DNA of 64,000 bases from Utricularia gibba (lineage: Eukaryota; Plantae; Magnoliophyta): positions 372,001 through 436,000 of the forward strand of contig NEEC01000012.1 of assembly GCA_002189035.1 (NCBI GenBank), given 5' to 3'. The translations under genes and the position numbers were made by a program. The notes beneath the pieces were generated by a model. That model saw only the letters and a program-made list of their open reading frames with translations, was not told the DNA's origin and searched no databases. Numbering within the stretch: position 1 is the first letter of the stretch; every line of letters begins with the position of its first letter. This document shows positions 1 to 64,000 of this stretch, in pieces.

Positions 1-1746
1 TATGGATATAACACGTATTGTGTGAAAAAAAAATGCATACGCTATCAGAAGAGGACCAGCGCCTCATCTTTCTCCATCTGGATGAAAACTCGGCAACACA
101 GTCAAAAAATATAGCGTTCCACATGACTTGCATACAAGAAATGAACAGCATCCTACTAACAGATACATACGCAGCAGAAAAATTCCCAAAATCCCCAACT
201 GATTTTGAACAGAAATTAGATCCTTTTAACTCAGCATGAAGGCGTTTATCAGCATTACTGCATACTTCTTCATCCTTGGATACCGGAAAACAGTCCCTGT
301 GGTGTTTTCTATCGAACTGCCATGCACAGATAATAAGGAATCAGCATGTCAAAAGTTCCATGACTATCTTTCAAAAGATGAGATTACCTACCACTTTACT
401 ATCAAAAGTAAAAGATGATTTGGCATGCTCGACCTCAGGCTTCTGGTGGCTTTCCTTGTTGGATAGAAAATCAGATATAATGGTGCTAACAATCTCATCG
501 ATAAAAACCTTGCGTGCTGACTTCATAATTCCAGAGTGCAGTTGCAAAGAGACTTCTTCATAAATAAATGCTTCCATGCTGATTTCCGAATTACTAACAT
601 GGCCATTTGGATGCTGAATGAAGCCAGCGCTAGAAGTACCCCAAAAGTTCAAAAGCGAGCGCAATTCCAAGGGGTTACACTTGTTGCCAGAGTGGTATAT
701 CTACAAATAAAAAAAATTACCCATAGAATTAGAAAAATAAATAGCACCTGATAAATTTAAATGCATACGGGACCTTCCATGACCAAGAATAGGATGTCAA
801 CGGCCACAATATCTAATTGCAAATTGGGAATAAAAGTTTCTCGTGAAAAATATCTAACTTCTACATTTTATCATAGTGTGGAGCGCCTGCATATTTAAAC
901 CAGCAGCTCCTTAAAGAACAAACGGAGACAAAGTTCACTAACAAGACAGGAAAACAGACACAAGACCGGAATGAGAATGCCCAACAGCCAACTGTTGCTA
1001 GTTCTAGTTGCTTTTCATAACCTACGTATTCCATAGGAAAACATGCTGACAGTTGGAGATTTTACTTGGTTTCAACAACAGGATGTAAAACCAACATGAC
1101 CATACTGTAATGAATTATCCGAATTTGAAAATTGTAACCACCATCGACGAATTGCCTATATAACCATAGTGACACCATGAGTACAACGCCGTAAGTGAGT
1201 ACGGCCCGTGCTTAGTACCCTCTCCATCTTCAAGTAACCAACAACATTCATCAACAGACTGCCATTCAAAGAAAAAAACACACTTCATGTTACCGACCTT
1301 CAGAGTAAATTAAGATAAAACTAATCAACACAAACTTGGTTAAATCAATCGATCTGTACCGCAGAGTACCCATCACTATCGCCATTCCCCGGCAGCGATA
1401 CCCACTGATTAAATGCATGACCAGGCTCTTCCACGCGAGGATATATCCCACTCAAGCATGCGAAACCAGTGGCGATGTGCTCGGGGAATTGCTTGAAATA
1501 ACTGAGTGGCACAGGGTTGCCCAGATTGCCATTCATCAAAGGGTAAACATGAAGCTCCTCCGGCAAAAATCCGGTGTTTAATCCCTCGTAAAGCTGCTGC
1601 TGAATGTAAGGCCCGCACAACTGACCATTCTGATTCGTGTACATCCATCCAGTTACAACCGGCGGCGAATTACGTACAGCATCCGATGCTGCCACCGCCG
1701 CCGAAGATGACGATACGCCGACATAGCCATCCGACGCGCCGCCCAT
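1..1746 (-). CDS. ATXR7: Histone-lysine N-methyltransferase ATXR7/SDG25, 5' portion; gene continues past the left edge
   Basis: Exons 1746-1360, 1258-1142 and 700-~393 splice in frame with GT/AG ends. They encode two GYF-like motifs, GWMYTNQNGQLCGPYIQQQLYEGLNTGFLPEELHVYP...YFKQFPEHIATGF and CWLLEDGEGTKHGPYSLTALYSW, which match ATXR7 N-termini. Exons below 393 and the true start codon are not resolved. Confidence 0.88.
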
Positions 1747-2180
1747 CGCGGCGGCAGAATCTGACGTCTACCCTGGCGACAGCGAGACAAATTTTCCTCC
1801 GTTGCTCAATTTTGCGACTTTCGCGTAGCAAGCCTAGGGTTCATTTCGCAACTTAACGATCCGGTGTCGTTTCGGTTTCTAGGCTTGTAGCGTTCTCGAG
1901 CGTTATCTATCGTCTACACGGCAAATGGCAAAGTAAATCAGGGGTTCGTCTCGGAATTGACCACATAAAATAAAATCTTAATTCACAAGGGACCTAAGTG
2001 TAAAAAAATACCTATCGGCATCCATCCACATTGGCGCCTGGCTAGAATGATACGGGTATTTTGGCATGATACTCTTCAACAAAAAAAAAAGCTATATATG
2101 CAACATATTCCAACGTCTAATTAGTATCGTGGAGTTTTCTAATGAACTTATATTTTGCATTATATCATTATGGAGAAGAT

Positions 2181-3285
2181 GGAATGACACACCTACATTC
2201 AAATTAGCGAGAAATTCGATCAAGCGAATGAGGCTCCACCCGTGATGCATCTATCATCGGATCCATGTACTATCAAAGCATACGATCGCATTTCAGGACA
2301 TGTAATAAATGCACATCCTCATAGAGAGTTTACTCAAATTGTTTATGAAACAATGAAATATGTATAATGATAATATGAATGGTTCAAAGAAAAATGCATT
2401 TATATACTAACAATATACCTTGTCATCCCCCGCAAACCAAATCAAGAGAGTTGCAAATCGACTCTAACTTGTGGGAGATAACATTTAAGTGGTTAAACCA
2501 ACCTTCAAACCTTCAACTATACAAGAATGGCTTAAACCCCGAGCTTTTCCAATATACATCATATGGGAAATGACACTTCAGTATAGAATATAAAGATGAG
2601 ATCCAAGTATATGCCCACAACTACATAAAAAACATTGTAATATGACAATTTTAATAAATATAATACTAATAGAGTAAGCATGAAAAGGAATTTGAAGAAG
2701 ACGATGGGCACTGCCCATTGTAATGCACCTGAACACACATAAATTAAGCTCATGACACAAATTCACCAGAATAGCTATTCTCTAGCTAGTGACCATCCAA
2801 TGAGTTTGATCCACCATTCAATCAAGAACACTCAACTTGCCATAGTTACTAGAGGTATCTTGGAAAAAAAAACTCCACAATGGACAAGCAATACAATAGT
2901 ACAAGCAAAAAGTACAACTTGCACCTCTAGAGTCTCTACAATAATAGCAACGCACATATTCTAGATGTATGTTTGGAGAACAATCATAATGAATAGTGAA
3001 TCACTAACAATGAAGGGCTCATCGGGCTTTCATCTAAATTGCTCAACACATAGCTTATGCCATTATTGTGATGTGCATTTTGTGCATTTTGTGCAAGTGC
3101 AAATCATCAATGCACAATCAATATGAAGACCCCATAACATAGAAATGTCTTGGAGGGTGATGGTAGCCTCTCCACATGATAAGATGAAGGTGTGCATCTT
3201 TGGACGCTATATATCTACCAAAGTTTTGAGTAGATTTGAATCTAATTTCATTCTTAATGTTTTTAGAATCCCATAAAAACCTCAA
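2181..3285 (-). pseudogene. Degraded plant mobile domain (PMD, MAIN/MAIL-like, TE-associated) coding remnant
   Basis: Minus-strand translation gives [54 protein letters not shown] (PMD consensus [26 protein letters not shown]; TGG->TAG at 3209-3207). It also gives S*RIAILVNLCHEL (cf. SWGSAVLAxLYRELC) and VEPHSLDRISR*FECRCVIP (cf. VEWHxPDRVxRQFG..Q.IP). Confidence 0.75.
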
Positions 3286-4929
3286 TGATCAAAATGTATC
3301 GCAGCCCTCTTCTCTCATGATCTGTTTGTCAAGAATTTGTAACTATACGTGAACTATATTGTTTTAAACTAATCCTTATAATAGATCATAATTAATGTGA
3401 TGCTATTACATATCCAACAAGCTTAGATCCTTAGGATCATAAACTCTTAAACGAGAATACATGTTGATCTAGAGAAAAGTTATTAAAAAAATTAATAAGT
3501 ATCACATATTAAACAAGAAATAATATAACAAATTAATAAATAAAATGTATTAATCGACAAAAAAGAAAATAATGAAAACATATTATTAATTTAAAAAAAT
3601 ATCATGTTGATCTATAGAAAATTTACAAATAAATAAATAAGTATCATATATTAAACAAGCAAAAATATAACAAATTAATAAATAAAATAATTAATTAATA
3701 CAAAAATAAATTGATAAAATAAACTAGTAAACAACATGTATATCTAACAAATCTAACATAGAATACACATATTGTTACCATGAAAAATCATTATAAAAAG
3801 AAAAAGACTAGAGATTCAGTATAACCTAAATTTATAAAAAATAGAAGATTTTTCTCAAATTCCATTAGAAACCCCACGTTTTTTCAATCTGACAATGAAA
3901 ATGGTTGAAGAATCAATCTAGTTTTAATCTCTCTAAAAAGCACTAATTGGACAATTGTTGTCAAAGATGAATCTTACAAATCAAAATGTCTTGGCAACGA
4001 TGAAGGTTGTAAAATGGTGCTACATCCATGTTGCCATTAGTAATGGCACCTTAAATGTAGGCACTTTTAGTAATGATGCCATGACTTTTCACACGTCATT
4101 ATTAATGGCATCTGATTGTAAGGCACCATCACTAATAGTAGATGCCATTAGTAATCATCTAGTATTATTAATTTATTTCACATTTTGACCTACATTATAC
4201 AATCCATTTTTTCTTGGGAGATGATGCCCCATTTTATTTGATGAGAAGAAAGTCAACTAGGTAAGATATATAGAAATTCTTCAGGTGGTGGATGTCATAT
4301 GCTCACCAAAATGATTAGAGTTTCTGTAGCTAAAAAAGCTACGCATTTGCATACAAGTTACCTTGTCAAACTTCCTTTCCATCTATATCCTAACTCTACA
4401 TGACCCATCAAAGAGTCAATTTTTTTTTTTCCAAAATGGGGTAGCATATCCCCCATAATAGAGATTTGGTTAAGAAGACATAATAAAAAGAAAGAAATTT
4501 CATCTCAATATTAAATTTCATTCATGTATAAATACCAGAATGAAAAAACAAAGCAAAAACTAACTTTTGAGCAAAGTAGAACAACTAAAGGTAAGAGAAA
4601 ATGTTTTTGCATTCTTGGCACATTTTAGGACACTCCTCTTTGTGATCTTTCAATCTCATTATAAATTCTCTTCTCTTATTGTGTGAGCACTTCCATTTTT
4701 CTTTTTTATTATAATTTACTACATGTTTACTCTTTTCTTTCCATAATCACCCAAACGTGATTTGATGTTAGAAAAGTCCACATAAAAAGAATATGGTAAG
4801 TTTAAAACTTTGGAATTTACTCCTGTAAAAATATCTAATACTTCTATCTTGATCGTAATAATTTTGTTACTTTGAATTTGTAGTTTTCTTATTTTCTTTG
4901 GAACATTTATATATTTTTTTCAGATTTTG

Positions 4930-7900
4930 ATTCACCTAAAGATGGACATGGAGATAAATTCATATCAGCCTCTAAATGATAATTCTACTCCATCACTATT
5001 CTCAATCCATGTTGCAACAAAGGAAATTGGGCAAAGTAGTGATAATTTACACCGTCAAAATGAAGATAATTTAAAAGTAAATAATGAAGATACAACTTAT
5101 CAGGGTAAAAAGAAGAAATTGAACTCAAAATGATGGATTCATTATAGATGCTTCTATGATGAACAAAGAAAAAAATGGTAGATTGAATGCAATTATTGAG
5201 GATACTACTTTGAAGATACAAAAAATGATACTTCACATTTGAAGAAACACTTAATGATAAGTTGCTTGAAATGGCACAAAAGACAACTTGATATTAAATA
5301 GTATGTTTTGAAGATGAAAAAAGATGAAGTCCTAAAGAGGTACAAGTATGATCAAAACATTTCAAAATAAAAACCCACAAAAATCATTATTTTATACAAT
5401 TATCCTATAAATATGGTAGATCGTGTGGGATTTAGGAGATTCTATTACTCTTTCAACCCTAGATTCCATATGACATCTAGACATTCTCTTAAAAGAGATA
5501 TCATGAAAATGTATGTAAATCACATATCTAAATGTAATTTGCTATTGGAATAAATGAAATATCGCATAACTATCACCACTAACATATAGATATCATGTAA
5601 TAGCAAAAGAGGATCCATGGCCATTACAAGACATTTAATTGATAATAGTTGGACCTTAAAGAGTTGTCTATTAAGATACAATTAAAAAGTTTGATCTTTA
5701 AAAGTATAATAATTGTGTATCTTATTTAATTATTTGTCTTCAATGAATTCGTATATGTTTCTGCATCCCATATAGATGAAGTGATTTTGGATATATTACT
5801 TGACACTTTTGTGGTTAGAATATAGACAGCAAGCTCTCCACAATTAATATGGAGAATTGTTCTGCAAATGATGTTACAATTGCACCACAATTGACAAACT
5901 CTCAAAAAAGGACTTGCTCCTTGATGAGAATGTATTGCATATGCATTGTAACGCTCATATATTGAATTCAATTGTGCATAATGGCTTAAATGCGATTAAG
6001 GAATCAATACAATACATTCATGAAAGTGTATTGTTCTCATCAGCTTCACCAAAAAGGGTATAGAAATTTGACTATGCTGCAAATCAATGTAAGATTGCAT
6101 TTTATTGAAAATTATTGCTTGATTGTAGTGCAAGGTGGAATTCTACTTTATGATGCTTGAGACAACCATAAATCATAAAGAAGTTCGTTCACATCTTAGA
6201 CACATGGATAAGATATATAAGTACGTGCTTAATAACGATGATTGGGATAAGGCAATAAAGATTTGTGATAAATTGAAAGTTTTTTATGATTAAACATTGA
6301 TGTTTTCATATACTCTTCAGTACACTTCTGTTAAGTGTCATTGTCTCATTATCTTTTAGATTATTTTTATATTTAAATGTGATTAAAATTGTTTAATTAG
6401 AAGTTTATAATATAAGATTTAGGTTTTTATATAGTTTAGGGTAATTTTCCTAAATCTTGTATTTTATTTAATATTTTGTCTAGTTTTAATTAAGTTTTTC
6501 TAGAGATGAACACATGACAGGAAGTATGAGAAAGAAAGCAACAAATGGTGATAAAATAGATCTTCATGAACTGACTCTCTTTGATTTCCAGAAGACTGCA
6601 AACACCTAATCATGAGCCTTGAAGTGCGGTAAACGAGAGTCTCTAACAAATGAAATCATTAAAGTAGTAGTATCAGAGCAAACATTTTCTTGCGAGTCAC
6701 TCCAGTCCAGTAGAACCAGAGGAACACGAAAAGTCGAACAAAGTAGTTCAATCCAGTTCAGTTCGGACAATTCAGTATTTATTTTTCAGTTTTAGTTTTA
6801 CTTGTAATTTATCTCTCTAAAGGATTTTCTTCTAGCTTATCTCTAGAACTTTGTTTTCGTTTCTTAGTTTGTATGGCCGTTCGCGGTTAGAAACTTTCGT
6901 TTATGGGTTGGGATACTCCCAAATTTATGTTTCCTTATTTGATTTTCATTTCTTTTTTGAATCTGATTGGGTTCCGTATGTCTTCGCGTGACTATGTTAC
7001 AATCTTTTTGTAATAGACCCCTTATTCAAGATTTATAGTTAATTGATCATTACCTACAAGTTTTGAAAAAGAGCAAGGTGGAAAGCATCAACTCATGTTC
7101 TTTTGGTAGGAGGGAGATAACGTTTTGTTTGTGGACATACCTCAAGATCAATGGGCATATAGTGACCTCGTATCTCAACTCATTATATCATTGGCAACAC
7201 TCAAGCTCACGGGCACAATTCGACCGTGAAGGTATGATGACAGTACCTCTTATCTTCACGTTCGTCCAAGGAGGAGCAACATCGAGCTATTCCTATGACT
7301 TCTTGCAAGAGAGTGTAAGGGAAGGTAGGTAATTCCTTACTCTTATAACCGAGCACTCGCGAAGATCAAAGAAGAGTGAAGACAAGACGAACATAGCTGG
7401 TCAAGATTTTGATCCAAGGAACATTCTCTTTATTTAAAGTTTATCGCTTAAGTTTATTTCTATTGTTTGTTTACAATCCTCTTATCCCTTTACTCAAGCT
7501 TCATCATTTATGTTTCTCGCACCTTTACTTTACAAAACCGTTTACAAATCGTGACAATTGTATCCGGTGTAACTTCGCCTTTCACCAAAAAACAATTTCA
7601 TGTATTCGACACCCGTACTACGTAGTTTGTATTTTACGAGTTTAAAAATATTTAAATTTTGTTGTGGAAACAATATACATCAACTTCGAATGAGTTATTT
7701 CCCATAGTTTGTGATATAAAGATTAAGTTTGATGAATGGATGAGAAACAAGAACTATATGATTTCTACTTTGGCAACAATGATGCATGAAAAATTTTCTA
7801 AATATTGGGATTCTTTTACTGGATTTTAAGTATTGTAGCAATTTTGGACCTTCGATATAAGATTAGACTTGTTTAGTTTTATTTTCCAAAAATTTATGAC

Positions 7901-8340
7901 AAGACCATTGCTAATTTGAAAATTGAGAAAGTGCAAAAAATTGTTAGAAACTATTGAAATATTATGCAATTGATGTTTCAAGTTCTATGCATTCATTTGC
8001 AAATAAAGAAAATTATTGTTATTTAAGTCTTCCTCTAATTGTTGATCAATGTTGTTATATGATGAATTTATGATAAATGAATTGATTATATCCAATCCTA
8101 AGGATTCAGAGTTTGATTGGTACTTGAAGGAGCCGGTTTTGCCAAAAATGAAAAATTTCAATGTTCTAATATGGGGTTTATATCTTAAATTAAAAAAATA
8201 GCTAATAACCTTTTAGTTATTTCAATCTCTATAGTGGCCTATGAATCTACATTTAGTGTGGGTGAGAAAATTATTACCCCTCAATGTAGTAAACTTAACA
8301 AAGGTATATTGAAAACATTAATATATACTAGTATTTGGTT
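4930..8340 (+). mobile_element. Decayed hAT transposase remnant (BED finger, DDE core, C-terminal dimerization domain), interrupted by a solo LTR
   Basis: Frameshifted and stopped motifs occur in the expected order: TSHLKKHL, YPINMVDRVGF, NCSAND, HMHCNAHILNSIV, DCSARWNST, MHEKFSKYW..ILDLRYK, SEFDWYLKE, ISIVAYESTFSVG. Confidence 0.85.
6329..7682 (+). mobile_element. Solo LTR (1354 bp), probably Ty3/gypsy, inserted in the hAT remnant
   Basis: Begins TGTTAAGTG and ends TACATCA, flanked by the 5-bp TSD ACTTC (6324-6328 and 7683-7687). Removing it rejoins the hAT YTS-NELF motif. Both ends resemble the LTRs at 46499-48470 and 55485-56774. Strand is relative and the superfamily is an inference. Confidence 0.85.
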
Positions 8341-10461
8341 GTGGACACAACCACATTTCTATTTCACAAGTGGTCATAGACCAAACCCGAAATTTTAGGA
8401 AGGTAGTTGAATTATAAATTCTCAAGGTGTCTAATAGATCACCTTATAAAGATCATAAGTCAACCATATTTGAATGTCAATAAAGCAAAGCCTTACTTAA
8501 TAGTTGATGTGAACTTTCGATCCAAAAAACTCATGCTGTCACTCCAAAAATCTTTACTTAGTCTAACAATGTTCTGGAAGAGCCAATCGCCTACATTGTC
8601 TGCTTTTACAACAATGTGCAACATGTATGCTAACTTTAGGCTATAGTGTCTAATTATCAAATTTCTCCATGATCATCCTTCATAACTTTCTTGCTCTAAT
8701 TGAGGATTTCCATTTAGCATCTACCTCAAATGACTAGTATGAAATAGCTTGAAACAACTTTATGAACATACCAAGAAATCTCGAGAGCGTCCTGTCATGA
8801 CCCTTCATATAGAAAACCAAAAGATAATGATGGTGAAGTTGGAGAATCAAGTGAGAACTCTACTTGAGTTGAATCAAAGTTTTACCCGCTAGCTCACAAG
8901 CAGTACTGAACAATGAGAAATAGGCTACCTAGTCTAAATGCCCAAACTCCTAAGCCCAAGTGATAGGTTTTCGGGTATGTTTGGATAATCCTCAAACAGT
9001 GTAGCTTTCATGTTTGATGAGTTCTAGCCCAATTATCCTTAGCAAAGCTTTTGTATATGTCTTTCTATTTAACATTCTAGTATTATCTAGTTTTGTACAT
9101 ACGACTCCCATTTGCATTTGTTGATAACATCTCACACCTAAAAATACATTTTTATGATGTTCAGTATGAAGATTATATACTTGTTTCTTTAGAGCTTCCA
9201 CAAGATCCATTTTATACTTCTCCCCTCACTTGAACAGATTAGCCTTCAAGTTAAAGCCTATCTCACGATAAACCCACTTAGGCTTTATGGCCTTCTTGTT
9301 ACTAGATTAACATTATGCATATATTCTCATCATAATCAAATGTTATTGGGTTAAGAGATTTTTGACTATTTATCATGATTTCCATAACATCAAATGATTT
9401 TTAGGCATTATGAATAGGACATGAAAAGGCAAAGAGTGATAACCTGAAAAATAGGAAAATTAGAAGTCTTGGCTACTAGAATCAAAATCTACATTATCAA
9501 TTATAAAGTTCTAAAGAAAAAACAAATCAAGAAACTCAAGAACAATTGAGAGAATTATCATCTACTTTGCATGAGTTGTAATAATTCTTCTCAAAAGCTC
9601 TTTATTCTCCCTTGATTATGATATTTTATACCCATATAAAGTCAAGTGAAAAGATAGGTTACAGACTTCCGTTGCCTCTTTCATGACACCATCTTCTTGG
9701 TGGCTTGATATCTCATCCTCTTTTTTCAGGAAAAGCTTATTCCTATCAAGTTAGACAAATTTACAAGGGGTTTTCCATCAAGCACATTTCATTAGGATAT
9801 TCGAGGGGCTACCTTCTTTTTGAGCGATCCAAAGGAAATAAGACTCCTAGCATTGCTCATCGAACAAGAGGTCAATACTTTCTGTATTCTCATGGGATGA
9901 TTGAAAGAGAAGAAGGCACCTCATGCATCCTCATTTAGCAATCTTATATCTTCATCACCATCATCAATCAAGTTCTCATTCTCTCAAATGAGATAGGTCC
10001 CCCTCTTTAGCCCTTTAGTATAATGTAAAAATATTTATTCTATTTCACTGTAATATTAATTTACTTAATTTTTTCTATTAATTTATTATAGGGATTAGAT
10101 TTATTATGTTTCTCTACAATACTCACATATCTATTTCTCACGCAATTTATAATTTAACTATGGGTGACTTGGAATTTTTTTGCATTTTAAAATAATTTAA
10201 ATTTAATCAAATTGTTATTATAAATATTTTATGATTCAAAACGATTCAATTAAAATTGACTTCCATTTTTTAAAACACTCTTCACATGAACCATATGATA
10301 TATGATAAATTAAATTACTTAGTATGTCCATTGGATTAGTTCAAATATATTTTGGGTATGCATTGATGTCTTCATTACCCGCAAGGATCTTGTCCTGAAG
10401 CAATGCATTAATTCAGGGGGAACTAGTAGAGTACAGAGGCCGTGAGGGCAAAGTTCGTTTA

Positions 10462-12978
10462 TCTGTCATTGAAGAACATACAGTCCACGGCTCCAGCTTT
10501 CATTAACAAAGAAGACAGACTCCAAATTCCAAAAGCATGAAGACAAGGGTAATCTTCAGCCCTTGGATGGTTCATCAAGTGAAGATGCATGCCCTCCCCT
10601 CTTCCACATTTCTACATCACAAAAATAGGGTAACGCATGAGGAACCAGTAACACCACCAGGGGTTGTTGAACCGAACATAAAACCAGCTTTACATGGAAC
10701 TGATACCTATGCTGGCTATTCATGCACTTTTAACAAAAAAAAAAACGGTAAAACAAATGTCAACTTTCATTGAACTTTCATACCACTGCTGAACCTTCCG
10801 AAATTCGGTGAGAACTGGGTATATATTCTCGAAGGCTCTATATGTTTCATCTCTGACCTGCAAAATTAATAGGAAGGTCAGGGTCTTGAGTATTCTAAGG
10901 AGCAGAACCACACTAGTGGCTCTGGTCAACCTGAAAATTTGAAAATTCACTACCTTAGCTCCAGTAAGCACAATTTTCCCAGACACAAAAATCAGAAGCA
11001 CTATCTTGGGCTGTTTCATCCGGTAGATTAGCCCAGGAAAGAGTTCTGGCTCATACTGAATTCAGGAGTAATGAACAAAATGAAAGTTAGGAGGGCAAAC
11101 CATGGATAAGACGGATATGTGAGTTGAGTGAAAACCAGCACACTGATCAGAAACATAAGTTGGTCATTAATTATTTGAGCGACAAAACACATCACAGTGT
11201 CCATGTGGCGAAGACAAGATGGGCAGTCTTTAATAATATTAAACCAAAAGTTCAATCCAAGAAGATGCATCAAAAAATAAAAATAGTTAAAGAGGAAAGA
11301 GTAAAGAGTAAAAAGAACACCCACACTTGAAAAGGCACCATGGGAATAAGCAAGGCCTTCAAGTCGAATGGGAAATTTTACATCGCATGACCCAACTATG
11401 TTTTGAATCTTGAAATCCTACAAGCATAAAAACAAACATTACGAACGGCAATCAGAAAATCATCTGCTGAGATAAGAGCCTAGATTTAAAAGTTTTGATC
11501 GAAATGAACATAGCAAGCAAATGAATCAAAAGTACCTTGAACTTTGCTGGGAACCCAAGCTTTTGAATGATTCGTGCATACTGAAAAAGGAATAACGAAA
11601 TAATTAGTTAACCTACCCAACAAAATCTTTAACAGAGAATGTACACTACATAACAAATCCGTACATTGAATTTTACAGAACCAGCAGAAAAATGTATAAT
11701 ACATAGTGACAGTAAAAAAGCAAATGAATTTTCACTCAGATGCAACTCAGTTTATCATATACTCTTCAATACCTTTCGAGCAGCCAGTTTTGATTGTTGC
11801 TCACTTTTTGCTCCTGTGCACACCTGAAAGCAATGGAGGACGGAAGATTAGGAAAAATTATCCGAGATCAAAATTTAGTCTTCATAAACAACTGAAAAAA
11901 AAAACAACCATGAGAACTTCCAAACACGTACCATCTTTCCAGATGCAAATATCAGAGCCGTTGTTTTTGGTTCTCTTATTCTCATAATCACTGCAGCAAA
12001 ACGCTATAACACCAAAAAGAATGTAAGGATGCTCTATAGCAGATGGAAAATAAAAGCCACTAGAAGAATAAGTTTTCATAAATTTTTCAGATAAAAATAA
12101 AAGTTACAATGCATACTTTAAGACCTACGAAAGTGGACAAAAAATAGTACTTTAAAAAAATTAAGGGATGCTCCATCATGAGGTTAGGGGCTGATAATTG
12201 TAGAATACGCAAATAGTGCTGAGACATAAAAAACAGTGTTTGGAAAACTTATCGGATGCTCTTGAGCTAGGAAAATAGTTAAATATTATTTTTGTTGAAA
12301 CAAAGAGAGTCCCAGTGTTACGAATTTTGGGGTGTAAAACTGTTAATGCGAGCTAGGGAAAAGTATAAAACGCATCACAAATATACATTTAGTATACCTT
12401 AGGATTATACTCAGCATTTCGGGCCTGCAATGCTATTGCTTTCAGATCCAATTTACAATCCAAGTTAACAGTTGATACAATGTTCCTTCATTCATTAAAG
12501 AAGAGCTATCAAATAAATACGAAATTGATTTGATTTTTTTTTTCATGCTACCACCAGCAGAATATGATTGTAGAGGGCATACAACGAGTTCAGATCCACT
12601 ATTGGGCATTCTTAATACGAAAGAAAACCTTATTCTTTCAAGGGATTCAAACTTTAATAGTATCAGCATAGTCATATGCAACAGAAAGCAGCTCCTACAT
12701 TATATTTTCCGACACCTTGCTTTGAAGAAGTAACAAAAGAATTAGTCAACGTAAGTTAGTTCAAAGCTCGAGATTTAGCATTCCGATGGCCCACATCCAC
12801 ATCAGAAAAACCCGCTGACAAACGCACCAAAGTAGAGATAATAAAAGGCTCTCGCAAGACACCATCACAACTTAAGAAGAAGCAGAAATTCATCTCACTG
12901 GAGAATCGGAACAATTCCAGAAGGATGCTTATCAAGATCAACTGGTTGGTTCTCTTCAATTCCTTGAGGGTCTGCCAT
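10462..12978 (-). CDS. TBP: TATA-box-binding protein, 201 aa
   Basis: Exons 12978-12899, 12485-12398, 12003-11932, 11823-11773, 11580-11536, 11417-11325, 11055-10954, 10857-10784, plus the last stop-codon base at 10462 (TG|A). Protein runs [42 protein letters not shown]...[34 protein letters not shown]...FRKVQQ. A 5'UTR intron lies at about 12986-13269. Confidence 0.97.
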
Positions 12979-13461
12979 CAGGCACCTGTTTACGCATAAT
13001 ACATCCCTTCAGCAAGTGTCCACGAGTTAATTTCAGGTCCCCCCCCCCCACCCCAAACAAAAAAAAACACCCTAAGAAACATTCATAATTCTATTCCTCG
13101 CTTCTGTATGCATACATCCAAGCTTCAGGCACTACCCTCCAATGCCGAAAACCCATACTTGAATTCGATTAGAAAACAAGTATATTGATTAAAATGACAA
13201 GACTGCGCATGGACTAGCTCGTAGAGAACGATAAAAAAGACGAACCGGAGGACAAGAACAAAAACTCACCTGAACACAAATCGAAGGCCGAATTTATCCG
13301 AATTTCACCCCGATCCAAAGCGTGACGGTTTCAATTGACAGAACTATGGTTAGGATGTCTTCAGATGCAGGGCGATCCCAGAAAACCAAGAACCATGAGA
13401 GAAAAAAAACGACGATTTCAATTATGCCGTAGAGAGATATATATAGGGATTGGGGTCGGGG

Positions 13462-13631
13462 TATATATATATATACACACACGAGGAAATCTGATTGGGG
13501 AATTTCCATCTTACATATCTTACGCGCCCCTTTTTTTAACACCGACGACCAAGTAGTGTCGGCCCACGCTTCTAACTGCTCGCTGAGCCCAATAACCCAC
13601 CACAAAGTGGGCTTCTTCCTTATTCAGCCCA
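13462..13631 (-). promoter_or_regulatory. TBP promoter: TA-repeat TATA-like element and four site II (TGGGCY) motifs
   Basis: TATATATATATA at about 13462-13475; GGCCCA 13561-13566, AGCCCA 13586-13591, TGGGCT 13608-13613, AGCCCA 13626-13631. Confidence 0.55.
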
Positions 13632-15049
13632 AACAAATAAATCACCTGAAAAAAATATACATTTAAAACTAAAGAGATATGGGAATTCTACACTTTGTAA
13701 AAATACGCGCATCCATCAAATCCTTGTTTTAATTAAAAAATAATATTAATATTTTAAATTAATTTTTCCTTGACATTGTATACCTTTACCTTTGTTGCAA
13801 GGTTTTCTAATTATTTATGTTTTTTAGAGAGCTAATTATAACATTAAATGTCGTGTTGATGATTTTTCAAAGCAATAAAAATATGACACAATGTTCATTC
13901 AGAAAAATAAGAAAAATTGAAAATGTTCACGTGCAAGTAGAATTTTCGAAAGAATTTTTTTTCTTTTTTGGATGCTGCATTTGCAAATATCACTATTGTT
14001 GACCATTTAAAAAATAACATACATCATATATTAAATATTATTTTTTTCATACTATGTATACTTATCATACTTTAAATTAACATCTTCAATATTTGTTGAA
14101 AGAATGTGATAATTTTCTATCTTTCATTAATGATTTAGTTACTACAACTAAAAGTATACCTAATACAATAGATTATTTTAAAAGAACATTAATAAATAAA
14201 TATTTTTAATCGTAAATTTAAAATTGATTACCAAATAAATGGAATTGTGATTCACTAGGAAAATATCTTTATTGAATTTTATTAATATTTTACATAATAT
14301 AATTTTTTAACTCATTTTGTTTTTTGAAAAATTAAAAAATCTAATGAATGTATTGGAAACGATTTGTTTTATACAAAGACTTTAAATTTTATTTATTATT
14401 ATATTTATCAACTCCTGATTTCTTGTACTTGTGAAATATTATTTATTTTTTATAATTATCTAAATGATAGTGAATTTTTAAAGATATAGTGCACAATATG
14501 AAAATGAAGTTTTTAAAATATTTTATGAAAAATGAAAATGAAGTTTTTGAAATTAAAGTTTATGTTATTTGGTAAATTTAAATTTTTAACTGATATTCCT
14601 CCACCTAAGTGAAGATTATTAATAAATAATAATTTATTTTTATAAATTAATGTAAAATATTTTTTTAATAGTTGTTCAAAAGGAAATCGTATAATTTGGT
14701 TTTGATTCCAGTTCAAATGTAAGCTTTACGATTCTAATTTTTAATTGAAAACAAAATTAAAAGTTAAATTGAACTATGGTTTATAAAACATCGATACTAT
14801 GAAATCAGCCCATTTTTTAAAAGTTCAAATAGATCCCATTTTTAAAGGTCATCATGTCACGACCTCCACCCTCATGTCATTAGTGAGAAATTAGAATACA
14901 CACTTGAAAATGAGAGATTTAATATTTCATAATACATCGATGTATTTAAAAAATATATATAATTTATAATAATTGCTCTTTTTGTCAATAATATGTTAAT
15001 ATTTGACACATGTTGAGTATCATCTAAGATACAAAAGATCTCTTATCCA

Positions 15050-15552
15050 CAATATTTGACATGAAAGATTTGGGAGAAGGAAGAGTCATTTTTTTATGTA
15101 ATAATTCTTTGAAAGAGCAGTAACTTCATGTTGGTATAAAATAATTATGATTCAAAAGTACTCAAAAAATTTTGGTGCTTTTATCTTAAACCACTTTTAA
15201 CCCCTTTTGATTCAAGCATGCATCTTTGACAAAAATCAAGAGGCACCATAGACAACATATGCTCAAATAATGGGAAGTTTGTTACACTTGGCCACCTTTA
15301 CTAAGCTGGACATAACTATGTTGTATGAAGACTTGGGAAATACACTAAAAAATCCAAGTGCATTGCACTGGCAAGTAGTGAGTTTATTGAACTACATTAA
15401 AAGTACTATAAACTATGGGATATTTTATAGTAAATTTCCTAAAATATTAGAAGCATTCAATGATGCTAATTGAATCTCACATTCTAGTGACATCAAGTCA
15501 ATAAGTAGCTGAGTGTATACACTAGATGGGGGAGGAGTGGCATGAAGATCTA
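15050..15552 (+). mobile_element. Ty1/copia RT-RNase H remnant
   Basis: FDMKDLGE, YAQIMGSLLHLATFTKLDIT, NPSALHWQ, LEAFNDAN*, IKSISS*VYTLDGGGVA*RS, with stops and frameshifts. Confidence 0.8.
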
Positions 15553-16211
15553 TCTAATTAACGTTATCATTTACTGGAGACAAATCACCTTTGGATATTC
15601 CTAATCTTATATAAGATTTTTTTACTCTAAAGATAAAACAGTAAAATTATGAGTATTAAGTATTCAAAATAAGAATATCTGAATAAGTACCCATATATGC
15701 GAAAAGATCATCATTCCATACTCCATGACTTGTCTCAATCTAGTAGGTCATCCATCTCTTTACATAACAGTATCCATAGCTGTAACGATGAGCATCAGTT
15801 TTCCAACAAAAAAAGCCATATTTACCATAGCAGGTCGTCCAGCTCCTTACAGTTCTTGTCTGAATCTAGTATCTACACAAACTCAACAAAATCACCCAAT
15901 AAACACCCTGCATTCGAAGATTTAAGGAGAAAAAAAGAAGAGGCACTTGCATTGAAATCCCACAAGAATTTGCAAATTATGAAGAAAAGCATGATCATAA
16001 TCATAACTACTATTTCGAAAGCTGTTATCACTCAAATGAAACCATCCCTAACAAAAAAACAAAAAGCCCCAGATTAATTATTGATACCAAATGCTAAATC
16101 TTGCCCATAAAGAATCTCCGTACACTAAACAATTGCCCCCACGGACAACGCAGAGACCCGAGAGCCAGATAGATAAAAGGTAGCAAGGTGGGTCTTGATA
16201 TGCATTCAGAA

Positions 16212-16345
16212 GATACCGGAACCGGAGGTAGATGCCGATGGAGGAAAAAGGGATGGTGGTGCGGTAAAACTGTGTGATACCGGAACCGGAGGTAGATGCC
16301 GGTGGAGGAAAAAAGGGGTTGGTGCGGTTAAATTAAACTGTTTGA
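16212..16345. repeat. Two-copy tandem repeat, 64-bp period
   Basis: GATACCGGAACCGGAGGTAGATGCCG(A/G)TGGAGGAAAAA... starts at 16212 and again at 16276. Confidence 0.9.
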
Positions 16346-17127
16346 TGGTGAAAACGGGGTTAATATTGTAATTATAATCTGTATTGTATAATAAATATTT
16401 ATATGTATCGAGCAGCCAATGAATTGATGAAATGAAAAACGGCTGCTGGTGTGGCGGTTGTCGGCGGGCGCCATTTCCTCTGGAAAAGACGGAAGCATGT
16501 TTGGTGCTTGTTGCTGTTTCGGACCAAACGTTTCACTAGCACTGGCGAAGCACACTCTACAGTACACGGTTCAGAGAACAAATATTGTAATTTTTCACGT
16601 TGGTAAGAATTCGCAACTCGAATTGCAGGCATCGTGGAGTCCTCTCTAGAGAAGAGAATGAAAGGGGCATATCCCGGTATCAAGGTCATGGAATGGGCGC
16701 CACCGGCTTTCGCGGCTCACTCCATGGAACTTATGATTGCTGCACCGGGAAACAAACAAAACGAAAAGAATTAGGCACGCCGGATATTAACCAACTTGCG
16801 GCGACTGTTCAACTGCATTAAACAAATAGTGTGTTATCTTCACTTCTTGAAATATCTCTCTCTGGGTTTGGTGCTCCAATCATTCAGATTTCAGGGTTCC
16901 AGCCCCATGTCGGCCCTTGCAAGGCTGTGGCGATAAATTGCACACCTTGCCCTTTGTTGTCGCCTTCGTTTCTCGGAGACCCATTTTGCAAGCGACACAA
17001 GATATTTGCAAAATCTTGCCGAGAACTCGTTGGCGGCTGTGTTTCAGTCTAGTGTTGCCTGAGGATCGGAAACCCATCTGGGTTTGATTTCGTTTTGGAC
17101 AGTAGATAGCGTGTGATCCATTTGCAG

Positions 17128-19393
17128 ATGCCGATTCCGGTTTCGACGAGCCATAACCGTCAGCCGGAAACCCATCAGCGGCAGTTACTACCTGTATCGT
17201 CGCGGGTGCCGAGGACCAAATTGCGTACCCTCCTACGCGTTTCGTCGGTTGCTGCCGGCATCCAATTTGGGTGGGCGCTGCAGCAATCGTTGTTGACTCC
17301 TTATGTACAGGAATTGGGTATTCCTCACGCGTGGGCGAGTTTCATCTGGCTCTGCGGCCCCATCTCTGGGCTTCTTGTTCAACCCCTGGTGGGCCATTTC
17401 AGCGATCGTAGCTCCAGCCGCTTCGGTCGGCGCCGTCCCTTTATTCTTGCCGGAGCAATATCGATCATCGTCGCCGTTCTGATTGTCGGAAACTCGGCAG
17501 ATATCGGCTGGGTTTTGGGTGATCGCGGAGGGAAAAGAACGCGTGCGGTTGTCGTGTATGTCTTCGGATTCTGGATTCTTGATGTTGCCAACAATATGAC
17601 TCAGGGTCCATGCCGAGCCTTCATTGCTGATCTCACTGGTAATTTCAGTCCTCATCGACAACTTCAGGCTATTCATTTGCTTCATACATTTGACTGCCTG
17701 TTGCATTTCATACATTGTTGCACTGAGCGCTTCGGTGTAGAGTTTTAATCAAATAACCCAAAAAAAGACAGGAAAAACGAAAGATTCAGCCTCCAACCAG
17801 AGCCAAAAACTTGTTCTATGATTCGTATTATAATCGATGCCCATTTGTGGAGGCGAATGTGAGTTTTTCACTGGAGAATCGAAGCCTTTTGCAGTTAATG
17901 ACTTTTGTTTTTATAACCTCGTTGAATAAAGCTTGAATCTCTCTTTTATCATTTGATAAGTAGAGGATTGTTGTCGGAGAAATCCATTTGGAAAAACTTC
18001 AGACTGTGAGACTAGCTTTTCATTTTTTGAAACAATCTTTTGATATTTCTCAACTTTCAAATTCTTGTAGAAAAGGATCCAAGAAGAAATCGGGTGGGAA
18101 ATGCATACTTCTCACTTTTTATGGCTATTGGAAATGTACTTGGTTTTGCCACTGGATCATACAGTGGATGGTACAAAGTATTCCCCTTCACACTCACAGG
18201 GTCCTGCACCATCAACTGCGCTAATCTGAAGGCAGCATTCTTAATCGACATCATCGTTGTTGTCATTTGTACAGCTGCAAGCCTTTCAGCAACAAAGGAA
18301 AAGCCTTTAACTCCTGCTCATAGCAATAATTCTGATGGAGGTGTGGCCGGAGACTCCTCTGAGCGTGAAGCTTTTTTCTGGGAAATATTTGGAACTTTCA
18401 GATTTCTTCCAACTTCTGTTTGGATAGTCTTGCTCGTCACAGCCTTGACATGGATCGGCTGGTTCCCATTTACTCTTTTCGATACGGATTGGATGGGCCG
18501 TGAGATATACGGTGGTGAGCCAAACGATGGGAAGAACTACAGCACTGGAGTTAGAATGGGTTCATTCGGTCTGATGCTGAATTCAATTGTTCTTGGGATT
18601 ACATCAGTGTTTATGGAGAAGCTCTGCCAGATATCTGGTTCAGGTTTTGCATGGGGTATTTCAAACATTCTCATGACTCTATGCTTTGGTGCAATGGTTG
18701 CTATTACATACCTGAAGAACAGTATAGATGGTGCTGAGCAGCTTCCTTCTACTGGTATTGTGGTCGCTGCATTGGTTGTCTTTTCGGTTCTTGGTATTCC
18801 ACTAGCTGTACGTTCCCGGATCCTTTCTCCCTCAAGCTGCCATCTTCACCTCTGTAGTGTTGTGACTAGTGCTAAAATTCCCACACTGTGATATGCTTCT
18901 CTGTTCCCTGGTTGTGATTACAGTTCTTTCCGTTTACCTTTGATCATGTGTCAATTCTGCAGGTAACATACAGTGTGCCCTATGCTTTGGTAGCTACACG
19001 CATTGAAGCGCTAGGCTTGGGCCAAGGTAGGTTGAGCATGTTTCAGCCTTCCCCTTTTTTTTCTCTCAACAGGTGCTGAGGAAACTACGTCCATTGTTGC
19101 AGGGCTGTCCATGGGAGTTCTGAATCTGGCCATTGTGATTCCTCAGGTAACTCAGCGTCCTTGAAGCCACTGTAATTTCCCCATGGCCATGAGTGTTGCT
19201 GATGCTGCTGCAAATGTGGGTAAAACAGGTGGTTGTTTCAGTGGGATCCGGCCCATGGGACCAGCTCTTTGGCGGAGGAAACTCCCCGGCGTTCATCGTG
19301 GGTGGGCTGACGGCGTTCATCGGTGGGATCATCGCCATCCTGGCCATTCCCAGACGAAGAATGGAGAAGCCCAGCATCCTCCTCCACAACTGA
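17128..19393 (+). CDS. SUT4: Sucrose/H+ symporter, SUT4 (type III) clade, 506 aa
   Basis: Exons 17128-17638, 18071-18807, 18963-19026, 19103-19146 and 19229-19393 are phase-consistent. Motifs: [78 protein letters not shown]. The N-terminal LxxLL (LRTLL) is typical of vacuolar SUT4. Confidence 0.95.
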
Positions 19394-19638
19394 TTTTTTG
19401 CTTGCCCCCAAGCACCAAACACCAAGCACCTTCTTCTTTTTCTCAAGCCCACAAGAACGTTTTAGTCTGGTTGGTTTCTGTGTATACCTTCCTTCTCTAC
19501 GGCAGTCTGCGTGGTCCGGTGTTGTACCACCCACATTTCATTTTTGTGTGTCATCCAATAATCATCATCATCATCCTTCCCCTTTCTTTTTTTGCCAGCC
19601 ACAGCTGGAGAATGGTTATAATAAACCGGTCCTGTCCG

Positions 19639-19662
19639 GTCTGGTCTGGTCTGGTCTGGTCT
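19639..19662 (+). repeat. (CTGGT)n pentanucleotide microsatellite downstream of the SUT4 stop
   Basis: gtctggtctggtctggtctggtct. Confidence 0.85.
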
Positions 19663-20197
19663 CTGTTGTGGTCAAAGGGGCGGCCCCAGAGGGCGCCTCT
19701 CCCGATGGCTATTTTTGCAACCCATCCTATTACATGAAGAATGTAATGGAATAGTAAACCTGCACATAAAACAGTTATGTGAGTGGTGACTGGAGAGCAT
19801 GTGGGAGCGCGCCCACGAGAAGCGCCAACTGGCGTGGCGTGTCTGCGTCTGCGGAGCATCATGTGCCCATAAATAATATAATAACAATAATTATAATAAT
19901 AAAATACTAATAATCCACTCTGTCTCTCGTGTCGACACAATAAATAATAATGATAATTTATTAGCTGGATGGAATTACAGTTATTATCAGCGCATGATTC
20001 GAAATCCAACTCAATTTGATTTGGTGAAGGCTATTCTCCACGCCTTTTTCCCTTTGTCTTCCTCTTCCCTCCAATCAATCACTCTCCATTTCCTCTGTCG
20101 CGCAGATCCATTTATTCGAGGTTAGTTTTCTGGATTCCGATGCGGCGGCGGTGGTTTCAGATCCGTTGAAAAAGTATCTGTATGTTGTGCAGAAGTT

Positions 20198-22063
20198 ATG
20201 GAGAAGACAACGGCGGGGCAGTTCAGCGATACTACCCACACCAAAGTGTTTGTTGGTGGATTGGCTTGGGAAACGCAAAAGGATGCCGTCAAGAAGCACT
20301 TCGAGCAGTTCGGCGAAATATTGGAAGCCGTCGTCATCACCGATAAATCCACCGGGAGATCCAAAGGATACGGATTCGTGAGTTTCCAATCCAGTTCTAT
20401 CCAATGAAAAGAAATCGATTTCACGAAATCGCTCTCCAGGTGACGTTCCGTGAGGCGGAGGCGGCGACAAAAGCTTGCGTTGAGGCTACGCCGGTGATCG
20501 ACGGTAGACGGGCGAATTGCAATCTCGCTGCATCTGGCGTCCAGAGATCTAAGCCCTCGCCCCTGAAGACTACTACCGGTATTCACTTTTCAGTCTTCTG
20601 CACAGCTGTAAATCAGACTCAAATTGCCGATTATTTAAATACCATAAATATCTGTAACCACGAGGTTGGCACCTCTGTACGGCTCTACCAAGAAAAGTAG
20701 CGCTGCCCCATGCATGACAGCTAGTCCATCCCTTCCTTTCTTTTGCTATGTGGAGTCCGTTATTTCCCTTCTCTCCTCCCTCACAAATTGACATGATGAG
20801 CAGGAGGAAGAAATGGAAAGGTAGTTACGGGGGGAGGACAAGGTATTCAAGGAGCGGTTCAGGCTCCGGCTGCTGCTTTCCCTTCAGTCGCGGCCTTCCC
20901 AAATTACGCCATTCCACAGGGAATCGGTATTCCATACAGCCAGATTTACAGGTTAATCAATCATCAGTTTGTCTTTACTTCAGCTTCTTCCTGCATGTCC
21001 ATCTGAAACACACAAAATTCTGCAGGTACCCTCCATACTCACCGCAGCCCCCCACGGTGAGTAGAGTTTTCCATTAAGAAATACACACTAGGCGAATAAC
21101 ACTGCGTTTCTCTGTTAGGCTGCTCAGTATCCGTATGCATGTATGTGTAAAGCTTAGGTAAAGAGGCATCTCGAGAGAGTGACTGTCGTGTGTATGCATT
21201 CAAAACGCGGTCGTGGGGTGATAGATTCCATAACAGTCACCGACCTTTTTTTTTCCAACTCGATATTTACTATTCTGGGGCGGGGGTGGGGCCCCCTTCT
21301 TGTCAGTGAAGTTATCTTTAATGTGCCGCTTCCTTCTTTATTTATTACATTTCACTTCAATAATAGCTACGTTGACATTTCCGGGCCCACGCTATTTGGA
21401 ACGACCTGTCTATTTTTGGTGATTTTTGGGGAAGATTCTTGATTTTGGACAAGACAGAATATTTTTTTAAAAATAGTAGTGATTGTTTGTAAATTACAAT
21501 GTTCAACACGCATTACACTTTTTGTTGATTTTTTTAGGGCTACTATGGGGTGTATGGAGCAGCGGCATCGCGGTATCCATTGTACGGGACTGGGAGTGGG
21601 CTTCTACCTGGTGCGGTTTACTACTCTTACATGAACATGAGTAATAGAGCTCCGCCTCCGCCGGCAGCCGCCGCGGGGGTTACTACGCCGCCGGCTGTGG
21701 TTACCGTGTCCCGTATCATCATCCCACCATGTGATCCAGTATCCAGCTACACCTGATGCTCCGGTTTACCCTCCACACTATGGAACTCATGTGTCTAGGC
21801 CGCCAGTTACCAATTCCCTTCAATCGGGTACGTCTTTAGATGAATCCTTTTCTTGATTCTCTTCTTTTTTACCTCTAAACTCTGATAAGTAAAAGGAAGT
21901 TTTTATGATTCTCTCATTGTGTTGGATCATGCTTCTTTATCTAAAATTTTGAAGTATGAATCGGTGAAAGGTTCCTGACATGTTGTTATACAGTTTGCTA
22001 CGCTTTGCCGCAGGGATGATGACGGGTCTCCACATCCATGCACCGCCAATACCTCATCCTTGA
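20198..22063 (+). CDS. RRM RNA-binding protein (ARP1/RBM24/38-like) with an apparent frameshift in exon 5
   Basis: Exons 20198-20377, 20440-20578, 20804-20951, 21026-21056, 21538-21827, 22014-22063. RNP2 is KVFVGGLAW and RNP1 is [10 protein letters not shown]; [10 protein letters not shown] is present and the tail is Y/P-rich. Exon 5 is 290 nt but its phase requires 3n+1. Confidence 0.88.
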
Positions 22064-23122
22064 GTCGAGCACATCTTTGCTTCATCTCACAATGGGTACC
22101 CTTCTCTCTATTTCTCTCTCTCTCTCTCTCTCTCACGGTGTTTTGGAAATGGGCATCACTCCTCAAAGTTGGCCATTATTCTTTTCTCTCGCTCGTCTGA
22201 AAGGGAATGTCCTAAACCCATTACTGCACAGAAAGGACATTCTCTGCTCATTTGAGCTCTTGCTGTTCGAGGATTTTAAGAACTCGGACTTGTTAAGGTA
22301 GCGCCATTGTGTGTCGGAAAACAATCACTCCAGCCAAACTCATGGATATTTCAGTCATGAGGGAAAACTGCTTCTCTTTCAGTGCATGGGGTGGTTTACC
22401 TTCACTTCACATGCTGAATAATCCATCCTTCTTTCTTCTTCACTCCTCCGGTAAACCATGGCTAGATAGTAGACTCCAGCACCAAGTTCCATTCCGACTA
22501 CTATGTTGAAACCGGCATCTCACTGTATGTTTTTAATGCCGGTCCGACCGGCCGGCCATTCAATTTTTACTTTTAATAGGGTATTTATTAAACTTGTGTT
22601 TTACTGCAAAGGCTTTAGCCCTCATTGGCTGCCCCCATTATTAATTCTCAATAGCGATATCAGGACGCTGACATGTGCTCATCTAATGCTGATTGAGGAT
22701 GATTTTATGGTTTTATTTTAATGATCAATTAAAACCATTTTACTTTATATTTATATTACGGTTCACAAAAATAATCGCAACGGGGTGGGGGACACAACAC
22801 AGTCCCCTGCCCCCTGGTTTTGAGTTGTAATTAGCTTAAGGCTCCACGAAACTGATGATGGCGGAGCGTATAAATTAAAACAAGAGCATTGGATACTTTA
22901 CCTTTACAGAGAAGAGAGATGGATATATGAGTAAGTATTCGCAGCCTGCTCCCTCCATTGTCGGCGAGCTGGTGGTCATATTTCTGGTAGACATTTTCAC
23001 GCAACCAGCCCCATGACATGTGGATACTGCCATTCAAGGGCATGGAACACCAAATGGATTTGCATCCCTCCAAGTTTGAAAAGGATGTTGAGACAAGAGA
23101 GACAGAGAGACAGAGAGAGGCG

Positions 23123-23866
23123 TCACGGGATGCACGGCGCACCGCGGCAGATCCGAAGCCAGACGATGAGGAGAGCGAGCCCAAGCGCCGCTTCGATGGC
23201 GAGAACAACTCCAACGAGGCGACACCATCGCGATCGGAAACTCGTAGATTCGCGACTTTTTGGAACGAAACCGCTCTCAATTTCAAAAGCATCCCTTCCT
23301 GATTTCACTTCCACCACTTGTTCTTCTTCTTCCTCTGATGATCGACTACTCGAGCATGCCTCCTGCTCGATCACCAGAGAATGGTAATCGCCTCCTCCTC
23401 TCTTCTCCTGTTTTCTGGAAAACCCCAGCAATGGAGCTTCCATCGAGATACCTCCATCAAATTCGCGGTTTCCGAGATACGACGGCAGAGAATTGACTTT
23501 CTCCAGCACCGCGCCAGATCCAGGAGCGATCGGATGAATCCGTTGTTGTTGCAGGGAGAGCGATCTGAGAACCGGAGTCGTTCTTCTGAAATCATCTCTG
23601 AATCGGTGAAGGAATTTCAAAATTGCCGCGGACTCGACGATACCGTCTCCCGCAATCGCCAAGTAAACATGACCGTCGTCGAACAGGAACCCTACGGTCG
23701 TCTTCCCCGCCGTGTGTAAGTACCACCGGTGACGAGATGGCGCCATTTTCAAGCAGACAGACGCCAATCTCTCCGTTTCCAGGTCGCCGTCGCTGTAAAT
23801 GTGCAGAGCTTTTCCATCTCTCGTGACACTGTAGTAAGATATGCTTGTCTCCGCAGGCGGCACCAT
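23123..23866 (-). CDS. PHYL1: Phytolongin Phyl1-like (longin domain with C-terminal TM, no SNARE motif), intronless, 247 aa
   Basis: N-terminal longin-like segment LASVCLKMAPSRHRWYLHTAGKTTVGFLFDDGHVYLAI..FLHRFRDDF, then APLLGFSRKQEKR, then C-terminal RWCRLVGVVLAIEAALGLALLIVWLRICRG. Confidence 0.88.
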   Translation of the reverse strand: MVPPAETSISYYSVTRDGKALHIYSDGDLETERLASVCLKMAPSRHRWYLHTAGKTTVGFLFDDGHVYLAIAGDGIVESAAILKFLHRFRDDFRRTTPVLRSLSLQQQRIHPIAPGSGAVLEKVNSLPSYLGNREFDGGISMEAPLLGFSRKQEKRGGGDYHSLVIEQEACSSSRSSEEEEEQVVEVKSGRDAFEIESGFVPKSRESTSFRSRWCRLVGVVLAIEAALGLALLIVWLRICRGAPCIP

Positions 23867-24600
23867 GGAGATCTCCTAGGCATCGGCCGCCGTCGACAGC
23901 TTCCGGAATGAGGTGAACCGATAGAAGGCAGAGAATGGGGGGGATAAAATGAAGGAAGCGGGCCTAGAGATATGATTGTTTTTTGTGCTTGGCCGACTTC
24001 GCTTGAAGCTGCCGACAAATTGTCGATTTCATGAAGAAAAACACATCATATGATGGACACGATTTATTGCCGCAACTGCACTCCCGGGTTAACACTTGCC
24101 AAATGCGTCAAGCAATAAAATCGAAATAAACATGTAAACCGAGACTTTCTTCTTTTTACCCCGTTTTGAATAGGAGAAATATTAGGGACGCATGTTCAAA
24201 TGTGGGTGGTGCAGGGGAGGAGGATATGCAGCAGGTGCAGCAAATGGAATGTGGGGACGATGTGCCGCTAACCGGGTGCGGGGGGGTGTTTATTGTGAGG
24301 GGGATGATTTGATGTTGAAAGCTTCCATCAGCCTTTTAAGTATTGGATTTGCCTACTCCATGTCTCGTTCTTCTCAGGCGACCAAACGGACAACGTGCCT
24401 GAAAACTAAGCAACCATGTGCTTGTCGGCTCATTTCATCCTAAACCTCCCGTCTTTACAGCCCGGGTTGACCCGATCCTAAAGCAGGCGCAAATGATCCA
24501 AACCACATTAATGGTTTCCACTCTATACAACTTTGTTGAAACGCGAAGCTTGATTCGCCAATGTGGTTCAGTAGAAAAGAATTACCGGCAGTCAGTTTGG

Positions 24601-26630
24601 TCACCAAGCCTTCGAGAAGCCTCGCTCGTCGCACTGCCGTCTAGCGCGCTGCATGACCTGCTGGAGCAACGTTGGATTGCTGGTGACCATTGCATCCACT
24701 TGTTGCGGCAGTAGTTTCATCATCGACTGCTCTTCATCGACCGTCCAGGCGTAAACCTTCTTATGGCTCCTGGTGTCACAGCAAAAAAAACATTCAGAAC
24801 GTGTGTTCTACGTTGCTTTCGGTGAGCACAGAGGTGATACCCGTGGAGGATATTGACAAGTTTATCATTGATCAGGGGATGGTAAACCGCAACCACCTCC
24901 GCCTCTCTCATTCTCAGCAATTTCATCCTGCTTCCTGTTGCTGGGTCAATCATTACTATGTAGCCCACCTTCAATAGTATGTAAAACATGTAAGCGGATT
25001 CCTTCTGTACTATTTCCTGAAATACTGGAGAGGAAGAGATTGGTACCATTGTGCCTTGGGCATGTCTGATCAGATCCTGCACCAGACTGTCACTCTTCGC
25101 CCATATGATGCAGTTTTTGCATTTGTTCCTTTTGACCTGAAAGTGCAAGCTGATTTTACAATCCTTACGAAAATGGGATGAGCTCTTGTATTAATGCCCT
25201 CCTTACAAGTGCAAGTATGTCCCTTGCTAGTCCACTCTCATGCAGCGGAGGCCCGATTTTAGCATCAAGAATCACCTGCCTTACAGACCTTGATACTAGC
25301 TACCGCATAAAAGACCATACATCATTCCCAAACTCTTCAAATGTTATCAGGTACGAAGGATTCCTAAAAGATTTCCCCTCATTCCCCATGAGGTAATGAC
25401 CCTGCCATACCTTCAAGGCGTCTTCAACAGTTGGGATATTTACATCAGCGAACTCCACAAGGCGCTGATGACTGCGACCAAATCCTGCAATCTACAGCCA
25501 ACAAGACATGATTCTAGTGAGAAAAATACCAGCAGATAGTATATGGATGATTTCAAAACAGGGCTACCTACCTCTTCTGTGGTAAAATGTCCAACCTTGG
25601 CAGAGGCATTCGCAGTTATGCGCTGGAGGTCCCTGCTTGTTGCATGTAAGAATCACGGGTCGAGACTTCAAACAGACAAAAGTTCCTCCAAGTTACACAA
25701 CTCCACGAAAAAAAAAACGGCAAAAACCAAAGTAAAGGATAATGCGCCAATGCTAACGAGTCAATCCTCAATGCATCACCAAAAATTAGGCAAGAGGGAA
25801 AACAAGATTCCAAATCTCAATGTGGCAAACTCCATGAGTTGTTTCTTCAATAACAAAGCATAAAAGAAAATAATATTCGCATTTCAGTGTTCAGAGCGTT
25901 GAAATGAGAAACGCACTCTGTCACTAATATCGCATATTACCAGTGGCCCTGTAAGGGATGGTTAGGATTTTCACTGTAAGCTGCACTCTTTGATTCAGCA
26001 AATTGGATCTAGACGCACAGGAAAAAAAATTTTCGGAGATACCTACCTATCATGAAGTGCAAACAACACTCCATCTAAAGAACGAGAAACATCAATTTCT
26101 ATGCAGTCCACATGAGAGCTTAAAGCATGATTGTACGCATTCATCTGCAATAAACATTTTTGCTACATTAAAATTCAAAGCAAATTGATGCAGAATCCAA
26201 TACAAAACGACTACAGTATTGGGGAAAGCCACGGTTGTGTCTCCACCGTGAGCACAAACCAACGGCGGTTTTTTCAACCAGCCGCACTTTTCAGATTGCA
26301 CCTGCAAATCATGAGAATCACATGATCAACATCTACGAAATCAATGGCGCCTACGAATCAATATTTTCAGCGGAATCATTTACGTGAATATGCTAAAAAG
26401 AAAGAAAATAGGCGGATCGGAGGAATTAGACGGACCTTCTGGAACCGATGGAGGCGAAAATGGAAGTAAACGAACGGAAGAATCGCGAGAATGACGAGAC
26501 CACTGAATAAGAAGCGCCAGAGGTTTCTCCGGGAGGATAACAGGCCAAAGATCGGAGCCAACACGCCGCCGCGCTTGTAGAGAAGCTGCTGTCTTTGTCG
26601 CCGATCCCATCTCGAGAAAACCCTAGCCAT
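24601..26630 (-). CDS. GDPD4: Glycerophosphodiester phosphodiesterase GDPD4, 333 aa
   Basis: Nine in-frame exons: 26630-26436, 26301-26215, 26144-26047, 25632-25572, 25491-25411, 25299-25207, 25136-25047, 24968-24841, 24769-24601. Motifs: PPLVCAHGGD, DCIEIDVSRS.DGVLFALHDRDLQR, VILDAKIGPP, VYAWTVD. Confidence 0.93.
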
Positions 26631-28409
26631 TTCGTCAACACCCCGAGCATGGAGACTCTACGATTAAGAGGTAGTTTTTCTTCAACGGCCTACGATCAAC
26701 AACGCGGTAGCGAAATATTAAAATGAACATACCAGTTGATAAAGAAAGAAGAAGGAAATCGAAATAAAACAAAAGATTATTTTACTTTAAATATTTTTTA
26801 TGTACATCAAAATTATATAAATAATCATATTATTTTAAATATATTTAATTAGCTATTTTTCAATTAAATATGATTTATAAATATATTTATATATCTCAAA
26901 ATAATAAAATTTACGAGTAAATTTTTTTGACTATATTTTAGAATATATCCTTCTAAATATGTAGATAATGTTTTACATTTATGTTAAATATATTTAAATT
27001 TTCATATTTATTTCAATTTTATTTAAATATTCATTTTTTTCTCACATAGAAAACATATTTATGTGTACATATGTACATATTCTATCAAATAAAAAATTTG
27101 AATAAATTTGAAATACATCTCCATGGACTTCTTCACGGGGACGAAGACCCTAACGGGGTGGATGTGGAATGAATTGTAATGGATCAATTGATCAAGACTG
27201 CCCATTTTATCCCTATGTACACCAAATGGTGCCTATGGTTGACGTTTCTATAACTTGAACGAGTTTTATATCTAGATAAATAATATGTATTGTTTATTCA
27301 ACTTGCTGTATATAAAAATTTACGAATAGTGATCAATTGTTGTACATAAAGATTGTAATATTATATGTGAAAATATGCAAAATTCGAAATAAATCTAATG
27401 AATAATCGAGAATTTGTATTCAAGATATTAAAGTAAACTTAATCTATTTGTAAAAACTAAAAATGTGTAATCATGAATACTCATCATTAAACATAAAACA
27501 AAAACAACAGTTGAAAGTCTTCTCCTCACGAGAGTAAGAACAAAGGTTGCAATGAATTCATGTCTAAAAGATTTCGTTTTCATTCCTAAGTTCGAGTTTT
27601 AAGTCATGTTTAATTCTAATACAGAAATAAATTTTATTTCTTTAGTTTTCTTTCTTAATTTTTTTTAATCTTCATGGTGCTTTTACGTTTCCCCATTAAT
27701 GTAAGTAATAATTTTATAAATTTTGATATGTCTCATGTATGATCTGATAGAAAATTTCAATGTTCTTCCTAACAAAATTCTAATTTGTGTAAAAGTTTTC
27801 AAATGGATATCCTTCTTGATTGGAAAACTCCAACCGACTCAGCCTTTGCTTTCAGAAATTTAAATATGGTTTTATTGCTTTATGATAAATATATGCAATT
27901 TAAATAAATAAATGGTTTATTGCTTTATAATAAATATATGTAATTTGAATAATTTTTAATTTATATTCTCCGAAAACAATTTTATTTATTTATTTTTATA
28001 AATAAAATGTTTTTGTGCATAGTATTCTTTAAAATAATTAGCCAAATACAATTACTTTGCAGATAATTCGCTAACTTGAGCTGGAGCCCGAACAGGAACC
28101 CTGATTAGTACATCCATCAAAATAAGAGCGGGGTTATCAACTCCCCTTTCGAATCCCGCCACGAATGACGACTGCCATCCTCGCCCCCAAATTTGTTATC
28201 CGCTTCCTTTCTTTATAACCTCCATGTCTCCAAGCACTGACGATCCCCGACTGCTTTCTCCGTATCCAGGTTTGAGACCTTCTTCTTCTCCAGCTTCTTT
28301 TTTTTTCTGTGCATTTTCTGTCGGAAAAAAGGGTGTAATCTCGAGTTTTTTTTTCTATATTGTACGACATATACTCAGATTTTCGTGCCCGCGTCAATTG
28401 TGTAAAAGA

Positions 28410-30169
28410 ATGGCGTTCTCGTGCTCTTCAAGGGTAAGATTATCTGGAGAAAACATGGTATGTGTGAATAAGCCACATCTGAATGGCCACCGTGTGGTGT
28501 ACAAATGGGGCGATGGATATCAAACTCAGAAGAAGCTTCCTTGCCGTTGTAAATGGAACTTCCAGCAAGTGAAAACCTTATCTCATAAGTGGGCACGGTT
28601 GTTGGATTCAGATTGTGGGCATACGCCTGAGAAGAAGGTGTCTTTCCAGCACCTGAATGCCTTGCTGCGTGAGTCCACTCGGTTTTCAGATTCAATTTCA
28701 GCAACCATCTTATCCACAGTAGCGACCGAGGTATGGATTGCGTTCAAGAATTACAGCTTCTTCTTGCCTGATTGCTGGGTGCTTAGCTCCCTCTTTTACA
28801 GGCCAAGGGGAAAGCGGATTTTCTGAGGGGTCTGAAGCAATGCACTTCTGTTAAGCACACGGTGTTCTTAGTGGCGTTAACCGCTCTGCTGGTCATTCCG
28901 TCTGCAAATGCTGTGGATGCTTTGAAAACGTGTGCCTGCTTGCTGAAGGAATGCAGGTATTGAACCGCAAACTCCTGGTTTTTGTGGCTTCGATCAGAGG
29001 TGTAAAATGCTCCAAACTCGTGTAGGTTGGAACTGGCCAAGTGCATTTCAAACCCATCATGCGCAGCCAACGTCGCATGCCTTCAGACCTGCAACAACCG
29101 CCCGGACGAGACTGAATGCCAGGTTTTCCCAAAAGCTTTCAAGCTATGAAGATTTCGTAAGTGCCTGCTAACAAGTTCTTTCCGCAGATCAAATGCGGCG
29201 ACCTGTTCGAAAACGGGGTGGTGGATGAATTCAATGAGTGTGCAGTTTCACGAAAGAAGTGCGTGCCTCGGAAATCCGATGCTGGTGAGTTCGCCATACC
29301 TGATCCCGCAGTTTTAGTCTCGAGCTTCAACTTGGACAACTTCACCGGAAAATGGTACATAACCAGTGGCCTAAACCCATCATTCGACACCTTTGATTGC
29401 CAACTGCACGAATTCCAGATAGAATCGGGCAGGCTTGTGGGTAACTTGTCATGGAGAATCAGAACTCCTGATACTGGTTTTATCACTCGGACAGCAGTCC
29501 AGAAATTCGTGCAGGATCCCAAGTATCCTGGAATTTTGTACAACCATGACAATGAGTTTCTCCATTACAAAGATGACTGGTACCAATTTATATCTTTCAC
29601 CTTTCCTTCATTGTAAACGTATACTCAGATAGAGCCCTGTGCCATTGGGGGAGCAGGTACATCCTTTCCTCGAAGTTGGACAATGAACCAGATGACTATG
29701 TATTCGTGTATTATCGAGGCAGCAACGACGCATGGGACGGCTATGGGGAGCTGTGGTGTACACCAGGAGTCCGGTCTTGCCAGAGAGCATCATTCCCGAG
29801 CTTGAAAAGGCAGCCAAGAATGTGAGTCGTGACTTCGGGAAGTTCAAGAGGACAGACAATTCTTGTGGGCCGGAGCCCCTCCTGGGAGAGAGGTTGGAGA
29901 AAACAGTGGAAGAAGGTGAAGAGATTATTGCCAAGGAGGTTGAAGAGATACGGGAGGAGATAGAGGAGGAAGTGAGCAAAGTGGCCAGCACAGAGGTTAC
30001 ACTGTTCCAGAGATTGTACGCAGGATTTCAAGAGCTCTTGAAGGATGGGAATTACTTCCTCAAGGAGTTGAACCAAGAAGAGATGGAGATTCTAAAAGAC
30101 CTGAAAATGGAGGCAAGTGAGATTGAAGGGCTTTTCAGCAGAGCCCTGCCTATAAGGAAACTGAGATGA
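28410..30169 (+). CDS. VDE: Violaxanthin de-epoxidase (about 492 aa if one missing G is restored); frameshifted in this sequence
   Basis: Exons 28410-28730, 28802-28956, 29026-29122, 29188-29579, 29657-30169. Contains the Cys-rich [39 protein letters not shown] domain, lipocalin [23 protein letters not shown] and [14 protein letters not shown], and a Glu-rich tail. The frame breaks at G4 29745-29748. Confidence 0.93.
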
Positions 30170-30344
30170 AATTGTTTTTTAGTATGAAGCACACAAATGA
30201 ATTCTTAATACTCACAAGCTAGTATGTGCATTGTTACAAGTCCTTTGTAATCACTCATATCATGAAGATATATACATAAGAACATGGAATGAGAAATATT
30301 GGATCAAGGAACTTTAGTTATGCTGAACAAAATAACATTTTCAG

Positions 30345-30366
30345 AAAGGATACAGACAAAGGATAC
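30345..30366 (-). promoter_or_regulatory. Tandem U12-type 5' splice-site motifs (USSE-like U11 snRNP-binding splicing enhancer) in the 3' region of the U11/U12-48K gene
   Basis: Minus strand reads GTATCCTTT-GTCT-GTATCCTTT, 157 nt downstream of the 48K stop and just downstream of candidate AG acceptors at 30411 and 30389. Confidence 0.8.
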
Positions 30367-30522
30367 AGGCGGCGTAAACAACAAACACCTGCATGATCTT
30401 TTGCTGCTACCTTCGCAACACAAGCAACAGAAAACAACTGTGGTTACAATCAAGAGTAAGATGAGTGTTTGGTATAGGAGACATACCATGAACGTGTGAG
30501 AATGCTAACTGCACTGCATAAA

Positions 30523-33004
30523 TTAGAAAGCATCCTCATGCTTACCATGATACCCCATAGGATCATATCTGTCAAAATCATCCGAGCTTCTGATCCTTGA
30601 TTTTCTCAACCTTTTGTCTCCGAACAGTCCATCATCTTTACCTCTTTTTTCAGGGTCCCTAACTGATGCACCTTCCCTGTACCTGCGCTCTTGGTTATCA
30701 TCTTGTCTCTGTCTTCTCGGACTCTTTATTGCCGCTTCTTTTCTCCATTTTTCATAATCTTGCTCATCACCATCACTTCTTTTTTCATATTCGTGTGATC
30801 TCCGGATAGAATGAACTCTAAGGTCCTGATTTCTGGACTCACGCAAATGCTTTGTTGACTTACTGTGAATTTTTCGATCAAGGGTTTCAGCACTGGAATC
30901 CCTGTCACGTGACATTCTCTCAGTATCTGTAGTTGAACCAACTGGCTTCTGGCCTCTGCTAGAATCATTTCTCAACACCTGAAAACCAAAGGTGAAATTT
31001 TCTGGAATACACAGAACTCAACTCTTTCTTATGCGGAACTTATACAATTTTAGCGTTCATACCTCAGACTTCTTCGGCATCAAAATAGCATTATCCACAT
31101 CTGGATTTTCAGATAAAGCGTCCATATTCTCCTGCATACCTTTTGATTCACACATAACAGCTCCAGCTTTTTTGAGTTCCTCCATGTATTCTTCTATAAT
31201 ATCTCGCATTACCTTCATAAAATACAACCAAAAAAAGTTATCCATCCACAAACCTCAAGCAGGGCTCTCGTTCCCTGCATTAAAAGTGCAAAACAATTAT
31301 GCTGAAAAATATCAAGTACCTCTACAGTGCCCCGCTTCTGTTTTTTCCCACGATATGAAATCCTCCGACGTTTGTAATCTCTCTCCTCAGCCAATAGTTC
31401 CTCCCTTGTCTTCAATTTGTTAGTCTCCTATATATCAAAGCATGAATCCAGATGAGATATATTTTCAAAGCGTGAATCCAATTTTTAAGTCTCCTACGAA
31501 TCAATGCATGAGTGCAATATGTTATTCTTTAATTTTTCCACGAACACAAAGCCATTCTCTTTTGCATATATTTAGTGGGAAAAGAATTTACGCATCTGAT
31601 TACTTGAAAGGCAGACTTCATGCTAAACAAATAAAATGCAGAATGTATTACATACCTGATTACTTGAAGTCTGCCCAAAAAAGGCATCATGTTCAATTAC
31701 AGGCCTATAATCAGAACGCTTAAGTCTCTCCTCATTTGCAAAATTAGACACATGAGCATGCTCCATGTTACTGCAGGCAGAATAAGCCAGGAAAAACATA
31801 AAACTAAAGAGTTAAAAAATCACTTCTTGAAGCAGAGAAAGATAAACATAACAGTACCGTTGATATGCAGATTTCATGTGTGAATAGCGTAGATATCTAA
31901 TTTTCTCTTCAACCATTGATCTTTCCTGCAACGCTGCAACAGCTGCCGCCACTTGGGAGATGAAAATCGTGTCTATCCAAACGGCTTCATAGTTAATGGA
32001 AACAATATTTTCAGCATTTTCGTGTCCTAAGGGAAAGAGTGAAGCACGCAATGAAGATTCCAAAATGCACTCCTTGAGTAGTTCAACTACAAACATCTTG
32101 GCTTGAGCTTCACCATATAATATACTCAATTGCATACATAACCACTTCATTACATCTAGCAACATCGGCAATGGGAACTTCGTTGCCAGTAAATCATCTT
32201 TCTCCATTTTACATTGCTCATTGCACCTGAAAGTCTCGCTACATGCGACCTTGAAACACAACCTTATTAACAAAAGAATATGATCGACCAGAGTAGAATC
32301 TACAGCCACCCCATATCTTGCAGACCAAGAAACTATCCATTGCTTCAACGACAGCTTACAGCATCTAAAGTTCAGAATAGCACGCACAATCCGAAGCGAA
32401 TACTCGACTGGTAGATTCCCCTCCCATGCTTCGACTTCACTCTGGATAGCGCAGATTTCAGATGGAAGAAATCTAATAAATTGGTCAGAATATTGCTCCA
32501 TAGGTGGGATGCGTTCTTCAGCGAAATCCCGACATTCGTTGGCCAGAATCACAGGCAGATTGAAAGAAGGGGAGGCTGAAATGAGGGGGTAACAGGACCA
32601 GGGCAACCCTCGTAAAACGATCCTCCATTCTCAGGAATAGCATATCCATTGTAGGGTTCAAGAGATACCGAAATTTGGGAGGAATCGCCGGGTAGGAAGG
32701 GGGTGGGGACTGAGTGGAAAGTGAGAGCGTTATACCGAAAATTATGTGCGAGAGAAACAGGGCATGGGCAGTTCAGGTAGTGGGAGAAAAGCGACGAAGA
32801 GGGAATCCGATGGTTGGGGTTGAACGCGCATCGGAGAAGAGCCTGGGGATTGGTTTCATCATACGAAATTGGAAGAGAACAGAATACGGAATCAGCGCGC
32901 CGGAGAAGAGAAGAGATCTCGGATACTGCGGTGGAAAGGGAAGAAGAGGTCGCCGGCGGCGGAGGCAGAGAAGAAACGACCGTTTCTAGCGTTGGCGGGT
33001 TCAT
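30523..33004 (-). CDS. SNRNP48: U11/U12 snRNP 48 kDa protein (about 658 aa if one missing C is restored); frameshifted in this sequence
   Basis: Exons 33004-31858, 31770-31656, 31427-31320, 31212-31063, 30978-30523. Contains the CHHC zinc finger CAFNPNHRIPSSSLFSHYLNC, DYRPVIEHD, KTREELLAEERDYKRRRISYRGKK, VMRDIIEEYMEE and an R/D/E/S-rich tail ending FDRYDP. Exon 1 is 1 nt short of the required phase. Confidence 0.9.
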
Positions 33005-33419
33005 GGCCAACGCTCCAATACTTGGCATTCAGCAGCATACCACATCAACAATTCATAGGGTTTCGAAGATCAAATACTGTCCGTCGCATGTGTTCACAAA
33101 AATTGGGGAACAGAAGCCACACCAAACACACACACCTTCATTGCCATTTGCCAACACAACACACACATGTGTGTGATGGGCGCTTATGTAAGATTGTCAA
33201 AGAAAGGTTTAAATGCAGAATGAGTTATTATGTGATGGTTATTTTTTTCATATAAGATGTTGTGATTATATCTTGAATTTGATTGTTCAGAAAGGATTTA
33301 AGGTGACAGATATTGTTTTGAAAAAAATTAAAAATTGTGTTAAATATGTTAGTATATCAAGGATTTCTTAAATTTAGATGTACATACTAAATGGAATTTT
33401 ATTTATTTGATGTTACAAA

Positions 33420-34210
33420 CGGACTTAAGGCATTGTTTTGCAATTACTGCATTATGCTATAGTATTGATAATTCTCTTATTAATCTTAACAAAGATGAAT
33501 AGGAGAGAGCAATAAAAATTTGTGATCTATTGGAATCATTTTATGAGATTACCAAGTTCACAGTATTCCACTTCCAACTTGTATTTTTATATAGGTTGCA
33601 ATGATTAAATTGAAACTTCAAGAACTTTCAAGTTGTAAAGATGAATTGATAAAAACAATGGTATTAAGAATGAAAGAGAAATTTGGTAAGTATTAAAATG
33701 AGTATTCTATTATTCTTGCATTTGTATGTGTTCTTAATCCAAATACAAAATTGGAATTTTTGAGATATTATTATGAAAAACTTGATCCTTATACTTATAA
33801 AGAGAAAGTGTATAGAGTTCAAATAATATTGAAAAGATTATTTCATGCTTATGAACAAATATGTATATTATTTGATCAATATAGTATAAATATATTGAAA
33901 GATTTCAGTTCATATGCACAAGAAAGCTCAAAATTAAAAGGTTTAAGTACATCTTTTTCTAAACTCTTTCTTGAGATAAGTTTTATTTTTCACTTTGGTA
34001 TATTTAATTTAGTATAATACTTATTGTAACATGCATACTTTTTCTTTGTATAATTGTAGGATGATCGTAAAGAAATGAAGCAACGGATTTCAAGAAAAGG
34101 TAAATGTGACTTTAATATATATTTAGATATGCAAAATGGAAATGATGATTCTGATATAATTTTTTTAGATTAGTATAAAAAGAATATTTATCGTTTTCCT
34201 AAATCAATCA
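33420..34210 (+). mobile_element. hAT transposase C-terminal remnant
   Basis: MKEKFGKY*NEYSIILAFVCVLNPNTKLEFLRYYYEKL (cf. MKEKFDKYW..ILDPRYKL) and a decayed dimerization-domain segment near 34110-34205. Confidence 0.7.
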
Positions 34211-34419
34211 TATATATAATATTCAAATAATGATTGATATTTTGATTTAATGTTATTATTTTTTGTTTAGGATCATTTTAATTTTTTTTCCATGGATTAC
34301 GTTATTTTTTAAATAATATATATGTTAATTTTAATTTATTTTTTATAAATTATTCAATGAATATTAATATTAATATTGAATATTTTATAAAGTATTTTAT
34401 GTACTGTACGGAAAGTCCG

Positions 34420-34558
34420 TGGGCCGGCCCGGCCCAACCAATAATCGGATTAGGATCATGTCAATAGTAATATATGTAATCGGGTTTAAGCCCGATCCTA
34501 ACCCGATTTTTGGCGGCGGCCCTTTAAATTAGGGCGGGCCGACCCGGCCCGACCCAAC
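34420..34558 (+). promoter_or_regulatory. GC-rich site II (TGGGCC/GGCCCA) cluster upstream of SDHAF1
   Basis: TGGGCC 34420-34425, GGCCCA 34431-34436 and further GGCCC motifs in an otherwise AT-rich region. Site II elements are typical of nuclear genes for mitochondrial proteins. Confidence 0.5.
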
Positions 34559-34648
34559 TTTAATCTCTCGATTTGAGGATTGGGGATCTCTGCGATGCTC
34601 ATTTATGTATTGGGTCTGCAACTGATGAGCATTTAGCAGGAAGATGCA

Positions 34649-34948
34649 ATGGGTGCTTCGTCTGGTAGAACGAGGCTCTCGGGTATGCAAAAGCAAGTGC
34701 TTGCGTTGTACAGGGAATTCCTACGAGTAGCGCGATCCAAACCCCACGAAGAGCGTGTGAAAATCGAGTCCATGGTTTCGGCGGAGTTCCGAAGCAATGC
34801 CCTCCAAGTTGATCGCAAAAACTTCCTCTACATTGAATATCTACTCAGGCGTGGCAAGAAACAGGTTGCTCAGCTCAAGAGTGGTGATACTGTTGGCTTA
34901 TCATCTTTAACTATCGACAATTCTCAGGTAAAAGGATCTTCTTCCTAG
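34649..34948 (+). CDS. SDHAF1: Succinate dehydrogenase assembly factor 1 (LYR-motif protein), 99 aa
   Basis: RLSGMQKQVLALYREFLRVARSK..EFRSNA..VDRKNFLYIEYLLRRGKKQ. Confidence 0.9.
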   Translation: MGASSGRTRLSGMQKQVLALYREFLRVARSKPHEERVKIESMVSAEFRSNALQVDRKNFLYIEYLLRRGKKQVAQLKSGDTVGLSSLTIDNSQVKGSSS

Positions 34949-36300
34949 CCCCATCTTATATCCTGCTTGTATTCTTTGAACTTTGCAGGTGAACAGAACA
35001 CATTATGTTAGGAATGCGCTAATCATTTACATGTAACCCAACACTTGCAGTGTTCTGTTTAAGGCATGTATTGCTTGCAATCAGAAGAAATTTTTTTGAA
35101 TTGATGCTGTGAAAGAGATTGTTCATGTTTAAATGAAGTTGGAATTGTGAGAATTTTTTTGAATGACTTTGAATACCACCTTTTTGTATGTTACTGCTTG
35201 TCATCAGTGAGATGGAAGGATGGGTTTAGGGCAGATAAGTCAATGAGGTGTAAAAGTGCGGGGGGCCACTTGCCCATACCTCGCTCGTAAAGCTCGTGCC
35301 AGGGTCAGGTCAGGGAGACGACAATCTTTCCCAATGAGAAAGAGAGGCTCGGCTACCTAAAGCTGAGATGATTCGATCTCGATATTCGTGTCCAATGGCT
35401 ACTTGAGAGAAACCGGGAACTCGAACATTGTTTCCTGCATCATGTCCGGCATACCACTTGTTTCAACCGGATGGAAACAATCCACACCGCCAATGATCCT
35501 TGAATGGTGTATTGCTTGAATGTGGTTATCAGCAGAAGACTGCTGTGACTTTCTGCCCTCAAGAACATGGAAAATGGGAATTCCTCAAGCTGAATGGAAT
35601 GGAAAGGGTTATGTATGTATGGGTGTACTTGACTGAAACTGCAACAAAAGAGCAGCTAGCGGGGCTGGGCTGGGGCTGGGGCTGGCTGAGCCGGCGTTCT
35701 GATCGTAGTACCTTACCCTGCAGCTGCAGTGTTTGTCCCCGTCCCCGTGCTCCCCCAATGCCACGTCAATCTCCCTCTCTTACCCTCCTTTCACACTGCT
35801 TGCTGCCTGCCCGCCCCTGAATGACAACCACCTACTGTGCTGCCGCTGCCGCTGCTGCTGCTGCTGCGGCCTCTGTAAATTTCATGTACTTGGTTACTCA
35901 GTCAGATTCCTCAACTCTGAAACCCTATCTTCTCCCCAGCGCACATGCCCCCGCCTGCACCATCATTCATTTCCCATCTTCTAATGCACGCATTCTACTG
36001 TTGTTTTCACCACATGGATGAATCTGGGGTTTAGAACTTGTGATCTGGCGCATATTCTCTACCTCCGGGGACAGCTTCATCTGTTGTGCGTGTGAAACTG
36101 GGTCGAGCGTGTGTTGCCATGCAGTGCAAGTTCAGTGAGATTGATTTTATAATTTAAGGGTAGGAAAAGGAGAATGTGAGTTGGGTGGATTCCAAGCCGA
36201 CCACGTACATCAATAAAGAGCTAGGTTGCCCTTCGCCCTACGGACACCCCCCCCAAATAACTCTCTACGCATCTTGATCCCCGGAAGCGAGCCCCAACAG

Positions 36301-36627
36301 ATGCCGGGTGTTTGGGTGTTCAAAGATAACGGCGTCATGCTGCGCCACCGCCGCCCCCACAACCGGAAGACGCTGGTCCACCTGCCGACGAATCAGGCGG
36401 TGACGTCCTATTGCTTGCTCGAGAAATTCCTCCGCGGCCTCGGATGGGACCGCTACTACTGCGGTGGGTCTGATGACCTGATTCAGTTCCATAAACCGCC
36501 GTCCATCGACCTCATCTCGCTGCCAAAGCATTTCGCCCGGTTCAGCTCCGTTCATATGTACGACATCGTCGTCAAGAACCCTAACGTCTTCCACGTCCGC
36601 AGCAGCAAACACGGATCTGCCAAATAG
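36301..36627 (+). CDS. FPF1: Flowering-promoting factor 1-like protein, intronless, 108 aa
   Basis: MPGVWVFKDNGV..KTLVHLPTNQAVTSY..LE..LRGLGWDRYY...DLIQFHK..SIDLISLPKHFARFSSVHMYDIVVKNPNVFHVR. Confidence 0.92.
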   Translation: MPGVWVFKDNGVMLRHRRPHNRKTLVHLPTNQAVTSYCLLEKFLRGLGWDRYYCGGSDDLIQFHKPPSIDLISLPKHFARFSSVHMYDIVVKNPNVFHVRSSKHGSAK

Positions 36628-37869
36628 GCCTCACCCGAGTCTCAAGGTTTGTGTTTCCAGTTTGAACTGAGTTGAAAGTGGGTCTCAAAAAATCCCACTA
36701 AAAAATGCTGTACCAAGATGTCAACTGGAATGGTGTGCTCTATGTTTCCCATTTGGAATCTAGGCTTGCTTTGCTGCAGATCTTGTCTGATTCCTTTATA
36801 GAATGTACGTACGGTCGGTAGATTTTGACGAACTGGGTTTCTAAGAGATAAACTACTGTAATTGTGGTTTGCTTAGAATAAACACAAGGCAGGCAACCGC
36901 CATTAATCTTCTGCAATTCGATGCAGAATCATCTGATTGAAGTCTGGACAATGGGATGATGATGATGACGATTGACCCCTTTTTCTGGATTGGGTGCTCC
37001 CCAGAGGAAGGGATTGGATTCACTTGCTTGTGGTATTATTTCAGGTTTACTGATGTTTCAGACCAAGCTTGAAACAAAAACAACGTTGATACAATGAAAC
37101 CTTTAATGCTTTCTTTTTTCAGAATGGAATGACCGACTTCAAATTGTTCCTTTCCTCACGTCAAAAAGCACTACATTTACACCCGTAAATATTCATAATT
37201 CATCTATTGTGACTTCTCTAATCAATTTGATAATGAGCATTCGAGTTGTTTAAAACGTTGACATTTATTCGATTTCAAATAATTCTTTAAAATAGAGTTA
37301 TTTTCTATTTTTCATCATGAGAATATAAAATTCTCATTTTAAAAAATAAAACATGCATATAAAATGGATTATTATGTTCATTTAATTTTTTTCAATAATG
37401 CTATATTTTCTTATTTCTTTCAATTCTTTTTCCAATTTTTCATTTTAGAATTTTGAGGAATTAAATATCAAATCTTTTGTGAAACTATCATTTGTATATT
37501 ATTGAAAATATTTTTCATTTTCACTAAATATATTTAGCATTATACAATTCTTTTAACACCAACTCTATTTTATTTGGATTATTTTGAAGAATAATTATCT
37601 ATCTTTTCTTGAATTTTAGAAATGAGCATCCTTTTAAAAAATGGCCATCTCAATTTTATATAATAAATGATTTTTTAAATTTAAAAATTTCATCAATTTC
37701 TAAAATAATATGACATAAATTATTTGAGATAAAAATACAAAATAAAAAATTTATTACTAATATATTTATCTAATTTTAAAAGTTAAATATTTTAAAAGCT
37801 AATAATTGATATGAATATTTTTTAAAAAAGAATTCATCATTTTATTTTGTTAGTGTGGACGTCACGGAG

Positions 37870-39240
37870 AGTCTGGAATCTTCTCCGGTGTTCCTGAACA
37901 GCCACCGAGTGTGGTGCCAACTGCCAGCCCGAAACTCATGGTGAATCGGAAGGTAACGGTCCGAAGAGAGAAGGGAATGGCCCGCCAGGATGAATCCGAG
38001 TCTAAGGGGCCGCGTCTGGAGGAAATGTGGATGGTGGGGACGATGGCGGGTTCCATTTTTGAAATTTTATCTTTAATATAATACTCCGGTGTTGCAGCAT
38101 TCCTGGCTTTTAATCTGTGGATGAGAGTGAAGCTTCTAGTTTTCTTTTGCATGTGTGAATAGGTAGGTTATAACTGCGTAGATGCGAGCAGAAGTTTGCA
38201 GACGGAGGATATCAAGAGAGAGGCTCAGTGAAGTGCCGGTACAGCATCATGAGATGAGGATGGTCACGAATCTGCTGCCGGTATTCCTTCACATGTGCAT
38301 ATAACAGGTGAGAATCATATGGGGAAGAATGAGCCCGAAGGTGCAAATGACCAAGGAAAACGAAGGCTGAAGTTAGTGATAAGTCGAAGTGTAGGATTTT
38401 CCATGTGCGTCTCCTGCAAAGCTATCGATAACAGACACTGAGATATGTCTCATAAAATGGATGTCCCGAAGATAAGGTAGCTACCCCAAACATTTTTATG
38501 AAGCTATCTTCAGCTAAAACTATTTGAATACTTCGATGGAGTTGTGATGCTTTTTATCAGGAATTTCTGTGGGTGTTACTAGTTTCCGAAAGTATGATCC
38601 TAAATTTTCTTTTAAGGGCGGGAACCTTATCGGAGGAGCCGGGGAGACTATTACAGGACTACTCAGGTGCCAAAATCCAGATTCTGAAGGATGTAGATGC
38701 ACATCTGCAGTCTCCAACCAGGCCTGTTGAACTGGTGGGTTGGGTGAGTATCAAGGATTTGGCTTCTGAGGCAGGGATTTCTTTAATCCTTCTTGTTTCT
38801 TAATGCATTTTCGGTGATGTCCCATCATCTGGATTGATGCCTGAATCATGAGCATTAGGCTGATGCTAGTTCTCCTTCTTAGGTTGCTTGGGGATTCAGC
38901 GCGTGCAGGCACCCATTGGTGGTGAGCATATCGAAATGCCTGCTCCAATAGATGAGGCTGGCTCTAACAAGCTATCTATCCCTATGAAAAGATAGCAACA
39001 CCATCACTTTATTCTCTTTCAAGGCTCCTACTTGAAGCTCAAATGTTTGCAAAGGGTGGAGAAACAATTAGATATCTGCAAAGTAGATCAGGCAGAAGAA
39101 TCCAGGTAATTTTTGATTTAAAAGCCAATAGCCACAGTAGGTATACTGTTGCTAAGACAAAGCCCCTCTTTCGGAGACCATTCCAATGTGAAGTCAGTTC
39201 AGGTGACTGGTACATGGAAGCAATTTACAGAAGATGTGAT
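37870..39240 (+). pseudogene. Intron-retaining KH-domain (far-upstream-element-binding/FUBP-like) pseudogene
   Basis: Fragments in order: DESESKGPRLEE; LIGGAGETI-(deletion/frameshift)-YSGAKIQILKDVDAHLQSPTRPVELVG; ADASSPS*VAWGFS; EHIEMPAPIDE; AKGGETIRYLQSRSGRRIQ|gt; SVQVTG. Stops and frameshifts are present, some GT/AG junctions are kept, and no later KH exons are seen. Confidence 0.72.
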
Positions 39241-41133
39241 GGCATCAGGTTGGCGTGGTTCTTCCCTTTGCTTCGTAATTGACCTCTGTGTTGCTTGATT
39301 TTAGGGTTTGGATTCCATGTGAACAGTAAACCTGTGAAGTTATATGTGATTCATCTTCTCTGTTTGTACGTTCTCATCAATGAAAATTTTTGCTTGTAGC
39401 CCATTTACTTAGCTCTTAAAAGGATTGCTTATGACGATAGTATACAAATTGCCCGCCCCAGTTGCATTACTAATCGGCTAACAGGTGTAGTTTCCAGATG
39501 CCTGATATGATCATCTGTGCATATACAATTTTTTGTCTCAACAGTAACTAAGTTACTTTTTAATTGGTAATGCTAACTTCTACCTACTGCATTTTAGGCT
39601 CTAAACAAGTTGGGAATCGGAAGGTCACATTTGTTTTTTTTTCCCACTTTATGTCTTCCTATGTATGAGCCCTGTAAGTTCATGAGGTCTGAGCATGGAG
39701 TTTTGATGATACTGTGGGATAACTGGCCTCATAGACATCACATTAGGTCTCTTAATTCAAGAGGATGATTACAATATACTTCGGCTTGCCATTTTTATCT
39801 GTGTAAAAGGTGCAGATATCGGTTTGGTTGGTTGGCTGTAAAAATGCCACCAGTTGGGGTAACCCTTTTGGTGTCTCAATATCTGACGGCATTCCTTCTG
39901 TGTTACCAGAGAAGAGGGAGGGAGGGAGGTATGAAGCATTCCATCAGCATTTCAGGATGTTAATGATAGTTGGTAGGAAACATTGCATTTTTGATCATGT
40001 CATTGAGATGTGTTAGAAACAGTTTGATATACTCAGATCGCATGAATGAGTAACAGGTTTGTGGTAATTTAAAGGGGTGTTTTTACTACCCAAATCCTCT
40101 CTGAAATGGGCACAAAAGGTTTGTGCTTCCAGAGAGCTATGGTTGCAATTTAAAAACATGCTTTTTATGCTATTCTTTTCTTCATTTCAACTTATCTGAA
40201 AAAGGAGGCTGAGTTAACTTTGTTTTACTAAATTCTAATAAACCTTAATTTCATCCTCATATTTTACAACAACATTGAATTCTTGTTCGTCTCTCTTGGT
40301 TTTAGGTTAGATTAGCTTTCTTTTGGATTTTTAATCTTCCACCAAAATTTGGAACTTATGTTGGTTGAGATAGTAATTTTCCTTTTTATTTCAATTCCCT
40401 TATCTCTATAATTTTAGTAACTTATTGATTTTCTATTTCATTTTTCATTAATTGTACCATGAGATTTTTTATTATTTCATTTGAAAAACTTATTTCCTCG
40501 AGTATGGTTTTGACTTGAAGATTTAAATTGCTGTTCAAAACTCTACTTAGTTAATAGGAATGTTATAATCAATAAATAAATCATGTTCAAATTGTGTTTA
40601 ATTTAATTAATATTGTTTATTTTCGTTTAGATAGTATAAATAAACGATTGCAAATAAAATTGATATTTCATTAATTTTATGAACAAATAGGTTAGGCTGC
40701 ATTCGATTATCACATTAAAATTTGAGTGTTACTACAATCAATTTATCAAAAAGAAAAAACAAAAAAACGACACGGTGAAGTGTTATTTGCGTCGTTCACA
40801 TCTCTATAAAAAGCGTTTCAGCACCTCTATTCACTTGTTGCTAAGTGCTGCTTTTAAAGTTGCTAGAGAATCTCATATTTCGTTGGGTAATTGGCCTCAC
40901 ATCGTTTGGAGCTTCATCTCTGAGAAGCGAAATCGATTCTGCTGCTGTTGCTGGCGGTAGCCTGCTTCGGTCGGAGTCTACACGCTTCGGATGATGTGGT
41001 ATGAGAATGCTGTTTTTTGTATGCTTTTCTTTATTTTGATGTCATCGTTTATTAATTTTATAGGTGTTTCGGTTTTGATGTTGTGTGGAACTGGAGCACT
41101 GTACTCTGATTGAAGAGCGTGACAGCTCCGGCG

Positions 41134-42367
41134 ATGAAGAGGCTTTTGGAATTTGGGCGAAAAGCTATGTTCTATGTGAGAGTTCTTTCAGGTTACGAGC
41201 AGCGGAGAATCCAATCTTATAGATTGCAGCTCCACCAACGCCTCCTCAAGGTTTTCGTTCATCTTTGCTTGTCTGCCTTCTCTATTGTTGTTTGAATTGC
41301 AAAATTTCGCGGAACCACAGATGAATTTTGATTGAGAAAAAAATATTAACCTACAACAGAGAGAAATGGGGCTATCTTTTAAATGTTTCTGGAAAGCTAT
41401 TGAAATGCCCACTGAGAGCTAATACGAAACTGCCGTTTGCATCTCATAATCCATGACATGGAACAAGGATTTACTCTTTTCTGATTGTTATGAAGGCACA
41501 AGAAAGGAAAGAGGCACTCAAAAGGATTCCTGAGCAAGTTATTTTGTCTGAGGTGCGACGAATGGTAGAGGAGATGCAAGCATTGAACAAGAAGCTAGAA
41601 GAAACAGTAAGTTTGTGCTTCATTTATCTACTAATAGGAGCTTTGTTGCCCTGGTTGTGCTTCTGTTGAGTGCGCTCCCATAAATACTTCCAGTCAACAC
41701 GGATAGTGTTTCTAGATTTCATTTAGCGTCGTTGGGAGAGTTTGAGGATATGATCCTCACCCTTGTTTTAATAAAGTAAAACAGAAGCTGATAAAAAATA
41801 AATAAAGTAGAAGCATAAGGTAGCAAGTACGTTGAGTAAACCAGACAGAGTTTCAAGAAGCCGGTTGCCCACTGTAGGGCCTAAAATATAGTCTTAGTTG
41901 TTTGAATGTAGTGCAGAAAGTTGTAGAGGCCCTCCTTTCAAAAGACGAAAGTGCATAATACTCAGATTTTTCTGCATATGTTAGGACCTTGTAAGCAGTT
42001 GAGCTTGGTAAGGCTTGCTACATGTTTTTCTTGTTTGATTTGTGCACCTGTGGTTGCTTACTCGCTTATGCTCCTTTTCATGTTCCGATTATTTGTTTTC
42101 AGGCCTGTTCTATTGTGATATTAAACGTGAACTGAAATTGCGCAGGAAGCAGCCATCGAGGAGTACTTCAGCCCCATTGACAAGGAAGCAGAGATCATCA
42201 TGAAGATGCAGCTGGAAGGAGAGGAAGCGAGAATGAGAGAGATGATGGCAGCCATGCAAAGGAAAGCCCTACTCGACCAAACTGAGGCCGAACGCCTTGC
42301 AAACTCTCACAACAATGCGCCTGAGAAACAGACTCAAGAGCCAAACGGCATCACCCAACAGGCGTAG
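41134..42367 (+). CDS. Conserved plant protein of unknown function, 149 aa, coiled-coil-like
   Basis: Exons 41134-41250, 41496-41606 and 42146-42367, all phase 0. Protein: MKRLLEFGRKAMFYVRVLSGYEQRRIQSYRLQL..AQERKEALKRIPEQVILSEVRRMVEEMQALNKKLEETEAAIEEYFSPIDKEAEIIMKMQLEGEE. A 5'UTR exon ends at about 40998. Confidence 0.85.
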
Positions 42368-42649
42368 TTTATACCAATTGACAACATTTTGAAGCTTTTT
42401 CGCATTAAGGTTTCAAAGCACCACAACACCAATAACCATGTGGTAAGCAATACATCATTCAAGATGCTCTGGACTGTTTTTTGTTCTTTTGGTTCGGGTT
42501 TCCAACACCCCTTGTGGGAACATCAGAAAAATATATCAAAACAATTCTTAGGTTGTTAGAGACGGATCCACTAAGCTTCAGGGACTGAGATTTCATCTCT
42601 ATAAGGTGGAACATATCAGCTGCAGGCAGCGAGAAAACCTTTGTGGAGG

Positions 42650-44389
42650 TGATGTGGACCTCATCCCATGGATCGAGCCCACCACTTACAAGAAGAAGAA
42701 TAAGCCCAAACCCAAATGCAATCCAAATACAGAATCTTAAATCGCATACCCTATCGTTGGGGAGAGGCTGGAATTGAAGGAATACTCAGAGCTTGAAGGC
42801 TATCGGAGTGCTGCCTGGAGGTAGAGACCCTACAGCCTGTAGGACTTCTTCAACCTCTACCTGTCCCGTCGGTGATTTAGTCTAGTTTGTCCTTAGACTT
42901 CATTGTTGCACTACTTGAATCTCAAGACTTCTCTGTGATAATGGTAGTAATTGACAGGCTATCGATGTATGCTCATTTCATTCCTTTGAAATGAGCTTCT
43001 ACGGCAAAGAAAGTTGCTAAGGTTTTCTTTGATAATATTTTCAAGTTACATGGATTATCCCAAGATGTCATTAGTGATTGCGATCCGGTCTTCACTAGTC
43101 AATTCTGACAAGAACTCTTTAGGCTCAACGGTACCCAACTTTTCTTTAGCTCAGCTTATCACCCGCAAACGGATGGCCAAACAGAAGTCATAAATCATGT
43201 TTTGGAATCATATCTGTGAGCCTTCTCTAGTTGTCATCCACGTGATTGGTCCTCTTGGTTATCTTGGGCGGAATATGCCTATAACGCCAGTTATCATACT
43301 ACTATCCGGATGACAGCATTTGAAGGTGTTTATGACAGAACCCCTCCAACCCTCCGACAATATCACCCACAAGAATCAACTACTGTTGATTTAGACCTAC
43401 TACTGTGCAAGAGGACTGCTATGTTAGCCATTTTAAGGGGACACATCAAAGCAGCTCAAGAGCGTATGAAGTCTTACTACTATCGCCATCACTGTGAAGT
43501 CACCTTTAGACCAAGGGACTAGGTTTGGCTTAGGCTTCGACACTTGCACCAGGTTTTTGTTAGACAACAAGCCCCCTCAAAATTAGGACCTCGGTATTAT
43601 GGCCTGTTCCAGGTGGGTGTATAGGCACTGCTGCCTACGGTCTCAAGTTGCCGGCGTCCAGCCGCATCCATCCTGTTTTCCATGTATCTTTGCTCAAGAA
43701 ATTCTCAGGTCCTCCTCCTAACGACTCTACTGTGATGGATCCATCTGATGTGTACTGTCCCAAAGTTGTCCTCAATGCATGTCGTCAAGGATTTCAAGTC
43801 ACACTATTGGTGCAGTGGAGAGGGTACCTCATCCAGGAAGCAACTTGGGAACGTTTCTCGGTATTTCTCAACTGATTCCCCTCTTTTGTAGAAGCTGCCG
43901 CTCTACACTTGAAGCGCCAAAGAGTTGATGTGGACCTCACCCCATGGACCGAGCCCACCACTTACAAGAAGAAGAACAAGCCCAAACCCAAATGCAACCC
44001 AAATGCAGAATCTTAAATCGCAAACCCTATTTGTGGGGAGAGGCTGGAATTGAACGAGTACTCAAAGCCTGGAGGCTAGCGAAGTCCCGCCTGGAGGCTG
44101 CTCTCTTCCCTATTTTCTCTCTTTTGTTGCTACTCATTTGATGAGCCTCTTGTGTTGAACTTTTTTCTACTGCTACGTTCATTGTTTTGTGCAAACTGGG
44201 TCCTTTAACCCGTTCTCGATTTAAAGCCTTATCAGGAGGTGACAAAACTCAGCTACTGCTATGTTGTTTTTGTTTCATGATAGATAGTAGACATTCTTTG
44301 GCTCTCTGGACCCCTGATTAGAGACAGAAACTCCCTTTGGTTGCATTCCTGATAAACAGAAATTTTAGTAAAAGCAAAATTTCGTATCA
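42650..44389 (+). mobile_element. Internally deleted Ty3/gypsy chromovirus: partial LTR, integrase plus chromodomain, LTR
   Basis: A direct repeat of about 175 bp starts TGATGTGGACCTCA at 42650 and 43926; the second copy ends ...GTATCA at 44389. Between them: [86 protein letters not shown]. No matching TSD found. Confidence 0.85.
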
Positions 44390-44399
44390 AATACATTTA

Positions 44400-46498
44400 T
44401 AAGCCCTAATCTACACAAAATACAAATTGAGAAAACTTGTATAGTGAATGTCATGTATTTCAGCAGATGCAGAATTCAAAATAACGGTAAATGTTAGTCT
44501 AAGCTCGGACCAATAGTGGTAAACAAGTTCGGTAAACAAGATTAGTAAATAATATATGGTCTCAACGCTAAAGGTAGCAAGTACTGGTTTTAACTCAGAA
44601 TAATATAAAGATACCTTAAAGATCTGTAGGTGGTGTGGTGCTAAATGTCTAACTTAAATTATCATGTTCCTATATTCACAACTTCAAATAACTTAAGTCT
44701 ACCCAGGTCATTTGTCATATTTTCGACTAAGCTAGTCCCCCATATCATCACCAACATTGCAATTAGGTCTACCCGCATGCAAAGCATATAGAACTTGGTC
44801 TATCCGGTTCTACTGGTTCTACCTCGGACTAACACCTACTGCTCCCATCTTGATTTTTTGATCTTCCTCTAAATCAAACATTTAAGTTGTGAAGCTACTT
44901 GTTCCCCTCCTTAAATCTACCCATGGCTTGATAGAAACAAGAACTAAGAAACAATGATGAATTTTATTAAGACTTCTAGACCCACACCACTACGCTTCAC
45001 CTCAAGGCACCTCTAGGATTTCAGTTACTCATATTTGAAAGGTAAAAAGTAATGACATTAACATGAAATAATGAAAATGTTAAAAACATCGTGCAGGAGT
45101 TGGGTGCAAAAACTAAAGATATCAACAAACTAAAAAGAAGCAGTAGAGTTCTGGTTTCTGTCTACTACTGTTCACAGTCTGGAACAGTAGCATTGAATTG
45201 AGTCTTGATCCTCTTCCTTCAAGCTGAAGGTTCTTCTCTAGAAAAATCGCATTTCTTTCTCCTTCTCCTTCAGTATTCTTCGTGTTTGAGTTGGGGGAGA
45301 AGCCCCCTCGTGTGTGTTCTGAAAATTCTGGTTGAACCCCTCTACTTTGCGACTCTCTCTCCTCCTCATCCTTCTCTCACCTCTCACTGCCCAAGGCAAG
45401 TACATTTTCTGAAAAATCTGTTGCTCTTGACCCTAACTTGTAGACTGCCACCATGACAGTGTATTCATTGTTGGTGTATGTGTTCTAGAGACAATTAACT
45501 CATTGGAAAATCTTATCTTTTGATATTTACCTTGAATTGTGATCAAGTTTACATAATTGATAAAATCCTCTACTTGATCTATGTGCTATAGAAATTATAA
45601 TGAGATCATAATGTGAGATTCTTCAAGTATTTATGTTTAAGTTAAAAATTCCTTGGCTAGAGTATTTGTGAAATAAGGATATCACAAATACGGATAAGCT
45701 GGCACACATTGAGTTCCCTAAACTGTTAAGGCAATGGTTCTCACAATTGATGTAATGAGATTATTAGAACTTATGTGTGGGTGTCGATTAGAAAATCGAT
45801 TCACTAGATGACTCAGATTCGAGATGCTACTATGGGAAGCTAACCAAGTATCAATAGCAAGATCTCGAATATGACAGCCGTGCAAGTAGGCTTAGACTTG
45901 AGGTCAACAAAGTTATCTTGATCTTAAGCTCACCTTTATGCTCATTACTAATGGGAGCCTAACCATGGCTTACCTAGTATGGATGAGTAGGGATGTGACT
46001 CCATAAGGTTGGAGATAGTTGATTGATCAATAAATGATTTATCACTCATGTTAGCGATGAGATCATATCTCAAGTAATTGCATCAAAGCCTAATAGTAAG
46101 TCCTGGGACCAAGGTAATGACACTCGAATTGTTTGAGTAGGTCATTGAGTGTTAGTGCTTGAATGCAATTATAGGTTCGATACATTAGAAAGACACACAC
46201 CCATGTTCTGGTATCGAATGAGATATAAGTATGACGAAAGATGTTCATTGCATGGTGGCTGGTTATGAAAAGGCTCAATCAATTCCCTGATTATTCTTTA
46301 ATCTTGGGGATCATGATATGTTGCTAGACATCACTCATGATCGATAATGATTGATTTGATTAATTAAGAGTTAATTAATAAATCCATTATTACAGCCTTG
46401 ATTGAAGAAGCCTATAAGGTCATACACAATAGTGGAGTCACTCATCGATATAAAATAGAATGATACAATTAAATGAGATTTAATTGGTAAAGTGGCTA
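44400..46498. mobile_element. Degenerate, probably LTR-retrotransposon-derived non-coding sequence
   Basis: No ORF. Composition and a few motifs (e.g. GTTGCTAGACATCACTCATG, GAAGCCTATAAGGTCATACAC) resemble plant LTR interiors from memory only; boundaries are not defined. Confidence 0.3.
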
Positions 46499-48470
46499 TG
46501 TTGCATGTCGTTTCCTCAATAAATTTTAATTTAAAAAAACGTAAAACACAATAAAGCGTAGTATGATTATCAATCTTAGGGAATTAAGTTTTGTAAAAAG
46601 TGTTTTGCACTAAACTTTTACAAATTGTCACGTGTTTGTAAAAGATAGTTTTTGAAATACAGAAATAAAAGATACAACGCAAGTAATTGACTTTGACTAA
46701 AGGGAAGTAGTTATTGACAATGAGATTCAATTTCCTCCCTTTGTCTATCCTCGTATTGGCTTTCACTGATTTCTTCTGAATAAGTGGTTATAGGAGCAAA
46801 AAATAGTCTACTCTCCCTTACACTTTAATTGACAAGGAGGTATGAGAATAGTTTCATGTGATTTTCCCTTGGATGACCAATGGTGAGTACAAGGTCACTA
46901 TCCGTCCATTGTCATGATACTTTGATCACAAACAATTCACTATTTCTCTCGAACTAGGAACACTTAGTTTTGGACTTTTGTCATTTTCCTTTCTAGACTT
47001 AAGACTTTTAAGTTCTTCCTCTCTTCCAAGGAGGAAGAATACTTAGCTTCCATTTTCGTTTCTATTTTCATGGCCCTTTGTGACTAAAACCTTTTAGTTT
47101 CTGAAAGAAAATGAAGTTCCATCCAAGTCCTTAGCAATAAACTCGATTTTTCGCTGAATTCATTTCGGATTTCGCATACTTCAGCGTATCTTGTTGCAGT
47201 CTTTTTGTAATGACTCCTAGTCAAGGTTCATGAGTAGCAGGCCACTCTTCGCAGATTTTGGTGTAGATCAAGGTGAAAAGCACCAATTCCAACCCTATCG
47301 GTTCGAGGGAAGTAGCAGATTGTTTTCAGCCTACGTACCGTGATAGTGGATAGATTGTGACCTTGAACCTTCCATTGGTCATTGGCAACAGTTGGGCACA
47401 TGCGCACAATTCGGTTTTGAAAGCAATTAAAGGCAATCCTCTTGTCTTCTTAATCGTCCAAGGGGAAATCACATGATGCTATTCCCGTGCCTCCTTGTCA
47501 ATCAGAGTGTAAGGAAGAGTAGCTTATTCCTTGCTCCTATAATCAGCTATTCGGAAGAAATAAGTGAAAATTAAGGTAAGGATGGACGAAGGAAGGAGAC
47601 GAAATCTCATTCCCAGGAACTGTGTCCTATAGTCAAGTCTCATTACTTATGTTGTATCTTTCATTTATGTATTTCACAAACCCCTTTTACAAAACCGTGA
47701 CATTTCGTAGAAGTTTCTTACAAAACACTTTACACGAAAAACAACTCTCTGAGATCGATACTCGTACTACGCTCTTTTATGTTTTACGTTTTATATATTT
47801 AAAATTTTTTGAGAAAACAATATGTAATAGACACGTTACATAAAGACTGCAACATGATGTGTGAAAATATACGAAATCCAGAAGAAATTCTGTAAAGAAC
47901 CGAGATTTGTACTCAAGACATAGAAGGAAACTTTATCTATTTCTAAAAACTAAAAAGGTTTAGCCACAAATAGCTTTGAAAAAAAAATGAAAGCAGAAAG
48001 GTAAAGTGCAAAAACGGGTCCAATCCAAATTGTTCCAAGTTTCTTTGAATTCAATCCCACGTGTATTAACTTCCTCTGCTCTTCTTCCATCATTCTTTTG
48101 TCTTGTGTACACAGCTAGCTTTTCCATACGTGCAAGTAAGCACTCAATCATTGTTGCAAATTTTGATATGTCGTAAGTTAGAGGATCCTGAACAATGTCA
48201 GTATTCCACCCACAATTGATCTACTTCACATACAAGTCACGAAACATTAGTATTTGATCTCTTGCCAATTTCCTGCAACACTTCAAGATTGCTTTCTAAC
48301 ACATTTTGATCAAAGTGCATGAAAAAGATAACAAAATATGTATAGAATACAAAAATAAGATTTTTTTAGTAAAATAAAATATTTATCAATATAATTTCTA
48401 ATTTGGGTAACTTAATACCTAATTAACACGTAATAACGTATAATAAATGCTTAGAAAATGACTTTTAATA
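46499..48470 (-). mobile_element. Solo LTR containing an inverted, truncated copy of the same family (about 46955-47830)
   Basis: TSD GGCTA at 46494-46498 and 48471-48475. The outer parts 46499-46955 and about 47835-48470 are colinear with 55485-56774, whereas 46955-47830 is the reverse complement of about 55485-56340. Confidence 0.85.
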
Positions 48471-50111
48471 GGCTATAAATCTATTTTTAAATAAGAGGCA
48501 TTATTTTTGGATGAAAAGCAAAATTATAACACATGGGCCTTGTTTATATAAATTGATCTCCCCCCTCCTCATGGGTTTAGTAAACCAGCTCTAATGAATT
48601 TTCGCATGGTGTATAGACATTAGATAGGTTTATTTTTACTCTTTTTGGCATTCCATGTACTATGATTTTAGAGTCAAACATACCTAAACCCTCTTTTCAA
48701 AAAAGAGTCATTATTATCGAATGAAAAGCAAAATTAGAAGAAATGGGCTGTGTTTATATAAATTAATCACCCCCACCCTCCCCATAGGTTTATGTAAACC
48801 AGCTTCGATGAACAGTAACACAACGGTAGTTACAAGAATTCTAAAGGGAATACCGTACCTTCTTTAAGTGTTCTCCTTTGCCAAAGAGTCAAATGGTAGC
48901 TTACCCTAAATTACAATCCAACACGGCTCTTTGTTTCGAGTAGGTATTGAACCCAAGAATATACACCCCATGGAGCACTCGGAGAATGACCCATTCGACA
49001 CTCGTCCGATCAGTATATGAAATTATGACAAAATGTGGCATTTCCAGGTAAACAGAGAGAGAGAGAGAGAGAGAGGGACTCAATTGGTCCCGCCGCTAAA
49101 CAGATGATGGTTCCATGATTTCTTCTCCATGTGGAATTGCATCCTGTGTGTTTTTTGGTCCTCCTTATTCTTACTGACTATTTCCTCGCCTCCTCATGCT
49201 GCTGGTGTGAAGCCGCACCCTCCAGAGTCGTATTCACCTTGAGAACATGACGCATTCTAAACTTGGGTTTGAAAATAGCTACGCAGACGACAACTGCAGG
49301 GTGCATGTGAAACTGGTGGAGCATGACGAGGAAATGTACGGCGCCCCCCTTCTTTATATTTGATTCGTTCAACTTCGCAAAGTCAACCCCACCCCTATAA
49401 TCAATCACAACTAAAATATTTAATATGAAGTCTTGGATGGGTACGTATATATTATGATAACAGTTGAAAAAATAACTTCAAAATTAATTTTAAAAGAATC
49501 AAAAATTCTAATAAAATGATAATTGATATATGTTTAGAATTGTTTTTTAAAAAAATGATTATTATAGAATTGATTAATATTTGCAATAAAAAAATTAAGT
49601 AAATTATACATTCAACTATATTTATTAATAATTATATTTTATAAATTTATTTAAATAAATGCATATTATATAATATCAAATTCCTAAATAATCATTAATA
49701 GTAATACAAAATCAATGATTCTTCTCTTATGGATTGAAAATTTGTAAAGCATTAGACCATATAAGCAGAATAAAATTTTGAAAACAAATATAAATTAGTG
49801 TTTATTTTAAATATAGTATTAATTATAATTTTATATTAATAAATAGATATACTAATAAATATATTTATTAAAATCAATTTTTTAAAAACAAATTAGATAA
49901 AATATACATATCCATTCTTTTTAGAGAATGAAATTAATTCTTAAAAGTCAATCATCATAAAAGAAAATCTTGTAAAAATTTGAAAAGTAAAATTAATTAT
50001 ACGAGAATAGAATTGATTTCCAAAAATTGACTATTTCATTATATGATAAAATTTGAAGGGACAATCACATAGTCAATTTGCTCCAATGCGATTGCGTTCA
50101 GGTCGGCCGGT

Positions 50112-50336
50112 CCGACGCGTATGCAGTAGCTCTTTGGTTTTGATTTCTGAACGGTCACGCGCCGCCCTTGACTCTGGACGCGCTCTCCAGGCATAATATA
50201 TCGGTCCGTATGCGTTGGTAGTTTTGAAAGGGACAAATTCGTAAATGATTGTTTCATTAAATTAATGTGTTCATGACTCCTCCGGCCTTTGAAGTTTTCT
50301 TGCGTCTGACTTTGCTCCAAACTCAACCTATATATA
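50112..50336 (+). promoter_or_regulatory. ERF promoter: DRE core/CGCG box and TATA box
   Basis: CCGAC 50112-50116 overlapping ACGCGT 50115-50120; TATATATA 50329-50336, about 80 nt upstream of the ATG. Confidence 0.45.
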
Positions 50337-50413
50337 CCATATTCAGTCAGTTGGACACCACCAGCAGATCGTCGCCTGGCAACAGCACAGCGCAGCATAA
50401 CGCAGGAAAAGCC

Positions 50414-50802
50414 ATGAGCTCCCACGACGCCTCCACGAAATTCAAAGGCGTACGCAGCCGCAAATGGGGGAAGTGGGTCTCCGAAATCAGGGTTCCGGGG
50501 ACACCTGACCGTCTCTGGCTCGGCACCTACTCCTCTCCGGAGGCCGCCGCCGTCGCCCACGACGTCGCTCAGTATTGCCTCCGAGGTGGCGACTCCTCGC
50601 AACGGTTTAATTTCCCGTTGGTTCTCCCCGCCGGTGCGCGATACGGGCTGTCACCGAGGTCGGTGCAGAGGGCGGCGTCCGACGCAGGGATGGCGGTTGA
50701 TGCTCGTTTACGGGATTCGAAAGAAAGCGGGCACCAGATGTATGGGGGAGCTACTCCGGTGCATCGGAGTATCTGGATATCTCGGTTGATGATTATCTGT
50801 AG
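50414..50802 (+). CDS. ERF020: AP2/ERF transcription factor, DREB A-5 ERF019/ERF020-like (129 aa if one missing base is restored)
   Basis: AP2 domain KFKGVRSRKWGKWVSEIRVPGTPDRLWLGTYSSPEAAAVAHDVA, then NFP and SPRSVQRAASDAGMAVDA. The family C-terminal motif LDISVDDYL* lies in the -1 frame and ends at 50802. Confidence 0.88.
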
Positions 50803-51358
50803 ATCAAATGAAATCAGTGCGTTGCTTGTGTCGCCTTTCAAAGCCCGGAGGCCTTTTCGTGCCCTCTCGTCTTCCTTCTTGCATTCTCCACCTGTGCTGT
50901 ACTTCGTCTCACTGCACCATTTTTTTGTCCACTAAATATACCATTACCTATTACAGTTAACAGTTTATTTGGTGCTACAAAGCCAAGCAACCTCATTCTT
51001 ATAACAGATAATGGGACGAGTATTCTATCAAGATGTGCTATGGAAAGAATCGGATTAATTAACTAAAATGGGCATTCAATGCATATATACAGAATTTATA
51101 GTCCCGTGTCAACGGAATCCATTATTACAAAAGTAGGAACCAAGGCAGGAAGAATTCTCTGGACTGGACACAAAGCATTTGGTGCTACAAAGCCAAGCAA
51201 CCTCATTTTTTTATCAGTAGTTGCGCACTACTGTGCAGATGGCTTCCAAGGTGGCCTTGGATTCTCTGCAACCTGATCCAAGAGGAGCCTTTTTTGTTTT
51301 CCTAAACCACAGAGAGGATGAGTTGTAAGATCACGTACTGAAGCTAAATGATTTTGCA

Positions 51359-53020
51359 CTAAAAGTCTTGCTTAGGCTTGCGGCTCAGTTCAGAGTAATG
51401 TCCCCCCATAAGCTGAAGGACCTCTTGCCACAAATTATCGGAGGAAGCATCATTTTGTGAAGCTACGGAGATCAAGTTTGCACTGCAAGCAGCCACGCAC
51501 CAATAGTCTGCCTCGATTTCTTGTCTCAGTTGGTCCAGTTGCCACCCTGCATACCCCATGAAGAAACCAAAGTCTTGAGGCTTGAGGTATCCCTTCCTCA
51601 CCAGCTCGGAAGCTCCATCTAAACTGTTCCGGGAACCAAAACACACCCCGGGAATCACTTCTTCGAAGCCTGGAAAAACTGATGCTTCCCCTGCTTTAAC
51701 TAGAAACATACTTGCGTCAAGGGGTCCGCCGAAATGCAAACAACAGTCAGCAAATGTTGTTGCCAACTCGTTGTTGGATGGATTTATGTGCTTCATCTTT
51801 TTGTTTAGAGGTCGATTTATGATGATCCCGAAAGGCCCCTCCTGAGGGTTCCTCGTTCCAGATCTGAGAAGAAGAATAACAGTTCTTTCAAAGCTTCGGA
51901 CTCCATCAAGCTTTTCTGTAGCAACAAGGAGACATCCATTCTCGGGTGCTGAAACAGGATGCGCCCACTTGAGGGGAAGTTGTTGCGAGTGTGACACTGG
52001 CGATGCTCTATCAGGGCTCTGAGAGGAGGAATCTGGAACTTCATCCTAGAAATGTATAGTTATACATACAAAGAAACACACGCAGAGAAGATCATATCAT
52101 GTAATATGGAACTCAAAATAGAATTTGCAATCTTGGATCTCCTCGATAAACTAGGAATTACCTGCTCCTGTATGTAGAGCATTGCTCTAAACTCTCTCCA
52201 GTTCAATGGTTTATGGTGAGGCTTCTTCGGGCTAGCGTCACGAGATCTATGGCTTTCCATTGGGTTATTTCCTTTCAGTCCATCTCCACCAGATTTTGCA
52301 TCATCATTAAGCCCTGTTAGCAAAAAAAAAAGGGGGGGGGGGGGGGGGGAGGGGAGAGATTATAAGAACATGCAACCACACTTAATGAAATGAGACAATT
52401 CTGAAAGGAATAGCTTAGCAAACTGCACAGTCAACCAAATGCAGAAAAATATCAGAAGATTGCAATAAAATCCTTCAAGGAATGGGCCAAAAAATGAACT
52501 TTCAACCATTACAAGCATTGCTCATGGCTAGAATCAAGTTAGAGAAAAAAAAAAAAAAACACCAACACAGCAGTAGTTAAATCGGGGGCAAAATCTTTAT
52601 TTTTTTATTTTATTTTTATTTTTTTTGCTTTCCTTTTGAGCAATTCTGAACCCCGACCAAATATAGGCGATCGTCGATTCCAAAAATTTGGCGAAGTGTG
52701 ACTACTACAAATATATCTTCCAAAACAAGCTAATTACAAACAGCAATTAGACGATCATCCACGTATAAAACGATTGCAGAAGAGAAGCTTTAAAAAAGTC
52801 ATCTCAGAAATGAGAAAGAGCTTTCACCAGAATTTTGATTACTCTGATCTCCCGAATCCTTTTTCGCCATAGCCTTAACGACGCAGGACCGATGCCTTGG
52901 AACCTTCATCTCCACAGTGATGGAGTGATAATATCTCGAATTCCTGCAAATGGGTTTCTCCGAGAGCGAATTTCTGAGGAAAAAACCGCTGCTTTTCGCA
53001 TGCATACACCACAGATCCAT
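51359..53020 (-). CDS. DUF179 / YqgE-AlgH family protein with a probable plastid transit peptide, 343 aa
   Basis: Exons 53020-52828, 52313-52162, 52045-51359. Motifs: LNWREFRAMLY, WAHPVSAPENGCLLVATEKLDG...FERTVILLL, GIIINRPL, LHFGGPL, FFMGYAGWQLDQLRQEI. Confidence 0.9.
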
Positions 53021-55484
53021 GATTTACTAAGCAAGAGATACTCTAATCCTGTTATCACTTTTTTTATGAGGATAGAACCAGAAACAACCGATGAATATCA
53101 TTCGTCAGATATACGGAGGAGTGAGGGATTTGACGCGAAAACAGCACCTAAAGGGCGTAGATATTTTATCCTGCGCGACAAACCGTACATGTTAGCAGTT
53201 GCTATATTGCGCCCATATTTGATTTTCATGGTGGTTAATTAAAGAATAGAAAAATGAGCTCAAAATTTGATCAAAGTTCTTTGATGTAAGTTCATTTGCG
53301 TTCCTTTTTTTTGTTGTTGTGATTGGAAAATAATTGGTCATCTCATTTTCATAAATAGTCCAATTAAATACTAATTTATGATTCGATATAATAAAATTCC
53401 AGAATTCTTTATATTAAAGAAAAATATTTTCATTATTTAGAATCAAAAAGCGTCATGGTCCAGCAGAAACTACATAAAAATTGGTCTTCAAAGTATTCAA
53501 TTGTAACTTTAGTGATTTGGAGGTAATTTAGAGTTTGTTCTTTATTTTGAACATTAGATTCAAGTCATATTGTATAGATTCAAGTTTAAAATTGTACGAA
53601 TGAAACTAGTTTTTAAATTATAAACTATTATATGAAATAATATAAAATTATATTTTAAATTATAATTATGAAGATTAATATATTAAATTATTGTAAACTT
53701 TAGTATGATGATATAAACATAATTTTGGAGTGTATACGAAGTTAATAATTTTTGTAATTAATTTTTTTAGTTAATTATTGAAACAGAAATTTAAGAAATT
53801 ATAAATAATTTTAAATTAATTTTTTTAATTTACTATAAATATTAAAATTTAAAATAATTAAAGCATCATTTTAGGAAATTACAAAACATAGGCTATATTA
53901 GACTCATTAAAAAAAGAGGAATTGGACGAGATCTTAGATCTTGATTGGAGATTCTCTGTTGGATTTGAGAAATCAACTCTCCATAAAATGCTAGGTGACG
54001 GATATGAAGTCAAAAACGAATTATTAAATTTCCAGAGATGAATTGGAAATAATTCAATATATGGGTTCCTGTGTTAATAATTTCTTTAAGTGATTTTTTT
54101 AATTTTAAATTAACATTTAATCGTTATACAATAAAATAAAAATTTAAATTCAATGATTAAATTCTAAAATTACTGAATTTATTTAATTTCTATTTTAGTG
54201 ATTAAATAATAGATGAAATAAAACTTATATTATTTATTATTTTAAAAATATATTTATATCATAATATTAAATTATTTAATAAAGCTACAAACTTTCATAT
54301 TTGGAGTTGGATATTGTGCAAATGTCTGTAATCATTGGCATGCATGATCCCTGTGCACTCATCCTCTTTGATAAGTAAGTTGTAGGGCGGATTAGGTACA
54401 AGTAGAAAAAATGAGAGATAAAGGACTTTTGAGAAACAAAAGTGCTAGAGATAAGAGAGAACAGCTCGTAAGAATACTCATTTTCCGTATATTTGAACTC
54501 CGAATTTTTATTATTTTTGGATGATTACATCATTGTTTCATTTTGACTTGCTTTTCAATACTCTGGCACACTTGCTTTTATGAACATTCTCAATAAATCA
54601 AAAGAAAATTCCTTAAACCCGTAACAATCACTGAACCAAAAAGTTTTAAATAGGAGATGCTTGCATACCAAAAAAAGAATGAAAAAAGATTTGAACTCAA
54701 TAATCCCAAAAAAATATAAGAACTTGAGTGAATGTCTGCACCTTCTATTATACTTTTTCTATGAATATATCTACTAGCGACCATACATTCTCCCAGTTCG
54801 AGTAACTTCACTAACTCCCAATGATCTGCATTGGAGTATGAGTCAGTGTGGTTTGATCATCCAACGCGGTGCTGGGTATAGGAATGCACATGTTGCCAAG
54901 TGACGATTGAGTCTCTAACTTACCTTCTCGGTGGGTATTCAAGCAAGAATCTTGAAAGGGTTCTTCCATTTTTAATAGTGAAATCTCTTTTCTAATGTAT
55001 GAACACATAAAATTTTTTCGTATTTTTCAAATAAAAAATTCTTACTAATTTCGTATACTAAAAATACCAACAAAATATGTGTTATTACTAGCATTATTGC
55101 CACTCTAGTAATGCTTTCGATGTTTTTCTTTTTTTTCTTGGAGATTGTTGACCCTATTTGACAGTGCGCAGCAGAAACGTTAACAAAAACCAAGCAAATA
55201 GAAGAAAGTGAGGAAATGACAAATGATGGAACAAAAGTTCTATTCAAGCTTCAAAAAAGATCTAGATTATTAGTTTGTGAATGGACTATTTAAAAAAAAA
55301 AAATCTAATGAATGAAAAAGGAAGCTAAACACAATCTTTGAACTAGGGATCATCTACGGGCAAAGAATCTAGATTTGCTTGATTTATTTCCCTAATTCCA
55401 TGCTGATTGAAATTGTTTTTTCATGGATGTAGTAGCATATGGGTTGAACAATCACCTTGTAGTGAGAAGGATTGGTGAAGTGGG

Positions 55485-56774
55485 TATTGCATGTCGTTTT
55501 CTCAACAAATTTTAAATAATTAAAACGTAAAACACTAGAAAGCGTAGTACGAATATCGATCTCAGGGAGTTTTTTTTCGTGGAAAGTGTTTTGTAAAGAA
55601 CTTCTACAAAATATCACGGTTTTGTAAAAGGGGGTTTTTGAGACGTAGAAATAAAAGATACAACCTAAGTGATGGGCCTTGACTACGGGACGCAATTCCT
55701 GAGAATTAGATTCCATCTCCTTCCTTTGTCCGTCCTTGCCTCGGTTTTCACTGATTTCTTTCGAATAGCTGGTTATAGCAGCAAGGAATAGCCTACTCAC
55801 CCTTACATTCTGATTGACAAGGAGGCACGGGAATAACCTCATGTGATTCCCCCTTGGACGATTAGGAAGACAAGAGGATTGCCTTGGGCGCGTGTGTGCC
55901 CAGCTGTTGCCAATGGCCAGTGGCAGGTCCGAGGTCACAACCTATCCACTGTCGCGGTACCTAGGCCACAAACAATCTGCTACTTCCCTCAAACCGACAG
56001 GGTTGGAGTTTGTGCTCTTCACCTTGATCTTCACCAAAATCCGCGAGGAGTGGCCTACTACTCATGGACCTTGACTAAGAGTCGTTACAGAAAGAATGCA
56101 ACAAGACGCGTGGAAGTATGCGGAATCCAAAATCAATTCAGCGAAGAACCGAGTGTATTGCTCAGGACTTAGAAGGAAACTTCATCTACTTCCCAAAAAC
56201 TCAAGGTTTTAGCCACAATGGGCCATCAAAATAGAAATGAAATTGGAAATTAAGTGTTCTTCCTCCTTGAAGGGGAGGAAGAACTCAAAAGTTCTAAGCA
56301 CCAGATAGGAAATGGCAAAAGTCGAAACTAAGTGCTCCAAGTGGCTTTTATATGACTTCCCATGTGCATTAACTCCTTTGGGTCCTCTTCCCATCATTCC
56401 TTCTGTCTTGCATGCGCCAGCAGCTTTTCTTTGCGTGCAAGTTTGCGCCCAATCATTGTTGCAGACTTTGACATGCCGTAAGTCAAGGGCCTTGACCAAT
56501 GTCAGTTTTCCGCCCACAATCATTCCAACTCGCGTACAAGGCACAAAAACTCAAAGTCTGACCACCTGCAATACTCCTACAACACTCCATGATAGTCTTC
56601 TGACATGCCTTGATCAAAGTATGAGAAAAAAGACATAAAATATACACAAAATAGGAAAATGAGAATTTTCTAATAAAAATGAAATACTTAATAATAAGAC
56701 TACTAATTGGGCGACTTAATACTGAATCAACACCTAATAATACCTAATAAATAGCTAGAAAATGGCACTTAACA
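55485..56774 (-). mobile_element. Solo LTR (1290 bp), same family as 46499-48470
   Basis: TSD GTGGG at 55480-55484 and 56775-56779. Ends are TATTGCATG (decayed TG) and CACTTAACA, the reverse complement of TGTTAAGTG. Confidence 0.88.
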
Positions 56775-56871
56775 GTGGGTCTTTGCTGAATTATCTCAAG
56801 ACTTCAGTAAGCTTTTTTCCCCACCAAATGAGGTCCCAGTTGAATGACACTAAATTTTTCATAGAAGAGCG

Positions 56872-59800
56872 TGTTGTAAATCAAGCATGAAGAAAAAGAA
56901 AAGATCAAAACCTCGGGTACGTAAAAATGCTATCCTAAAGGATTTCACGATCCTATCCTAAAGTTGTATTTCTATGAATCGAATACTATTTTGTGATACA
57001 GAGGTGTAGTCAATCACATCAAGTCCACCCCCATAATTATCAACTACATTGCTTATATAGGTGTCTTTGCCTAACACACATTGCTTATGTGTGTTATTGA
57101 ATTTTCATCAACTACATAGTCATTAAGAGTAAGTACTCATCTTTCACTTTGTAGGTAGAACTCATATTCCATAGGAATGACCACTTACCATGATTTGTGT
57201 TTTTAGAACTAGCAGTGACTTATTATTACCCATATGAGCTTGATCAAGGTGTTTCTTCTTTCACAAGTTGGGTTACCATCACTGTCGTTTGCTGAACGGC
57301 ATTAGTCCCATTCCCCTCAAAATCTCACCAATCTTCTCTCTATTGAGAGGCGCGGTCCATGTATTCAATGGAGATCACACCGAGTTTCAATAGCTGTCTC
57401 AATGTTCTGTGCCTCAGTTGCATGTGTATATTTCTTCTGTTATAGGATTGATTCTTGGCAGTGGCAATTACTACTTGACAGTCACAATGTAGCACCACTG
57501 AGAAAGATCTGTGTTGCTTGCTTGGGATTCCCATCACATAGTTTCTCAACCACTCAACCTCAATTCTTGCTAGATTCAATGCAATGAACTTAGCTTCCAT
57601 TGTTGATCTAGCTATCAAAGTTTGTTTGGTGGGTTTTCAGGACACAGCTCCTCTGCTCAATGTGAAAATCATTCTATTTGTGGCTTTTGGCTTTTTTATC
57701 TCAGAGACTCAGCTAGCATCACTGTATCCTCCAATACAGCAAGTTCTTTATGATATTGAATGCCATGATCTGCTGTCCCTTTGAGGTATCTAAATAACCA
57801 CCTCACAACTATCCAATGACTTTCATTTGAGTTGTGTATGTATCTACTCAGTCTAACCACTGTAGATGCTATGTCAGGTTGGGTATGATTCATTAGATAC
57901 ATCACACAGTGTCTAAGTTTGGCCCAAAGATCAACATATCATCCACATAGAGGGTTATGATCACGCATATAGTCATTAAAAATTTTAGAGTAAACACATC
58001 TCCCGATTGGATTTGATGTGAAGCTTGATGATGTTATGACTTCATCAAATTTCTCATGCCGCTATTTAGGTACTTGTTTCAAGCCATACAATGACTTCTT
58101 TAGTCGACACACTTTGTGCTCATCTCTAGCCTTTATACAACCCTTAGGCTGAAACATATAGATTTCTTCCTTTAATTCACCATTCAAGAATGCCATTTTG
58201 ACATCCATTTGGTGAACTATCCAATTGTGCACATATATTATTGCAAAGAGTGCTCGTATGGTAGAGAAGTGAACCACTGGGGCAAATGTCTCAAAGTAGT
58301 CAACATCCGGTTTCAAAGTGAAACCCTTTGCTACAAGGTGAGCCTTGTATTTGTCTACTTTACCATTCGCAAGGAGCTTTTTATTAAACATCCACTTGTT
58401 CCTAATTAGCTTTGCCCTAGAGGATAGGTCTACTACTTCCCATACCTTGTTCTGATGGAGCGAATCCATCTCACTCTGAATGGCCTCCATCGACAATGAA
58501 GCATCTAGGGAAGTAATCGCATCGTAGTAGGACAGAGGATCTCCATTAGTGAGATACACATAGAAGTTATCGTCGAAGCTAGACTTTGTCCTCTACTTTT
58601 TTCTTTGTCTTAGAGGCACTTCCTCCAAGGGTTCACTAGCTCACTCTTGATCACAAGGAATCGATATGTAGCACTCCTCTGTGAATATTCTATAAACGGA
58701 CAATTAGATGTTTTTGACCCAATCTTCTTTTTCTTAGGATCAAGTAACATCGCTTTTATTAAACAATCTCCCCCCCCCCCCCCCACACCCTTAAATACTT
58801 AAGATTTGGTGTATAGCTTTTCCATATCTAATATGGAGTTTTGCATGTTTTCTTATGTGGGATTCGGTTCTGAACATGACAAGTCATGAGAATTGCTTCC
58901 CCCATATTTCATCTGGAGTGCCAGAAGTAATAAGTATTGAATTCATCATTTCCTTCAATGTTTTATTCTTCCTCTTAGCAACTCCATCTAACTCTGGGGA
59001 ATAGGGAGGAGTCATCTCATATATTCTTCCATGCTTCTCACAAAAGTTTTTGAATAATGCATACTCACTCCCTCTATCAGATCCGACTCTCTTTATTTTC
59101 TTGTCAAGTTGGTTTTCTGCCTTAGCTTTAAATAGTAGAAACTTATCAAATGCTTTAGATTTATGTGTCAACAAATACACATGAGTATATCTAGAGCAAT
59201 TAACAATGAAAGTAACCATAAACTTATTGACACCTCTAGATACACACGTCTTATAATCATATACATTTGAATGAATAAGTGCAAGCAATTCAGATTCTCT
59301 AGTCACAGAAAAGCATGATTTCTTAATCATCTTTGCCTCTATGCAAGTCTCACACTTAATAGGTAACTCATGTAATTTAAGAATTAAATCTAGTTGCTAC
59401 ATCTTCTTCATATAGACATAGTTTACATGACCTAGTCTAGCATGCCAGATATCAAAGGAGCATATCATGTAAGCAGAATCAACTTTTTTCTTAGAAATAA
59501 CAGAAGCATTCATTACATATAACTCCTGACTACCAATGTATACTTTCCCAAAAAAAAAAACATTGTTCTTCATCACCACATTAGCCCCATTGCCTAAGTT
59601 GATATTTAGACTACACTTATCCATCTAAATAGTTGAGATAACATTGGTCTTTATGACAGAAGCATGCAACACATCTCTCAGAAGGACAATCTTCCTTGAA
59701 ATAAACTTCAAAGTGGCTTCTCCCTTTCCCAGCACTAGTGTAGCAGACTTGTCAGCAAACTTGATCACATGATTGTCACCTCCAAGTGGACTATAGGAGG

Positions 59801-61080
59801 AGAAGTATTCTTCCTTGAGCAAACATAACGGTTTGCTCCAGAGTCCACGATCCAGTCACCATTGGTCTCAATTAGGTTCAAGTAATCAAGCATGATGACA
59901 ATCATCTCATCATTATCATCCCCCTGAACCATGTTAACATTGGCTTTGGGAGGTTCATTACCAGGTTTTCCTGTCTTCTTGTGCCTGCATGATGCTGCAT
60001 AGTGCCCTATCTTACTACAAAAAAAACAATGGTCCTTTTTCTTTTTGATACCATCATTAGTAGGAGCTAAAACAATATGAGAACCAGCATCAGAATGTTT
60101 GGAGCGAGATTTGTACCTCCCTTGTTTGTTCTTGAGGACATTCGCTTGGTACTCATGATTCAAAGACTTCTTTCTTGTTTTCCTCTACCTCTCTTCAATT
60201 GCAATATGGTTGATCAAGTGATTCAAAGTAATCTTGCGATCAAATTGGTGAATCCTTGCCTTGTAATCATCCCATCGTCGTGGCAACCGGTGGATTAGTG
60301 AATCAGTGATGAACTCTGGAGGTAGATTGATCTTCTAAGTAGCCATGTTGTCCAAGAGGCGATGGAATTTGTTGATCTAGACAACCACGTCCTTCTCATC
60401 AGACATCTCCCACTGCAGAAAATTAGTAACTTCAAATCGAGATGTAACGGCCTCCTCTACAGTGTACTTGGCATTCATCAACTTCCATATGGAGGCAACA
60501 TCCTTGTAGATTATATATACATCGAGGAGACTATCAGCAAGGGTGGTAATTATGGTGTGACGACATACCCGGTTCGCCCAATCCCAGTCCACAGCGAGGA
60601 TCTTAAAGTCTGTGGCTTCTTGTTTAGTGACATTGAGGGCTCAGGTAACACCGTGCATATCTAGCAGCTCAAAGATTCGGTCCTTCCAGCGCCGAAAGTT
60701 CTTTCCATCAAAGGGGTCGATTTTTGCAATGTCAGGAAACTGGCGACCAACAACTGAATGATTCAGAGACAGATCGTGAAGACCAGAGGTAACCCATGGC
60801 ATGTAGGTGGAGATGAGTAGATTCTGGACAGGATTTGACTACGGCGATGGCACAACAACCAGATCTACATTAGGGAAGACCGTCGGAGTCGGAGTGGCGT
60901 CAGTGAATAGTGCACAGGTCACCGGAGGTGCGGTCATCATCGAAGTAGGGTTTTTCAAAGGGGCAGCGGTTGGATCCATCGAGAATATCCTTTAGATTGT
61001 TGTAAATTGAGCAAGAAGAAGAAGAAAAGATCAAAAACCTTAGGCATGTAAAAACGCTATCCTAAAGGATTTCACCATCC
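56872..61080 (-). mobile_element. Near full-length degenerate Ty1/copia LTR retrotransposon; 5' LTR truncated
   Basis: Domain order is gag (FDGKNFRRWK; CFFCSKIGHYAASC), protease (WIVDSGA), WHARLGHVN, integrase, RT (KAHLVAKGF; HQMDVKMAFLNG; LKKSLYGLKQ), RNase H (ARSTMEAKFIAL). A shared LTR segment TGTTGTAAAT...ATCCTAAAGGATTTCAC starts at 56872 and 60998. The inner boundary of the 3' LTR is uncertain. Confidence 0.92.
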
Positions 61081-61084
61081 CCCA

Positions 61085-62332
61085 AGATTCAAGAGGCTCT
61101 TCAAGAACTACTTCCTAATGGGTTCAAGATAAAATGAAGCAAAACGTGGTATTGGACCACACAGACATGAGAGGCTTTTGGGGTGGGTTTGCACCCCCCT
61201 GCACGTAGCCATTTTGGGTTTCGAGGCCCTCTGGAAGCCCAATCAAATCTAATAAATTAAAACCCTGCATGCGTGCAAGGCTTAACTCACTGTTAGGCCC
61301 ATCAAAGCCATTTAAACTAGTTGAAATGACTTTCAATTAGCAATGTGGGATTGCAACCCCCCTTCTCCAATACAATATTCCAATAGAGCGTTGATGGAGC
61401 AGACGACAATTCCCTAAGATCATGGAGCAAGTAGCAGAGCCATTGAATTTATGCAGAAATGTGGGGCCATCAAGCGATACTCAACTTCAGTGCTCAAGTG
61501 AGAAATAGTTTTTTGCTTGGAAGAGCGCCAAGAAACAAGATTGTTGCCAAAGAAGATGCATTAACTAGTGATGGAGCTACAAATGATGCGGAAAGTAGCC
61601 CAATCAGCATCAGCATTAGCCATTGCGGTGCAGATGTGGATGAAATGAAAAGAGGATGTCATGGGTGAGAGTTCCCTAAACATAGCGAAGAAAATGATGG
61701 GCAAGGGCAAGATGATGATTGGTCAAGCGTTGCAAAAATTGACAAAGAAAGTTGACATAAAATTGAAAGTTGAAGTGGATAAAAGTCAAGTATTGAAGAG
61801 AGGTAATAATAGCTCTTAAGGGCTGAGGATTGAGGTGGATGCCCTCCAACATAGAATCAAACTTAGTCGACATAGATAGGGATTTAGGATAACAATCTTG
61901 CATGTTGAACTTTCAAGGATAGAGATGGTATAGTGAGTCTGAGATATGTGAAAACCAGTCGCAAAGGATTAGCTTTTAATCCCAAGGAAGTGATGAGGAG
62001 CCCCAAGTTTTTCCATGCATGTCATCAAGAATGGGGATAAATGATTGAAGAAGAGACACCCAAGTGTGCTATTAAGAGCATGTCATCAACATGGAAAAAG
62101 AGATAAACAATTACATGTGGAGAGTGATGAATGAAAAAAGAAGATTCAGTAAGACTGCACTAAAAGTCAATGCTGAGGAAGAAAGGAGTTGAACTTTTCA
62201 AATCAAGCATGATGGGTTTGCTTGAGATCATATAAAGATTTTTGAAGCTTGCAAACATGTGAGGAGAGGTGAGGATCAAACATAACAGGGGATTGAACCA
62301 TGTAAATGGTTTTCCAAAGATTACCGTGAAAT
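61085..62332 (-). mobile_element. Second Ty1/copia remnant (RT-RNase H, PPT, probable 3' LTR piece)
   Basis: HVCKLQKSLYDLKQ, YVDDMLLI, LGAPHHFLGI, GNNLVSWRSSKQKTISHLSTEVEYRLMA; purine tract GGAGAAGGGGGG near 61358-61369. Confidence 0.78.
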
Positions 62333-63144
62333 AAGACATTTTTTTATATCAAGTGAACAAAGAGGCTGTCGATGCTGAAGAAAACTATTGAAAACAAAGT
62401 GAGTGTTAGTATGTTGAATCACGGTAAAGAAAGTTTATGTATAATCAATACCATCAACTTGATTATATTATTTAAGAGTGATTAAGCAAGTTTTAAGACG
62501 ATCAAATTAACCATCGAGTTTGTTATGTTTTCCAAGTTGAAAACTATAGCAAAATTTGAGTAGAGCCAGAAATTCAAATTATTTTTTTTTTTTTTTGCAA
62601 ATGAGGAATAGTAACAATATAAGAACAACTATAATATGGAATGTTTTAATAGAACGAATATTAAGATAATACTTAGAAAAGGAAGAACCTACATAGATGT
62701 CACCCCTTTGTTTTTCTGTGATTAGAACTTTCCCTATCCAGCGATTCTTATGTTTGATTTTTGGATGATTTTTTATTCTTTTGCTGAAGTCTAAAAGAAA
62801 TAAGATTTTTATGTGTTTGAAAAGGTTAATTTTAGACAGGACGAAACGACTGGAATGGTGACCATAAATTCATACCAGTTGAAACGGTGTCGTTTATTGG
62901 CCAAATCACGACTCAGAGGCCAGCACCTCTCTCTCTCTCTCTCTTTCAAACGTCTCTTGATTTTGTTTTCAAAACTTCCTCACCCTAATTAGCTGTACGA
63001 TTTTCGTCGGCAACGCACAGTTAGATCTTCTTTTTACTGCCTCTATTTCATTCAAATTGGATCTGTAGAAACCTCTATTTGGATCTGGGTTTGCGCCTCC
63101 CAATCCTTCTGGTGAAATACGCGTTGATTTGCTGATACGGCACC

Positions 63145-63983
63145 ATGGATGCGATCGAGGAGTTGTCTCAGCTCTCGGACTCGATGCGTCAGGCTGCGGC
63201 GCTGCTAGCCGATGAAGATGTTGACGAAACCTCGTCGTCCTCTAGGCGCTCTTCCACTTTCCTCAACGTCGTTGCAATTGGAAGCATTGTGAGAATCGAC
63301 TGATTACAGTGTCATCTGGATTTTTTTTGGTCGTTGAGTGCAAGGGGCAGATCTCTGCCCCTACCTGATTTTTGGATCTGGAAACGATGTTTTTTTTTTT
63401 CGAATATGCCGTCCGCAGATTTACGTATATTGGATCGGCAAGCAATATTAGTTAGTTTGCGTATACCTGTTTGTAATTTAAGCTGATATTTTTTGGAATG
63501 AAATGCGCAAACTGATTTTCCTAGAAACACAGCTTTTCCTCTCTAATCTGTTTCTTGATTATTGCGCTTCCAGTTGAATATTATTTGAGAGCGTCTGTCT
63601 ATATATGCATTTTTGCTTTTTCCCGTTGCTTGCTACCTGACTAATCTTCACGTCTGTGGTTATTGCAATTGTGTTGATTTTTTTAATTATTTTATTAAAC
63701 TCGTATAGGGGGCCGGTAAATCAGCAGTGTTAAATAGCCTAATTGGGCATCCGGCATTGGTGAGTAGTTAATTCTTCTCATGGAATATGATTGCTTTTCC
63801 TGCTGACTATTTTCCCGTGTGCTTCTCTCGATTTATTGATGTTTAAGCCTTTGCGTTGTTAGCCAACTGGTGAAGGTGGTGCAACGCGTGTTCCAATATG
63901 TGTTGACATGACAAGGGATGCTTCCCTGAGCAGCAAGGAAATATTTTTGCACATTGATAATAAATCTCAATCAGTTTCAGCTA
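63145..63983 (+). CDS. DRP2: Dynamin-related protein 2 (DRP2A/B-like), first three exons; gene continues past the right edge
   Basis: Exons 63145-63288, 63709-63759, 63863-63983. [67 protein letters not shown], with the P-loop GxxxxGKS. A (CT)n tract lies upstream at about 62929-62944. Confidence 0.93.
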
Positions 63984-64000
63984 GTAAGGGTTTCAACTTA

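Follow-up and report, generated by a model that had tools for sequence, protein, structure and literature searches.

The DNA analysed here, referred to below as the window, is a stretch of 64,000 nucleotides from Utricularia gibba (GCA_002189035.1, contig NEEC01000012.1, positions 372,001 to 436,000) in which two genes converge, that for U11-48K (SNRNP48) on the minus strand and that for violaxanthin de-epoxidase (VDE) on the plus strand. The U11-48K coding region (30523..33028) consists of exons 33028-31858, 31770-31656, 31427-31320, 31212-31063 and 30978-30523, and its four constitutive introns (31771-31857, 31428-31655, 31213-31319 and 30979-31062), as delimited by RNA-derived contigs, are all GT-AG. 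An earlier, sequence-only reading of this DNA had named 48K as the gene concerned, and this agrees both with a zf-U11-48K CHHC zinc finger (PF05253; E 3.7e-5, which passes the curated Pfam cut-off) in the minus-strand ORF 33028-32549 and with the 131 plant 48K homologues, many of 700-800 aa, that were obtained with the 235-residue exon 1 piece as query. The homologues end near a common motif, F[ED]DRYDPSES, the counterpart of which in the window is ...DDFDRYDPMGYHGKHEDAF directly before the stop. The full-length unspliced frame (...DRYDPMGYHGKHEDAF) is closed by a TAA at 30525-30523.

Transcripts of the region were followed in Logan contigs of four runs mapped to 28600-33300, three of them from one organism (A) and from three studies (X1, X5 and X6) and one from a second organism (B; X10). 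All four runs derive from RNA, because the 48K introns have been removed in each of them. Such contigs are strandless, poorly quantitative and devoid of poly(A) site information, and they show presence rather than absence. The last exon of VDE (PF07137; 29656..30169, plus strand, stop at 30169) is convergent with 48K, and its 3' end extends into the terminal region of 48K. In X1 and X5 contigs are continuous over 29656-30411, from the VDE last exon through to the 48K acceptor described below, and the 3' ends of the VDE and 48K transcripts seem to overlap (29656-30475). A number of smaller observations were made on these contigs. In the G run at 32569-32572 the X1 and X5 contigs have one more G than the window, which restores a single 48K frame over exon 1, split in the window between ORFs 33028-32549 and 32606-31812, which do not share a frame; a similar additional G follows 29744 in the VDE gene, and these differences are likely to be homopolymer indel errors of the assembly, or else strain differences. 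In one X6 contig 30748 is preceded on the plus strand by 15 T, which correspond to a run of A in the sense of 48K and adjoin an internal A-rich stretch of exon 5; they probably stem from internal priming and not from a poly(A) site.

Downstream of the 48K stop the minus strand reads cgccgcctGTATCCTTTgtctGTATCCTTTctgaaaat and contains two perfect copies of the 9-mer GTATCCTTT, a match to the U12-type 5' splice-site consensus, at 30366-30358 (copy 1) and 30353-30345 (copy 2), with a spacer of 4 nt and hence a period of 13. The repeat, whose two copies are exactly where the sequence-only reading had placed them, starts 157 nt past the stop of the unspliced 48K mRNA. The 13-nt units GTATCCTTTGTCT and GTATCCTTTCTGA are identical at 10 of 13 positions, which suggests local homogenisation or recent duplication. 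Across the window GTATCCTTT occurs three times against an expectation of 0.55, the third copy lying at 20371-20363, and a scan for RTATCCTT yielded seven single matches and, as had been claimed, no second tandem. Among 2000 windows simulated with a first-order Markov model, 17 contained a tandem of RTATCCTT within 40 nt. The single U12 5' splice-site-like matches in the window, GTATCCTTT at 20371-20363 (minus) and ATATCCTT at 26945, 27807 and 60985 (plus) and at 45682 (minus), are followed by loose branch-site candidates only. A scan of the window against Rfam gave zero matches, and hence no U11 gene was found there.

Splicing upstream of the repeat takes a form that had been foreseen only in part. 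The candidate splice-site strings listed in the sequence-only reading are all present on the minus strand, namely the donors G/GTAAGC (30545-30544) and G/GTATGT (30486-30485; 37 nt past the stop), the slash marking the cut, and the acceptors AG at 30412-30411, after a T-rich tract, and AG at 30390-30389. The RNA contigs show an alternative U2-type GT-AG intron of 135 nt (30411..30545, minus strand) with the donor catG/GTAAGC, a T-rich tract and the acceptor gcgaAG at 30412-30411. The underlying contig joint runs from 30407 to 30543 and, with the cut moved by +3, gives CT..AC on the plus strand, equivalent to a GT-AG intron on the minus strand; the junction reads catg/gtagcagc, and GT..AG ends are obtained from the +3 cut only. 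This joint was found in three runs from three studies and under two organism labels, at depths of 8.5 (X1), 61.4 (X5) and 5.3 (X10), while the unspliced path, represented by a contig over 30382-30572, has depths of 10 (X1) and 37 (X5), so far as contigs of this kind can be read quantitatively; the spliced and unspliced forms are both abundant, at comparable depth. The acceptor in use lies 44 nt upstream of the tandem and the donor in use 21 nt before the stop, within coding sequence. Thus the earlier proposal of introns confined to the 3'UTR was right about the acceptor at 30411, for which X1, X5 and X10 all have a joint, and wrong about the donor at 30486, the donor actually employed being the further G/GTAAGC that had been mentioned in passing, whose use removes the stop. 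The 76- and 98-nt introns predicted from 30486 (30486..30411 and 30486..30389) were rejected as major isoforms: no such joint, and no use of that donor, was seen in the four runs and the contig over 30382-30572 is unbranched in X1 and X5, so that any use they may have would be rare.

It had also been asked whether the repeat might lie beyond the end of the 48K transcript. In X6 a contig covers 30290-30475 while the depth over VDE is zero, and in X10 a single contig spans the splice into the terminal exon, and together these place the tandem within the 48K transcript. As the X1 and X5 contigs show no break between the VDE last exon and 30411, the repeat may also be present, in antisense, within the VDE 3'UTR.

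The consequence of the alternative splice for the protein can be read from exon 5 joined at 30546/30410 and translated. The intron holds the last six codons and the TAA, and the spliced mRNA encodes ...YHG followed by SSKRSCRCLLFTPPVSFVCILSENVILFSITKVP, the frame passing through both copies of the repeat (...YHGSSKRSCRCLLFTPPVSFVCILSENVILFSITKVP) to end in the terminal exon at a TGA at 30306-30304 on the minus strand. Six residues of 48K are therefore exchanged for 34 that are unconserved and largely hydrophobic, and the tandem, which is noncoding in the unspliced mRNA, becomes part of an extended reading frame in the spliced isoform. The latter has no premature stop and no exon junction 3' of its stop. 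With the original stop removed and a new one supplied by the terminal exon, the geometry speaks against nonsense-mediated decay (NMD) of the type that depends on a stop upstream of an exon junction (EJC-type).

The sequence-only reading had proposed a comparison of 48K 3' regions among plants, and for this nine contigs encoding homologues were fetched (L001-L009). One of these, L006, ends at the stop, which leaves eight loci with enough 3' sequence. A tandem of RTATCCT follows the 48K stop in seven of the eight, always with a period of 12: L002 (GCA_048987585.1), L003 (GCA_039657345.1), L004 (GCA_000375325.1), L005 (GCA_050947905.1), L007 (an RNA contig), L008 (GCA_965154635.1), whose homologue is a distant one of 1009 aa, and L009. 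The repeat lies 235 nt past the annotated stop in L009 and 145-506 nt past it in the other six. In an alignment of the window with those six (A1) the two TATCCT blocks are invariant, copy 1 of the window falling on the first, against an overall identity of 57%. The nearest relative, L009, was aligned separately (A2) and has a matching tandem, with 72% identity to the window over the whole 3' region; the 44 nt between acceptor and repeat in the window (30367..30410) share the blocks GTAGCAGCAA and GGTGTTTG with it. All six of the A1 loci have a pyrimidine-rich AG upstream of the tandem, at 30-53 nt, the corresponding distance in the window being 44 nt. The neighbours downstream differ between loci, and the motif therefore belongs to 48K and not to VDE. 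The tandem of the window is thus orthologous, by position and sequence, to those of seven other land-plant 48K loci. It differs from them in having a period of 13 rather than 12 and in that both of its copies are full 9-mers, whereas the others have GTATCCTC/A in copy 1.

The exception is L001 (GCA_000441915.1), where no tandem was found after the 48K stop, even with one mismatch allowed. The 48K homologue at this locus (4608-7000) is short (532 aa) and without the conserved DRYDPSES C-terminal tail, and it looks as if the feedback element has been lost here in a compact genome; since L001 has a 48K gene and no tandem, at least one lineage can do without the element. Donor position is not constant. 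The donor used in the window is in coding sequence, in contrast to the best candidate donors of the other loci, which are predicted from sequence at 13-272 nt past the stop, and at less than 50 nt past it in L004, L005 and L007. At the position of the donor used in the window, GAT CTG T in L009 has become GGT AAG C. The candidate at 30486 that was not seen in use was considered as a homologue of the 3'UTR donor predicted in L009 and rejected, the GTAAGT of L009 falling in a 57-nt stretch that is missing from the window. In L005 a segment of about 68 nt, comprising the pyrimidine tract and a cttgcAG acceptor, is tandemly duplicated (8930-9070), giving two identical candidate acceptors at 44 and 112 nt from the tandem.

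Elements of this kind are known as USSEs, which are described in PMC5473595 and PMC8329584 as tandem U12-type 5' splice sites that lie in noncoding stretches of SNRNP48 and RNPC3, bind U11, do not themselves serve in splicing and, through exon definition, activate a U2-type 3' splice site upstream. PMC8329584, citing Niemela 2015, reports that the distance from USSE to 3' splice site is under constraint, and PMC3584512, a review by the discoverers that cites Verbeeren et al. 2010 (Mol Cell 37:821), states that plants and animals alike have conserved the feedback. Only two genes, SNRNP48 and RNPC3, are known to carry USSEs (PMC6865273). The repeat in the window combines the defining features at the level of sequence and RNA, being a tandem of U12 5' splice sites located in 48K and conserved in orthologous position, with an upstream U2-type 3' splice site that is used and copies that are not seen as donors in the contigs, and it is a genuine, conserved and expressed instance of the known element. 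The plant U11-48K USSE, as PMC3584512 summarises it, is alike in gene, in the placing of the tandem after the coding region and in having an upstream alternative U2-type acceptor. The window tandem is an orthologue of this plant element, and it is probable, by analogy with the animal system, that it acts as a U11-sensing switch. In proposing such a switch the sequence-only reading was correct as to the nature of the element, its host gene, its location in the transcript, its conservation and the use of the acceptor at 30411, and went astray in the introns that it predicted from 30486.

The vertebrate U11-48K (SNRNP48) USSE belongs to the same gene family and shares the sensor logic and the upstream U2-type 3' splice site, but according to PMC5473595 and PMC8329584 it defines an internal poison cassette exon that leads to a premature stop and NMD; in the window there is no cassette exon and no premature stop, and no use of a downstream donor was seen in the contigs. 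The closest match in layout is the vertebrate U11/U12-65K (RNPC3) USSE, which, according to PMC5473595, likewise lies in the 3' terminal region and activates an upstream 3' splice site; the isoform so produced retains the USSE in its terminal exon. [quoted passage not shown] The 65K system differs in the gene concerned and, by the same account, in that it involves a choice between two acceptors, short and long 3'UTRs, a U1 site and read-through.

Three other explanations of the repeat have to be considered. The one with most in its favour, which is nevertheless improbable, is that the tandem is conserved for a reason other than U11 sensing, as a pyrimidine-rich site for another RNA-binding protein or an element of 3'-end formation, and that the intron is spliced independently of it. 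The variable position of the donor would fit such a view, for with the best donors less than 50 nt past the stop in most plant loci, and before the stop in the window, the geometry of NMD feedback is not conserved; but the letters that are invariant are exactly TATCCT in both copies, of which the TA would be needless for a plain pyrimidine-tract binder, the fixed period of 12-13 nt and the AG at 30-53 nt match the USSE architecture published in PMC5473595 and PMC8329584, and USSEs are known in two genes only, the host being one of them (PMC6865273).

It is much less probable again that either copy, or both, serves as a genuine U12-type donor for a minor intron in the 3' region of 48K. Both match the U12 5' splice-site consensus perfectly, and TCCTTGAT at 30310-30303 on the minus strand, about 35 nt past copy 2 and overlapping the alternative stop, matches the U12 branch-site consensus TCCTTRAY. 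This branch-like motif was not present in the other plant loci. Against a U12 intron, the branch-like motif lacks an AG or AC at the distance of 10-15 nt that would be required, its use would give too short an intron (about 60 nt), a pair of branch site and 3' splice site is absent within 6 kb downstream, and no joint starting at either copy (30366 or 30353) was found in the contigs of the four runs; USSE copies are, moreover, not used as donors according to PMC5473595. An intron beginning at the motifs was rejected on the grounds of the missing joints and of the missing downstream branch site and 3' splice site. Scarcely any weight can be given to the last explanation, that the repeat is a chance or functionless local duplication of 13 nt, or an element of the VDE 3'UTR on the other strand. 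The close similarity of its two units hints at just such a recent local event or homogenisation, and the VDE transcript probably overlaps the site; but the tandem is found past the 48K stop at seven further land-plant loci, that of the distant 1009-aa homologue among them, and with neighbours other than VDE, and the simulated chance of any tandem in 64 kb is below 1%. Conservation in other plants thus excludes chance for the tandem, and its persistence after 48K at loci with other neighbours disposes of an origin as a VDE element.

If the tandem is taken to be a USSE sensing U11, the switch would work as follows. When U11 is plentiful the U11/U12 di-snRNP would pair with both copies of GTATCCTTT and, by analogy with the animal system, would help the major spliceosome, through exon definition, to use the weak acceptor 44 nt upstream (AG 30412-30411). 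This acceptor would be joined to the G/GTAAGC at 30545, the joint that is observed in the contigs, with loss of the 135-nt intron and, with it, of the last six codons and the stop, and the resulting mRNA would keep the USSE in its terminal exon and encode 48K with the 34-residue replacement tail. On the assumption that the spliced isoform is unproductive, 48K output would drop when U11 is high. Likelier routes to this end than NMD would be nuclear retention by USSE-bound U11, as for vertebrate 65K, a protein that is unstable or inactive, or a poor 3' end. We infer that the plant switch need not act through EJC-type NMD, because several of the candidate donors predicted in the other loci are less than about 50 nt past the stop. 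A more specific proposal, and one that can be offered only tentatively, is that the USSE-driven splice in this lineage exchanges the C-terminus and stop of 48K rather than creating a 3'UTR intron, and that the plant 48K USSE works independently of EJC-dependent NMD, by way of U11-mediated nuclear retention of the terminal exon that contains it or of a degron-like tail.

The existence of a switch in this gene was described in 2010 and would not surprise a specialist. For annotation, the analysis explains why two 48K isoforms with differing C-termini are found, and the spliced one should not be called a normal protein isoform. For the plant itself it means that the feedback sensor of the minor spliceosome is probably intact, with RNA showing the USSE-proximal acceptor in use at about the level of the unspliced form. 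Of wider interest is only the finding that plants differ in where the donor lies relative to the stop, which hints at a switch that is independent of the classical geometry of NMD; if this is true, the regulation of plant 48K would be mechanistically akin to that of vertebrate 65K rather than to that of vertebrate 48K.
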